From Fistulifera solaris (Eukaryota): a DNA stretch of 64,000 nucleotides. The DNA is taken from positions 620,001-684,000 of the forward strand of contig AP026146.1 in assembly GCA_030295235.1 (NCBI GenBank), given 5' to 3'. Positions within the stretch are counted from its first letter, which is position 1. Each line of letters opens with the position of its first letter. The notes beneath the pieces were generated by a model, which saw nothing but the letters and a program-made list of their open reading frames with translations, searched no databases and was not told the DNA's origin. The translations under genes were made by a program, and so were the position numbers. Positions 1 to 64,000 of this stretch are shown here, one piece after another.

Positions 1-192
1 TAATAAATCGAGTACGAAAACGACACTGCTTTGTTCCCTCATCGAAATGCCTGGGTATGCGACAAATGATGCCGTACTACTTTTGGTGAAAGCCATGATT
101 ACGATGGGAAAAGAAATCCTGCGCGAAAGGCATACTCAGTATCACATGACGGTTAGCATGAGAGACATCGGAATACTTTATTACATTTTGAG

Positions 193-1844
193 TTATTCTT
201 CCATGGCGTCCTCGGCTAAGTTTTCGCACTCGTCCACCAATTGCCTCGAAGTAAGAGCGTTCCTGTATTGTCCAGGAAGCAATTCCAACAAAAGATAAGA
301 TAGATGCGCCTCGATTTGTGCAGCACGTCGTGCTTCCGAATTAGGAGGAGCTCCACGAGCCAACGCTTGCCACACCTCAGGAACAGCAAGGTTGTCACTC
401 GTGACGGCCGCTTCGATCATCTGTCGAAGCTCGTTATCTTCTACAGCGTTACTCCGTAGCCCGCGACGAGCAGCCAGTAGATACCGAGCTTTTGTCCGAC
501 TACTGGTGTATTCCAGCTCTCGTCGTTTTATGCGTCGCAATAGCTCACGCAGGCGATACCCGAGCAAAGATGGCACGGCGCACTCCATATCAAATTGCCA
601 AGGTAGCATTTCCTCTCCATCCCCCATTTTCTTTAGCAGGATATAAGTAATCTTAAGAGGATAAGGCTTGGTGACTTTGACAATGACTTGCTTTTGCAAT
701 AAGGTCGTTTGCAGCTGTGAAAAGGAAAGCGCTCCAAACCCAGTACCTCTTGCAGTACACTGTCCGCAACAACTATGGACTTGTTGTCCGGGTCCATCAA
801 GTTCTTGTCGTTGATATAAACATAAAAAGCCATGATGATTTGTGACATGGTCAACGTAGGAGGAGGGAAATGAAGCTCATTGTCAAGAGGCGGCAGTGGA
901 TTGCCATCGGCCGTCCGATCCTCTCCTTTGCGTTTCTGCTGCTTGGGTGTAACAGGAGTACTATCTGTGCCACTCGTCGCGCCATCTTTCTCAATTGCCT
1001 CCTCATCCACGTCTTGCTCTGGAGTACCATGATGTGGAAACATATGGTTCACCAATAGCGGATGCCGAATGGTGTACCGATCGTTCATGTTGTATCCTTC
1101 CGTGGAGACAATATCCGCATGACTTGAAGGATGCATTTGAATTTGCGCCACGACGGAATGAATCTCCAAATCTGTATCGGGAGGAGTGGGTGGACGATAC
1201 TTGACACACCACGCATGGGAATCATCCGACATGTCTCGTGTCCAGCGCATTTCTTGTTTCTCGGAAAGAAAACAAGTTCGCAAATCGATTTGCGATGGAT
1301 CCGTTAATTTGGGTGTCGTATCTCCTCCAGTCGAGCGTCTAGATGATGTCTTCTTCTTGGGCTGTTGTATAGCGGCCGTGACTGGATTCTTGGGTCGGAA
1401 GACGGTTTGCAACTCAACCACTAGCGATTCCATGAAATGAGTAAACATGTACGCTGGTATAGGCTGATCTTCTTCTTTCTCTCCTCCTTTTGAACGATCG
1501 AGGTCATCTTTCGGAATTCCTCCGTACCCCGTCTCTTGGTCGAATTGAGAGGCACTCTTGTGATCTAAATGCCCAATCAATAAAACTCCCTCCAACTGCA
1601 ATTTAAAATGCTCCGGAATGCCTTGCAAGTAATCCGCTTTCGCATACTGATGCGAAATCCACAACCGCAAATGAGACTGTCGGGTAGGACTCGTTTTCTC
1701 TAACAGATTTGAAATACGGCGTCGTGTTTTGACGGCTCTTGCTTCAATACGACTTTCTAAGTCATCCATTCGTTTCATTTGCGCGGTGAAGGCGGTCCAG
1801 ACTTCCGAAATCGGTGAATCATTCATAGCGATTGCGTCCCTCAT
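193..1844 (-). CDS. SWIB/MDM2-domain SWI/SNF subunit (BAF60/SMARCD/SWP73-like), split by a frameshift near 715
   Basis: ORFs 633-1844 and 193-699 join. SWIB-like segment 'FYVYINDKNLMDPDNKSIVVADSVLQEVLGLERFPF' and N-terminal 'LRLWISH...FKLQLEG' resemble BAF60 family. Confidence 0.65.
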
Positions 1845-2218
1845 CTTCTTTTCTGGCTCTTGAATCTTTCTAGTTGATATTCAAGTGTTTCCAAGGATGT
1901 TATCGGATTCCAAACACACTTTAAACCAGTAACAATGTTTCTAACAATTAATACCTAGGAGAAAATAAATATACCGCTTTTATTAGTGCTGCTGCAGCTG
2001 CAACGGTGGCTATTATTACCGCGTATTTCCCATGCGACAAAAAAGCGACAAATCACATTCCCAGCCATAGTACGTAGCTGGTTTTACATCGTTATCTACA
2101 AACCGTGGAAAATGTCAAAAGAGAATATGAAAAATCCGTCAGTTTGTGAGCCGCACCTAAAACCACAAAACATGACACCTCCGCTTTCAAACTTTCAACA
2201 TATGTAATAAACAAGCAA

Positions 2219-3443
2219 ATGCAAACCAAGAAGATGTTTTATGCAGCTATATCTCTCTTCATCCATTTTTGTATACTTTGCGGTTATGGGGTTCCTGGAT
2301 TTCTTCTGCCGACTTATTTGCTTCAGAGATCATCACGGATTTCTTACTCATTATACGATGATCAAGAAACTGCCATTACCCAACGTGGAGCATATGAAGA
2401 GAGTATCATGAAACCATCCATACCATTACAACCCAATAAACCTAGAGGATCCGGTTCATCGGGTGGATTTGGTGGTCGTTCGAGCAAAGGATCCAAAACG
2501 TCAGCCCTCAAAGAACAAGCCAAAGCACACGCCCAAGTCTTACGTCAAGTCGGTGTGGTTCGTATAGATGACGTCTTGTCCAAAACATTGGCCGATGAAC
2601 TCCGGGAGTTTGTCTATATGCTACGTGATACAGCTAAAACGGAAGTAGCGGAACAGAAAGTAGAACGAAGGCATCGCTTTGCCGACGTTCTCTTGCGAAG
2701 GAATCGGTGTGATTTGACCATGCCTCTGACAGAATTGACGTACCGAGCATTACACGCCTTATTGTGCGAGAGTCCAGTGGGCGCCACTCTTCAAAAATTT
2801 ACTAGGGGATGATGCTGTCCTCTACGAATTTTCATGTTTAATCTCCGAACCGGGAAGTGATCGACAAGTCATTCATCCCGATACACCGATCTTTGGAGAC
2901 GACAATGAGATTCCGGTCTTGTATACATGTTTCGTATCCTTACAAGATATGACTCAAGACATGGGACCCACGTGGTGAGTGATAATATCACTTCATTATA
3001 AACCTCTCTGGTGTGATTGTCTCTCGTCTCGTATTGTTTCTCAACTTTCATCGTTGTTTTTTAGTTGGATGCCTGATACGCATACCAAAGAAGCGCACGA
3101 ATCTTTTCAGATCGAAATACCGAGCGATGGAAATACAGTTAGTCCAAAGGACCAATTGTTAAAGACCAAAGACTCCGTTTTGGGCGTTTTACCCAAGGGC
3201 TGTTGCGGGATTTTCGACTCGCGCCTTCTTCATGCAGGAACAGCCAACCGCAGTGACCAACCACGGGCTATCTTTTACGTCTCTTTCAAAAACCCAAAGC
3301 TAGGGTACCCGGGAAATCCAGCAAGTATTCGCCCTGATTTGAGTGGGAAGCTGAATTTGCGTCAATTGCAAAAAGAGCTCAAGTCTATCCATCAAGGCAA
3401 AGGGAGCATCGCATTAGATGCACTTGCTTCAAAGCAAGTATAG
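2219..3443 (+). CDS. PhyH-like 2OG/Fe(II) dioxygenase, probably plastid-targeted
   Basis: N-terminal signal peptide; HxD motif 'RQVIHPDT' (~2863-2886); 'FDSRLLHAGTAN...RAIFY' distal His/Arg. Intron 2975-3064 (GT..AG). One-base indel near 2795. Confidence 0.8.
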
Positions 3444-3601
3444 TAGAAAATATTTTATAGAACAATTTGAACATTTCTATTCTATTTGTATGATTTCAAA
3501 TTAGTAGCATGGGGTCGACCGTGTGGAAACGATCGGCGCAGTCGGGAAAACGAATTTCTTTGTCTTCGGCGACAACCCAAACTCGAATGGAGATTTTGCG
3601 A

Positions 3602-4960
3602 TTAAACGGGCTGCAGGCTTATCAATCCAACCAAGCGTTCCTCCGTGATCATGAGCTGTCGAAGTCTAGCATAGTCCCCCAGAATAAGTGCTCCGATGAT
3701 AGTTGCCCACGACATCACCATCAACGACAGCAGAATAATCAAGGCCGCATTTTGAGACACATTCATCTTCTTGCTAACGGCATTGGTAGTTCGTTGGGCA
3801 TACGGAGCCAGAGCAATAGCTCCGAACACCTTGGGGATTTTTATAAATTGAGCGGCCACGTATAGGGACGCAAAGACACGGGCAAACTTGCGCACCAAGA
3901 TCATGGTGAGTGACGAGGAGGTGACCAGTGGATCAACGGGGGCTATTCGCTGCCACTGCCAAGCCATGCCGGTTGTGTAAAATAAAAGATTGAACAAGCA
4001 GTAGGACAGAACGCCAGCGCGACCTTTCCGTTTCAGCATTGAGTATTGACGTTTTGCGATTCGTCGAAATCTTCGAAATGAAAACGACTCGAGCGGCATG
4101 CTGTTCGGAAAGAACAGTAACTCATCTTTTCGTTGGATGGGTCTAACTGATTGATCCTTGAGCTGTTGTTCGATCTTGGCAAGGACTTCATCTCGAGGCC
4201 GTGTGGACCGTATTTCGGGGGCAACAACTCTTTGCGCTTCGTCAACTGCAATGGCAGCCTCCAGCTGACTCCTCCTTTCACGCCGGCGCAGATTCCATGC
4301 ATTTTTCCACCATGCTTGTTGTTGCCTCTTTGGTCGCAGTTCTCGCTTCAGCTGCAAGGAAAGGCCGCGAGGAAAGCAAACCGCGCTCCAGCCTGACCTT
4401 TCAAAGATGTCAATATATTCCTTTGTTTGTTCCCCCGTAATCGGTCTCAACAAGACTATTGTAACGTCTTTGGGTAGCCTATGTAAGGCAGCCAGCGATA
4501 ATACTTCCACCATGGCTTGTAAGCTTTCGTTATTGCCCGCGTCTTCCAAGTCTATTGTCAAATTGCCGATACACAAAGGGACCTCTTTAATGTCGTACTC
4601 TTCATCAATCGTCAAGCGAAGATCATCTACGGTGTACAGGGGAAGATAGTTCTCCTTCTTTTGATAGACATATGTTTCTACAACTGCATGAAATAGCGTC
4701 CTTGTTCGAAAGGGTAAGTTACGTCCCCGTTGAGGCAAAAAGTCGAGCAAAGAGAAATGTTTCGTTTCTTCCACAATATTCAAAAAGTCGGAACTCTCCA
4801 TGGCCCTGAAAGGAAGGAAGGTAGAAGTTCGACGTCCGTTTCCACCGTGTAACATCAAATGCGAAGTCAGGCGTGAACCTCGTTGAGACACCAAGGCAAT
4901 TGCGAGTGTTGAAAAACAATGAAGCCAACCAACGGCTTTTAGCATCTTGGAGAATCGCAT
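3602..4960 (-). CDS. Hypothetical membrane protein: HopJ-like domain plus C-terminal FAM210/DUF1279-like TM region
   Basis: Intact 452-aa ORF with signal-like N-terminus. 'IDEEYD...LSLAALHRL...FERSGWSAVCFPRGL' resembles HopJ by eye. About 3 hydrophobic helices at the C-terminus. Confidence 0.5.
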   Translation of the reverse strand: MRFSKMLKAVGWLHCFSTLAIALVSQRGSRLTSHLMLHGGNGRRTSTFLPFRAMESSDFLNIVEETKHFSLLDFLPQRGRNLPFRTRTLFHAVVETYVYQKKENYLPLYTVDDLRLTIDEEYDIKEVPLCIGNLTIDLEDAGNNESLQAMVEVLSLAALHRLPKDVTIVLLRPITGEQTKEYIDIFERSGWSAVCFPRGLSLQLKRELRPKRQQQAWWKNAWNLRRRERRSQLEAAIAVDEAQRVVAPEIRSTRPRDEVLAKIEQQLKDQSVRPIQRKDELLFFPNSMPLESFSFRRFRRIAKRQYSMLKRKGRAGVLSYCLFNLLFYTTGMAWQWQRIAPVDPLVTSSSLTMILVRKFARVFASLYVAAQFIKIPKVFGAIALAPYAQRTTNAVSKKMNVSQNAALIILLSLMVMSWATIIGALILGDYARLRQLMITEERLVGLISLQPV

Positions 4961-5481
4961 GGGAGATCGCAGGATGTCGTTCTTCAGCTTTTACACGGCA
5001 AGGAGAAGGAGAATGGATTCAAAAGCTCCGTGAGGAAAGCGTATGGCACGGCGGAATCACTTTCTTTTGTAAATTACTTGCGATGTGTCCATATGCGAAT
5101 GCAGCGAGACGTGAAGAAATGAAACGATGTTGTTTCTTGCTGACTTTTTTCTTGGTGAGACTTCGTCGGGGAGCTGATGCTGATGCTGATGCTTTCTTCT
5201 TTCCTACATTCTTCACCACACTGCAACGTTGGCACTATCGTAAAGACAGATCACCAATCACATTCATTGTGTTCTTCTTGCTCACCTCATTCGCGCAGCT
5301 TGCACGCGGCTATCAGAACCTCGGCTCAAGTACAGACCGTGTCAAGGTGCACGAAAATCAGAAAACGGCAACAACTTCAACTCTTTCCATTTTCGAAAAA
5401 GGATGATTTTGTTGTAAATCCAGGACATGTTCGACTACAGATCTTGTTCGTCACAAAACATCTCTTAATATATACATCTCT

Positions 5482-6693
5482 ATGAAGCTTACTCCTTGGA
5501 TGACCATGACAACAGGATCCACAATAATCGTTGGCCTCAATAGTGCTCTTCAAAAGAGATTCATTCTTCCTCCCGATGGTCAGTTAGTGCCCGGAAATGT
5601 ACACAGAGCCCGTTCCGTGCAGCTCGGCGTAGGAGGAAAAGGACAAGATGTGGCGATCACTTTGACGTGTTTACAGTATAGTGGAAGCGTAAAATTGGCG
5701 CAGTTTGTGGGAAGTGGTGCCGAAGGAGACGCGGTGTACCGAATGATGGTCGATCTCATGGGAGAAGATTCGATGCAACTGACGGTACGCCCCGCCGGAA
5801 GCATGCGGACGTGTACGAGTATTGTAGCTGCGAATAGCACAACGGAATTGGTAGAACCAAGTGACTTGATAGAGGAGTCGGAAGTGGCGGAATTGTTGTC
5901 AAAGCTGTCGGCCGAAAAGGCCTCGGCGCTTTGTTTCTCGGGAAGTATGCCGCCCGGATGCCCGACTGATACGTACGCCAACATATATAATATTGTAGCG
6001 GGTGACCATACCATCTGTTTGATCGATACTGTCGTGGGCTTACCTGAACTTTTGCGAGCCATCTCGTTGAAACAAAGACACGGACAAACCATGCTGAAAA
6101 TTAACGCCTCCGAACTTTGTCGACTGGCCGGTGTGGAAACCACAGGAGCCGAGACGAACGGAATATCTTCGCCGGAAATAATGACTGCTATCAAAACATT
6201 TCTTTGTCAGCACAAACCTTATGCACAACAGGCGCTGAGTGCCATTGCTATCACCGACGGAGCACACCCAGCATATCTAGCTACAATGCCCGTCGCCGCC
6301 GAAAATGAATTTCGAATATTCCAGATACCGGTTACCAACTTACTGACCGAGAAGAGGCCATTGCCGTGGGAAACCTGGAGCAGAGGAAGCTCGACGACAT
6401 TGTATCCAATTGGAGCTGGGGACGCTGTTGCAGCCGGAACACTAGCGGCTTGGAAATATTTGAGCAGTGATGAACGGCATCCTTCGTCTCTTCCACATGA
6501 ATTAAGCGCTGTTCTCAAGGATGATAGAGTCCCTTCCACACGCGCACTGTTGTCGGCGTTTTCTTTCGGGTTAGCGTGTGGAACAGCCAGCTGCCTCCAA
6601 GAACAAAATTCAGTGCTGAAGCCTCAGGATGTGTTACATTTCTTCAACCGGGGAGGTCGTCCCGCATTCCTGGCATGTGATGTAATATGCTAG
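5482..6693 (+). CDS. PfkB/ribokinase-family carbohydrate kinase
   Basis: 'GVGGKGQDVA', 'SGSMPPG', 'KINASE' and 'PIGAGDA' PfkB motifs. Confidence 0.85.
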   Translation: MKLTPWMTMTTGSTIIVGLNSALQKRFILPPDGQLVPGNVHRARSVQLGVGGKGQDVAITLTCLQYSGSVKLAQFVGSGAEGDAVYRMMVDLMGEDSMQLTVRPAGSMRTCTSIVAANSTTELVEPSDLIEESEVAELLSKLSAEKASALCFSGSMPPGCPTDTYANIYNIVAGDHTICLIDTVVGLPELLRAISLKQRHGQTMLKINASELCRLAGVETTGAETNGISSPEIMTAIKTFLCQHKPYAQQALSAIAITDGAHPAYLATMPVAAENEFRIFQIPVTNLLTEKRPLPWETWSRGSSTTLYPIGAGDAVAAGTLAAWKYLSSDERHPSSLPHELSAVLKDDRVPSTRALLSAFSFGLACGTASCLQEQNSVLKPQDVLHFFNRGGRPAFLACDVIC

Positions 6694-7331
6694 TGGTTAT
6701 TTTGTATTTTTACAATGTTTTAGCTATTACTCGGAGTACTCTCTAGTTCTTTGCGACATCAGCTTAGTCTGGCGTCGAGAATATCGATTATCATGCGACT
6801 TCCCGATGACTGATTCCCTAATCGTCTGGTTCACTCTACTGAAGCCAAAAGAAATGTTGTTACTAGCTACTAAAACGGAACACGTACGTCCGTCGTGTTA
6901 TTCGCCAGAATCGGAATCGGAACTCCGCCGACGAAAGAATAATTCTCGACTCTCCACTGGATGAAACTCCGTAATCTTACCGGTACTCCTATTTCACATC
7001 TGTTTTCACAGTATACCGCGTAAAGTGGTATCGCCTTTAAACTACCTAATGAGGAAACCTGATTTCTTGTTCTAAGAAATTTGGAGGTCGGTGTCAGCGG
7101 GGGGGTGTCGTGAAGTTCAAAAACGGGTGCAACCAAAATCATTTTCACGACACGGCGACGCAGGTCTGAGAACTAGTCGAGGAATTGGTTCATTCGTATC
7201 GGCGACGCGATACTCGTCCAAACAAACTGAATTCATATCCCGTTCCAGTACTGCGACAGACGTTCTGCCGCAATTGGTGGAACGGCAAGAGCCTGAGGCG
7301 CAAAAGACTTGTACAGAAAAAGCTTGAAAGA

Positions 7332-8632
7332 ATGAATTATTCTACGAATCAACACGAAGCAGAGCACGATGAGGACGATCTTCCTTTTGCTTTATCACAA
7401 GAGGAGCCACTGCCAATTTCTCAACAAAGTGCGCACACATCCGTTGCTTCGAATTCATGTTCATCGCCATCGTGCCACGCAATTTCTTTTGAAGCAACAA
7501 GTTCGGCGCTGCCGCAACTTGCTTCCTCTATTCTCAGCAATCCAACCGACGGAGAAAGTCAGCATTCTTCTCCGGCACAAAGTGAATTGTATACATCCGC
7601 GTCACTTTCTCATGCCGATTCTCGCTGTTTAGACGCTGCAGCGTCTCTTCTTTTCCCAATTCATCATTCAACATGTCGAGTTTACCTTTCTCGCATCTGA
7701 GTCGGACTATTGCTGATTCAACATCGTTGTGCAGCACATCAGACACCGACTTTTCTCAACTTTTGAAACGAGCCGATGCATCAGTGAAGTCACCACGCTC
7801 TGTGATACGGACTATGCCGGCATTACCCGAGGACACGTCTTCTTACAGTCCGACCGCATCCGCCATCAGCAGTCCGCCAACGTTGCCTCGTACTCCTTTA
7901 TTCTCGTCACCCAACAGGATACAACCACAGACAACGATAGTGGAAGGAATGGCTTCTACCATACACACGGATCAACGCTTGGCATCACTCGCCGGAGCTA
8001 CTGCGAGACGCACTGCGGCGAATTCGTTTGTGGTTGCCATTGAAATCATGTCGAATGAAAACAGTATCTTGGATATCATTGGGAATCCTACGATGTTATG
8101 CATGTGGTGTGATGCCGTGCCATCACTGATTGTGACAGAATGCAATGCATCTGCGCGGCGAGATCGACAGCACGATGCAGAATGGATGGAAGCTACGACT
8201 CCGAACGTGATTCCTCCCCCCAACTCGAGCTGCATGTATGCGCTATTTCGGACCATACAAAGTTCCTTGGGCTTTCCTTCGTTTGGTCGTATCACAATGC
8301 TGGTCGAACGACAGCGAAAGCAGGTGGCAGTTACGGTTGGTACATTCGATGGGGGTATTGACGTGTATCACAAATTGGAAGTGCAGCCGCTGTCGGGTGG
8401 GAAAGTGCGCGTAACCGATGACGTTCGATTGCAATTTAATGATGAAAGTGGCACTTGGAGCTCGTTGCAATTGTTCTTTTACCGGATTTAGGGGATCACA
8501 TGAATCAAGCCGTCAGTAGCATGGCTCGACTTCGTTTTTTTGGTGGAACGGGGCGAAAATCCAGCGCGTATCGGCTACACTCCACCAGTACTTCCTAATG
8601 ATGATGGTGATGATATGACACCACTCTTGTAG
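7332..8632 (+). CDS. Hypothetical protein (Ser-rich N-terminus, globular C-terminus), frameshifted
   Basis: Consecutive same-strand ORFs 7185-7700 and 7673-8491 joined at T-runs (~7650, ~8480, ~8540); no family recognised. Confidence 0.45.
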
Positions 8633-9090
8633 AGAATAATGAATCATCCTAGGATATAGAAGTTGTAAATTGGTTATAAAAGGACGTGATCTTCTAGAGG
8701 ACCTGAGTTGGTGCAGGACCTTTGATGATTCAGGACTGAAATGCAGTCGTGAAGATAGTCAGCTTACATTCTTGCTCATACAAAACCGATTTAACCGTCG
8801 AAGATCGTATCGGTACTGATAATTACATATTCCGGCACAATTTACGGTATACAGCAGTCCTCAACGTTCTTTTCAAACCATTGTTCGACGCAAAAATGAC
8901 GACCGACAACGACAAAGATCATGATGATGAACAACAACGACAACGACAACAAGCCAAAAGCAAACCAGTAGTTCCTTTTGCTTCCAAAAGACTAGAACTT
9001 CGTTTATGGTTGATTCTTTTCTCTTTCAAAGCTTCTCAACGATAGGATTGCGCAATAGAACAGTCGTTACACAAGTATAAACAATCGATC

Positions 9091-10389
9091 ATGTCAAGAG
9101 CCACCGATGCCGCCGTCGGTGAGTTTGTGCGGTTATTGTGAATGCGCTTATAAATGAATGCCTTTGTCTATTTCTTCGCTTACTCACCTTCTCTTATCAC
9201 TACCTTGAATCACGTAGGCATGATGGACGCGGCTTATTTCATTGGACGTCGCGAATTGTTGGATTTTTTCAACACGTTACTCGAACTCAATTTAACCAAA
9301 ATTGAAGAGACAGCCACTGGTGCTGTTGCTTGTCAGATGACGGAAATGATTTTTCCGGGAAGTATTCCTATGGCTCGTGTCAATTGGGAAGCTCGTTCGG
9401 ATTACGAATTCGTTCAGAATTACAAATTGTTACAGAATGCTTTCAATAAGCATCATGTACAAAGGTACGTAGACGACAAGGAAAGGATGTGCTGAGGGTT
9501 CTCAAAAGGACCTTGTATCATTTAAACTAAACATCTCATGTCACTCTTCATTATCTGGCAAGATTCGTGGATGTCAATAAGCTAATACGCGCCAAATATC
9601 AAGACAATCTCGAGTTCTGTCAGTGGCTCAAAGCGTTTTACGATCAATCGGGTGTCTTTCGTGATGATTATGATCCCATGGCAGTCCGTGCGAAAGGAAA
9701 GGGTGGAAAAGCCTATAATGCCAAATTGAATACGAAACGAGGAATCAAAGCCAAGCCACGTCCGGCCGGGCATTTGGGGATCCCCAAAACCAATCCTGTT
9801 GTACCCAAACCGGAAGCAGCCTCGAAACCTGTCATGACAACACGACCCCATCGTCCCATTCGCCCCCGCTTGAGTGAAGAGAGTGACGATTCCCTTTTGA
9901 TAGACACTAAAGAATCGATCGGCGGACCCGCGAACGATGCACTCGCGAAAGAAAACGAGCGATTGACTGAAGAAAAGAATGCCCTCGTAGAAGAAAATGA
10001 AACGTTGAGCAGTCAAGTGGCCGAATTGACCTTGACCGTCACAACCTTGGAAGAAGCCGTCCTCGAGACCGAACAAGAACGTCAGTTCTACTTTGACAAA
10101 TTGAGGAACGTCGAAGTGTTGTTGCAAGTGTATCAAGAAAGTAGCACCAGTCATGATGTCGAAACGAGTGCTTTGATGGACAAAATCTTTAAAATATTGT
10201 ATGCGGTACGTGATATTAGTGTTTGTTCTGGCGAAAGTGTTTCGAAGTATCTTGGTTATGATTCACAACTTATTTTCTGCAATTCGTTTACCTGGATAAC
10301 AGACAGCAGAAGACAATTACACTGTCAATGATGACGGAGAAGTAGTTGTTGCGAGCCTGGATCATTCCAATGAGGATGAAAGCGTTTAA
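9091..10389 (+). CDS. EB1: Microtubule end-binding protein EB1 (RP/EB family), 4 exons
   Basis: CH domain 'GRRELLDFFN...NYKLLQNAF...QDNLEFCQWLK'; EBH 'ERQFYFDKLRNVE...IFKILYA'. GT-AG introns at ~9119-9217, ~9465-9562, ~10207-10302. Confidence 0.93.
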
Positions 10390-10465
10390 TAGAGTATTTT
10401 GCATTGTCCTCTGTGCTGTTGATTCGTCGCTTAAATATCTTTAGTAGTTTGCTTAGGAATACTTA

Positions 10466-12473
10466 CTATTCGCAGTCGGTTGTGTCGTTCAACCACCTCA
10501 AGATTGCTTCTTCGACTTGTATAGCATAAGCCTTGACATCCGCTATGGCCGCATCATCCTCGGCCCGATCATGAGCTTGTTTGTAGCCAGGAACAATTTG
10601 AACTCCGCGTTGATCATCGCGTCGTTTGCTTTGATACACACGATGGGCGTAGTCCTGTTCTAGTTGAATCAAGGTCCTTAAGTGATTTTCGAGCCACTCA
10701 TTTTCAGAAATTAAATCGTCCAGAGGAAACTCGGTTTGTAGGAAGAACCTTTGTATAGTCCAATCATCGACAGTCGTTTCCCATGGACACGGTGGCCATT
10801 CCACATTACTTGTGTTGACGAGTTCCGGTGGCATGATCGAGGACGCTAACTCCAACTCCCATAGATTCGTGCCGTTTCGTCGAAGTCCACTATCAACAAG
10901 AAATCGCCATAAACCTCGCAACGCAAACATTTGAATGCAATTCGTGTACGCTTCCACACCGGCCAAACGTCCTTTTTCGGACAATCGATTGGCACCTAAA
11001 CCAGGAATTTCGGTTTCCGAATAAATGGACCCCGATGATGCTGGCGATAGCAATGCTTGTCGCGCGTGCCAACAGAGACTGAGCGTTTCCGCGCGCAGGA
11101 TCTTCCACCCCGTATAATCCCAATGCCGTTGGGCTTTCCGACGCGTGGCATATTTGGCTTCATTCCGCGCCAGTGTGTAAGGCGAACTCCGCAACAACCA
11201 CCCCGGCAGAATATCGTTGCCTTCTCCGCTCGCAACAATCAATGAAAAGGGCATGGTCACACGTTGGGGCGACAGAGTAGTCCCGGCTGCTACCAACGTA
11301 TAAGGCGCGGAAGAAAGATCGACTGGGAATTTAATGGCCGTCGACAATCCCCAAAAGACACCTTCTCCCGCCGTACATTCCTGATCGGGCAATCGGCCAG
11401 TATGATTCGAACCAACGTTGGCACCATATCCGACATTCCCCCCGTCCCAGTGGCCACAGACATCCGATTAATAGTGATTGATGATGAGCGTTGGTGTTGG
11501 GTCCGACGATCGACGCATGGACTTCTCCCGCCGATACATGTACGTCGGGACCGAGAATCGTCGAAACGACCAAACTGTGCGGACCGGCTTGCGCTTCTTC
11601 CATAAGCAACGTGTCCGTGACCGAGGAATGATCTACAATGGAGGCATTCCATTGCAACATGACATTGTGAACCGTGGATCCCGAAGCGATCTTTGCTTGG
11701 GGCAACAAAATGGCATTCGAAATAGAAGTAGCACCTTGTATAGACGCGTGCGGGTGCAAATAAATGGATTGAAGTGTTGGTGTATCTCGCACCAAGGCAT
11801 GTTTGTCAACAATATTCATATGAATCATCCCGGATGGATGTGTCGTCGTATGCAAAGCCGAGGCTTTCATTTGCTGCACGACGTCTGGCATATCAACTTC
11901 GGGATGTACAGTAATAGGCCGTCCTCCTCCTCGTTCGGCACCGACGGTAATCGTCATGAGACCTAAATGATCATTGGAAGACCAATCGATGGTTCCGCAA
12001 TTGATGATGGTCGCAAAAGGACCAATATAAGTGTTGCAAATGGATGTATTGCGATATACTTTGGCTCGCAAATCAATGATGGAATTCGAAATCAACAAGT
12101 TAGAGTGCAAACCGGGAGGTAGTTTCTTTAAAATACACGTCGAAATTTCCGCTGAGTCATCTTCCTCGTCTCCTAAAACTAGTATAACAGTAGCAGCAAA
12201 TCGAGTCTCCTTGATGGCATGAGACAGACTGATTGCGTGACTTTCGTTGATTGTTGCCGCCGATGTCACCAAACGCACATGATTCCAATCTTCACACGAA
12301 CAGGACTGCTGTTGCAGTGCATCAATTTCGTTCGGAAATAATCCGCGCATTGATTGTTGCTCCGAGACGCTTTGATTGGTCGAAGAGGACCTGGCGAGTG
12401 CAAGCCACTCTTGACACGCTGCGATGCGTGTCGTTCGTTCCTTTCCGCTTTGCAGAAAATCGGGATGTGTCAT
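10466..12473 (-). CDS. DUF4954-family protein (left-handed beta-helix-like), split by a frameshift near 11440
   Basis: ORFs 11331-12473 and 10466-11392. 'EIDALQQQSCSCEDW', 'AHHQSLLIG', 'GNVGYGANVGSNH' (across the shift), 'GEGVFWGL...IKFP', 'FSLI', 'RNEAKY'. Confidence 0.7.
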
Positions 12474-12805
12474 TTTTCAAGTCGTCTTCTTTCGAATGAA
12501 ATAAAACGAAATAACCAGAAGGTCAGAAGGAAAATTGTTTGAATGAACTTTCTCGTCTTTTCAATGACTTTTCTTGGAAGTTATGGATGTGCCGCAATAA
12601 AAATGCGAAGGTTGACGATAAATAGTTTATGACTCTATGATAAGTAGTACCGACAAATGTCGCACAATCATTTTTACTAGAGAGGTGTCGAACTTTTTCT
12701 TACAATGCAAGTATTTTTTTCTTCTTTGCGCGTGTAGTTTCATTAGTCGATAGATTCAACAAACAAACAAACAAATGCATGCCCCTGTCATTCATACAAC
12801 AAGAA

Positions 12806-13708
12806 CTACTTGGTCTTTTCTGATGCAGCCGCCGCCATTTGACTTTTGGCCCACATAGGCAAATTCTCCACATCCTTCAACCACATGTCTTCTTCCGGAG
12901 TATTCGTACGTCCATTGACGAAATTACGATGCGGATAACGACCGAAGCGTTCAATGACTTGGGAATGATCCAATGCCATTTGACGTTGAATCTTCCACAT
13001 GTTTGCAAATTGGGGTGGTGACATGGCTTCGACCTTTTCCATAACTTTCAAAATGGTCGCATGATCATCCAACGATTCCGAATGCATAAATGCGGTATTC
13101 AAAAAGACGGTATACGGCAAATAAATTTCACCGTCAGCATGACTATTGCCGTCGTTTGACAAGAACAAATCGGCCACTTGCCGAGCGCGTTGCAACGCGA
13201 CGGGATCGTAAGCGAATGCCTCCAAACTCCCACGGAAACAATTGCGAGAAAGTTGATCGCATAGAATGATTTCACTCATATAATCATCAATGCGACTCGT
13301 CGTGAGAGGCTGCGCGGTTTGCATGGATTCGTTGAGAAGGAAGGTTCCCTTCCCGGCGGCACGAATCGCTTCGGTAAAGGTCGATTGACACAACTGATCG
13401 TATTCGGGAAATCCTTTCCACCACAAATCATTCATGGCTTGAAGACAGTGTCCCTGTCGAAGACCAGTTTCGATCGATTCGGGGTCTTGCAAGTTGACAC
13501 CAAAAAAGAACGATAAGACCGATTCGGGTGTCATGGGATTCTGCACGGCGGCTTGAATAAACGGTTTGCCGACAAATTCAGCAAACGAAAGAGGTTGTGT
13601 CATATTGCTAGTCGTCGTAGAAATAGGAGGATGAGTCGAAGATGCAGTTCGGATACTGTTGTGAGGACAAAAACGCAATGAAGCAAGACGGAAAAATCGA
13701 AAGATCAT
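12806..13708 (-). CDS. DUF924-family protein
   Basis: 'IILCDQLSRNCFRG...AFAYD', 'FMHSESL', 'IERFGRYPHRN...GRTNTPEE'. Confidence 0.9.
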   Translation of the reverse strand: MIFRFFRLASLRFCPHNSIRTASSTHPPISTTTSNMTQPLSFAEFVGKPFIQAAVQNPMTPESVLSFFFGVNLQDPESIETGLRQGHCLQAMNDLWWKGFPEYDQLCQSTFTEAIRAAGKGTFLLNESMQTAQPLTTSRIDDYMSEIILCDQLSRNCFRGSLEAFAYDPVALQRARQVADLFLSNDGNSHADGEIYLPYTVFLNTAFMHSESLDDHATILKVMEKVEAMSPPQFANMWKIQRQMALDHSQVIERFGRYPHRNFVNGRTNTPEEDMWLKDVENLPMWAKSQMAAAASEKTK

Positions 13709-14397
13709 ACACTTTTTTCTCTCTCCTGTTAGAAGCAGTCGCTCCTCTTTTTATCAGTAATAAGATGAATGATCGTTTGCAAAGAAGAAGGTGAATGATC
13801 GCCGTCGATGTTTGACACAACTCCGTATTTCATCAGAAGCCAAACCACAAGGAACAAAATCGAAGTCGGCGACGGCGTAAAAAGATCGCGCGACCCACTC
13901 ATGACTGAAATTCTGTCTTGCGAGGAAAAGGTCGCCTACACTAGAGTGTATAGTATTCGAGAGACAAAGATCTGTCGCGCGGCATAGCGAGATGATGATT
14001 CAGCGTTGCATCACAAAAATGGCTAGAGATTGATGAATTGTGATAAGACCAGATACCAGATGTGTAGTTGACAAGGTTAATTGAACGACAGCAAGGTTTA
14101 CGAGCAAGTTGGCTTGGAACTAAGTCAACTATTCGTGACTGCATGCAGTCGTGGTTTGGTTCCGTCGGCATAGGTCGAGGCCAAGTTGAGGCTATGGTAC
14201 TTCTCCGGGTGAAATACTCACCTCTAGGTTCTTTGACGTAACTGACAGTAGTCGTATCACAGAACTGGTTAAGAATATATGAAAACTTGATAATGACGGT
14301 TGTAGCTTACCAAGTAAACGAAACAATGGAATTTTTCACGAGCAAGCTAGCTCGGAGAAAAATTGCAATTCACCTTTTCGAGCTCTTGTTTCAAGCA

Positions 14398-15465
14398 TTA
14401 GGCTCGCTTTGTTTTTTCAAATCCCGTCGCTGCACTCGTTATCATAGCTACTCCGCATCGCGCGATACGATACGCCAAATACGACTGTAACGCAATCCAC
14501 ACTGGCAAGCCAGCGGCAACCACATCCATGACCCAACGGACTGTCTGCAAGCTGCTACGATCATTGACATTCGGAAAATCGTGCTGCCGCAATTCAGCGT
14601 TATCAACACCGAGAAATTGTAGCAAAGGAGCCCAACCTTGTTTCACATTAAACAGCAACAGTCGATCAGGAGGAAGCGTCTCCTGACATCGTTTTTGAAA
14701 ATCCCGGTGCAACGCAATCCATCGTTCTTTCTGACCTGGATCATCTACAATGGCCGGATGATGCAATATCTCAAACCACGGCAATGGACGATAGATGTGT
14801 TCCGGATAATGCGAGTGAGTGCGAGGGAAATCTTCCAAAATGGTCAACAGCTGCTCGGGGAAATCAAAATTTCCAATGAGCCATTTCCATGGCCGACAAA
14901 TTAAATGACCCATCAAGTGTGTGATATCCGACCATGATTCAAACCACTTCTCTTCATTGTCGCGAATGGTAAAGAGTACTTTAGCATTGGGCCGCAATTC
15001 CGCCAAGGGCAAAGCAAATAAATTGACGGGGAAATCCAGTGTCGCAGTATATCCTTCCGCCTCAATATCTTTGAGTAAACTTTCTAGTTCGGTGAGATTA
15101 TGATGCTGCTTGTAGTCTTCTGCCGCTCGCAACCATCGAGGAATGTGTTCACTGTGTTCTAACATAGAGCGCGTGTCGTAGACTTTGTGACCCAAGATTT
15201 TGAGTGCTTCTTCCGTCGACTTTGTACCCGACCGAGCAAACCCGGCTCCCAAAACTTGCATGCCATTGGTCGCTGAATCATCATCAATGTGAGAACTGTG
15301 TTTGCGTCGAACGAAATCCAATACAAATTCAAAAGCACCGGCGAGTTTGCTATTGCTGCGTGATTGTTGTTGTTGCTGCGCCGCGACGGCGAGAACGCCG
15401 AGACAACAACTGCCGACTAGTAAAACTGTTGTGGTGTAACTGCTCTTCCAAGAATGACAATTCAT
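14398..15465 (-). CDS. P-loop sulfotransferase (Sulfotransfer_4-like), N-terminal signal/anchor
   Basis: 'VLGAGFARSGTKS', 'ATLDFP', 'RLLLFNVKQGWAPLLQFLG...FPNVN'. Confidence 0.85.
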   Translation of the reverse strand: MNCHSWKSSYTTTVLLVGSCCLGVLAVAAQQQQQSRSNSKLAGAFEFVLDFVRRKHSSHIDDDSATNGMQVLGAGFARSGTKSTEEALKILGHKVYDTRSMLEHSEHIPRWLRAAEDYKQHHNLTELESLLKDIEAEGYTATLDFPVNLFALPLAELRPNAKVLFTIRDNEEKWFESWSDITHLMGHLICRPWKWLIGNFDFPEQLLTILEDFPRTHSHYPEHIYRPLPWFEILHHPAIVDDPGQKERWIALHRDFQKRCQETLPPDRLLLFNVKQGWAPLLQFLGVDNAELRQHDFPNVNDRSSLQTVRWVMDVVAAGLPVWIALQSYLAYRIARCGVAMITSAATGFEKTKRA

Positions 15466-15996
15466 TGTGGATGTTTATTCATTCATCGAGACCTGTGAAT
15501 TGAAGGAAGAATGATTATTATTTTTACTCGGAGTACTGTACCGGTACTGTACAATTAGTTGGCTTCAGCATTCATTCGTCCGGTAAAATGCGCGGTGTGC
15601 GCGGTGGCCGAAAGTTCCGGTTCTGAAGCACGTTCTATACTTTTGCTGTGAAAGTAGGTGATGTTCTTGGAAGTTCCGCAAATAGAACGTTTGAGTGCCG
15701 CTTTGGACCCACGTCATCTGTGACGTTTGACATACGACGCACGTACGTGTGTGTCGCACGAGGAATGAAACAATACTAGAGATGCCCATCAATAACACAA
15801 AAATGAAACCGATGAGCAGCGATGAGATGAATGACGATACCTGGTAGTTTGTAGATCAGTAGAGACATTTTTTTATACAAAACGAGTTCAAGTAATTCAA
15901 ACTCACAACGCTGAAAGTAAAGCTGCTGTCATTTGGTTGTTGATTGTTTTCATTCCCCTTTCAAGCAGTCTTCGTTAACTTACAGCGGATCGCACC

Positions 15997-17078
15997 ATGA
16001 TGACGATGATGCACATCACAACGTCCTTCATCTTTGCCGCGTTGCTGCAGATGACTTGTCACAAGGTCGTCGGGGCGTTTGTTCCTCAGAAATATCAACA
16101 TTCGACCTTATCACACCACATGGCCGCCTTAAATGATTATCTTTCCTCGCTTTCTTCCCCTTCTTTTCAACATCCGCGGTGCTAGTGTCTCATTCGTCAT
16201 CCGTCGCACCCACCCCATCAGTTACTCGTAAGTCTGATGCCTTCCAAAGAAAACAAGCTAATCTTTTATATCATTCGTAACTGACTCACTCTATCTTATC
16301 ATCCTCTCGTTTTCTTTTTTTTCACGCGATAACAGCCAGTCCAACAGAAACGTCGTATTTTGCACACGCCCCGCTCTCGTTTTTCGCTCTCGATCAATTG
16401 AAAACTAAAGGACCGCGGGCCAATGCCGATGTCGGTCAACCGTGGGATGCGAGTCGATCCTTCTTTGATCAAGATATCATTGCATCGGGGAGTTGGTGGT
16501 GTGCCGAAGGTGGATGGCCGTCTCCAAAACAGCGCACGACGACCGAAATCTTTCATGTGTTGCAGGGACACGGATGTTTGACAGATGTGGACGGTACGCG
16601 ACATTACTTTGGTCCCGGTGATACAGTGATTTTGCCCAAGGGATGGAGTGGACGATGGGATGTTTTGGAAGCGATTCATAAAGTATGGTTTGTGCACGAG
16701 CATCCCCACATAGAAGAGTCGTCTCAACCCATTCGGGTACAAATTGTGCCGTATCACATGGCGTCTCCGCAGTATTTGGTACACAAGGGTGTACGACCAG
16801 ATGCGACTCACGGATCACCCAGTACCTCTTCGAGTGTATTGTACGATGTGGGGCCGACCGAAGTAGGCTTTTGGACGTGTACCCCGGGATCGTTTCCGTG
16901 CAAAAGTCGTTCTACTACGGAATGTTTTCATGTCCTGGAGGGATTGTTCTTTTTGACCAACGACGCGGATGGTACGGCGCAACGATGTCAAGCGGGTGAC
17001 ACGGTGGTATTACCGAAAGGTTGGTCGGGACATTGGGATGTGATTGAAACTGTCAAGAAACTATGGGTGGTGGTATGA
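15997..17078 (+). CDS. Tandem cupin_3 (DUF861/EutQ-like) protein, probably plastid-targeted
   Basis: Two repeats of 'W.C..G....R.TTE.FHVL.G....T..DGT......GDTV.LPKGWSG.WDV.E...K.W'. Exon 1 carries 'VVGA-FVP' signal. Probable intron ~16228-16335. Confidence 0.8.
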
Positions 17079-17668
17079 GGATGTAAGATGTTCGATAGAA
17101 GCGGGAAGTCAAAGTGAACCACCTGCTTAGGAAATATTCTAAGTTGCCTATAAGAAGATGATTTCTATTATTCAGGTGTGCCATGAGCTCGTTGATGTTT
17201 GACAGTATATGATGCAATGTTGGAAAAATACCGCAGAGGAATAGAAAGGCCGTCGCGAACGGTCAAAATTCGTCAAGACATTGATGGATACAGCTTGATG
17301 AGTGGCTTTTAAGCTGGAGAAGTCCGTCTTCGCCATCATTTTACTCAAGTTCCTCGTCGGCATCGAAATTGGTGGCAGTTCGAGAAAGTTTTCGGTTTGA
17401 AGTTAACGTCCAAGTGATCCGGCTCCTAGTCCAATACGGATGATGCTTCGTTTTGAAGCATAATGTAAACGCCCGTTGCTTGAACTTTCGGCTACGCTAG
17501 TATTTTAGTTTGGGTAGAATATTTCACGACTGACTTTGATCGTCGGTCACGAATTCATTCATCGTCGCGTCAGAAGGGATTCGTTATGTGAGCATTATTT
17601 ATTGCGTCGTTTGTGATACGATTCATCCAATATTAGTTATTCTCATTGTTGAAACCGCAACAATTCTC

Positions 17669-18477
17669 ATGAGCAGCAGCAAAGGACTCTCGAAAGCCGG
17701 TCAAGTTTTCTTCGGAGGCCTTTGTGTCGGCACATTGGCTTGGGAACATGGCAAACGCAACGCTACTTTGAAAAGATTCGTCTCATGGAAGAACGACAGA
17801 GTGATTTACAGAAAGCACCTACTGAAACATTCAACATACAAGAAATACAACAGCAAACGAACAACTTTTGTCAACTGCAGCTTCAAGGACGTTACGATCA
17901 CCGACACGAATTTCTAGTTGGGCCGCGCGGTCCTCCTCCCGGTGCTTTGCCCGATACGGCTGGAGGAGGAGGAATCAGTTCAGCACCGCAGGGGTACTTT
18001 GTTATGACACCTTTCATACTAAAGAAAACAGGAGAAACGGTCTTAGTCAATCGAGGATGGGTCCCACGGGCCATGGTGGTACCCGACCGGCGGCAGTCTT
18101 CGTCAAACGCTTCGAGAAGTGATTTGTTGCAATGGGATCGTCCGGACACGGTTACGGACTTGGTAGTGGTTCCGGCTCGTGCCGAAACACCCAAATCGTT
18201 GTTGGTCGCACAACACGACTTTCAAGCGCAACCTCCACGACTCTTTTGGTACGATCAAGTAGCCATGCAAGCCGCAGCCGGTCTCCCCTTGCAACCACCT
18301 TCCTTAATTGTCACGGCGATACAAAACAAAAATCAATCTTCTTTGCCCTTACGACCGCCCGTCGAGCATGTGGGAGATTTCAAAGTTACACCCGCTATCC
18401 ATGTTGGTTATGCCGCCACGTGGTACGGTTTGTCGTTGGCGGGTGTGTACATGACGCGGATGCTTCTTCGGAGATGA
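17669..18477 (+). CDS. SURF1: SURF1/SHY1 cytochrome c oxidase assembly factor
   Basis: 'GLGTWQTQR', 'VLVNRGWVP', 'HVGYAATWYGLS'. One-base indel near 17737. Confidence 0.9.
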
Positions 18478-18609
18478 AATCGAATGCATTAACAAATAAG
18501 CAAACGCAAAATAGAATCAAGTTCTTGTGCGTATATAGTATTTATGCGTTTCTTTGCTAGCTGCGAAATATGCCCTTAGCCACGCGACGAAGAGGTATCT
18601 TCTTCCTGG

Positions 18610-19191
18610 TCACGTCCGAAGAAACAAAGATTCCAGTTCTTCCAAATCCAAATTGTATTCCATCAAGGCGAAAGCTCTTTTCCATGAGGATTTCCTTTCT
18701 TCAGGTTGATCCATGCGACCCTGAGACTTGCCGAGACGGAACAAGGTCTTAGCGACGCGTTCCGGTGGATCTTCATTTTGCGTTTGCAACAGAAGACAGG
18801 CCGTGTAGGCTTTCTTAGCGGCCGCGTAATCGTTCATCTCTTCACAGATCATGCCCAAAAAGAACTGCACTTCTGCCAATACATCGATCGGAAACATGTC
18901 GGGCCCTGCTTCCGATTTACCAACGAGGTTCACGAGCCAAATGGACACGTATTCCAGCTCGGTACGGTCCTTCCGAGTGGCCAATCCACGGAACACCAGA
19001 CCACTTTGATCGTCCGTGGTGCGAGGAATGAACCAAGTCGCCAACAACTCCAAATCGTTCCAATCGAGTGGCGCCGAAAAGGTTTCGATGAGTTTGATAA
19101 GTCGATTGGCATCACGAGAAGAACAATTATTTTTCTTGAGAGAAAATTGTTTCTCGGTCGCTCGGGAGAACCAAGACTTGGCTTTGAACAT
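18610..19191 (-). CDS. Hypothetical protein with C-terminal TPR-like helices
   Basis: 'LAEVQFFLGMICEEMNDYAAAKKAY', 'VAKTLFRLG' TPR-like pattern. Confidence 0.5.
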   Translation of the reverse strand: MFKAKSWFSRATEKQFSLKKNNCSSRDANRLIKLIETFSAPLDWNDLELLATWFIPRTTDDQSGLVFRGLATRKDRTELEYVSIWLVNLVGKSEAGPDMFPIDVLAEVQFFLGMICEEMNDYAAAKKAYTACLLLQTQNEDPPERVAKTLFRLGKSQGRMDQPEERKSSWKRAFALMEYNLDLEELESLFLRT

Positions 19192-19672
19192 TGTGAAGAG
19201 TGAAAGAAGATGTTAAATGCAGTGAGGGGATGATACAAGACGGAAAGTTGTACCACCTGATGACAGGGGGAAGTCACAATGCAATTTGATGATCTGAACC
19301 AAGCTTCGTCAACAAACTACAGACTCCGAGCAAATTATGTGGCATGGAGATGCCTCTTTGCAGAAAGAGAGAGATTGTGAGAAGAAAAAAAAAGAACACT
19401 GGAAGGTGCACAACATCAAAAAGGCAAGATTCATAAGAGCAAAGATATAGTACTGTACTGCCTTGGGCTCAGACTCTGACTCGTCTTGATGCGAAATCTT
19501 ATAGCTTTTTACAGCGATTGCTGGTTGTGAATTCTGACGTTCTACAAGGTTGCAATGTTCAACTTGCAAGCATAATATTTCGTCTTCGAACTTTGAATTG
19601 CCGAAATGCCGATGGCCAATCACGGTGGCATCATTTTTTGATGGATGCGGCGTGCGGTGCCCTCAAGAAAAA

Positions 19673-19803
19673 GGGGAGACTTCCGTTAGGTCTCCAACCA
19701 GGGTGAACCTCTTCCGATAGCTCTCCCGTTAGGAGAGACGTTAACTGACTACATTCAACTTTACAGTAGAGTACGCGCCATTGGATGTGGTACTAATTAC
19801 TTA
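19673..19803 (+). repeat. Left terminal inverted repeat (131 bp)
   Basis: Base-by-base reverse complement of 25406-25536. Confidence 0.97.
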
Positions 19804-19973
19804 AAGGCCTTCCATCCATCATTAGTTCTACTTAGGTCACGCACAATAACCGCACAATCGTTCGCGTTGTGCGTTTGTTCCGTTCCGACTGCCGACAAGA
19901 TGATCAGAACGCTGCATTCCTTATTGTCATAGTTGCCCTTCCGTTCCTACTGTTGCTCTTTTACAACATTAAC

Positions 19974-21890
19974 ATGTCGATCATTGAAACGAAGGGCGAC
20001 GATCATTCGTCACGATTATGCAAAAATATGGGGCACTTCCTCCAACCGGTCCGTATGATTTTGAAAAGTTTCTCTATGACAAACCGATCCCTGAGGATGA
20101 TCACGAGGAGCTTCTCCGCAGCATCGCTTTTGTGTAATGCGATCGAAAGCTCTTACGAGATGTCAGCAAGCACGGAGAAAGCCCTTGCTACGTGTGCACT
20201 TGCTGCAAAACGTTCTCACTTAAGTTCAAGGAAGAAAACGGCGAACTTCGATTGCTACGACCATCCTAGTACTAACTTCAGGCACAGTTTGTTTTGCACT
20301 CCAACAAACGACCTCCCAAAGGACTGCCGCAGAAAATCAATGATAGTGCAGAACATTCCTGCTGTTCAAGACTTCTTCAAAACATGCTTCCAGGCACCAA
20401 ACTTCGACAGTCATGCTACTCGCAAGAATCTCAACGCCGTCCTCAGGAAAGAGGGTTTCGACATCGAAGTTGGCCCGACAATGCATTCAAATCTCAAGAA
20501 ACACTTCCGTGAGGTCTACCCGAAAGGATTTGTTGATGTACAATGAGCTGTTGGCCCAGTATCTTCGGAAATATGTCGAGCTAAATCCAAATGCCTCCGT
20601 CAATTTAGAAACTGACCAGAACTCATGCTTTTTTCGGTCAACTGTGTTCATTGAGAATGCCGCGCACTTCTTTAGAAATGCCTGCATTCCTGCAATCTTT
20701 TAGACGGAACACACATCCGTATACCCGAACACGATGGAATTGGAGTCCCGATCATAGGGGTCGATGGAAATGGAAGTAACATTCCACTTGGTTTTGGGTT
20801 GATTCCCTCGGAAAACAAGCAAGGGATGATATATATCCTTCTCATGATGTATCAAGCTGGGTTCAATTTCGAAGAGTTTCCAGTATTCACTGACCGAGGA
20901 CACATTCTAGCCGCTGTCCGAGCGTTGGCAGAACATTATGGACTGGTTGTTTCCGTGAAGTATTGCTTGATTCATATTCTTCAAACATTTACCATCTATT
21001 CAATATCAATCAACGATCGGCGAGAGGGCAGAGCGGTCGGCTTGGTTTATCGCGCGCGAGATGCAAAGCGCTCCAGATGTTAACGCCTTCTTGGATGCTG
21101 CGAAGAAGCTTGTCAAAGCGCTTCCACAAATTGAAGAAAACGAAACTCTTAGTACCGGTGCGCTGAATTGTTATCTATGTTCTTGGGACAATTCATCCTA
21201 CTCATTGGACTGTGTTTGGAAATACACCGAGTCAACATGAATCTATGTGGGAGCCCCTATATTTTACCTATCTAGCTGAAGTGAATGGCTTCACAGAGAT
21301 AAGTGGAGACGTCGACGAATGGAGGTGGTTGCTCAACGATCACGTGCCAGTTGGAAACAAGTTCCCTTTATATGGTTTCTGTTCAACAAATCATGTCGAA
21401 TCGGCCCAGCAGTGGCTTCTACATCATGAAGTGAGGACTAATACCCCTCCACTAGCCATTTCTAACTTTTTGATGGCGGCTGCCGAATCTCTTCGACAAT
21501 TTCGAGATGAAATAACAACCAAATCTGCTAGGTTCCTCACCATATACTTTCGAAGCTTGCAAGATACAGGCAATGAAGATCTAGATTTTGTAATAGAGGA
21601 TGCTGAAGGATGCCCGATGGCAGTTTGAAATTCAAATTATGCAGCTGAAAAGCACAAGAAGACGGAGTATGTTACTTATGAACCCACGAGCACTCCGTCC
21701 CTGTACTGCTCCTGCAGTAGAACAGCGATGCGGGAAATCTACTGCGGCCACATCAACCTTGTTTCACGTACAAGATCCTCAACTTGGCCCTCAATCCCAC
21801 CCTCTGTGTTTTCGCAATTCTCACGAAGAGTTTGGAAAAGTTCCGACAAGTGGTGATCGTCAGCTTCCTTACAGAGTTTCTTAACAACTA
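19974..21890 (+). pseudogene. MULE DDE transposase plus SWIM zinc finger (frameshifted in this assembly)
   Basis: 'DGTHIR...IIGVDGNGSNIPLGFGLIPSEN' (D at 20703), 'VFTDRG' (20892), 'KYCLIH' (~20958-20975), 'STNHVES' (E at 21398), SWIM 'CSCSRTAMREIYCGH' (21707-21751). Confidence 0.85.
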
Positions 21891-24299
21891 TCCGCTGACT
21901 TGACGTCCCGGGATTTGGGGATATCAAGCTTGCTTATCAATCAGAAAACATTTATCCATCACCAACTTACACTGACAAGCTTAACTCGGGGGAACAGAAT
22001 AATCAGTAATGGTGAACCGGGACCACGTAAGTCAAAGAAAAAGAAGCAATCGGGCGCTGGAATCAGCACGAATGACAAAGGAGTATGAGCCAAGTTCAAA
22101 GAACAAGCTCAGTCGAAATAACGATGCAATAGCAGAAGCGATTGCCGCCCGATGGTCTGTTTGATTTTGGGACCAAACCAAAGGCGAACACATGCAACAG
22201 CTAGAATCAACTCTTGGAGTATAGCGTAGAGGCGGCAAGCCCTTACCTCGGCACTGCTTTCACTGCAGATCACCGAATCACACAATTCGACAGTGTCTGG
22301 ACTACCTCAAAGATGATCGAAGGTACATGGATCCTGCATTACTTGAAACTGGCGCAATTCTGGTCAACCATTTCCCAACATGCGTCATTGACATGGATGC
22401 AGGAATTACTTCTGAAGATTTGGACAACGATGATACCTCCGGAGGACATGGCCTTCACAATATTGACAAGATTGGCTTAGTAGAAGACTCTGATGCAGCC
22501 AATGCCATTGTCCAGTCACGGATTTTAAAGCTTACTGGAGAAGACGCTGCAGAAATTCACGCTGAAGACGACAACGAAAATAACTATCTTCTGGATATGG
22601 ACCTTGCTCCGTCAGGTAGTAACCGAGATATTGTAGTAATTATTCGTGACAAGGATTACACGGAAAGAAGAAGTCACGAACAAGAATTGACCATGGTTGA
22701 TGATGTCGAGGTAGGCATCCATGACGATTCCCGTCTGAACAGTGCACACTCGGGTCATCTGTCGACAATTCTAGAGGATGAAGATGTGGAACCAAGCACC
22801 GCACATAATGCTTTTGCCTCAAGTCCCGCAACAACAGAATATTCAGTAAATGAAATGCCAACAACTAGAACAAAGAGGAGATCCAAACAAGCTTGAATTT
22901 AAAAGCGCAGAAGGCAAGTCCATCTACCGCAAAGTCATCGATATTGAAGACAGCGACCGCATCCAGACCGAATTTGAAACCACCGCCGACCACAACAGCT
23001 TGTGCTTCCAGTCCAGCAACAACAGATTTTTCATTAGTCAAAATGGCAACGAGAAAGAGGAAACGGCCGAAACAGCCACCAAATCAAAAAGCTGAAGGAA
23101 CAAGTCCCGCCACAACTGATTCGTCAATCTTTGAGAGGCCGACCATGAAGAGTCAAAATCTGAAGCCACCACCTGATATCAGAGCTCATGCCTTGACTAT
23201 CGAGTCTTCAATGAATGAGAATACAACACAAAAAAGGAAAAGATCGAAACTGACAGCAAATTCCAGAGCCAAAGGCCCGACTCATGCCCGTAAAAAAGAA
23301 GTTGAAACCGCCACCGATTGCAGAAGCAAAAGCAGGAAGTCCCGCCACAGCAGTTTCTTCCATAGTTGAGATGCCAACTATGAAGAGGGGTAATCTGAGA
23401 GCACTGCCAAGATCTCATTCAAACAGTCCAACAACCGAAGTATCACGATTCCTGAAGATATGATTATAAAGATACCGAAGACAGAACCCACTAATGCAAG
23501 TCCCGCCACGTCTGCTAGTGACGATTCATCACATGTATTTAAAAGGCGATTAGACATCCAAAAGAAGAATGCAAGTCCCGCCAAATCCGGTAATCTCAGT
23601 GACGATTCGTCGCATTTCCTGAAAATGCCGCTAGATCTGCGAAGAAAGAACTTGGCACAAAATGAAGCTCTCAAGTTCATTTTCAGTGGGTATTCCGAAA
23701 ACCAGAAGAACTCGTAGAGCTATAACAAGTCCCGCTACTGCCACTAGTGGGACCTCATCACAATTCTTGAGAACACCCTTCGACCTGAGACGTAAGATTG
23801 TAGATCCCAGAAATGAAAATCAATTTTCATTACGTCGACAACAAGTAAGGCAAATTGGAGTAGCCCCTTTGCAACCCCCAGTCATTACTGATGAACCATC
23901 AAAGATCGTATCCTATTTTTTACGACACAGCTTATCCATTTGTGGGAACCATTGAGCAATTAAATTGTTTGGTTCAAGAACACGAGTTTGATATTCCAGA
24001 ATCATTTCACGGAAAACGGAAACAAATGATTTAACGATGAAAAGAAGGGCTTCAACCCGGCAGCAAGGGCGCAAACCAGCGAGGACTTGTGAGTGAGAAC
24101 AATATTGCAATCCACGTGCGCGGAATACTCTTGCAGAGACAGCAAAAGGAAAGAAGTGGAATAGAATCATTTATCACTGTAGGGACAAGAAAGAATGGAA
24201 ACGATCTGATTTACAACAAAGAAGATGCCAGGGGATCTCTTCGGTCACTCCTTTTTGCAATCCAGTGCAAAGGGCGTTGATAAAGGTCGCGAGTCGTCA

Positions 24300-25038
24300 C
24301 GACCTGAAGAGGGAAAGAAGCATCATATCAAGGTGCTAGAGTGGTGCCACGGCATCCATAACCAGTGAATGCCTTGAAATTATGAACTCGCAATGTTATT
24401 TCAATGACGATTGTGAACAGTTTCCTTGAAAGCATAACAAGCAAGACCGTGAACGGATGAGGGAGTTATTGCACACCCGTCGTATGTCATGAGTAATCTG
24501 TGGGATTCCGCCAACCAAAATATTAAGAGAGAGGGTAGACTGCAGCTTAGTTCAGCGTTTGTGGCATTGAATTCTATGACAAAATCGAACAATTTGGGCA
24601 TTCATTTATTCCCTATGTGCAAGGAGAGGCACTGGTGGTTGATGGTGGTTGATGCCGATAATCGAGTTATTTATTCGCTCGACTCCCTCGAAGATCCGGA
24701 CGATCACTACTCTAATGCTGTCTGGCTTTCAGGTTTATTTAAATTCGCGTGCGGTGAGGCAGCAATTAGAATGCGCGTCAACAAGCGAGCAGCAGGAATC
24801 AACATTACCCGATTTCGCTCCGTGGGAATACCAAGAAATGCGTCTTCCCAATAAACTATTGCAACATGATGGCCATAGTTGCGGACCATATGTATGTTTT
24901 TATGCGGCGACAATTCTGAAACATGGTCGACGTGCCCTCAATGAGAGGACATGGTTCCTTGACTCTATTTCGGAGATTGGAGTCGGAGATGATCTCCGAC
25001 CTTTTGTATTTGATGTTATGTTTCAATTGGCTGAATGA
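24300..25038 (+). pseudogene. Ulp1/SENP-like (peptidase C48) domain within the transposon
   Basis: 'LFPMCKERHWWLMVVD...IYSLDSL' (His 24631, Asp) and 'LQHDGHSCGPYVC' (oxyanion Gln, Cys 24879); one frameshift between them. Confidence 0.85.
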
Positions 25039-25157
25039 CACGTATAGAGTAATGTGTGATATTAATCAACCAAGTCTAGTTTGAAACTGAAATTGTGTAG
25101 ATTGGGTTTTGATTATTTACACGAAGTAGTTTTCGACGAAAGCCTTGATCGGTGGAA

Positions 25158-25305
25158 GGTCACGTAGGCTGGGTTTTTTCTTTATTGGAAGGTCGCGCTC
25201 GCTGCATCAGGGTCACGTGAGGCTGGTTTTTCTTTATTGACAATTGAGAGCGGTCGCGCTCGCTGACTTTTCTTTATCAAGAGCGGTCGCGCTCGCTGAC
25301 TATTG
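25158..25305 (+). repeat. Subterminal direct repeats of the MULE
   Basis: GGTCGCGCTCGCTG x3 (~25191, 25252, 25285) and GGTCACGT-(G)AGGCTGG-T-run-CTTTATTG x2 (~25158, 25212). Confidence 0.8.
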
Positions 25306-25405
25306 TTTATTGAGGATTTGGTTATCTTAGAGGGGTGATTCATGAATCATCCGGGACTGTCATTCATAAGGCTTTGTTACTTTATCGAGCAACCTAAGTA
25401 GATTC

Positions 25406-25536
25406 TAAGTAATTAGTACCACATCCAATGGCGCGTACTCTACTGTAAAGTTGAATGTAGTCAGTTAACGTCTCTCCTAACGGGAGAGCTATCGGAAGAG
25501 GTTCACCCTGGTTGGAGACCTAACGGAAGTCTCCCC
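25406..25536 (-). repeat. Right terminal inverted repeat (131 bp)
   Basis: Base-by-base reverse complement of 19673-19803. Confidence 0.97.
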
Positions 25537-25826
25537 CAAGAAAAAGCGGGTCGTGAGAATGACCCTTCAAGTGTGACTGATTCCCATATCTCAAAACTGC
25601 TCAGAAGACCCAGATTTAACTAATTATCATCGAAGATCGACTTTCGTCATGACGAACTACGGCAAAAGAAAAGCGGTTGATAACGTCAATCACAATTCCA
25701 TCCCACTACCAGGTAGTCAACATGAGGAGACGGATCAACAGCTAAGGCGTACGTTTGCGATGAAAACTGTAACTAGGCGATAGCAGCCAAATCAAAGACC
25801 CTAGAAAGACGCTAAACGCTAGACGA

Positions 25827-28800
25827 CTAATAGTTTTCACGACTGGTATCGACTGCTCGCAACGACCGCTCGTAAAAGTCGAGATGTGAGTACATCTCTT
25901 CACCAGCTGCTTTGAGCAAACTCTTGGCGTTCAGCGGCGATGGGCTTACGTGTGCGGGACTTTTTGCTGGTGCACGTGCTGGTGATCCGTTAGTGTTCAT
26001 GGACATGTGCTTTTTCTTGGCGGCAATGCGTTCTCTGAAACGCTGCTTGACGCCATCTAGTTTCTCCTTATTAATACCACCACCAGCTAGACTGCCCGTA
26101 TTCGCAGGGTGCGCTGGGTTGGCTTTTGCTCCGTAAGATTTCTCATCAGTGCCACAGAGCGCCCTTTCCCCGATAGGAAATGTGCGGACGAGGGATCGGA
26201 TTGAAGCTCCATTAGCTTTTGTCGTAAATCATCGAGCTCTCGTTGCCTCTCCTTCTCTGCCATTCTAGCTTCTTCTTTCACTGCTAGTGCTTCACGAGCT
26301 GCTAACTCCGCCCTGATTTCGGCTCTCCTTGCACGGCGGGCCCATTTCTGTTTCTCAATCATATTTTGCTCTTCCCAATATTGCGAATCGTTATCGGAGT
26401 AGTGAGAACTCTCGTAGGATACTATGGACGAGGTACCAGCGCAAGATTCGGATTCAATTTTCACCAATAAAGCTTGGTACCGATTTACAAGCTGCTGTAT
26501 GCGGTCGCGGACAAGGGAAAACGCCTGTTCGGCCTGAACGAGCTTCTTTGAAATAGTTTTAACTTCTTCCATAGCAGTCAAGTATTCCATTTCGGCATCC
26601 GTCATTGTATCAAATCCCATGTTGTCACCTTCCGTATGCAAAAGGTATTCCGCGGCAATCTGCTTTTTAGTTGCGTTGTTCAGTTTGTTCCGTAGTTTCT
26701 ATTGTAAAGTCAAGGCAAGGAAAGGCAAAGATTAGCTGCAAAGCGACCAGGAGACGAGAAAAATTCTAGCATTGCAGTGGTTCGACATACCTCGCATTGC
26801 TCATTCGTAAGTTTTAACAAAATACTCTGGCAATCACCAATGGTAAACATTTCAAATCCTCTCATGTGACGACCACCAAGTGACGGACACCGGTATTGCA
26901 TAAAGTCTGTATCATCTACCCAGTTCACGGGTTCCCATGTGTATCTCCGACTCGACATGGAACACACGTTGGCAATGGGACGGCGAATGAAGTAGGTACT
27001 TTCGGCGCGGCGGGTCAAAACAGCCGCGTTGCGAATATCTCTCGGGACAACACCGTCTCGCCACGCCTTGCTTACAATACATGCATCTCTGACACGCAAG
27101 CCTTCTCGATGATACGGCGTGGTCACAATATCATCTACTACAGTCGTGCCACCACGGCGCTCAAGTCCTCTTTCAATGTCTTTTTCCATGATACGGCTAC
27201 GCATTTCAAAGAGAGCGAAGGCTTTGTTTTCATCATTAACCTTTTCCAATTCAGCAAGCGACGCAGTTTGTTCGGCTTGTTGTGATAGACGTCGATACCG
27301 CCGAACGAGCTTTTTCATGGAATTCGGAGGAATGTAGTACTCCGATAAATCACCTATATAGTCTACTTCGCCAGCATACGGATTTGTAAACAAAGACGAC
27401 TCTTCGTCGCTAGAAAAGCGAGAAATCTCGGCTGCTGACCGCGCCGGGGTAATAGTTCGAGGCGTCCCATTAAAGTTCCCTTGAATACCGTGCAACGAAC
27501 TATCGGTTGCCTTGCGTCCCTTGGCCACCATTTCGTGAAAACTCGGTACATGAGCAAAGCCATTGTGATCTATATCACTGTTGGTGAGCTGGTCATCGTA
27601 GTCACTGGCTGTTTTTCGATTCAGGAACCCGTCGGCGGATGTTTGAATCGCCGTCAATCCTCCGCCCAAAGAGATAATGCTAAAATCGTTGGTTTCTTCC
27701 ACATCTTCGGCAATGCTGATAGGATATTGTTTTCGAAAAAGGGGGACTCGGTACGAATGTCAAATTCCTCTGCGACGCCGTCAAATACATCCGTCTCTAA
27801 ATCCGATCCAGTAGCCACTGTTCTACGCCAAGCGTTTGAAACAGCCGAAGTTGCTTTTGATGAAGTATCCGATTCCATATTATCGGCCAAGCAGGGCACT
27901 TCGTGTGTCTTGTCAATGAGTCCCAAGTATCCCGGAAATGTTCTTACTGGTGGCTCCATACGATTGTTGGCTTCTAAAAGTTCTTTCGTGGGGGCGATCA
28001 ATTGTTTGGAGGGAAAGAGTGATTGTGATTGACTTGTTTGGCGATTTGCCAAAGGATCCTTCCAGTCAGGACGGCTCATACTCGTGCCATCTTCGATCGG
28101 AAATGGGGAAAAGAAGGTTGGTTGGGAATGTGGATCGAACGACGAAATCGCCAGCAATTCATTTTCATTCATATAAGCCGATGACGTCGTGGACGAAACC
28201 GGAGACGCTGGTGGTTTATTCCGCGGTGCCAATTGTGACGGTGCTATTTTCCGGGTGTTACTCATCGTCGTGTAAGAACGCACCGGTTGGGGCGAGGAAT
28301 TCCTTGTGCTCACAACAACATCTGACACTTCACTGGGATTGCTGCTGTCATCGTACGATTTGACACGTCCCCGCGAATCTTGTGTCCCCGGCCATCCGAC
28401 ATGGCCACTGCTACTACTCGTGGTAGGAGACGTCGTGCGCTTTTCTTCGACCACCGTTCGATGATGATTCCCAAACAACAGGGCCAAGCGAGCGATCCGG
28501 CCGGGCGGTGCAGTTTCCGAGGGCGCATTCGAATTTCTCGGCGTCGGTCTCCGTTGTTTGGTTTGTTGCGCTCGCGCCGTCAAGGATGATACCAGATTGT
28601 TTTCTGTTTTCTTCTCCTCGATGGTGGGACTGTCCAGTAAAGCATCCCACGAGGCCTCTTTGTTGTTGTTGTGTAAAGCAGATTTGTTGGATTTGGAATA
28701 CGCCGGAAGGAATTGTAATGCACCGTTGGAAGAAGGATTCAATTCTTGTGTACTTGTGTGAGTAGTAAATCGATGGGATTGCGTCGTTCGTTGCGATACT

Positions 28801-28907
28801 TCGACTTTGGTGCTTGGATAAATAATGGCTCCAACCTTCGAATCAGTCGAGACGACCGATCGATTGCGATGGTTGTTGGGATATAATATACGACTTTGAC
28901 TCATCAT
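25827..28907 (-). CDS. Large hypothetical protein (low-complexity N-terminus, C-terminal coiled coil)
   Basis: Chained ORFs 27654-28907, 26710-27702, 26087-26641. Intron ~26702-26790; indels near 27720 and 26090-26130. Confidence 0.55.
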
Positions 28908-29577
28908 TCAGTCTATAATTATTGTGTTTGTCGAGGAAGAGACGAGAAGAGAAGTGAATAGGGTTTCAACCAGAGCACCAAACTCTCGAGTGAGTAATCT
29001 TGTTTGTATGAATGCGAATGTCAGAATTAGTGCCGTCCTTTGTTACCCTCTCGCTTCTTGTAATTTATCAGTTATATTTGCCGCTAATTCCCTCGCAAAA
29101 AAATTGGGCTGGCTCTCGAATTATCAGCAAAAGACAACGAAAGGCAACGGTGGTTTCATTTCGTTAACAACGTAAAACGAGAGGACGAACAAAGAGGCGG
29201 AGAAATTTTCACGCAAATCCGAGTCTTGAAGGACGGCGAGGTGCGCGAAGCACTTTTACTATAAGGAAATGTACTCTGCTCACCAAAATTTTTGCACGCC
29301 AGCCGTTTCTTCGGAAGAATACTTAAAGAGTGGTCTTGTATTGGACGAGAAAAAAAGACTGCCATGCGTGCTTCAGTCATACTGACGTAAAACGTCTTTG
29401 AGTGGCGGACGAGAAAACAAATAATGGTTTCAAAAGCGTACTTCGTATTTTTAGCTCCATCCGACGATGGTTTATTGTTTCTTGTTGATAAACAATAATG
29501 AATTGACAATTTCATAGCATTAGGGCATCTAATCTATACTTCACAATTTCTCTTTTCTCTTCATGAACATGCACGTG

Positions 29578-29606
29578 ACATCATCATCATCATCATCATC
29601 ATCATG
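29578..29606. repeat. (CAT)n microsatellite immediately before a start codon
   Basis: About 9 CAT units. Confidence 0.9.
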
Positions 29607-30626
29607 ATTCCTAGTGCTCGCTCTTGTACTTGTAACGTCTTGCTACTGATTCTTCTCGTGTTGCAGTGGGTCGCTTTCACTTGGTTTCTACAAAATTCGC
29701 ATTCGATCACACCATCGTCAGACGCGTTTTTTGAACAACCTTTCGCTATCTCCAGTCATCGCGATGATGATTCAATCAATCAAGACGACGAAACTATAGA
29801 AGGAGTTTTTGCGACAATTCTCTTTCGAGCACCCCGATGGATGCATTTGCGTTATACGACCATGATCCACAATGCTTTGACCAATTTACCGAATGCTCGT
29901 TGGCGGGTGCAACTCTTTGTGAATCGACCGTGGGTGCAGGCCGAGTTGTTGCCGTGGCATCCGGGATTGCTGCGCTTGTTTCAGGATCCTCGCATCATTG
30001 TCACAAATATGCCCGCAACGTTGACCCAGGGCAAACCAAAACAAGTACTGGCGTCGCGATGGTTCTGGGAAACCCTCGTGGCCGATGCGGTGGTATTATT
30101 TTCGGGGAATGGAGCCTTTTGTACGAATCATTATAATACAGATTGGGACCATTTCGTGCAGCAAGTGGATTTTTGTGGAACACCCGGACGGGGCCGTGGA
30201 GGTGATGTCAGTACACACTCGTTCCGCCGTCGGTCCACCATGTTGGAGGCCACGATCTATGCCGAACAACATCAAATGACACCCGCTGGGACAGAACCGG
30301 CGTTCATTTTAGAAGTACTCGAAAAAATGCAAAAAGAAGGAAAACAAATACGAATGGGAACAACCGAAGATATGATGTTACTGGGCGGAGTAACGAATTT
30401 AACCAACAGTAATGGTACATTGCAACGAGTGCCACTGTTAGTATCGGGAACCCAAGCCAAAGTGGCTTGGACGGAACGAGACTCGTTGCTTAAACATTGT
30501 CCCGAATTGAAAATGATCTTTCCTAGTATGCATGAACCAGCCTGTTTTGGAGCTCATCCGAATCCTAATGTGTGTCAAGCATCGATTTGTGCATTGCAAG
30601 ATGTCATTCCCCGGCAAGGTTGTTGA
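29604..30626 (+). CDS. Type II membrane protein, glycosyltransferase-like/DUF5672-like
   Basis: N-terminal TM anchor; 'SRWFWETLVADAVVLF...DFCGTP...SFRRRSTML' resembles DUF5672. Confidence 0.5.
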   Translation: MIPSARSCTCNVLLLILLVLQWVAFTWFLQNSHSITPSSDAFFEQPFAISSHRDDDSINQDDETIEGVFATILFRAPRWMHLRYTTMIHNALTNLPNARWRVQLFVNRPWVQAELLPWHPGLLRLFQDPRIIVTNMPATLTQGKPKQVLASRWFWETLVADAVVLFSGNGAFCTNHYNTDWDHFVQQVDFCGTPGRGRGGDVSTHSFRRRSTMLEATIYAEQHQMTPAGTEPAFILEVLEKMQKEGKQIRMGTTEDMMLLGGVTNLTNSNGTLQRVPLLVSGTQAKVAWTERDSLLKHCPELKMIFPSMHEPACFGAHPNPNVCQASICALQDVIPRQGC

Positions 30627-30999
30627 TGCAGGAGAGTGTTGGCTTTTTGCTTGCTGGCTTGACACTCGGATCTTCTGTATCCTTACTTAGGAGTCGATTT
30701 ACTCATCATACGGAGTACCTTTAGGACTTGAAGAACTCCGTTGCGCAACAATGTGGATGATACTGATGAGCGAGAGTACTGGTTTGAGTATTTCGTTTTC
30801 CGGATGATGACGTCGAATGATGTCAGAACTATACCAGTACCAGTACGCCGCAACAACGAGATGTCACGACGACAATACAACCAGAAAACAAAATTGTTCC
30901 TGGAAAGAGTTCTCATCATCGTCAATGATTTCATTCTTCTTGATTTAAACAATGATGACATTGTTGTCACAAGCATCCCACTACTTGTACTCCCTTCAA

Positions 31000-32817
31000 A
31001 TGAACAGATCCTACGCCTTCATGATTCGCTCTCGATCGAAAGCGTCGTCGTTGTCGTCGTTCTTCTTTTCGACTTTGGTGAAAGGACGCGGCTCGCTTTT
31101 TTCCGCACGTGACGACTTCTCATCATCATCGTCGCTATTATTTGTCGTCTTTGATTCCTCCACATCATCTAGCACCACCGTTACTGGATGACACAGATAT
31201 TACACAAACGCAGTCCTTCAAAGATTCGGTGCAACACGTGCAAGCACAAGTCGAACTATTCAATCAACGCTACCAGCTTGTTCGTCAAGGTGGAGGTGCT
31301 GCGGCCGTGCAGCGTCATCAGGAACGGAACAAGCGATTACCACGGGAGCGCATAGATCTCTTGGTCGATCCGGGTACACCCGTACTCGAATTGTCGCCGT
31401 TGGCGGGTACCGATTGGTCCGAAGGGACGGCTACCACGAAACACCACATTCCGTCGGGAGGGATTGTCACGGCCATCGGGATCGTCTCGGGGACGCCTTG
31501 CATGATTGTGGCAAACGATGCCACGGTCAAAGGAGGGACCTATTTCCCAATCACCGTCAAGAAACACTTGCGCGCGCAAGAAATCGCTATGCAGAACAAA
31601 TTGCCCTGCATTTATTTAGTCGACTCCGGTGGTGCCTTTTTGCCGCAACAGGATCAAGTCTTCCCCGATCGTGATCATTTTGGTCGTATATTCTACCATC
31701 AGAGTATCATGAGTGCACAGAACATTCCCCAAATTGCTGCGGTCTGTGGGAGTTGCACTGCGGGAGGTGCGTACGTTCCGAGTCTGTGTGATGAAACCAT
31801 CATGGTACGGGGCAATGGAACCGTCTTTCTCGGTGGACCACCGTTGGTGCGGGCAGCGACGGGAGAAGTCGTTACAGCACAAGATTTGGGAGGAGCGGAC
31901 GTTCATGCGACTCGATCGGGTGTTACGGATCATATTGTGAATACCGAAGAAGAGGCCATGGCGAAATTACGACAAATTGTTTCGTTCTTGGGACCGCAGC
32001 AACGAATGCTGCAGCCGACTTTGTCATCGTCGTTCGAAGAACCACTCTACAATGTCCAAGAACTGGAAGGCTTGGTGCCGACCGACTCGACGAAGCAACC
32101 CATGGACGCTCGTAAGATTCTCGCACGAATTTTGGATGGTAGTCGCTTTCATGAATTCAAAAAGAGTATGGAACCACACTCGTGACTGGCTTTGGTAAAA
32201 TAATGGGACAAGATCTGGGCATCATTGCCAACAACGGTATTTTGTTCTCGGAAAGCTCCTTGAAAGGAGCACATTTTGTACAACTCTGTTGTCAACGAGG
32301 TATTCCGATTTTGTTCTTGCAAAATATTACCGGTTTCATGGTGGGACAGAAATACGAACATGAAGGCATTGCCAAACACGGCGCCAAATTGGTGTCGGCA
32401 GTTTCCAATGCCACTGTCCCCAAAATCACGCTAATTGTCGCAGGTAGCTTCGGTGCCGGAAATTATGGCATGTGCGGACGCGCGTTTAGTCCTCGTTTCT
32501 TGTTCATGTGGCCCACCGCTCGAATTGGTGTCATGGGTGGTGCGCAAGCCGCGAAAGTGTTGTCTACGGTCCAACGCGACAACAAGGAACGCAATGGTGA
32601 AACATGGACGGAAGAGGAAGAAAAAGCATTCGAACAGCCCATTTTGGATCAGTTCGAAAAGCAGAGTTCCGCTTATTATTCCACACGGCATTTGTGGGAC
32701 GACGGAATCATTGCACCGGCGGAAACGCGTATTGTTTTGGGAAATGCTTTGGCCATTGCCCGACGAGTTGGATGCGATCCACCCAATGCTACACAGTTTG
32801 GTGTTTTCCGCATGTAG
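31000..32817 (+). CDS. MCCB: 3-methylcrotonyl-CoA carboxylase beta subunit (mitochondrial)
   Basis: '[11 protein letters not shown]', 'VDSGGAFLP', '[11 protein letters not shown]', '[12 protein letters not shown]', C-terminal 'FGVFRM'. Indels at ~31100 and in the A-run at ~32160. Confidence 0.95.
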
Positions 32818-32944
32818 AAAGAGAAAACGAAATATAAAAGATTGTGAATGAAATTTAAAGATAAGGCATAAGTAAAGGGATAGAAAGGAAAATAGAAAAC
32901 AAAGAGAGTCTTTCCATATACGGTCGCCGAGATGAGAAAAATTC

Positions 32945-33656
32945 TTAGAGACCCATTTTTGACATGAGCATGTCGCGTTCCTCTTGCTTTTCATTCATAT
33001 CGATTCCATAGTATTTACCCTTCAGGGCTAGTATGGTACTGATCACAGCTAAGTTGCCGATCAACGCCACACGAAAAAGATACGACGGCACCTTCTTCTC
33101 CTTAATGTCAGCTTTCATTAAAATTCCTGGAGCAATGTACACGCCATACAAGAGATGATAGAAGCCTGCCGCACCAAACACATACATCACGATAGAAAAG
33201 AGATTGCACGGAATGCGCTGCTGCAGTTCAGTAATGAATGTAATCGTACATGGCAGGATCCGGTAACCACAACAAAGCAGCGATCCGTGTCGAGAAAACG
33301 TGACCGAAGATGGCGGTAGCCAAAAAGTGACCAGCGTATCGATGCCATTGCAGTTCTGTAGGTCCGGGTGTATACGTCTGAATAGCATCATCGTCTTTCT
33401 TGGAGCGCGTCCACTCAACCTTCTTTCGATGCAAATAGAGAACACCCGCACTGGTCAAATGTACGAGCAATACCAACAGGAGTTGCGTTTCAAAGACGGG
33501 ATGCTGATAGATTCCTCGCATATGACTCATCATGTTCCGACCGTATTCCCAACCCATATTGAGACAAAGGTGACTACATAAATGTATCGTCAGGAAGAAA
33601 GCAAAGGCCAGGCCCGACGCGGCCTGGAGTTGTCTCCACAAGTCAATGGATGGCAT
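32945..33656 (-). CDS. Multi-pass membrane protein, MCP1/DUF1691-like with conserved His residues
   Basis: 'LQAASGLAFAFFLTIHL', 'LLVHLTS', 'WHRYAGHFL...GHV', 'YHLLYG'. Frameshift near 33240. Confidence 0.55.
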
Positions 33657-34066
33657 TGTATGCGCAAGGAATGAGATTGTAATGAGACAAGAGGGGATCA
33701 AAAGAGAGGTGGCTTATGATTCCTTCAGTCGATTTGATTTCTTGTTGATGCGAACAGTTGTAAAAGCATGAGAACCTTTCTTGTTCCAAATCATGAAGAA
33801 GATCGATGAAAGAATGAGAGAGTTTATTTAGAAAAAATGAGTTTGTTTGTTGGCGTTTTCGGAGAAGCGTTTTCGGCTGCACTCAGTATATTCCGACTCA
33901 AATGCAAGTCAGTCCCGGAAAGGGACAAGCGCCAAACGCCAAACGGCAGCATTTGCAGCATTGGTTAGGGCAAACCATTTTCTTTTTTCCTTTGCAATTG
34001 AACGTCTTCAATAATCTATCTATAACTTGCTTCATTTCCAATTTAATACGTAAAACAAACAACAGC

Positions 34067-35635
34067 ATGACTTACTCGAGTGCAGAGGCCACAGGAGATC
34101 TCGAAAAGTTGCAAAAAGCTTATCAGCAAGTCACTGCCGCGTTCGGGTCGGTCGATTCAATTATAGAAGCCTTTGGCTTAGCCAACATGCCTTCGGCTCA
34201 GCGTTACGGGATTCTGTTTGGCTTCCTTGTCTTCATAACGACTGTCTCGGCTGTCTTGGCTCTATTAGTATTGGGTGGTTCCTTCAAGCGCATCGCCGAA
34301 CAAGCCGTGACGGGGAAGCCGACTCTATTGACATCAACAGAAGTACGCAAGGAACGGCCATTGCTGTTGGAAACCCTGTTGGAAGGCCGAGAACGCTTGC
34401 AAAGAATTACGCACCACCGACATTGACCGATCAGCCGACGAATTTGACGCAAATGCTACTCAATGTGGCACCCGATCCGGTCGAGGATGTTGACGGTGAT
34501 GAGGATTCAGCGCAAAAACAAGGAGAAGAGAAAAAAGTCACATAAAGAACGATACGTTCCGCCATATTACGAAGAGAATTATAGCAGTGCTTATCGGAAA
34601 TGTCAGGATCAGCCTGGAGGTACGTGTCTTGTGACAACAAGGATCGATTTCGTTGACCTTTTTCAACTCAAAGAATCCTTGGTGCTCTCATCATTTCTTG
34701 TATTTCATGAATCAATTTTACCGGCTTCTGTTTTCTTGAAAGGAAAAGTGCTTTCAGGGCGTCCTGAAGCTCGCTTCGAGGCATATGCTCGAGGATTTGC
34801 TGGTTGCGGACCGTACACGAGTCTAGACTATCGGCGGTCATATGCGCGACTGTACGAGTCGATTTGTTGTGCGACACATCAGTCGGATGACAAGTACACG
34901 GAATTGTTTGACCAGCGTCCCGCCGACATTATTGGTCGTTTCGTTCGGTTGGAAGCCATGTCTGTTAATCGTCACTTGAATGAGTTGTTTCATTTGACAG
35001 ATGGTTCGCCTCGTCTCGACAAGAAAGCGTATGATCCACTGGAAGTATGGGGATTTCAACCCGAAGGACCATTTCGTTCACCTAACGATATGCACAAGTC
35101 GTTTGTGTTTCAGCGCAAATTCAATGAGGCCGGCTTTGCTATGGTTCACAGTGTCACAGAAAGGATTACCGGCGTCATATTGTTGACAAATGATGCTCCC
35201 GAACACTTGTCCATTCAAATGGAACCACCTATCATGGCACCAAACAGTCAGGGAACACAGCAACAGATGGAAGCGTGCTTTTTACTCCTGGATCGCTTGT
35301 TCGCATACGGTTACCGTCGGATTCAAATGGCTGTTGATTCACAGGACCCCGACGGAAACAAATTGGCCAATCGGTTGGGTTTTACTTTCGAAGGCGTTCT
35401 ACTCCGTCATATGGTTTTGAAAGACGCCAGTCGCGATAGCAGTGTTTACGGTTTGTTGAATAGCGATTGGAAGAAAGGTGCGAGAGCCGTATTGTTCGGA
35501 AAGCTGTACGGTGAAGCTGCGCTCAAAATTGACCAAGGCAATGAACAGCGAGAAGCGGAAAAAGATGAACAATCCAAAAAGTTGGCCGAAATGAACGAAA
35601 AGGGAACAGGGGTCGAAAGTGAAAAGCAAGCGTAA
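34067..35635 (+). CDS. Membrane-anchored GNAT acetyltransferase (RimJ/RimL-like)
   Basis: 'FAYGYRRIQ...KLANRLGFTFEGVLLRHMVLKDASRDS'; N-terminal TM. Intron ~34620-34742; indels at ~34410 and ~34535. Confidence 0.7.
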
Positions 35636-36499
35636 AGAGATTACTGACAATGATCTTTTGACCAGAAAAATATTCAACCAAGGTTAAATTCCTTAGACAC
35701 ACAGTGCTATGAGCTGAACGAGTTTACAGCGCCGCTTTCGTTCTGACATAAAAGACGCATCATGCTGTAATGGGAAAGAAATTCGCTTTCGGTTTCTCTA
35801 GTAAAGTTTAGAAATAGATGATGTACAGGTACCGAGTTGAAACAATTTCGTCCCGAGCGAACAGAAAGATGATACATTGCCCTTTCCAGTGAGCTGTTTC
35901 GCCAGTCCATTTTACGTCCATTATCGTATACTCGGAGTATTGACGTGTCAATATCTATGTCGGAAATATCGTATCTTAACGTGTCAATATCCATGTCGGA
36001 GAAAGCTATGATGGCATTGGTGCATTCTAGACCTAAAAAGTGCAATCGAAAACTAAACAGTACTTGTACCTGGTATCCGGGTAAAAGGTCAACTTTCATT
36101 GAAAAAATTCCCACGGAGCCTACGTGGATTCCACCTAGAAAATCGATGCATCGTATCTTCGCTCTTTTTCACGTTTGGATTTCTAATTGATTGTAAACAT
36201 CGGTTACAAGTGTCAATTATTGATGTTGGTTTATGGTTCTACCACGTTTGGCGTTGCTGTAAAAAAAGTACTCGAAAAATAGTAAATATCCGGGTACCCC
36301 CTCTGTCGATAAATTGCCTTACGGAGGCCGTATTGGTATGTACTGTATGCGAAATGGATGTAGACATTTGCACCACAGTGCATCTGAGATTTGCATCGTC
36401 TTCCATGTTGTTTTGGTGGTAGCGATGTAACAAGCGTGTTTACGACAGAGTATTATTTTACCAGTATCACAAATTCTTTCTTTTTCTTGATTACATTTC

Positions 36500-36817
36500 A
36501 TGACGACTACTTACTCGAATTTACTCGTACGCACGGAGCCCGTCATTACGGATCCTCGCGAGATGCAAACTATTTTATTGTTCAGTCTCCGAGCACTTTG
36601 GGGCACGTTGGAACGGCACAGTTGTCAGCTTTCCGTGTCTCTTGCGGACGGCATGCAGCGAGTGACATGTCGAACGGACTCCGTCGCGGCGGTACGAGCG
36701 GCGCTGACACTGGTGACGCCACCGCCGTATCTGGAATCAACAATTTATCGATTCGATGTGCTGCAAGTGGAGAGTTGTATAAACCAAGACGAAGAAAGGG
36801 CAAATACCGATGACTGA
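36500..36817 (+). CDS. Small hypothetical protein (possibly RNase P/MRP Pop8/Rpp14-like)
   Basis: Intact 105-aa ATG ORF; 'LLFSLRALWG...VRAALTLV' pattern. Confidence 0.35.
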   Translation: MTTTYSNLLVRTEPVITDPREMQTILLFSLRALWGTLERHSCQLSVSLADGMQRVTCRTDSVAAVRAALTLVTPPPYLESTIYRFDVLQVESCINQDEERANTDD

Positions 36818-37958
36818 TTGAGAGAAGAAGACTATCATAAGTTGTGACTAGTCCAACTGCAACACATATACGTCTTTTGATACAGGATACTTCAAGGTTT
36901 GCTCTGTACTTTCTATCGTGGTGGATTGTGTGATGTTTTCAATGCTTGTGGACTCGTGGACGAGAAAACCCATGGCACACAAGATGCTAACCTCCGGTGA
37001 ATCCCATGGAAAATGATGCTGATGATTTTGGGCATAGTTGACTCACGTTAAGTGTCTTGCCGGAGAATCGCTAGATTTTATGAGAGCTCCGTCAATGGTG
37101 CAACTTTTAGCAAAACGAGCAAGCGGGGCTATTTATCATGAACTCGATATTTTCAAGGATGAGATACGAGAGTCTTCATTGGGGCTGCAACTTCCAGCCA
37201 AAGCCGTCATTTCGGTGCAGTCATCACGTAAGTTTGCTCGTCGGTACTTTGTTTTTTCAAACCACTGCATGCATTAACCGTAGCCTAATCTCTAGCCTCT
37301 TGCGGATATTATTTGACGCAACCATTCTTTTAGGGTGCCCACCGCGTGATCCTAGAGCTAGTTCTTTCGTTGTAAATTTTGCGAGTTCATCAGTCCTGGG
37401 ACTGTACACTCTGATTGACCATGGAGTATGGCTGAACAACTTTTTGCGTCATCGTTGTATGTGGTTGTTCTGGTTTCCTTTGCGTTCGCCACGGTTGCGG
37501 TTGCGGGACCCGCTCATAGTGCACTCGCTGTGTCCCACCTAGCGGAAGTCGGCGGCATTTGGTTGCCCTCATCGGGTCGTTTTCAGTACCAGTACACTAA
37601 ACGCTAGTGTGAAGGAGTCATGGATGGAGGTCACGCGATACGGTGTGTCCTTGCAAGACAGAAATAGTGCATTCCGTCTCGGATCGCGCATCACATGCCG
37701 AGACATCTTCAATTGTTACAAGTTGAATGAACCCATAACATAATGCAAGGCAAAGCTAGGTTGACATCTGGCCTCCCCTGGCAAATTATCTTCAGATTCA
37801 GAAAGCTACTGTCGATCGTGCGTGATTTGCGCGATGCGCGTTCTAGTTTGAGGAAACTGTGAGCCGATGTTTGTTTCCAGTTTTCTGCGAACCTGCCAAT
37901 CGTTTCATAAAGCGAACAAGAACAAAAACAAAAGGTTGTATCACACACAAGCGACAAA

Positions 37959-39576
37959 ATGATGTTCCGCAATCTTGTTTTCCTTGCTTCGGTCGGCGCG
38001 GCCTCTTCGATGGATGTCTATACCGCAATGATCATGCCTCTTTCCAGCAACTATACAGCTGAAGGAACAATGGTGGTGATGGTCGAAGAGGGAAGCACCT
38101 CTATCTTCTACGGAGGCCATGTGATGGGTTTGGAATCTTCTTTGGACGCGACGATGTGCACAGCAATGAACGGTTGTGGGTAAGCAGGCTCTCGTTCATA
38201 CATACTTTTCACAGTCAACAATGGAATCACTCTAACACATTTGAAGTCTTCACATTCATGTGGGTATGTCATGTGAGAGCGTCGAAACTCAGGGCGGTCA
38301 CCTTTACGAGACAGATGAGGACCCGTGGTTGGAAGCGCGTCACTCTACGACTGCAGATGGTGTGCTCATTGAGGGCACTTGGCTCGAGATCGGCACTAAC
38401 GAAGTTAACGGTAGAGTTGTGATCGGTACGTGTCCATGATATCATTTATTTTGCCACATAACTCGCAATGACTAACAATAATTAATCAATTTACATCTGA
38501 AGTTCACAATGAGGCTGGAGAAAGAGCTGGATGCGGTATCTTGCAACCTGTCATGGAAAGTATGACTCAACTGTCGGCTATGACAAGTCCCCTCGGAGAC
38601 GATAGCATGGCCGAAGCGGAAACCTTTGTTGCGGGGGGATGATATGTTCTTGTGCTATGCTGGGGTGGCCCGTGGACTCGAGGCAAATGTCATGAGTTTC
38701 ATGAGTGAAGGCGGCATGGATTGTAATGTCGCCAACGGCTGTGGCACCCATATGCATCAAGGCACATCGTGCGAGAACCTCGATACTCAGGGTGGACACT
38801 GGTACGAAACGGAGGAAGACCCTTGGTTGATGGAGGGCTATCTTTCTACCACAGCGGATGGCATGGCTTACTTTGGAAATTGCCTTATGGTTGGGTCTGC
38901 TACATCCATGGCTGAAGGCAGACCTTTTATTGTTCATGATTCGATGGGGAACCGTGTCAGCTGCGGTATCCTGGAAGCACGGGATGCGATGGGCGAAGCT
39001 CCTTCTCCGTCGATCGGAATGGAACCTACGATGATGCAGCCTTCTATGATGGACCCGACCGTGATGCAACCTTCCATGATGAACCCGACCATGATGGATC
39101 CCACGATGATGGACCCTACCATGATGGATCCAACGATGATGCAGCCTTCTATGATGGACCCGACCATGATGGATCCCACGATGATGCAGCCTTCTATGAT
39201 GGACCCTACCATGATGGATCCCACGATGATGCAGCCTTCTATGATGGACCCTACCATGATGGATCCCACGATGATGCAGCCTTCTATGATGGACCCTACC
39301 ATGATGGATCCCACGATGATGCAGCCTTCTATGATGGACCCGACCATGATGGATCCCACGATGATGCAGCCTTCTATGAAGGACCCGACCATGATGGATC
39401 CTACGATGATGCAGCCTTCTATGATGGACCCGACCATGATGGATCCTACGATGATGCAGCCTTCTATGATGGACCCTACCATGACGGACCCTACCATGGG
39501 ATCCTCTTCTTCGTCTTGGCTCTCTACATTGCTCCAAACCATGGTGCTTCTCATTGTCGTTGTTGTCTACATTTAA
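37959..39576 (+). CDS. Secreted/GPI-anchored tandem Cu-only SOD-like protein with Met-rich repeat stalk
   Basis: Signal peptide. Introns 38180-38246 and 38426-38502. Domain 1 'GLHIHVGMSC..QGGHLY..VIVHN..ERAGCG'; domain 2 'GTHMHQGTSC..QGGHWY..FIVHD..NRVSCG'. G-run indel ~38635. Hydrophobic C-terminus after GSSSSS. Confidence 0.8.
39031..39495 (+). repeat. Coding tandem repeat: 31 x 15 nt (MMDPT/MMQPS), higher-order 45-nt unit
   Basis: Read directly from the sequence. Confidence 0.97.
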
Positions 39577-39757
39577 GAGTATTTTGAACTGGTTAACATT
39601 GGACTGGAATAACAATCACGAATACATACAATCTAGAGATAGTTTCGTTCAAGAAGAAGAGACGACAGAAATCGACTCGGTCCTCAAGAGAATACGTTAA
39701 CTTCGAAAAACAGGTATCACATCGAAGCGGGTATACACACACCCAGAAATAGTAGCG

Positions 39758-41084
39758 TTACATCCAGCTAGACAGATCCGATGGAACGTCTCGATCCTCA
39801 TTGCCAGAGAATTCGAGAATCGAAGCAAGCTCCTCGCTGATCTCCTTCCTAGGGTCGGGAGCGTTTGTGAGAAGACTTGGGCCAAACAAATCGTTCCCTC
39901 CAGAGGTAGCGGACCACGTTGAAGCGCGACTACGGTTTTCACCAATAGAGAGCCCTTCAAAGCCGGAGAGAGTAGAATTCATGCGAAAGGCGTCTGACAA
40001 TCCAGTAACAGGTGTGATCTCTTCATTAGCAGGACCAAACTTTGAAAGCGAAGGATCGAGGGCGAATTCTTCGGATGTGTGAGAAAGAGAGGGCATTGAA
40101 ACCGCAGAAGATGTCCTCGCACGATTCGATTCTTGGTAAATTGAGCTGTAGAAGCTTTCCAGCGACGGATTGCTGCTGCGAGGTGCAATCACGTCAGCTC
40201 GCGGGGAACTAAATGTCGAAAGGCCAGGGAGATTCAACTCGCCCGTCAAAGGATGGTCTTCATACAATTGAGACAAACCTGCCCGCGGTGAAAGAGTAGC
40301 AGCTCGGCTTCGATTTGGAACATACGCATCATGAAACTGACTGATCATCGGAGAAGGGCTATCGCGGCGAAATTCTTGACCAACGGCATTCGCCGAGAAA
40401 GAACGTGCGCGATTGCCGTACATCCCGTCTTCCAATGGAGCAAAGCCCTTCTCTGAGCCAAAATACTCCGATGTCTGGGTGCTTACGCTTCCTGATTCCC
40501 AAAGGTCGTTTCGCGAATCGAGAGATCGAGTTTCGTGGTGGTGATTCCTTTCGGAGATACTCATCGGTGGCTGTGCTCCCATACTATAAATCTGTAATGG
40601 AACAACAGAACTTCGAACTGGGGCTCGATCATGAATTTCTGGTACAGGTTGCGCCGGCACTGGATTATGAGCGCTGGTCCCCAAGGACGGCACATGTTCG
40701 CTAGCTTCTGCCTGCAATCTTGCTTTTGTCATGGCTTTCAGTTCATGCACAGTCAATCCGTGAGGAAGCTTCGCTTTCACACCCGAGTCTGCGGTGTAGG
40801 AGGATGAATGGATGGGACTGGAAGACAAGACTCTTGCTTTTCAGGCGCATAAAGCGACTGAGTATTAGAAGGTGCAACAGGGGGCGGCGCGTCGCGGCTG
40901 TACGAAATCGTAGCTCGATTTGGGTAGTCATCAGCGATGTAGCTGACATTAGGTACGCTAGTCGGAGAAAAAACAGATCCAGGATGAGCTCCGTTGAGAT
41001 AAGAAACAGCTGACGCGGAGTGCCCTGGCATTTCTTGAGGTCGATAGCCGAACCTGCTCGAATTGTGCGGAAATGGTAACTCAT
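39758..41084 (-). CDS. Ser/Pro-rich hypothetical protein
   Basis: 356-aa ORF plus upstream frameshifted pieces; 'LTVHELKAMTKARL' motif; no family recognised. Confidence 0.5.
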
Positions 41085-42675
41085 CGTTTTGCTGCTGCTC
41101 TTTCGCTAAACGTATCGCGGTTTGCTTCTTTAAATCCTGTGAGCAAAGATAAACGTATTCGTTTGAGTTTATTTGTTGAAGGAATAAAAGAAACCGAATT
41201 GCTCACCGCAAACACTTTATTTGCACAAACGACTTTCTTGCGATGAAAGGCAGCCATTACAGTACCGTTATTCTTGGCAACACTATCTGTAAATAGGCGA
41301 AAAAACTATTTGCGACGTCCCGCCAAGAATTTTTTTACACTTAAGGCTGTCCGTACGGTTTTGAAAAGGAACAAGACTCGGATACACGTCGAACAAAAGC
41401 GCCCTCAGGAATTGGTCTCCGTCGCCATGAACTTACCGACAACGTAATGCCTCTTCTATTTGCGCCTGATTTTTTCTTTTGCTGTCCCTGCGATTGAGGG
41501 ACAGCCCCGACTTTGATGAAGACCAATACGGCATGGCCGGCAACAGCCTCGCCTCTCGGCGAAAAATAATTTTTATGATCGGTGTGCACGAGTGATCAGG
41601 ACGAGGCAAGGCGGGCACCGCTCGGAGATGGAGAGTGCGGGTCACAGACACAAGAAAAGACGCCGGTACCGGTACATTGATCCTACGTATTCCGCCGTAC
41701 GGGCAGTTTTTCTTCTTCTCTTCCTATAGTCGGACGTTGTGTTTTTTTAGAATGTAGGCAATAAGCCAATCAATTTACAGGTGTGCTATCTTGCTTAGTG
41801 TGTTAATTTCAAAAGACAGGTTGCTCGGAGACTCACACATTTGTCTGGCGGTTTTAAAGTTCCTATACTGCAAATAGTCGGCCTTTAACTATAATCCAAG
41901 ATATGAACAGTTTATTCAGCACATAGCCGTTACGCAATCTTCCGCGCCTAATCTGCGCTACACATTTCAGTTGCAAGACTGGGGAAGTGTGGGAGGGAGA
42001 CTCCTTCCAATATTTCATTCTCACGTCGACTAATTGATCACGATATCTTTGAAACCCTCTAGGGATGAACGAACGGTACCAGCACCAACAGTTGCTTGGC
42101 GTTACGCTATTACGCATCGAAACTAAATTGAAGCAAGGGAGTGAATGCAAGCTAGAGCTTTCATGCAGCATCCTCATGGGTTGAACATGTAATTAATTTC
42201 AAACCTGGTTATTTGAAAGCGTAAGATTTCTTTTGTCGTTCATTTTCGCTGCGAAGAAGGTTTAAGGGCAGAGACGAGTTCCTAGTTTTTGTACTTAATG
42301 AAATCGGGTACCGATACGAGCTTAGTCTCCTTGCTGCCGTCATCGCCTATGGTTCAAATAGTACACGGGACGAGAAAGCGTCAGTACCAAACGTGTCTGC
42401 AATCTCGTACGTCATACTTTTCATGCCACTAAAAGGCTCGATTTCGACTGGAAGATCCGGTACTCGATTCCGCTCGACGAACGACAGCATCGTTCTTCTT
42501 TTCAGTCAAGTTCTGTGTCGTTGATGATGATGATGACAAGGTGAAATCTTCGAATAAGAAAAGCAATTCATTCTATTTCTTGAGAAAAGCTATCAACCTC
42601 ATCTCAAGTATCCTCGTCATTGATATATTCTGCTCGTTTTTATTCATTTCGACTTTCTGTTTTTCTAATTGCATT

Positions 42676-44849
42676 ATGATACGAGCCGCATCGAGAGCTT
42701 TGACAAGTTCCGCACGACGAGTCGGTGCAGTCATCGTCCCCAATACTTCTCCTTACAGTCCCGGCTCTTTCTATAAATTGTCTCTGTCCTCGCTAAGTTT
42801 TGATGAGGAGCGTTTTCCGTTACCCGAGCCCGCCCTAGCGATTGCGTATGATTATGAGGATGACGGCGAACCGGATTCGCACGATCCCAAAGAAGTCGTT
42901 CGACAGGAATGCCTCTCATCTACAAACTTAAAATCAATTGAAATTACGGCTGCATCAGGTCCACGATCTCCCAGTTCTTCGCCTTATCCACCTCCGTCGA
43001 ATTATGATCAAGGAAAGGTGATTCCCCGAGGAAAATCCGGTACCGGAGGAGGCGGAGGACGACATCGTTGTCCGAAATGTGGTGCTCAAGTGACATTCCA
43101 ACACGGAGACTTTGAAGAAAACACATTTTATTGTGCGGCTTGCTCGGGATGGTTTGTATCAAATACCAAGATTACTGCGAAGGACGACCCCTACGATGAA
43201 CTCATGGAGAAGCAACAGATTCAGGCGAAGCGCATCCACGAAGATCCGCAAACGGTCATGCAGCACATTCCGAAACCACCCGAGCCGCATGAAGTGCATC
43301 CACCGCAGCCGCATTCTCCTCTGAAGAAAAAGGTTCCTACTCCAAAGGAGATTATGACGGGTCTCAACGAATACGTAATTGGGCAACGAAATGTCAAGGT
43401 GGCCCTCTCCGTCGGTGTGTACAATCATTTCAAGCGCATATACGTGGCAGAGGAGCAAGCGGCAGCGCAACAACGTAAACAAGCGGAGATGGAAGAAGGT
43501 GCCTTTATGGCAAGTGCCAACAGTATTCCCATCAATCAGCTACATGATGGACCGTCCCTGGCCGAGATGAATTTGGGGCAATTTTCGAGCAGCAGTGTTT
43601 CTCCTACGATGGAAAACAGAACGGAAGGACACTCGTTCAACAGTATCAACAATCCAAAGTTTGCGCGAGAAGTGGAAGATGTTGAAATTGATAAGAGTAA
43701 CATTTTGGTAAGAGCGCATGCGCTTGGTCTATTCTTTGTGAACCAATCGTTTGTAGACTCATTTTAGTTTCTTTTTTTTAGTTGCTAGGCCCAACAGGGA
43801 GCGGAAAGACATTGCTGGTAAAAACTCTTGCTCGTTTGGTTGATGTTCCGTTGGTTATTGCGGACGCCACATGCTTGACCCAGGCGGGGTATGTCGGAGA
43901 GGATGTCGAAAGCATCCTGTTTAAACTGTATTTAGAAAGTGGACAGGACATCGAAAGATGCCAACGGGGTATTGTTTATATTGACGAGGCCGATAAGATT
44001 CGAAAATCTGGTGGGAATGTAAGCATCAGCCGGGATGTTTCTGGAGAAGGTGTTCAGCATGCATTGTTGAAAATCGTTGAGGGAAATGTCATTAATGTTC
44101 CAAAGGTACGTTGACGTGTGGTCCAACTTCAATTACCTGATCACCGAATGCTAACTGATGTTTTGCTAGGAACCCGGTCGAAAAAACCCGCGCGGCGATT
44201 TCTTGCAGATTGACACAACGAACATTTTGTTTATTTGCGGAGGCGCCTTTTCTGGTTTAGAGCGGATCATCAACCGACGAGTTCACGCTGCTTCGATTGG
44301 TTTTGGTGCGCAGATGAAAAGAAGGTCGACGACCCGACTGTGCAAGGACGATACTTTGAAAATGCCATACCCAAGGATCTAGTGGATTTTGGTATGATTC
44401 CCGAGTTCGTGGGTCGTTTCCCCATTATTGTATCCACCAAGGGTTTAGACATTGACAATTTGGTAGACATTCTGACCGAACCAAAGAATTCAATTATCAA
44501 GCAATACCGTCGTCTTTTTGCTATGGACGATGTCAATTTTCATGTGACGCAGGATGGATTAGAGGCAATTGCACAGACAGCTTTTACTCGCGGAACCGGC
44601 GCTCGTGGTCTTCGCTCCATAACTGATTCCGTTTTGATGGAGACGCAATACGTCGTACCGTCCCGCCCAAATGTCCACACTGTATATGTGGATGCTGAGG
44701 CAGTGAATGGACAAGGCAAACCCGTCCTTTTGGAAGATCCCGAAATGACGGTCGAGAAGTATGAAGAGTTGAAGAAAGGTCAGAGAACAGTGGAGGGAGC
44801 GGCACCGGTCCGCATTGAGAACGAAGAAGAGATTGAACAGGTAGCATAG
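42676..44849 (+). CDS. clpX: Mitochondrial ClpX AAA+ unfoldase
   Basis: CPKC..CAAC zinc finger; 'GPTGSGKT', 'IDEADKI', 'RDVSGEGVQ', 'GARGLRSI'. Introns ~43708-43781 and ~44106-44169; indel ~44320. Confidence 0.95.
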
Positions 44850-44926
44850 GAAGGATAATAGATTAATTCATATACGTTATGATTTTGGATGTGTTTGAGT
44901 TAGAAGTGCTTGATGCAAACTATCAA

Positions 44927-46155
44927 TTATGCGATCATGGTAGCTACGGTAACGCCAGTTCCACCCACCATTAAGGCTCCTGCTACTCCAACAGCAAAAG
45001 GTTTCCAACCAACGCCGCGAAAAGAAGAAGCAGAAGTTCCCAAGCCCACTCCAGCCATTGCGGTACCGAGCAAATATTTGGACAAATCATTCCCTAACCA
45101 GTCCATAGCTACAGTAAAGTAGTGTTGTGAAGCCGTCGCTTCTACCAAGAGTAAATCGCCAGTCGATCGCACAGTTGACATGCCTAAGAATGTGAGAAGA
45201 AAGGGCGGTACATATTTTTTGTAAATGTCATGAGTCCCGACATAGTTGGGGGCGATGTCGAAGAATCGGACGCATTTGGAGACGATCTTGCATTCGGCGT
45301 TTCTTCTTTTGTTGCTGCACAACATGTACATAGGACAAAACGGGAATTGCTACTGCCAAACCCAAGTTACGTAACAATTTCGTGACAGCCGCAACTTGAA
45401 ACGCAACATCATCTCCGTAAATCTCCTTATAGGCCAACGCCGATCCCAACACTTGACTGGTATCGTGAATAGCAACACCCAGACACATTCCCACTTGTGC
45501 ACTATTCCCATCACACAATGCATGTAGCAAATACGGATAATATAACATGCCAAAAGTGCCAAAGAGGACGGTATTGGCTACTGCTTCGGCAATATCTCGG
45601 GACGGTGCCTGTATGGCCGGTGCCAGGGACCGTAATGGCCGTGACACCGCAAATGGATGTCCCCGCCGTCAACAATAAAGTCAACGAAGAGGATGACAGT
45701 CCCGCCCAATAACGGCCCGCGAAAGGAATAAAGAGCATCCCCGCACCCACGGACGACACCACGACCGGAATACTTTGCGAACTGGTTGCCAGTACTTGAC
45801 CGCAACTCAGTTTCGCGGCGACACAAACAATGCCCGTTTGTAAAAGAGTTTTGGTGCAAAACGTCAAACCCGGTTGAATGGTAGCGGTATGATGATGATC
45901 GGGGGTATGTTGTATTTCACAATCATCCCGAGTAATATGGAAGTCGGTATGCCCGAAATGGGCATGTCCCAGATAGACGAAAGAACGGATGTCATTTGAA
46001 AACCACCCAAGGCGGTGGAAGCACATAAAGCGACACCGGGAAATATCGATGGATGGCTCTTTTTCGCTGTTCTGATTGTCGTTCGATGGTGTAGCGAAGG
46101 AGGTGTCACGGCTGTCATCCAGCGAAGACGAACAGTTGGTGTTCGAGCGGTCCAT
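44927..46155 (-). CDS. YeiH/PSE putative sulfate exporter family membrane protein
   Basis: 'AGTSICGVTAI', 'GVAIHDTSQV', 'AVTKLLRN', 'AMAGVGL'; several frameshifts. Confidence 0.85.
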
Positions 46156-46483
46156 CGTTTGTGCTGACGCAAAGAAGAAGGTATTGTGAAGCTGAAGCGA
46201 AGGAATATTGATTGCTGTATCATCTTGAAAGAAGCGAATGAATTGGGAAGGGCAAAGCACAAGCGCCGAGAAATAAGAATAAAAGATACTGTTTTTTTTT
46301 TTGTCTTGCGCTTTGTTTGTTTTACCAGTACCAGTACTACGTACAAGCGTGCGAGATCGATATATATCCGGGTTATCTCTGCACATGTGGGGTGATAGGA
46401 ACGGGCCTAAACCTAACTTACGAGAGCTACGTGACAAAACACTGCGCATACAACAACAAATATTTCTTCTGAATAAAAGCAAC

Positions 46484-47347
46484 ATGAATGACAGTAACCA
46501 TCAAAGCAATATCAATATCATTAGCAGCAACAGCAACAGCAATGTCTCGGATGACGATTTCTCCATTGAGAACGACGAACCTTTGGATAAAATCGATCCC
46601 ATTACCGTTTTGCAAGACAATATAGGTCCGTCAGTTGGTGATTGTTGTGAAAGAGTATATTCTGTGTTTTGTTTCTTTCTTTCTTTCTTTCATTCAACTG
46701 TGAACTTTTTTTTGCTTTCTTGTTGGCAATCATCAATTCCTTGTACACTTCTCTCATACTCCACCAACGAATCCAACAACAACAACAACAACAACAAAAT
46801 ACTCACACATATACACAGACGGGCTGTCGTTGGCCATGTTTGATGCATTGCGCCAATTGAGAGATGCTGTAGCTCCCGAATCGGGAAATTTAGGAAATAC
46901 CAACAATAACAACCGAAATGATGACACAGAACACGCACTCGATACCGATGAATTGTGGAAGGCCTACAAAGCCAAAGATCCCGATGTTCTCGCCATGGTA
47001 CCTAGTATGACCGGAATCAATTCACGAGAAGACTTTGAACGATGGCATGCCCAACACGAGATGGACAAGGATAAAGAATTAGTCACGCAACTAGCTGCCA
47101 TTGTACTAGAAAAAAGTCGAGCCATTGATCAGCAAGTGCAACACCATATTCCCGGGATGCACCGGACGCGTCCAGAGCAAAAGAGTACATGGCACAACTC
47201 GTACAAGAAAATGTACAAGTCGCGCGTGAATTGGAACAAACCTATGCACAGGCACGGCAACAACGGGATCGATGTCGAGCGTACATTCGAGAAAATACTT
47301 GTCGAGCTTTGGGAATCAAAGAAGATTCGGAAGCAGTGTTTTTATAA
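46484..47347 (+). CDS. MED21: Mediator subunit Med21 (Srb7)-like
   Basis: 'DPITVLQDNI-DGLSLAMFDAL', 'LAAIVLEKSRAIDQQV..IPG...EQ', then a coiled coil. Intron ~46627-46818; indel ~47182. Confidence 0.6.
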
Positions 47348-47992
47348 AAGAAAAGATCAATTTCAGTGTTGCAGGTCTCTATTCATTGCATTGCATTTGA
47401 TTTGATTTGATTTGATTTGATTATGTAAGCGGAATAAAACGGAATTCCTCAGTCTCATTTCTTCTATATACCTGGTAGTTATGTCCTCGTGATTTCATCC
47501 ATCTCTGATACCGGTTTATTCGTGTGACTTCGACGATCGTCCTATTGTAAAATGCATTAAGTACATAACGTAGTAGCGTGAAGCGGCTCATGGTCAACAA
47601 AGCTAGATTGAGCTGAATTTAAGAACCAAGTGACATACGATTAGGGTAAGGCTTATTCCCTCAACCGACTATTGATTCGTGAATAAATGCAGTCGTGTTT
47701 AAGTGGTGTCAACAGTTTAGGTTTATAGTAAAGACAAAACGAAACAATAGAGCAAAAATCGCATCGCAAATCGCAAAAACACTCGAAAGAAGACGATCCC
47801 CACCACTTTTTTTTTGTTCTTCCGAGGGAGGACAGCTTGCGAGTTGCGCGATGCGCTTGTGTCACTTTTGACAATGGTTCCCAAATTAGGGCGGGCACAT
47901 CCAGCACCAAAGGAAGTAATACCATACACCGTATCATAGCTGCCTGCAGGGAGAAGCGGGAGAGAAACAGGAATTCGTCGGATTTTTCTACC

Positions 47993-49374
47993 ATGTCATC
48001 TTCCGATAGCAGTTACAGCAGTGACAATAGCAATTTCGTTGAACTGGCCAAACAATACGCTGTCGACAATTCCTTTTCGTCCGATGACAGCCATGAATAC
48101 GGTAGTATTCGTATGACAAATGAAACAAGAGACGGCATCCTCACCATGTTGGAAGATGTGGAAGAAAGGACAAGAACAAGAACACCACAGTTGACACGAA
48201 CGGAAATGGGACAAATTGCCGTCAATATTGTTGTGAGCTTTGTCGGAGCCGGTTTATTGGGTATTCCACACGCCTTTTTTCGAGCGGGATGGTTGCTCGG
48301 GAGTCTTACGCTATGCGCCACGTCGGCACTGAATCTGTATGCTTTGCTTCTTTTGCCTAAAGTACGAAAACGATTACAAGAACAAGGATTACAATGTCAT
48401 TCGTATGGTCAAATGGGTCTGTTGCTTTTAGGAGAGCGGGGAGAAGTTGTTGTCAACTTGTGCCTCGTACTGAGTCAAACAGGATTTGCCACGGCCTATC
48501 TGATATTCATTGCCGAGTCCTTGTATCGAGTAAAGCGCTGGAAAGTTGTATTTGGTTGCGTGCCGGGTTTGGCATTATTGGTGCAAGCACAAGATATGCG
48601 ACATCTGAGTCCCTTTAGTTTACTCGCCAATTGTGCCAATTTACTAGGACTTTCGGCGGTATTATATCAGGATTGGATCCAACTGGAGCATCCTTGGGTG
48701 GATCGAAACACGGAAGACGATACCGTTCGAGCGTTTCGAATGGGAGGTCTCCTTTTGTTGTAGCCGTGACGCTTTATTCGATGGAAGGTGTGGGCTTAAT
48801 ATTAAGCTTAGAGTCGTCGTGTCGGAATCGAGCGCAATTTCCTTCTTTGTTGAAAACCGTCGTGGGAGGCATTACTGTCTTCATGGCATTGTTTGGTTCA
48901 GCCGGATATTGGGCTTTTCGAGGTGATACAATGGCTCCCATTACGCTAAATTTGGGACACAGTCGGGCTGCTTCTCTCGTCCAAGGTGCCCTTTGTGTCG
49001 CACTCTACTTTACGTACCCCATCATGATGTTTCCCATTTGGAACATTGCCGAGAATCGTATACTCGAATTGCGTCCGGAACAAACGTGCCCACGCTGGCT
49101 ACTGCGTGCCAGTATTGTATGTGCCACGGCAATTGTGGCATATGCTGTGCCAGACTTTGGAGAGTATTTATCGCTGGTGGGCAGCAGTATATGTACGATT
49201 TTGGGATTTTTGTTGCCGGCATATTTTCACTTGAAAGTATTTGGTTCCGAATTGTCGGTCGCTCAATCATTAGTAAGCCGGACACTGATTGTGGGTGGCA
49301 CACTGTTTGCCGTCATCGGGACATTTCAGAGCATGAGCAATATGATTACGAATTCAACAGGAGATAACTCGTAG
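47993..49374 (+). CDS. Amino-acid transporter (AAAP/SLC36-like)
   Basis: 'NIVVSFVGAGLLGIPHAF', 'LYSMEGVG', 'LYFTYPIMMFP', 'SLVGS'. Indel ~48755. Confidence 0.9.
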
Positions 49375-49558
49375 TTAATGGCAAGTTCTCTTTTCTAGTA
49401 ACAAAGCTGCTTCACTTTTCCCGGAGTGGATTCGCCTCTTTCCGCAGCGTTGTAAGCCACGTGAGGACTGGGCTAGTTTGCTGTTTCATCCTGCAAGAAC
49501 ATCTTCCATAATTTGGTAGCGCTAAGAAGACAAATGATACGGACACCTAATCGCATTC

Positions 49559-51823
49559 TTATTTCAATCTAGTTGATTGCTTAGTTTGTAGATACGAGTC
49601 CTTTCTTTTCAGCATGAAATCAATTTTCGGGTCGCGACCACGGAAGCTACGAAAGAGTTCTTCTGGTGCCCTGGTGTTGCCTGCACCATAGATGAACTCT
49701 CTTGCTTTACGAGCGACTTCTGGGTCAAAAATGTTGCCAGATTCTTCAAAAGCAGCAAATGCATCCGCATCTAATACTTCGGCCCATTGGTAAACGTAAT
49801 ATCCAGCAGCGTACATGGAAGTGGCGAATAGATGCGAAAAGTGGGCCGGCCGATGCCGCATCACAATGGCGGCGGGCATTCCCAAACGCTCCAATTCTTG
49901 CTTCTCAAAGACCATCATGTCAAAGTCGGTATAATCATCCAACTGATGCATCTTCATATCGAGTAAAGCACAAATCGAATATTCCACAGTACGAAATCCT
50001 TGCTGGAAAGAACGTGCGGCACGAAGTTTCTCCAGCAAATTGTCGGGAATGGGTTCACCGGTCTCATAGTGCTTACAGTATTGTTTAAGAACACTGGTTT
50101 GATCAAACCAGTGTTCCATCAATTGAGAAGGAAGCTCGACAAAATCGGTCAACACATTGGTCGACGCCAAGCGTCCATAGTCCGCGTTCGAAAGCATTCC
50201 ATGGTGCGCGTGACCGAATTCATGAAACAGCGTGTGGCAATCATCGTAGCTCAAAAACGTGTGCTCAGATCCTTTGGCGAAGTTATTGTTGTTGATGACG
50301 ACGGGAACCTGCAAAATGGGGTCTGATCCCAACGGCAAATTGCGACTTTGACTGCGAAATTCGCTCATCCATGCTCCACCACTCTTGTGAGAACGAGCGA
50401 AATTGTCGTGTAAGAAGATGGCTATGAGACGGTCCTTCTCCCGGACTTCGTACACATCTACATCAGGATGATAAACTTGTAAGTCGGGACGTTTCGTGTA
50501 GGCCAGACCAAACAATTTGTTCGAGACAGCAAACAAGGCTTCACGCGCTGCATTGAGAGTAAAATAGGGTCGCAACAAACTCTCGTCTAAATCGTACTTG
50601 GTCTGACGCACTTTTTCGGCATAATAGCGCCAATCCCACGCCTGCAATCCACCTTCCAGGCATACATTTTCATCTTGCACAAATTCTTCGAGCATCTTTC
50701 GTTCTTGATTGGCGGCTTCTTTGGCCCGAACCCAAACATTCTCCAACAATTCGTTAACTTTTTCCGGAGTTTGTGCCATGCGATCCGCACATTGAAATGC
50801 GGCAAAGTTGGGATAACCGTGGATTTGTGCCAATCGCTGTCGCAGTTGCAAAATTTGCTTTGTCAGTGCCAAATTGGTTTGTTCCCCACGTGCGACCCAC
50901 GCTTCCCACACTTGTTGCCGCAACTGGCGATTGTCACTGTACGTCAAGAACGGTTCCACCATGGATCGACTGAGGGTCATGAATGTCTGATTTTCGGTAT
51001 GACCACGCTCTTCTGCCGCCGCCTTGGCCGCTTCGATCAAAGATGCTGGACATCCGGACCAATCGTTGATTTCCAAAGTCCACGAGGCTTCTTCCGCCAT
51101 GACATTTTGTTGAAATTGCGTCTGTAAGGTAGCGAGTTGTGCTTGAATGTCACTGACTTCGGCTTGTTGTTCCGCCGAAAGAGCCGCCCCGGCACGCACA
51201 AAATCCAAGTGAATCCGTTCCACCAAGCGTTGTTGTTCCGGCGTGAGTTGCAAAGTATCGCGTTGTTGATACACGCGATCAATGGCGGTGAACAATCCCG
51301 GAATTTGGTACCTTTGACTCGCGTGTCGAGACAACAATGGAGCCATTTGTGTTTGTACGGCTTGCAATTCGGGAGGATTTTGACTGGAACACAAATTCGA
51401 ATAGACGCCGGTGACACGATCCAGTAAAGCTCCCGCCCGATCGAATGCAGCGATTGTCGACTCGAAGGAGGGATCGGGATGTTGTGCAATTTCTTCGAGT
51501 TCTTGCAAATGAATTTGCATGGCTTCCTGCAAAGCGGGTGCAAAGTGTTCGACTTGAATTTGTTGAAAAGGAGGCAGCTGAAAGGGTTGTGAGGACCAAT
51601 CCGTGAGGAGTGGATTGTGAACTGTTGCAATAAATGTTGTGGGTGTTGACATGGTGGAAGCAAACAATAAGTTTGAACGAAACGGACTTATTCGCGTGTT
51701 GCGAGCGTCGGAAGAGAATTGACTACGAACGCCTTGTAGAAAGGAAGACGATTGCTTTGCTTTGTAAGCAAAACAAGCTACAAGACACGAATATTGATGG
51801 AGTCGCATGCTTGCTTTGTTCAA
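49559..51823 (-). CDS. M3 metallopeptidase (oligopeptidase A / peptidyl-dipeptidase Dcp), organelle-targeted
   Basis: 'NPLL', 'KSGGAWM', 'FHEFGHAHH', 'DFVELPSQLMEHW', 'YAAGYYVY.WAEVL', 'FRGRDP'. Confidence 0.93.
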   Translation of the reverse strand: MNKASMRLHQYSCLVACFAYKAKQSSSFLQGVRSQFSSDARNTRISPFRSNLLFASTMSTPTTFIATVHNPLLTDWSSQPFQLPPFQQIQVEHFAPALQEAMQIHLQELEEIAQHPDPSFESTIAAFDRAGALLDRVTGVYSNLCSSQNPPELQAVQTQMAPLLSRHASQRYQIPGLFTAIDRVYQQRDTLQLTPEQQRLVERIHLDFVRAGAALSAEQQAEVSDIQAQLATLQTQFQQNVMAEEASWTLEINDWSGCPASLIEAAKAAAEERGHTENQTFMTLSRSMVEPFLTYSDNRQLRQQVWEAWVARGEQTNLALTKQILQLRQRLAQIHGYPNFAAFQCADRMAQTPEKVNELLENVWVRAKEAANQERKMLEEFVQDENVCLEGGLQAWDWRYYAEKVRQTKYDLDESLLRPYFTLNAAREALFAVSNKLFGLAYTKRPDLQVYHPDVDVYEVREKDRLIAIFLHDNFARSHKSGGAWMSEFRSQSRNLPLGSDPILQVPVVINNNNFAKGSEHTFLSYDDCHTLFHEFGHAHHGMLSNADYGRLASTNVLTDFVELPSQLMEHWFDQTSVLKQYCKHYETGEPIPDNLLEKLRAARSFQQGFRTVEYSICALLDMKMHQLDDYTDFDMMVFEKQELERLGMPAAIVMRHRPAHFSHLFATSMYAAGYYVYQWAEVLDADAFAAFEESGNIFDPEVARKAREFIYGAGNTRAPEELFRSFRGRDPKIDFMLKRKDSYLQTKQSTRLK

Positions 51824-52298
51824 TGTTGCGATTCAGTTTTACTCCGTAGTAGTCTTGTTGCCTCGCAACTCGCAACGAAAAACCGCACACACGCGCTGCC
51901 AGCACCGCCGCATCTATGACGATGGGCTCATGACTCACAATCAGTCTTGTAGAAAAACGGTCAACACTTTGATACTATGGTCCATTTTACTGTATGATAA
52001 TATGTGAATCTTCGGCATGTTGATCCGTATTAGGGTTAGGAGTACCGTGAAAACACTGAAGTTGACTACAATAAGGATAAGGAGTGGACTGTTGCGACGG
52101 TGCGACGGACGACCGCGCTGCAACAGAAAAGAGAAAAGAAACATTATTATTTTAGAAAGAGCCATCCGCCATACGTTATCAGGCATCCGCAAACAAGGTG
52201 AATCGAAAGTGATGAGGCGACGGAACTATACTCCAAATAATATCCTTATAAGTCATAACTCATCGCTTCCTCTTTGAATTGCTCTATCTCGATCCACC

Positions 52299-53348
52299 AT
52301 GGAGTCAAATGAGTCGTCGTCTATCGAATACGAATTCACGATTTTAGCCCTTTATCAATTTCTCGATCACAAACTCGCCCCCGAAGTTGTGGCCGACCGT
52401 CGCGATCAATTGGAGGCATTCCTTCGTCCCAAAACAGCACGCGGAATGATCATTCTTGCGCAAGAAGGCATCAATGGGACCATTTGTTTTCCGTCCGAAC
52501 ATAGAGATGCCATTATGACTCATCTTTTGCACGATTTTCCGAATTTACGAACCCGATTATCGTATCATAAAGAAAACGTTTTCTTTCGTCTCAAGGTCCG
52601 TATCAAGTCGGAAATTGTTACACTGGGCGTCAACGCCACTGCTTCTGATCCAACTTTGCAAGTCGGTACCTACGTAGAGCCTGGCGACGATTGGGATAAG
52701 CTTCTACAAGATCCAAATTGTTTAGTGGTAGATACACGCAATGAATATGAATATCAGGTCGGGACGTTTCATAACGCCATCAATCCACACACGCACTCCT
52801 TTGTCGATTTTCCGGAATGGATCCAAAACAACATGGATCAAATGAAACAAGTCACAAAAGTAGCCATGTTTTGTACGGGAGGTATTCGTTGTGGAAAGGC
52901 GACGGCTTATTGCATGAATTTACTGAAGGATTCACCGCAAAAACCAGAAATTTTTCATTTGAAAGGAGGTATTCTGGGTTATCTGGATGCTGTTCCAGCG
53001 GAAAAATCATTGTTTAAGGGAGAATGTTACGTATTCGATCGGAGAACGGCGGTTCAGCACGGTTTGAAGCCGTCGACGAGCTATGTACCGTGTCATGCCT
53101 GTCGTCATCCGCTGACGGCTGAAGATCGGTTACATCCCGATTATGAAAAAGGTGTATCGTGTCATGTCTGTATCGATAGTCGTCAGACACGTCGTGAACG
53201 ATATGAGTCTCGACAAAAGCAAATGAAATTATGGGATACTCATTTGCATGATCGAAAAGAGCGCAAACTGCAAAATCAACTACAACGTGTCGATTCCGCT
53301 ACCGGAGTGTCGAATACCGGTAGTTTATTGATCGAAGGGAGCACTTGA
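52299..53348 (+). CDS. trhO: TrhO/UPF0176 rhodanese-domain tRNA uridine(34) hydroxylase
   Basis: 'EGINGT', 'EIVTLG', 'DTRNEYE..VGTF', 'FCTGGIRC', 'GECYVFDRR', C-terminal Cys cluster. Confidence 0.88.
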   Translation: MESNESSSIEYEFTILALYQFLDHKLAPEVVADRRDQLEAFLRPKTARGMIILAQEGINGTICFPSEHRDAIMTHLLHDFPNLRTRLSYHKENVFFRLKVRIKSEIVTLGVNATASDPTLQVGTYVEPGDDWDKLLQDPNCLVVDTRNEYEYQVGTFHNAINPHTHSFVDFPEWIQNNMDQMKQVTKVAMFCTGGIRCGKATAYCMNLLKDSPQKPEIFHLKGGILGYLDAVPAEKSLFKGECYVFDRRTAVQHGLKPSTSYVPCHACRHPLTAEDRLHPDYEKGVSCHVCIDSRQTRRERYESRQKQMKLWDTHLHDRKERKLQNQLQRVDSATGVSNTGSLLIEGST

Positions 53349-53721
53349 TCTCAAAGAGTCTTTGTTGTAGGGATGTAAAGAGGTCTGCAACGACCGGACG
53401 TTGATTGTGATATCATTTCTTATCATTCTCCTTATAGAATATGATTAGAGCTATATCCTACGGAGTGCATTTGTCGCAATTTTACGGAGTAGTAGAGTAC
53501 GAAGGGCAACGACAAAAGACCTTTGCCATCGTCCAAAATCAAGGAAATGTCTACACTCGTTTCATCGACTTTTTTAGCTTTGCGTCTAGTATTACGATTG
53601 ATTCGTTGATTTTGAAAGCATGCAACAGCAGCTCCACACAACTAGCGAGCGACAAAACAGTACAGACTCATTGCTTTCCTATAACACAGAATAATAATAC
53701 GGTTAAGCCATAGAGTAGTAT

Positions 53722-54643
53722 TTACATACCAACCTCAACCGTTTGTTCCGCCGCATGCATAATTTTCGGATACAAGGCACGAGCTTCGGTCTCTCCGCCT
53801 CCACCGACTTCCACCTGAGGCAAAGCGTTGCTCACTCGGTCACTCAACTCCTGTGGTGGAAATCGCGAGAATCGACTGGCCGACGACTGAAAGGCTACGC
53901 CATTGGCGTCTGTTCCGGTCCATACCACATAGATTGTCAAGTCACAAAGAGTTTTTCCTTCCGACGCGAGTACATTGCATTCGTCTTCGGTGATTTCACA
54001 TCCTCTTGTCGGCTGTCCTGACGTGGCCTGAGTTTGCTGTACACCATTGAAATCGTAGGTAATTTCGGCACACTTATCACTGGAGCAAAATACGCAAGAA
54101 TCGTCCCAGGTAACACCTCTCACCATTCCGTCTTTGACATCAATAATGGCCGTCAAGTATGGGAATACTCGAGCTTCAACGGCATCGTAATAAACACGAA
54201 GAAATCCACTCTTATCTTGCGCCGCAGCCGCAATTGTCACATCTCGTTGATAAAAGACAGTCTCCGACTCGACAACCAAATCATTGAATGCTGAAGGAAA
54301 GAGGCGGGGTGAGACTCATGAGTCATCTCTGCGGAAAAGCACGACGCAAGTAGGACGAAAACATACAATTCGGAATGTGCATTCGTGAATACTGATCAGC
54401 TTCTGGCTGAAACGATAAACGAATATAATCTACACCACGAGCCCAGTCTTTGGTATTGCCGACGTGAAAGCACACGATTGTCTGTTTCCCAATCTCAATT
54501 TTTTCGAGTGTGTCGACCGAAGCGCCGGAAAAGGTCGCTTGACAACCTCCCCATTTGTCGCCGGAAGATTCGTCTTGGGCAGCAACCAGCGACCACAGTA
54601 ATGCGAGCAAAATAGTGAATGATTTCATTATTAAAGATGTCAT
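53722..54643 (-). CDS. Secreted Cys-containing hypothetical protein, 2 exons
   Basis: Signal peptide; intron ~54293-54364; 'WDDSCVFC', 'IYVVWTGTD' motifs. Confidence 0.6.
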
Positions 54644-54956
54644 CGATATCGTAAATATGGTAATGCTAATATGTTTGTCAACAAATAAAAACGCTTGCCA
54701 AATGTCTCTTTTTCCGCAGCGCTGGGGGCGTTACGGTGAGGCTGGATTCGACATACACAATTGGCTACCGATACGATCCGCAAGTTGATACTACGGGGTA
54801 ATTTATAATTTGAGCTGACACATCCGACGCTTCGATGCGTTGTAAGATCTTCAAAAACAATAAAAGCAACACTTGAATGAGATTAGTTAGTCCATGGCTT
54901 GTCGAAAAGTGGTAAACAATGTTTGTCTGGACATAGATTCTTTCATTGCACCTAAT

Positions 54957-55200
54957 CCGGGATTGCCGTAAAGTTGAGTCACAGCTTTTTCAGACAACAC
55001 TACCCTATTTTGTGGTGCAGGTAATTCAATCCAACAAATCTCTCAATTGCAGCAACAGTAATGACGTAGATAGAATACTTGTTCAATGGTTTGTCGAGAA
55101 GTGGCAAATAATGGTAGTATGGGCAATATATTTCATTCGTAAATGTACAGAACTATTACCGGGACTGCAGTAAAGTTGAGTCACAGCTTAACCAGACAAC
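54957..55200 (+). repeat. Dispersed 42-bp direct repeat pair
   Basis: 54957-54998 versus 55159-55200, 37/42 identical. Confidence 0.85.
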
Positions 55201-55575
55201 TTCATTATTATTTTTGATAGTCTCCGAGGCGTACCGGTGCGATAATTGCTTGCTTATCGAACGCAAAACAGAGCACAAAAGCCTCGATCATTTTTTTCGC
55301 ATTTCTTGCATGACTAGAGACACTTCCCATTATAAAGCAACTCATTCTCTTTCAAGCGAGCAGAATCCATTCTTGCAATAGTGCGACGAAAAAAGCCATT
55401 GGAATTACTTTGAAGCAGCGCAACAATTGCTATCACTTTCCTTTCTGCACCTGGGGCTTTGTAAATTCCGTATTCGTCATTTCTTCTTGTCGACGCGTGC
55501 TGAAGAATTGCCACCGAAAGCATTCACTGGATAAAACCTTGTTTTACTCTTTCCATCCAAACAACACGGACAGTA

Positions 55576-56355
55576 TGGAAGATCGCCTTCATGGACTCGC
55601 CGATTCGTTTCGTCGCGAACGTGACGATGCGTTGCGACGCAAAATGACAGCTCAAGAACGATTGACTTTGAAAAAACAAGAAGTGGATGCCATGACTGCT
55701 ACTTTGAATAATCTAGAGGAAAAGCAGAAGCAATTGAAAGTTCATATGAGTAAAGCTGAAGAGAATGAAGAGTTGCGCAGGGAAGTGTCGCAATTGACAA
55801 AAGAAGTAAGCATCAGTGATTTTAGTGGTGGCATGTTTTGACAGTGTAGGATTTTCATTGACTCTTGTCTACTTTCTTGTGCTTCAGGTGGAATTTCAAC
55901 ATGCGCAGCTTTTGAATAAACGCGAGAAAGCAGAAGCGCTTCGGGGAGAACTTGCCGTCAAAGTGAAGCAGCGTCAGCTCTCACTCGCCAAGGTTTGTGA
56001 CCTCCTACACCAGCAGCGTGAGAGGAACCAGCAGATGATTCAGTCTCTGACAACGGGACGCTCAGATGATAAGTTGAAGTCAGTAGAAGCTGCGAAAGAA
56101 CTTCTCTTGCTGGAGCTCGAGAACGATCACGATGGACACAACTTGAAAAAGTGGCGTGACTGGGTGCAAGTCAAGATTCAGTTTCTATCCGATCAAGGCG
56201 AGCACAAACGTCGTGAATGTGCTCGTCTCGAAACGATCATTGAAGGATATCGCACTAACATGCGTCTTTCGGTCAGTGATTCGAAGGAGAAGGACGAAAC
56301 GTCTGGCGATGTAGTCACGGAAAAAGCTCTTGTCATGATGGAATGCAGCGCTTGA
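55576..56355 (+). CDS. Coiled-coil hypothetical protein, 2 exons
   Basis: Heptad-rich; intron ~55807-55887. Confidence 0.55.
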
Positions 56356-56553
56356 TCATCGAGTACCGAGAGCCAAGTCCAAACACGCGTAGATTCCGTA
56401 GCAAGACCTTTTAGTCGTCGATTTGATTCACTTCATTTGCACTTTCTCTATAGTTTTACATCACTATCTGGGACCAAAATCCGTTCAACTCACTTACGAA
56501 AGCTTTATACAGATCTTCGACACAATCTTAACAAAATGGGTATAGACCAGATT

Positions 56554-57414
56554 TCAGCCCCAATAATCTCCGTTTTCTGCTTGAACTAGAAACCGTGTGG
56601 GGTGCTCGACTGTAATTCGGTTTGTAGTGTGTTCCGCTTCGCCCCACAATTGGGCGGCCGCATTCATGGCATCATTGACCCATTTCTTTCTCATCCTGTT
56701 GTTGTCCTTGGCGCTTAGTGGTGGAAGGGATAGACGTCTGTATCGCATTGCTTTCTTTGGGTCTTTCAAGCAATGATTAAGAACAACTAGCAATTGCAAT
56801 GCCTCAAAATGCCATGGCTTCAAACCAATCGCACGTTCGGCCATCTCGGCGGCTCTCGGCAATTGATCCACCCCTTGGTGAAACAGTAGCATAGCTAATC
56901 GCGAATGAGGTTCGGCCCAACCAGGAAACTGCCGCGTCATTTCCTCCAGCATTGCTTCCTCGTCGACCAACCCCTCCGAGCATTCTTTCTGCATATGCAA
57001 CATGGCAGCCGCCGCATTCTTGTCCTTTTCCGTGGTCCACAGGTGCACCAGTTCATCCAGCGCATCGTCTGAGTTCTCTAGACTTTGTAATAGTTCTATT
57101 TCAAGTTCACGGAAGCTTCTCCCCGTGCTGGTGAGGAACATGTGTCGTGCTTTTGCTTCCGCAATAATTCCTTCTCGCAGGATGCTACTTTGTCGATCAA
57201 TGGCAAAGTATTCTTCAAGACGCATTCGAACGCGGTAGAGTTCATCCTGCTCGGCGTAATCTGGATCGCGATAAAAAAGAATGGAAGACGCACGAGCCGT
57301 CATTACTGGTGCCTCGAGAACTCTGGGGGTGAATGCCAGCGCTATCCCTATCTTTATGCACACGAAATAGAAGGCACGCAACCGAAACGCAATAGTGTTG
57401 TTTGTACAAATCAT
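56554..57414 (-). CDS. TPR-like protein, plastid-targeted, paralog 1
   Basis: 'IALA-FTP' targeting motif; 'PGWAEPHSRLA...AIGLKPWHFEAL'. Confidence 0.7.
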   Translation of the reverse strand: MICTNNTIAFRLRAFYFVCIKIGIALAFTPRVLEAPVMTARASSILFYRDPDYAEQDELYRVRMRLEEYFAIDRQSSILREGIIAEAKARHMFLTSTGRSFRELEIELLQSLENSDDALDELVHLWTTEKDKNAAAAMLHMQKECSEGLVDEEAMLEEMTRQFPGWAEPHSRLAMLLFHQGVDQLPRAAEMAERAIGLKPWHFEALQLLVVLNHCLKDPKKAMRYRRLSLPPLSAKDNNRMRKKWVNDAMNAAAQLWGEAEHTTNRITVEHPTRFLVQAENGDYWG

Positions 57415-58122
57415 GGTGTTCTTGCTCGTTGTTGTGTAAACCGTCTTGGGAACTCGCTTTGACAGAAAAAGAAAAAGAAGAAGAATCGGTTGACACACTG
57501 CGAAAGATTGATTGGGTCGATCATCTCGATCGACAGAACAAAAAAACCATCCAATGCCTCTTATAAGAATTCTGCCGATCTAGCGTTCACGAAAGATCGG
57601 AACCCTTTGGCGATGTGACGGGTGATGGACAGTACACTGTCGTAGATGTCGTACGGAAACCACTCTTGTTCCCCAGTGTGATGGTGCGTCATTGGAGTAC
57701 ATTTTCATCGTATAGTAGGATGCACCACTTCAACTGACCATCTGGCGCAGCCGGTCGGCAGAAAAAGACACGAACTGGATTCCATCGAACAGAAACGAAT
57801 ATCACCACGGCATCGGAATCGGACGTTCCTTTGCTAGAGATAGATAGCATCTACCCCTCTAGTAGTCAATGAATCCGTCCCGAGAGCATCAATGAAGACT
57901 TTAACAAAGGTTAGGAAAGGTATGCTGGTAGAATGGTAGACTAAATACTTTGTAATATAGTGAGGACTTGTCACGGGTCACAGTCAACTAAAAATCTTTA
58001 TCAAAGTGTTTCGATTCATCGACTGCAAAGAACTATGATATGTACGGTGAAAGAAGATCAGCGGATAGGTTAACATACATTGCCAAGAGGTCTCAATTCA
58101 TCATTTTTGATAAGCGTGGTAT

Positions 58123-58946
58123 TTACTGCCAGCTGTCGTCCGATGTCTTGGTAAGCGTGACCGTACGTTTACTCGTTCCTTGCTTGATGGAGCTTGTTAT
58201 GCGTTCTGCTTCCTGAAAGCGCCCCTTCGCTTGCATCAGCGATCGTTTAACCCACTCCTTTCTATCTCTGTTTTTCGTTTCCGGGTCAAGAGGGGTAACG
58301 CCAAACTACTCCAATGCATCGATCCCTCCATGTCGTGAAAATTGGCGCTGATGGCCACCATTAAATGCAAGGCTTCAAAATGCCAAGGCTTCAAATCAAT
58401 CGCCCGGACTGCCATATCGGCAGCGATGGATCCATGCATAGGACCTCCTTTGTGGAATAAGACGGCAGCGAGACGAGCATGAGGTTCCGCCCATCCGGGG
58501 TGCTCCTCAATCAATTGCCACAGACGAGCTTCTTCAATTTCAAGACCCCTGGAGCAAGAGACATCCATGAACAACATGTCAGACGCCGCATCTTCGTCTC
58601 TTTCGGTGGTCCACAAATGCACCAGCTGGTCGATGGCGTCGTCGGAATCTTCTAAACTTTGGAGCAGTTGCATCTCGACCTCACGCATGCGACGTCCCGA
58701 AGTCGTTAGAAAGAGCTGATTTCGTTCCGCCTCGGCGATGAAACCCTCTCGAATGAAAGTATCATCGTGGGTATCGATGAGTCTTTCGAATCGAGCCCGA
58801 TTCCTTTCAATGTCATCACGATCGGATCGGGTGGAGTAAGCGAGGGCCGTCAGCGTCACACGAGAGGGAGAATGGCGAGGGACGGTGAAGGCGTCGACAA
58901 TGACCGTAGAGGCGGAAATGAGGAGAAGAAAGGAGCGGTATATCAT
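58123..58946 (-). CDS. TPR-like protein, plastid-targeted, paralog 2 (indel ~58275)
   Basis: 'IVDA-FTVP'; 'PGWAEPHARLA...AIDLKPWHFEAL'; the shifted tail 'KEWVKR...DSWQ*' matches paralog 1. Confidence 0.7.
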
Positions 58947-59422
58947 GATGAAAAAGTTCGTCTGAGTTGTCAGATAAAGACGAGAAGAAATGGACGAAAT
59001 AAGGATTCGCGAAGATTTTTGTGTTTTCGAGTTGATGTTTTTTCTTTTGATGGTTTGATGTTGATGGCTGGGCATGGGCATGGGCATGGGCACGCACTTT
59101 GGCGTTTTCTTTCATCGAATGCGAAGAGTGGAGCCATCAAGTACATTTTACGCAACAGTGATTGGAAGAACCCTTTCTTTAGTATTGAAACGCGATTGAA
59201 ACGAGTGTCCGGTATTCATTGGACGCGCCGGTCGATCCGTTGGCTCGTGAATAAAGTCAGTTGGTGATTGATCGGGACTGAAGGACCCAAGACTTTGACG
59301 TTATTGGCTTGGTGAAGATTTTTTGTTTTCACGACCCGCGTCACTGCTGCGAAACAGTATTGCATTGCTTCGATCCTTTTCTTCGACTTGCACATGTTGC
59401 GCATTTCGTCTATGATTTCAGA

Positions 59423-62400
59423 ATGAAGGAACCAGTAGGTGATTTCGAAGCGATCGCGAGTGCGGATTCTCCCAATCCTGCTGAAGCCTTTGAACGAGAA
59501 CAAGTGGCGCTGCAAATGCGATTGAAACAAGTTGCGTTACTTGTACCGCCGGCGGCATGGAAATATGGAATACCCGCTCTGCTGGCCGTTGGGCTTGCAT
59601 CACCTCATGTTATTGTACGGTGGCTGCTGTATTTTGTAAGGCAGGTATTGGGCGTCGCCGTTGGGGTTGCTTTGGGGCTCGGCTTTGTGTGTCATGTTTA
59701 CGATACGCTGACGATCATGAGGGAGAAACACGAAAGAGCAAATGAAGGACTCGTTCGTCCATCATCTACGCAATTTGCTTCTTTAAAAGGATCCATGCGA
59801 CCTCCGTCGGGACTGCAACTGTCGAAATCACCCAGTAGTATGGCCGCTGCTGCGATCGAAGATGAGCAAACCTTCAAAAGCTTAATGATGTCGGCAGGTT
59901 ATTATCGTGACACGGCGAATCGGGGTCAAGTTGTTACCGCCGATACGGCATGGCTGCATCAACCCAATTATGGTTTTGATGGGAATCCGGAGGCTCCACG
60001 ACATGCCCTTCGGCATCTGCAAGAATATTGGCCAACGCTGCCCCCGGCTGTTCTCGAAAAACTTGCGTTACTGATTGAATATGTGTTACGAGATTTTGTG
60101 GGTTGCTGGTACAAGAGCGTGGATGAAGGATGCAAGTACCGTGATGCTGGAGCACTACGGAAAGAAGAAGCCGAGAAGAAAATTGAAAGTGACGCTGACG
60201 AAATACTCAAGGAAAAATCACAATCAAAGTCACATGCTCGAGTGATGTTGTATACTCTGAGCACATATCGTCGCAGTCCGTTTTTGACATCATTGTATAA
60301 CAGTATGGCTGTTTTGTTCGGGAACCTGGCGACAAGGGTGGAACACGTTAATCTTCCCGCGCTCGTGCTGCTACAATGGGCGCGAGTTCTTGCTCATACT
60401 TTTAAAGTTTATCGAAATTTGCGCAAGTCGATTTTGACAAAACATCTTTCCGGGTCGCAAACCAACAAGGGTCTCCGAGAGTCGAGACGGACTTTGGCTG
60501 GAGATACCAGAATGCCGGCGAATCCCGTCTCGGAAATTGACATGACCAAAGAGTTTTTGTTTGCGGGAAAGTTGCACAAGGCAGTCACATTCGGTTTGGA
60601 TGTTCCCGCACTTCTCTTCGCGGACGCCACGGGTCGTGAATGTGGTGTGCCCGGTGACAGTGCTGGTTCGACAGAAAATGAGGTTCTAGCAAGACGCTTA
60701 TTTGAGACTGGTATGATTCGTGAATGTGAACTCGATTACAATCGTGTGCTCAGTCACCGCATCGTTCGGGCATTAGTAACGCGTCAAGACTTTGGTTCTC
60801 CCATTGTTTCATCACTACTGACGGAGATTCTTGCTGGCTGCGCTCTTACGCCTTTAATGAATATTTTTAGTCCAGAGTATTTAAACAGCTGGATAATCAA
60901 AGGCCTTTCTTCGACACGCTCGGAGGAGCCCGCTGCGGGTGCGGCGGACTCTTCAGACAACACGACCTGTTTAGTGACAGAAACAGAGGATCGTGATGTT
61001 CGAGATGGCGACGGCGTTACTTCATTTGGTGGCGATAACTCTACGCGGTCTTTGCAAGGAGTGGGAGCTGAAGTACCAGAAATATCCATCGTGGATAAAG
61101 TCGTCAGAGAGGAGAAACGAAAGACGCTATCAAGCGCGGTTGTGCCGGAAATCAATACATCGGTATCTTCTGCGGAAGATAGCATTCTCTCTTTATTGGC
61201 CCTTGCATTGATTGACGTGCAACGTTATGTGGATTTCGATGATTACCGGCTTGCGAGGAAGAATAATCAGATGACGCAGGTGGACTGGGATGATCCCGGG
61301 TGCCGCGAAGCAGTGTTGCGACTTGTTTTGGTGATCGAATTGGCACTTACACATGGCCGGTGTACTTATCGAGCGAAGGAGCGCTTACCCAAAGAAGCCG
61401 AGATACACGGAGACGACGATGCTGATTTCGAGGATTTTTCTGAGGATCATCTGGAAGAGTCGTTATATGAGTATGGGTCTACAACTTTGTCCCAGATTCT
61501 TATGGAAATGACCAGTGACGTTGACTCCTTCGAGGAACGTGTTGCGAGAGAAAACGCTCTCGAAGTGGAGCGGAAGCGCGCGATTATTGCAGAAATGAAT
61601 GTTGAAGACTATTGTCCCACAGTCGCTGAGCTGTCGACTATTCGAACCCTTATTGCGGCGTGGCTTCACACAGGTCAGATATTTCGCAATGTTTCGATTT
61701 TGGTACAAGCACAAGCGACTGTATTGCTACCTTATTTTCACAGTCATGCATTCGTCCGATCAAAGAATAATGTTGATGGCTTCGTAAAGCAAATAAAGGC
61801 ACTCGACAATGTTGAGATTTTAGTCGACACGATGGCTGTACTTTCTAGCCAACGTCTTGATGCAGGAGATGGCGATGGATTGAAGCAACTGGTGCAAAAA
61901 CTTGCAATTCAAAGCCCAAAAATTGACGATGGCCGCCATATTGAGTCTACAAAAACAGATATTTCTTCCGTTCAACTACTGGGTTCTCCAACTGCTTCGA
62001 GCAGGTATTTGGATTTTCATCGCAACGACTCATTCGCGTCGAGTTTGCGCTCCGAACGCGAGCGCAGAATGCGCTCCTGGCAACTCGTTATTACTGGTGA
62101 TGAAAAAGAGTATGAGCCTATCTGCCGATCCAGGGGACTATCTCATGAAGATGCCACGCTTCACCGTGAAATGCATAATCTTTCGAGAATTTTTTACAAA
62201 GGAACAAATCTTATTGCCATTCGTGATGCAGCGCGCAGAAAGAAATCTGCTGACAATGAGGAGTTTTCAATTGCTGGGACGGAATCCGACGACGGTTTTG
62301 TGTCTCTTTTGACAGTAGAAACGGCGAGTCCAAGGAGGAAGATCGAGGTACCCGATGACGATTCATCTTTTTTGTTGCGGGCTCAGGTACGTCTTGAAAG

Positions 62401-64000
62401 CCCTATGATTTCGTTTTAGTTGCTTTTGGTAACTCATTAATTTGTCATCCTTAGCCAAAAAATTTGAACGCTGTGGGTGTTCACCGTGACCAAAGAAACC
62501 ATGACCAGAGTTTCAAATGCTTTGCTGCGACGTTTGAAGAACGAGTATCGAAACCGGGTTTGAATCCAGCAGCAAGCGGTAAATATTTAAGACGATGCCT
62601 TATTCGGTACTATCCGATTGATCGGACGGCTTCGATTGCTATGTTACACGATTCACGAAAGCTCGATCAAAGGAAATGCAAGGTCCCTGAAACCATTACA
62701 CTCGATGAGGCGAACCGAAATTCTGCTCTCCTATCAACTGATTTCTTACAGGAGCGTCACTTATGCAACCGCCACCTTCCGAGGGGAACTACCCGATCGC
62801 AGTCGATTCTTGCTAGCTCTGTGATTGAACCTTCAGACTTTACATCAATGCCAAGGCCGGGAAAGGCCATGGACTTTATTTTTCGACTTTCCTTCTTCGA
62901 GAACCCTATGGTTGATTTAGAAGGGCGTTATTTTACTATTCATGATTCCTCGGTACTAGGGGTGCACCGGTCAGATGCGAGTGCAATGGAGTTCAGCGAT
63001 GCATCTCTCAGTACAGTCCTGTGTATGATCGGAGACACAGCAGGAGAGACAAAAAGTAGTACAACAGATTCATCAAGCCAAGGAGTTCAGATGGGGAAAG
63101 ATGGGTATCCGGTCATATGGATGAAGTTCAGTGGCGATGATACCAAAGTTGAAATGAAGCCTTATCGCGCCTCATTTGTTCGAGCCGCCTTGTTGGTGAC
63201 AGAAGCTCGACAAGAAGCGCAGCTCCAGGTAAGTGCAAACTCATGCTTAAGCCGAGGAATTTACGAGCAGCGACTGACGTGGGTTTTCATTCCAGTGCCT
63301 CCTATCTTGTGTCAAGTCTGGCTCAGCGACGAATGCCACAAAAGCTTTGATCGACTCCATTTTGAAACCAACCTATAAACTTATTGAATATGCTGGCAAC
63401 CGTAGTAGAGAAAAACAATCTATTGTTCTTCGCGATCTGAAACTTGGAGTCAATCATATTGATAGAGCGCAACTCCGTAGAAATGGTCTTTTGGATCCTC
63501 GCTATCCAACAACTTTACTAGACATGACCGCTAGAATAGAAGAAGCTCTCCAATCAAACGATGACAGACCAGGTGCCGACTTCTTCGGAGTCTCGGCAAC
63601 TTCATATAAAATTCGTTGTACGGTGAAAGTTCGAGTTGCTGATGTTGATGCCGACGGCAATGAAGGTCTTGAAAATAGCAGTCGGATGTGCCAGGAGGAG
63701 TGGGTCGTGCACAGATCTTTCAAAGATTTTCAAACGCTGCATAAACATTTGAAAACTCAACTCGCTGCAAGTCTCTCGTCGGGGACACCGGCTAGTCGCT
63801 TGGTAGGGGCTGCAACGGCTGCTTTCGCACCAGCCGCATCCTCCCAAGGTCGTCAACGACAACCGTTCATAGCATCCCTTTCTCAGGCTTCGAAAGCTGG
63901 AGCACTTGGCGTGACAAAGAAATCAATTTTGAAAAGAATGGAAATATTGAACGAGTATTTGTTGTATTTGCTTGCCCCTGGCAACCCCGTACGTTTGTGT
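59423..64000 (+). CDS. PXA/PX-domain sorting nexin (SNX13/Mdm1-like), truncated by the window end
   Basis: Two N-terminal TM helices; PXA 'YVLRDFVGCWY', 'LLTEILAGCALTP'; PX 'WVVHRSFKDFQTLHKHLK' (~63700). Introns ~62387-62454 and ~63229-63295. Confidence 0.8.

Follow-up and report, generated by a model that had tools for sequence, protein, structure and literature searches.

At 37959..39576 of the window (the whole 64,000-nucleotide stretch of DNA that was analysed), the pennate diatom Fistulifera solaris has an intact gene, which is transcribed and spliced and encodes a 490 aa protein with two Cu-only superoxide dismutase (SOD)-like domains and a methionine-rich stalk. The order that the original prediction gave to the product, namely a signal peptide, two Cu-only-SOD-like domains, a stalk of Met-Met pentapeptides and a GPI-like tail, is the order seen in these 490 aa (Table 1). 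We hold the gene structure, expression, fold, retention of ligands, family membership and methionine enrichment with high confidence, and we regard the reading of the protein as a whole, as a surface Cu-only SOD, as evenly balanced.

Gene structure and transcription

The gene had been proposed, from the letters alone, to contain two introns and one indel in a run of G, and RNA contigs bear out both. The introns are skipped exactly (67 + 77 nt) in the contigs of three of the four runs (X1, X3 and X4), and in the bin 38431-38489, which lies in intron 2, the depth is 0 in these three runs and 20.4 in X2. One G is omitted at 38633 in all four runs, which makes the correction of the indel read-supported and takes it beyond a guess; X2 holds an additional copy, about 94% alike, with one G omitted at 38637. 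Read with 5 G, the gene yields a single frame of 490 aa with one terminal stop. Record 1 of the X1 contigs is spliced and runs from 37926 to 39054, about 38 nt beyond the start of the repeat at 39016, and parts of the repeat, as well as the junction of repeat, tail and 3' UTR, are covered by shorter contig pieces, none of which spans the whole repeat. As contigs, these data speak to the presence and splicing of the transcript and carry no expression level.

Table 1. Positions in the window of the gene's parts and of the regions of its product.
Feature	Position	Strand	Remarks
5' UTR	37926..37958	+	X1 contig record 1 starts at 37926; ATG at 37959; transcript covered from at least 37926
Exon 1 (coding part)	37959..38179	+	GT donor at 38180; joint present in X1, X3 and X4 contigs
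Putative signal peptide, residues 1-17	37959..38009	+	Hydrophobic core, small residues ahead of likely cleavage site; mean Kyte-Doolittle 1.56 (residues 5-16)
Cu-only SOD-like domain 1, residues 18-148	38010..38546	+	Spans both introns; family HMM E 4.1e-38
Intron 1, 67 nt, GT..AG	38180..38246	+	Absent from contigs of 3 of 4 runs; X2 gives unspliced cover
Exon 2 (domain 1 core: HxH, Cys, GGH, DPW)	38247..38425	+	Translation and RNA contigs
Intron 2, 77 nt, GT..AG	38426..38502	+	Absent from contigs of 3 of 4 runs
Exon 3	38503..39576	+	Ends with TAA stop at 39574-39576; X1 contig unbroken from 38502 to 39054, its single gap being the extra G
Cu-only SOD-like domain 2, residues 153-293	38559..38982	+	Family HMM E 7.7e-60
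Run of 6 G in the window, frame-breaking	38633..38638	+	Reads have 5 G; assembly homopolymer error
Met-rich stalk repeat	39016..39498	+	32 pentapeptide units (18 MMDPT, 9 MMQPS and 5 variants), with one further Met; 162 aa long, 61 of them Met; repeats as a 45-bp super-unit in the DNA
GSSSSS small-residue run, candidate GPI attachment region	39499..39516	+	Kept as GSSS in P0003, P0004 and P0006
C-terminal hydrophobic tail, 19 aa, GPI-signal-like	39517..39573	+	Mean hydropathy 2.26 (last 19) and 3.47 (last 11); helix predicted there in P0002

Two proteins correspond to this gene or to its second copy. The public protein P0016, which is from Fistulifera solaris per its source and which one source has auto-named as a SOD copper/zinc-binding-domain protein, is the same as the spliced product over 206 of 206 residues and then diverges, its gene model being truncated, with an end in an unrelated frame and with domain 2, stalk and anchor absent. 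P0002 is the second gene copy, 94% identical and with its frame intact, and both P0016 and P0002 are in frame through the position of the G run. A pseudogene or an artefact of assembly at this locus, as the 6-G run in the window, which leads to a TGA, and the unrelated frame at the end of P0016 might suggest, is exceedingly improbable, given the 5 G in all four runs and the single frame that they restore, the spliced RNA contigs that cover the gene, the in-frame second copy, and the intact state of all conserved family positions in both domains. Since all four runs read 5 G, the frameshift is due to an error of the assembly and the gene itself is whole, and the idea of a frameshifted pseudogene is ruled out by the same reads.

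Layout and probable location of the protein

Domains 1 and 2 are 43% identical to each other. The putative signal peptide and the hydrophobic C-terminus suggest that the protein is secreted and probably GPI-anchored, and from these sequence features a place on the outer cell surface appears likely. Of the 130 relatives whose tails reach 15 aa or more, 51 likewise have a hydrophobic C-terminal end.

Predicted fold of the two domains

By structural modelling and sequence comparison, both domains have the Cu,Zn SOD fold, which in SOD1 is a Greek-key beta-barrel of eight strands, and are of the Cu-only type. The AF2 model of domain 1 has a pLDDT of 93-98 over about residues 21-150, and in VIA it matches tomato Cu,Zn SOD (3s0p_A) with a Z of 14.5 and an rmsd of 2.2 over 117 aligned of 124 residues. 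Domain 2, which was modelled from P0002, matches human SOD1 (3h2p_A) with a Z of 13.9 and an rmsd of 2.3 over 118 aligned of 126. Structure prediction had been named in advance as a check on the SOD fold, and by these scores both domains are SOD-like. Chains with a Z of at least 8 numbered 255 of 998 and 265 of 997 in the two comparisons, and the best 50 listed VIA entries for each domain are all SOD or the SOD chaperone CCS. The domain 2 model also retrieved 178 Foldseek matches at E<=0.001, of which the top matches listed are all Cu,Zn SOD or CCS, and all 30 ESM Atlas matches fall inside the Sod_Cu set.

Profile searches of PDB sequences point the same way: the 29 chains that the family profile retrieved at E<=1 all belong to the SOD superfamily, with modest E-values (best 6.6e-4), and a smaller, earlier profile of the family retrieved SOD-superfamily chains in 9 cases out of 11. 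The Sod_Cu HMM, the other check that had been put forward for the fold, came out negative: Pfam PF00080 (Sod_Cu) gave no match at E<=10 for four pieces of the window and none for P0016 or P0002. Sub-threshold matches to Sod_Cu were obtained for 7 of 13 relatives, the best with 21.8 bits and an E-value of 2.7e-4, and the Pfam gathering cut-off of 28.9 bits was reached by none of the sequences searched. A phmmer search of the downstream ORF against the PDB returned nothing meaningful, the best match being a glyoxalase at E 0.72. The Pfam matches of window pieces to Extensin_1 and Keratin_B2 lie on the repeat, are of low complexity and were treated as compositional.

Putative copper site and loss of the zinc site

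Each domain had been said to keep the Cu ligands, the catalytic Arg and the disulfide cysteines, and all of these positions are indeed present in both, in the form of HxH, GGH, VH, R-x-x-C-G and an upstream Cys. In domain 1 they are H76, H78, C83, H92, H135, R141 and C144, with C83-C144 as the disulfide pair and C67/C73 as an extra pair; in domain 2 they are H216, H218, C223, H232, H278, R284 and C287, with the pair C223-C287 and the extra cysteines C207/C213 and C184/C260. Across 554 domains of the family, the seven positions are conserved, in the same order, as H in 491/512, H in 501/515, C in 513/517, H in 499/521, H in 520/537, R in 460/534 and C in 530/533 (86-99% of non-gap cells). In the HMM alignment to SOD 7b4o, the HxH, Cys, GGH, VH and R..CG positions fall on their SOD equivalents. 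We infer from this alignment and from the predicted fold that the four His are clustered in space.

The loss of the Zn site, which had also been claimed, is equally apparent, the Zn-ligand segment being gone and the electrostatic loop cut to 5 residues. In the HMM alignments, the segment of SOD that bears the His and Asp ligands of Zn appears as insertions relative to the family, and SOD 7b4o is longer than the family by 11 residues from the last His to the Arg. In 299 of 373 domains these two residues stand 5 residues apart, which corresponds to a shortened electrostatic loop (loop VII), and the distance from the GGH His to the Asp of DPW is 6-9 residues in 383 of 422. Within the stretch that follows GGH, domain 1 has the only His, H106, where 420 of 524 domains have Tyr, and the Asp of DPW is present in 508 of 527. 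With no Zn-ligand segment and a truncated electrostatic loop, the Cu site is probably open. The pair E110/D113 is a signature of Cu-only SODs (PMC13017621, section 6), and the signature Glu is not evident in the sequence of this family, an acidic residue standing 3 before the DPW Asp in only 6% of domains.

Breadth of the family

The family comprises 1,154 database representatives with 1 to 16 domains each. The two-domain form is the commonest (68 of 165 sampled members), and members with 3-16 domains exist, the long arrays having been found by exhaustive search. A word-index search for family proteins longer than 545 aa gave 64 candidates, none at E<=0.001, a null result of little weight, since long arrays did turn up in the exhaustive search. 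Ten clusters of the family were traced, to MMETSP, EukProt, JGI, Logan and ENA, and the taxonomic range is known only in part.

The original prediction did not recognise the architecture as described. The long Met stalk is limited to the two F. solaris gene copies; the two-domain form is not peculiar to this gene, being the modal form of the family, and a SOD-type auto-name for the gene model is public. The SOD literature that was searched makes no mention of this protein family. In a 2026 review by Peterson and Culotta (PMC13017621), the hosts of Cu-only SODs and of their tandem forms are limited to fungi, oomycetes, and animals with their close relatives; the open-site Cu-only SODs are assigned to fungi and oomycetes alone, and the tandem forms to animals together with the unicellular organisms related to them. 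This picture of the Cu-only SODs would be widened by a family that is present in diatoms and in other eukaryotic microbes, and such a family would also bear on the place at which the Zn site and loop VII disappeared. No functional link was seen to the neighbouring genes (a carboxyl transferase, a ClpB-like piece and others).

The methionine stalk and its possible role

Tandem Repeats Finder reports, at 39062-39488, a repeat with a period of 45, 9.5 copies, 94% matches and a score of 707. A count at the protein level finds 32 units of the form xx[DQEN]P[TS], 28 of them exact MM units, so that the proposed stalk of 31 pentapeptides stands as a Met-Met pentapeptide repeat and is one unit longer than stated; the reservoir of about 60 Met that had been proposed agrees well with the 61 counted. 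In P0002 the equivalent stretch has an AF2 pLDDT of 46-59, because of which we consider the stalk probably disordered, and its Thr and Ser may be glycosylated. The enrichment in Met goes beyond the stalk. The two domains contain 9.2% and 6.7% Met, where the family as a whole has a median of 1.4% and its 95th percentile is 4.2%, and the domains of the clade range over 7-13%; among 27 other ORFs of the window, the median is 2.6% and the maximum 4.5%.

For these methionines we tentatively favour a role in Cu supply. The protein would arrive metal-free and would take up Cu outside the cell, as fungal Cu-only SODs do; the basis for such extracellular loading and for an open site is given in PMC13017621 (section 6). 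The thioethers of the stalk and of the domain surfaces with their Met, approximately 85 in all, might then act as a low-affinity, dynamic collector of Cu(I) beside the open sites, with oxidant buffering as a secondary gain; a local source of Cu(I) could be the reduction of Cu(II) by superoxide or by reductases at the surface. Counting against a collector of Cu(I) are the spacing of the stalk, which is not Ctr1-like, and the apparent youth of the repeat, the length of which looks unconstrained.

A first alternative, which we consider possible and somewhat unlikely, is that the protein is a SOD-like ectoenzyme in which Met is incidental, the stalk being a disordered and probably O-glycosylated spacer that acquired its Met when slippage or unequal exchange expanded a 15/45-bp unit that happened to contain it. 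The 45-bp units are nearly identical, at 0-3 bases from their consensus, and their number differs between the two F. solaris gene copies (32 versus 20) and falls to just 2-3 in close relatives, so that the repeat looks like a recent, length-variable expansion, which counts against a role specific to Met. In addition, Met-free stalks of at least 15 aa that are rich in P, T and S occur in 25 of the 130 other family members with tails, and comparable MMxP(T/S/G) repeats occur in unrelated proteins. Against an incidental origin, the Met enrichment reaches into the folded domains of the clade, which would favour a Met-specific role: the five most Met-rich of 467 domains all come from this clade, and where the clade has a conserved Met, other family members have polar positions, with T, D, E, S or A as the usual residues. 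Moreover, short stalks with Met are kept in the relatives P0003-P0006, the short stalks of relatives at 74-82% identity are rich in Met as well (4-8 Met in the final 60 residues), and 61 of the 64 Met positions in the stalk units are intact.

Met acts as a protein antioxidant, and a second alternative is that the surface thioethers serve mainly as a sacrificial oxidant sink, being converted to sulfoxide and thereby shielding the Cu-site His and nearby surface molecules from H2O2 and other oxidants. We know of no Met repair system outside the cell, and for this reason a sink of this kind would be single-use; its capacity of about 85 Met per molecule would also be small against a continuous flux, and we judge this role improbable. 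It would suit the presence of Met both in the stalk and at the surfaces of the domains, and H2O2 is the product of the enzyme itself. Diatoms make extracellular superoxide, according to PMC6697786 and PMC4812844, and Met oxidation is described as tolerated in Met-rich domains, other Met substituting, in PMC11840665.

About equally improbable is a third alternative, in which the domains bind Cu without being primarily SODs, and in which His sites and Met stalk jointly form a surface device to capture Cu, to buffer it, to hand it over to a transporter or to sense it. The PLAC8-family protein P0175 has the same MMDPT-type repeat, and PLAC8 proteins are related to metal handling. The predicted open Cu site and the low Cu affinity of the Cu-only class (PMC13017621, section 6) would be in keeping with such a device, as would the lack of an evident Glu of the catalytic-support signature and the resemblance of the Met-rich stretch to the Cu(I)-binding ectodomains of transporters (PMC11840665). 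The SOD catalytic positions are nevertheless all retained, the active-site Arg being present in 460 of the 534 domains and replaced by Lys in 47.

The reading of the protein as a surface SOD matters for the superoxide that phytoplankton, and diatoms among them, release extracellularly, the regulation and purpose of which are called mysterious in the literature searched; a surface SOD family would be an obvious missing control element for this superoxide. The Met-decorated form, in turn, would be a natural experiment on the supply of metal to a chaperone-less extracellular cuproenzyme. The boldest version of the proposal, which we think unlikely, is that tandem Cu-only SODs are not an opisthokont invention, that marine protists including diatoms have a large radiation of their own of CSRP-like surface proteins with 1-16 domains, and that in one member, of the Fistulifera clade, the ectodomain (stalk and barrel surfaces with their thioethers) is a Cu(I)-harvesting antenna that loads an apo ecto-SOD from Cu-poor water, the Cu(I) being made by the very superoxide that is consumed. 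If the antenna reading were true, extracellular superoxide, Cu acquisition and SOD activity would be joined in one molecule.

Comparison with known systems

The predicted protein resembles the Cu-only SODs found in fungi and oomycetes, of the type of Candida albicans SOD5, in its SOD beta-barrel with four Cu His, Arg and disulfide, in the absence of a Zn-ligand segment and the truncated electrostatic loop, hence in a Cu site that is probably open, and in a signal peptide and GPI-like C-terminus that point to an extracellular protein. It differs in having two domains per chain where SOD5 has one, in a remnant of the Zn loop that is shorter still (the 6-9 residues from the GGH His to the invariant DPW Asp), in lacking an evident E110-type Glu, in an extra conserved Cys pair just ahead of HxH, and in its lineage, the diatoms. 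SOD5 chains match the family profile weakly (E 0.17), and they are not among the best 50 VIA entries listed for either domain, which does not speak against closeness.

The CSRPs of animals, which are also found in Capsaspora and choanoflagellates, likewise carry Cu-only SOD-like domains in tandem, joined by linkers of just a few residues: about 4 residues separate the domain envelopes here (148 to 153), and linkers of 5-9 residues are given for CSRPs (PMC13017621, section 8). CSRPs are extracellular and GPI-like, as is predicted for the present protein, and its wider family also has arrays of up to 16 domains. CSRPs, which the original prediction took to be four-domain proteins, have 4-12 repeats according to the same review, mostly six, of which the first one or two are without a Cu site (PMC13017621, section 8), whereas the present protein has two repeats, each with the full ligand set. 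The organisms differ as well, those considered here not being opisthokonts, and no Met-rich stalk is mentioned for CSRPs, the word 'methionine' occurring 0 times in PMC13017621.

The stalk itself can be compared with the Mets motifs of the Ctr1 ectodomain and with the Met-rich domain of CueO, which are also dense, flexible, extracytoplasmic clusters of Met. The diatom stalk is far denser in Met (38%), keeps a strict pentapeptide period and has no His, and its spacing is MM-x-x-x-MM, unlike the MxxM/MxM of Ctr1. In PMC11840665, Met-rich domains are described as low-affinity, dynamic multi-Met sponges for Cu(I), in line with a collector; Asp and Ser were of no help to Cu(I) binding there and a tris-Met site was weak (log beta about 8.2), which counts against one.

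The Cu,Zn SODs (SOD1/SodC, PF00080) provide the best structural matches, which extend across the whole of each modelled domain (Z 13.9-14.5), and the positions of the Cu ligands, Arg and disulfide align with theirs. They are set apart from the present domains by the Zn ligands, of which none beyond the bridging His is found here, by an electrostatic loop that is here only 5 residues long, and by a Pfam threshold below which the present sequences fall. The best structural matches include many SOD1 chains that lack metal or have disordered loops and count only 123-127 residues, which fits the missing loops of the diatom domains.

Gene model and transcript evidence

The gene at window positions 37959-39576 (+) had been predicted to read through once two introns were spliced and one G-run indel corrected, and both changes are borne out by read evidence from four sequencing runs of one study (X1-X4), which hold most of the stretch. 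The 67-nt and 77-nt introns are precisely left out in the contigs of X1, X3 and X4, and intron 2 has no depth in these runs; the contigs are therefore spliced RNA, and the gene is expressed. In X2 the introns are present unspliced, and this run also shows a second copy, about 94% alike, which has a one-base gap of its own and differs by 7-9 substitutions in every 130-150 nt. The frame of the window is broken at a six-G run (38633-38638) that leads to a TGA, the downstream frame being open to 39576. All four runs have one G fewer at this run, and the frameshift is therefore an assembly homopolymer error; the five-G version gives a 490-aa product whose sole stop is terminal. The order signal-peptide-like segment, two domains, repeat, GSSSSS and hydrophobic tail is seen in this translation, and the original prediction is confirmed in what it says of the gene and the order of its parts.

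A spliced 984-nt contig of X1 (37926-39054) extends some 38 nt into the repeat; others, shorter, lie over portions of the repeat and over 39455-39628 (last units, tail, stop and 3' UTR). No contig in the four runs spans the entire repeat, as expected with short-word contigs. Just beyond 39642, in the 3' UTR, a contig in each of the four runs departs from the window into unlike sequence; the second gene copy may be the cause, or else a polymorphism or a further difference in assembly. Three long open frames over the repeat, 38578-39615 (-), 38934-39566 (-) and 38940-39587 (+), were rejected as separate genes because they arise as a side effect of the 15-bp period, which contains no stop. At a neighbouring locus, the ORFs 31082-32185 and 32155-32817 (+) overlap in different frames and match successive stretches of the Carboxyl_trans profile (positions 2-278 and 276-478), which suggests a short intron or another assembly homopolymer frameshift.

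Features of the three-exon gene and its product
Feature	Window position	Strand	Residues	Remarks
Exon 1	37959-38179	+		
Intron 1		+		67 nt, GT..AG; between exons 1 and 2; absent from contigs of X1, X3, X4
Exon 2	38247-38425	+		
Intron 2		+		77 nt, GT..AG; between exons 2 and 3; absent from contigs of X1, X3, X4
Exon 3	38503-39576	+		
Signal-peptide-like segment			1-17	
Domain 1			18-148	
Domain 2			153-293	
Short Ser/Pro linker			294-304	
Pentapeptide stalk			305-465	32 units and one further Met
GSSSSS			466-471	
Hydrophobic C-terminal tail			472-490	
Extra Cys pair, domain 1	38157-38177		C67/C73	at least 90% conserved (family alignment)
Extra Cys pair, domain 2	38722-38742		C207/C213	at least 90% conserved (family alignment)
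Third Cys pair, domain-2-type domains	38653-38655, 38881-38883		C184, C260	

Fistulifera solaris is a pennate diatom (order Naviculales), allodiploid according to abstracts. The protein P0002, which has 94% identity over domain 2 and stays in frame through the G run, is most readily explained as the product of a second (homeologous) gene copy. The public gene model, P0016, is named a hypothetical protein of Fistulifera solaris in one source and a SOD copper/zinc-binding-domain protein in another. Its residues 1-206 are identical to the spliced product, followed by 41 residues in another frame; it crosses the G run correctly, jumps frame after residue 206 and meets a stop at 38915 (window 38640-38915). 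The RNA contig is unbroken at the site where P0016 requires a further splice, and the public model is therefore truncated: much the greater part of domain 2 is missing from it, along with the stalk and the putatively anchoring tail.

Protein architecture and SOD-like domains

Over 140 residues the domains share 43% identity (E 4e-32), and a search for a further copy of the domain within the window found none. The stalk is indeed a Met-Met pentapeptide repeat of the MMDPT/MMQPS kind, but has 32 units, not the 31 predicted: 18 MMDPT, 9 MMQPS and 5 variants. Met accounts for 61 of its 162 residues. Tandem Repeats Finder reported it at 39062-39488 (period 45 bp, 9.5 copies, 94% matches, score 707). 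Besides the SOD disulfide, both domains contain two conserved Cys, spaced six residues apart, shortly ahead of HxH; this pair and the third pair of domain-2-type domains probably form family-specific additional disulfides.

The proposed Pfam Sod_Cu check gave no call on the window pieces, P0016 or P0002, and sub-threshold matches in 7 of 13 relatives (best 21.8 bits, E 2.7e-4; cut-off 28.9). A 15-sequence family profile searched against PDB sequences listed 11 chains, nine of them SOD, CCS or YojM (best E 0.062), and with a 32-sequence two-domain profile all 29 chains at E<=1 were SOD or CCS (best E 6.6e-4 and 4.7e-3; SOD5 at 0.17). All 30 ESM Atlas matches fell within the Sod_Cu set. The profile alignments place HxH, the next Cys, GGH, VH and R-x-x-C-G of the family on the corresponding SOD positions, in agreement with the claim that the Cu ligands, Arg and disulfide Cys are kept. 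Cu,Zn SOD differs in that 11 further residues separate its last His from its Arg, and in additional His- and Asp-bearing residues after GGH; the Zn-site segment is thus absent from the family, as predicted.

An SOD fold had also been expected, and is predicted by AlphaFold2. The model of P0016 has a pLDDT of 93-98 over domain 1, and that of P0002 has 70-94 over domain 2 and 46-59 over the repeat, with a terminal helix. Domain 1 matches tomato Cu,Zn SOD (Z 14.5, rmsd 2.2, 117/124 residues) and reaches Z>=8 with 255 of 998 chains; domain 2 of the P0002 model matches human SOD1 (Z 13.9, rmsd 2.3, 118/126 residues) and reaches Z>=8 with 265 of 997. Foldseek returned 178 matches at E<=0.001. Many top structural matches are metal-free SOD1 chains with only 123-127 residues present, as would suit a domain that lacks both the Zn loop and loop VII. 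Sequence and models together support a structural interpretation of the domains as SOD-like and of the Cu-only type, and by homology the four His would cluster about one metal.

Family

Domain 2 as query in an exhaustive search retrieved 1,154 representatives at E<=0.001, of which 526 reached E<=1e-10 and 102 reached E<=1e-30. We assembled a set of 165 proteins from 150 listed of these representatives, 21 overlapping relatives and the read-supported product, in which an HMM built from the family found 554 domains. One domain is present in 14 proteins, two in 68, three in 28, four in 23, five in 7, six in 10, seven in 6 and eight in 5, with one protein each at 9, 12, 14 and 16. The proteins come from transcriptomes of marine microbial eukaryotes, from EukProt, from metagenomes and from two named diatoms.

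Counted over non-gap cells of the 554 domains, the four His are conserved in 491/512, 501/515, 499/521 and 520/537, the two Cys in 513/517 and 530/533, and the Arg in 460/534 (Lys in 47). A DPW motif is conserved likewise (D 508/527, P 482/527, W 521/526). His-to-Arg spacing is five residues in 299 of 373 domains, and 383 of 422 domains have a GGH-to-DPW spacing of 6-9 residues. The residue three before the DPW Asp is acidic in only 6% of domains, and the E110/D113 signature of PMC13017621 is therefore at best half evident in the sequence. Tails of 15 aa or more occur in 130 members; 51 of these have a hydrophobic C-terminal end and 25 have P/T/S-rich stalks.

Methionine enrichment and proposed function

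Stalks with at least 10% Met were found among the 165 proteins in this protein, P0002, the close relatives P0003-P0006 and the database protein P0049, with P0129 marginal. The P0002 stalk has 20 units (39 Met in 101 residues), and P0003-P0006 have 2-3 Met-bearing units followed by a conserved small-residue run and tail. The main rival to a functional reading is that stalk Met content is a by-product of repeat expansion; the 45-bp DNA units are near-identical (0-3 bases off consensus), and the long array is therefore young. Met is also abundant in the folded domains, at 9.2% in domain 2 and 6.7% in domain 1, and at 10.5-12.9% in the domains of P0003, P0004 and P0006, against a family median of 1.4% and 95th percentile of 4.2%; the five highest values among 467 domains all belong to the clade formed by this protein, P0002 and their close relatives. 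At thirteen positions of domain 2, four or five of the five clade sequences have Met, and other family members have mostly polar or small residues there (such as T, D, E, S or A). The 27 other window ORFs of at least 250 aa, some surely non-coding, have a median Met of 2.6% (maximum 4.5%). The Met-saturated ectodomain is specific to this clade. A repeat-only search found seven proteins (171-545 aa) at E<=0.001 among 1,114 candidates. Some of the proteins with MMDPT/MMQPS-type repeats are unrelated (P0175, P0176, P0178-P0180), for example a Cys-rich protein of the PLAC8 family and one that resembles a type II secretion pseudopilin.

Fold, ligand set and expression are shown by the data. We infer a surface location and SOD activity, together with a putative Cu loading route and role for Met: on the best reading, this would be a double Cu-only SOD anchored at the cell surface, whose Met-rich stalk and Met-rich surfaces may collect Cu(I) beside open Cu sites. 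According to the available text of PMC13017621, open-site Cu-only SODs are extracellular, have a lower affinity for Cu than Cu,Zn SODs do, arrive at the surface metal-free to be charged by extracellular Cu, and despite weaker Cu binding work near the diffusion limit. Met-rich domains are described in part of PMC11840665 as Cu(I) sponges that are weak, multivalent and dynamic, and extracellular superoxide is made by diatoms (excerpts of PMC6697786, PMC4812844). Lesser rivals are that Met is a sacrificial oxidant sink, or that the protein has a non-SOD role in Cu handling.

Comparison with known Cu-only SODs

The available text of Peterson and Culotta (PMC13017621) places open-site Cu-only SODs only in fungi and oomycetes, CSRPs of 4-12 repeats in animals and Capsaspora, and the origin of the Cu-only class in opisthokonts; the four-domain animal CSRPs of the original prediction are corrected accordingly. 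CSRPs are so far known only in animals according to PMC7730656. The words diatom, alga, stramenopile and methionine have no occurrence in the available text of PMC13017621, and its Table S1, as available, lists no diatom or stramenopile. A full-text literature search for a diatom copper-only superoxide dismutase gave nothing on topic by title, and one for the gene's locus tag found no mention. The tandem architecture is thus undescribed outside opisthokonts and oomycetes in the literature searched, though an earlier mention is possible; in databases the tandem form is common (68 of 165 proteins are two-domain). Long arrays occur in the database proteins P0023 (2040 aa), P0027 (2656 aa) and P0028 (1136 aa), with 14, 16 and 8 SOD-like domains; those of P0023 and P0027 exceed the 12 repeats of the largest CSRP known to the 2026 review, as far as its available text goes.
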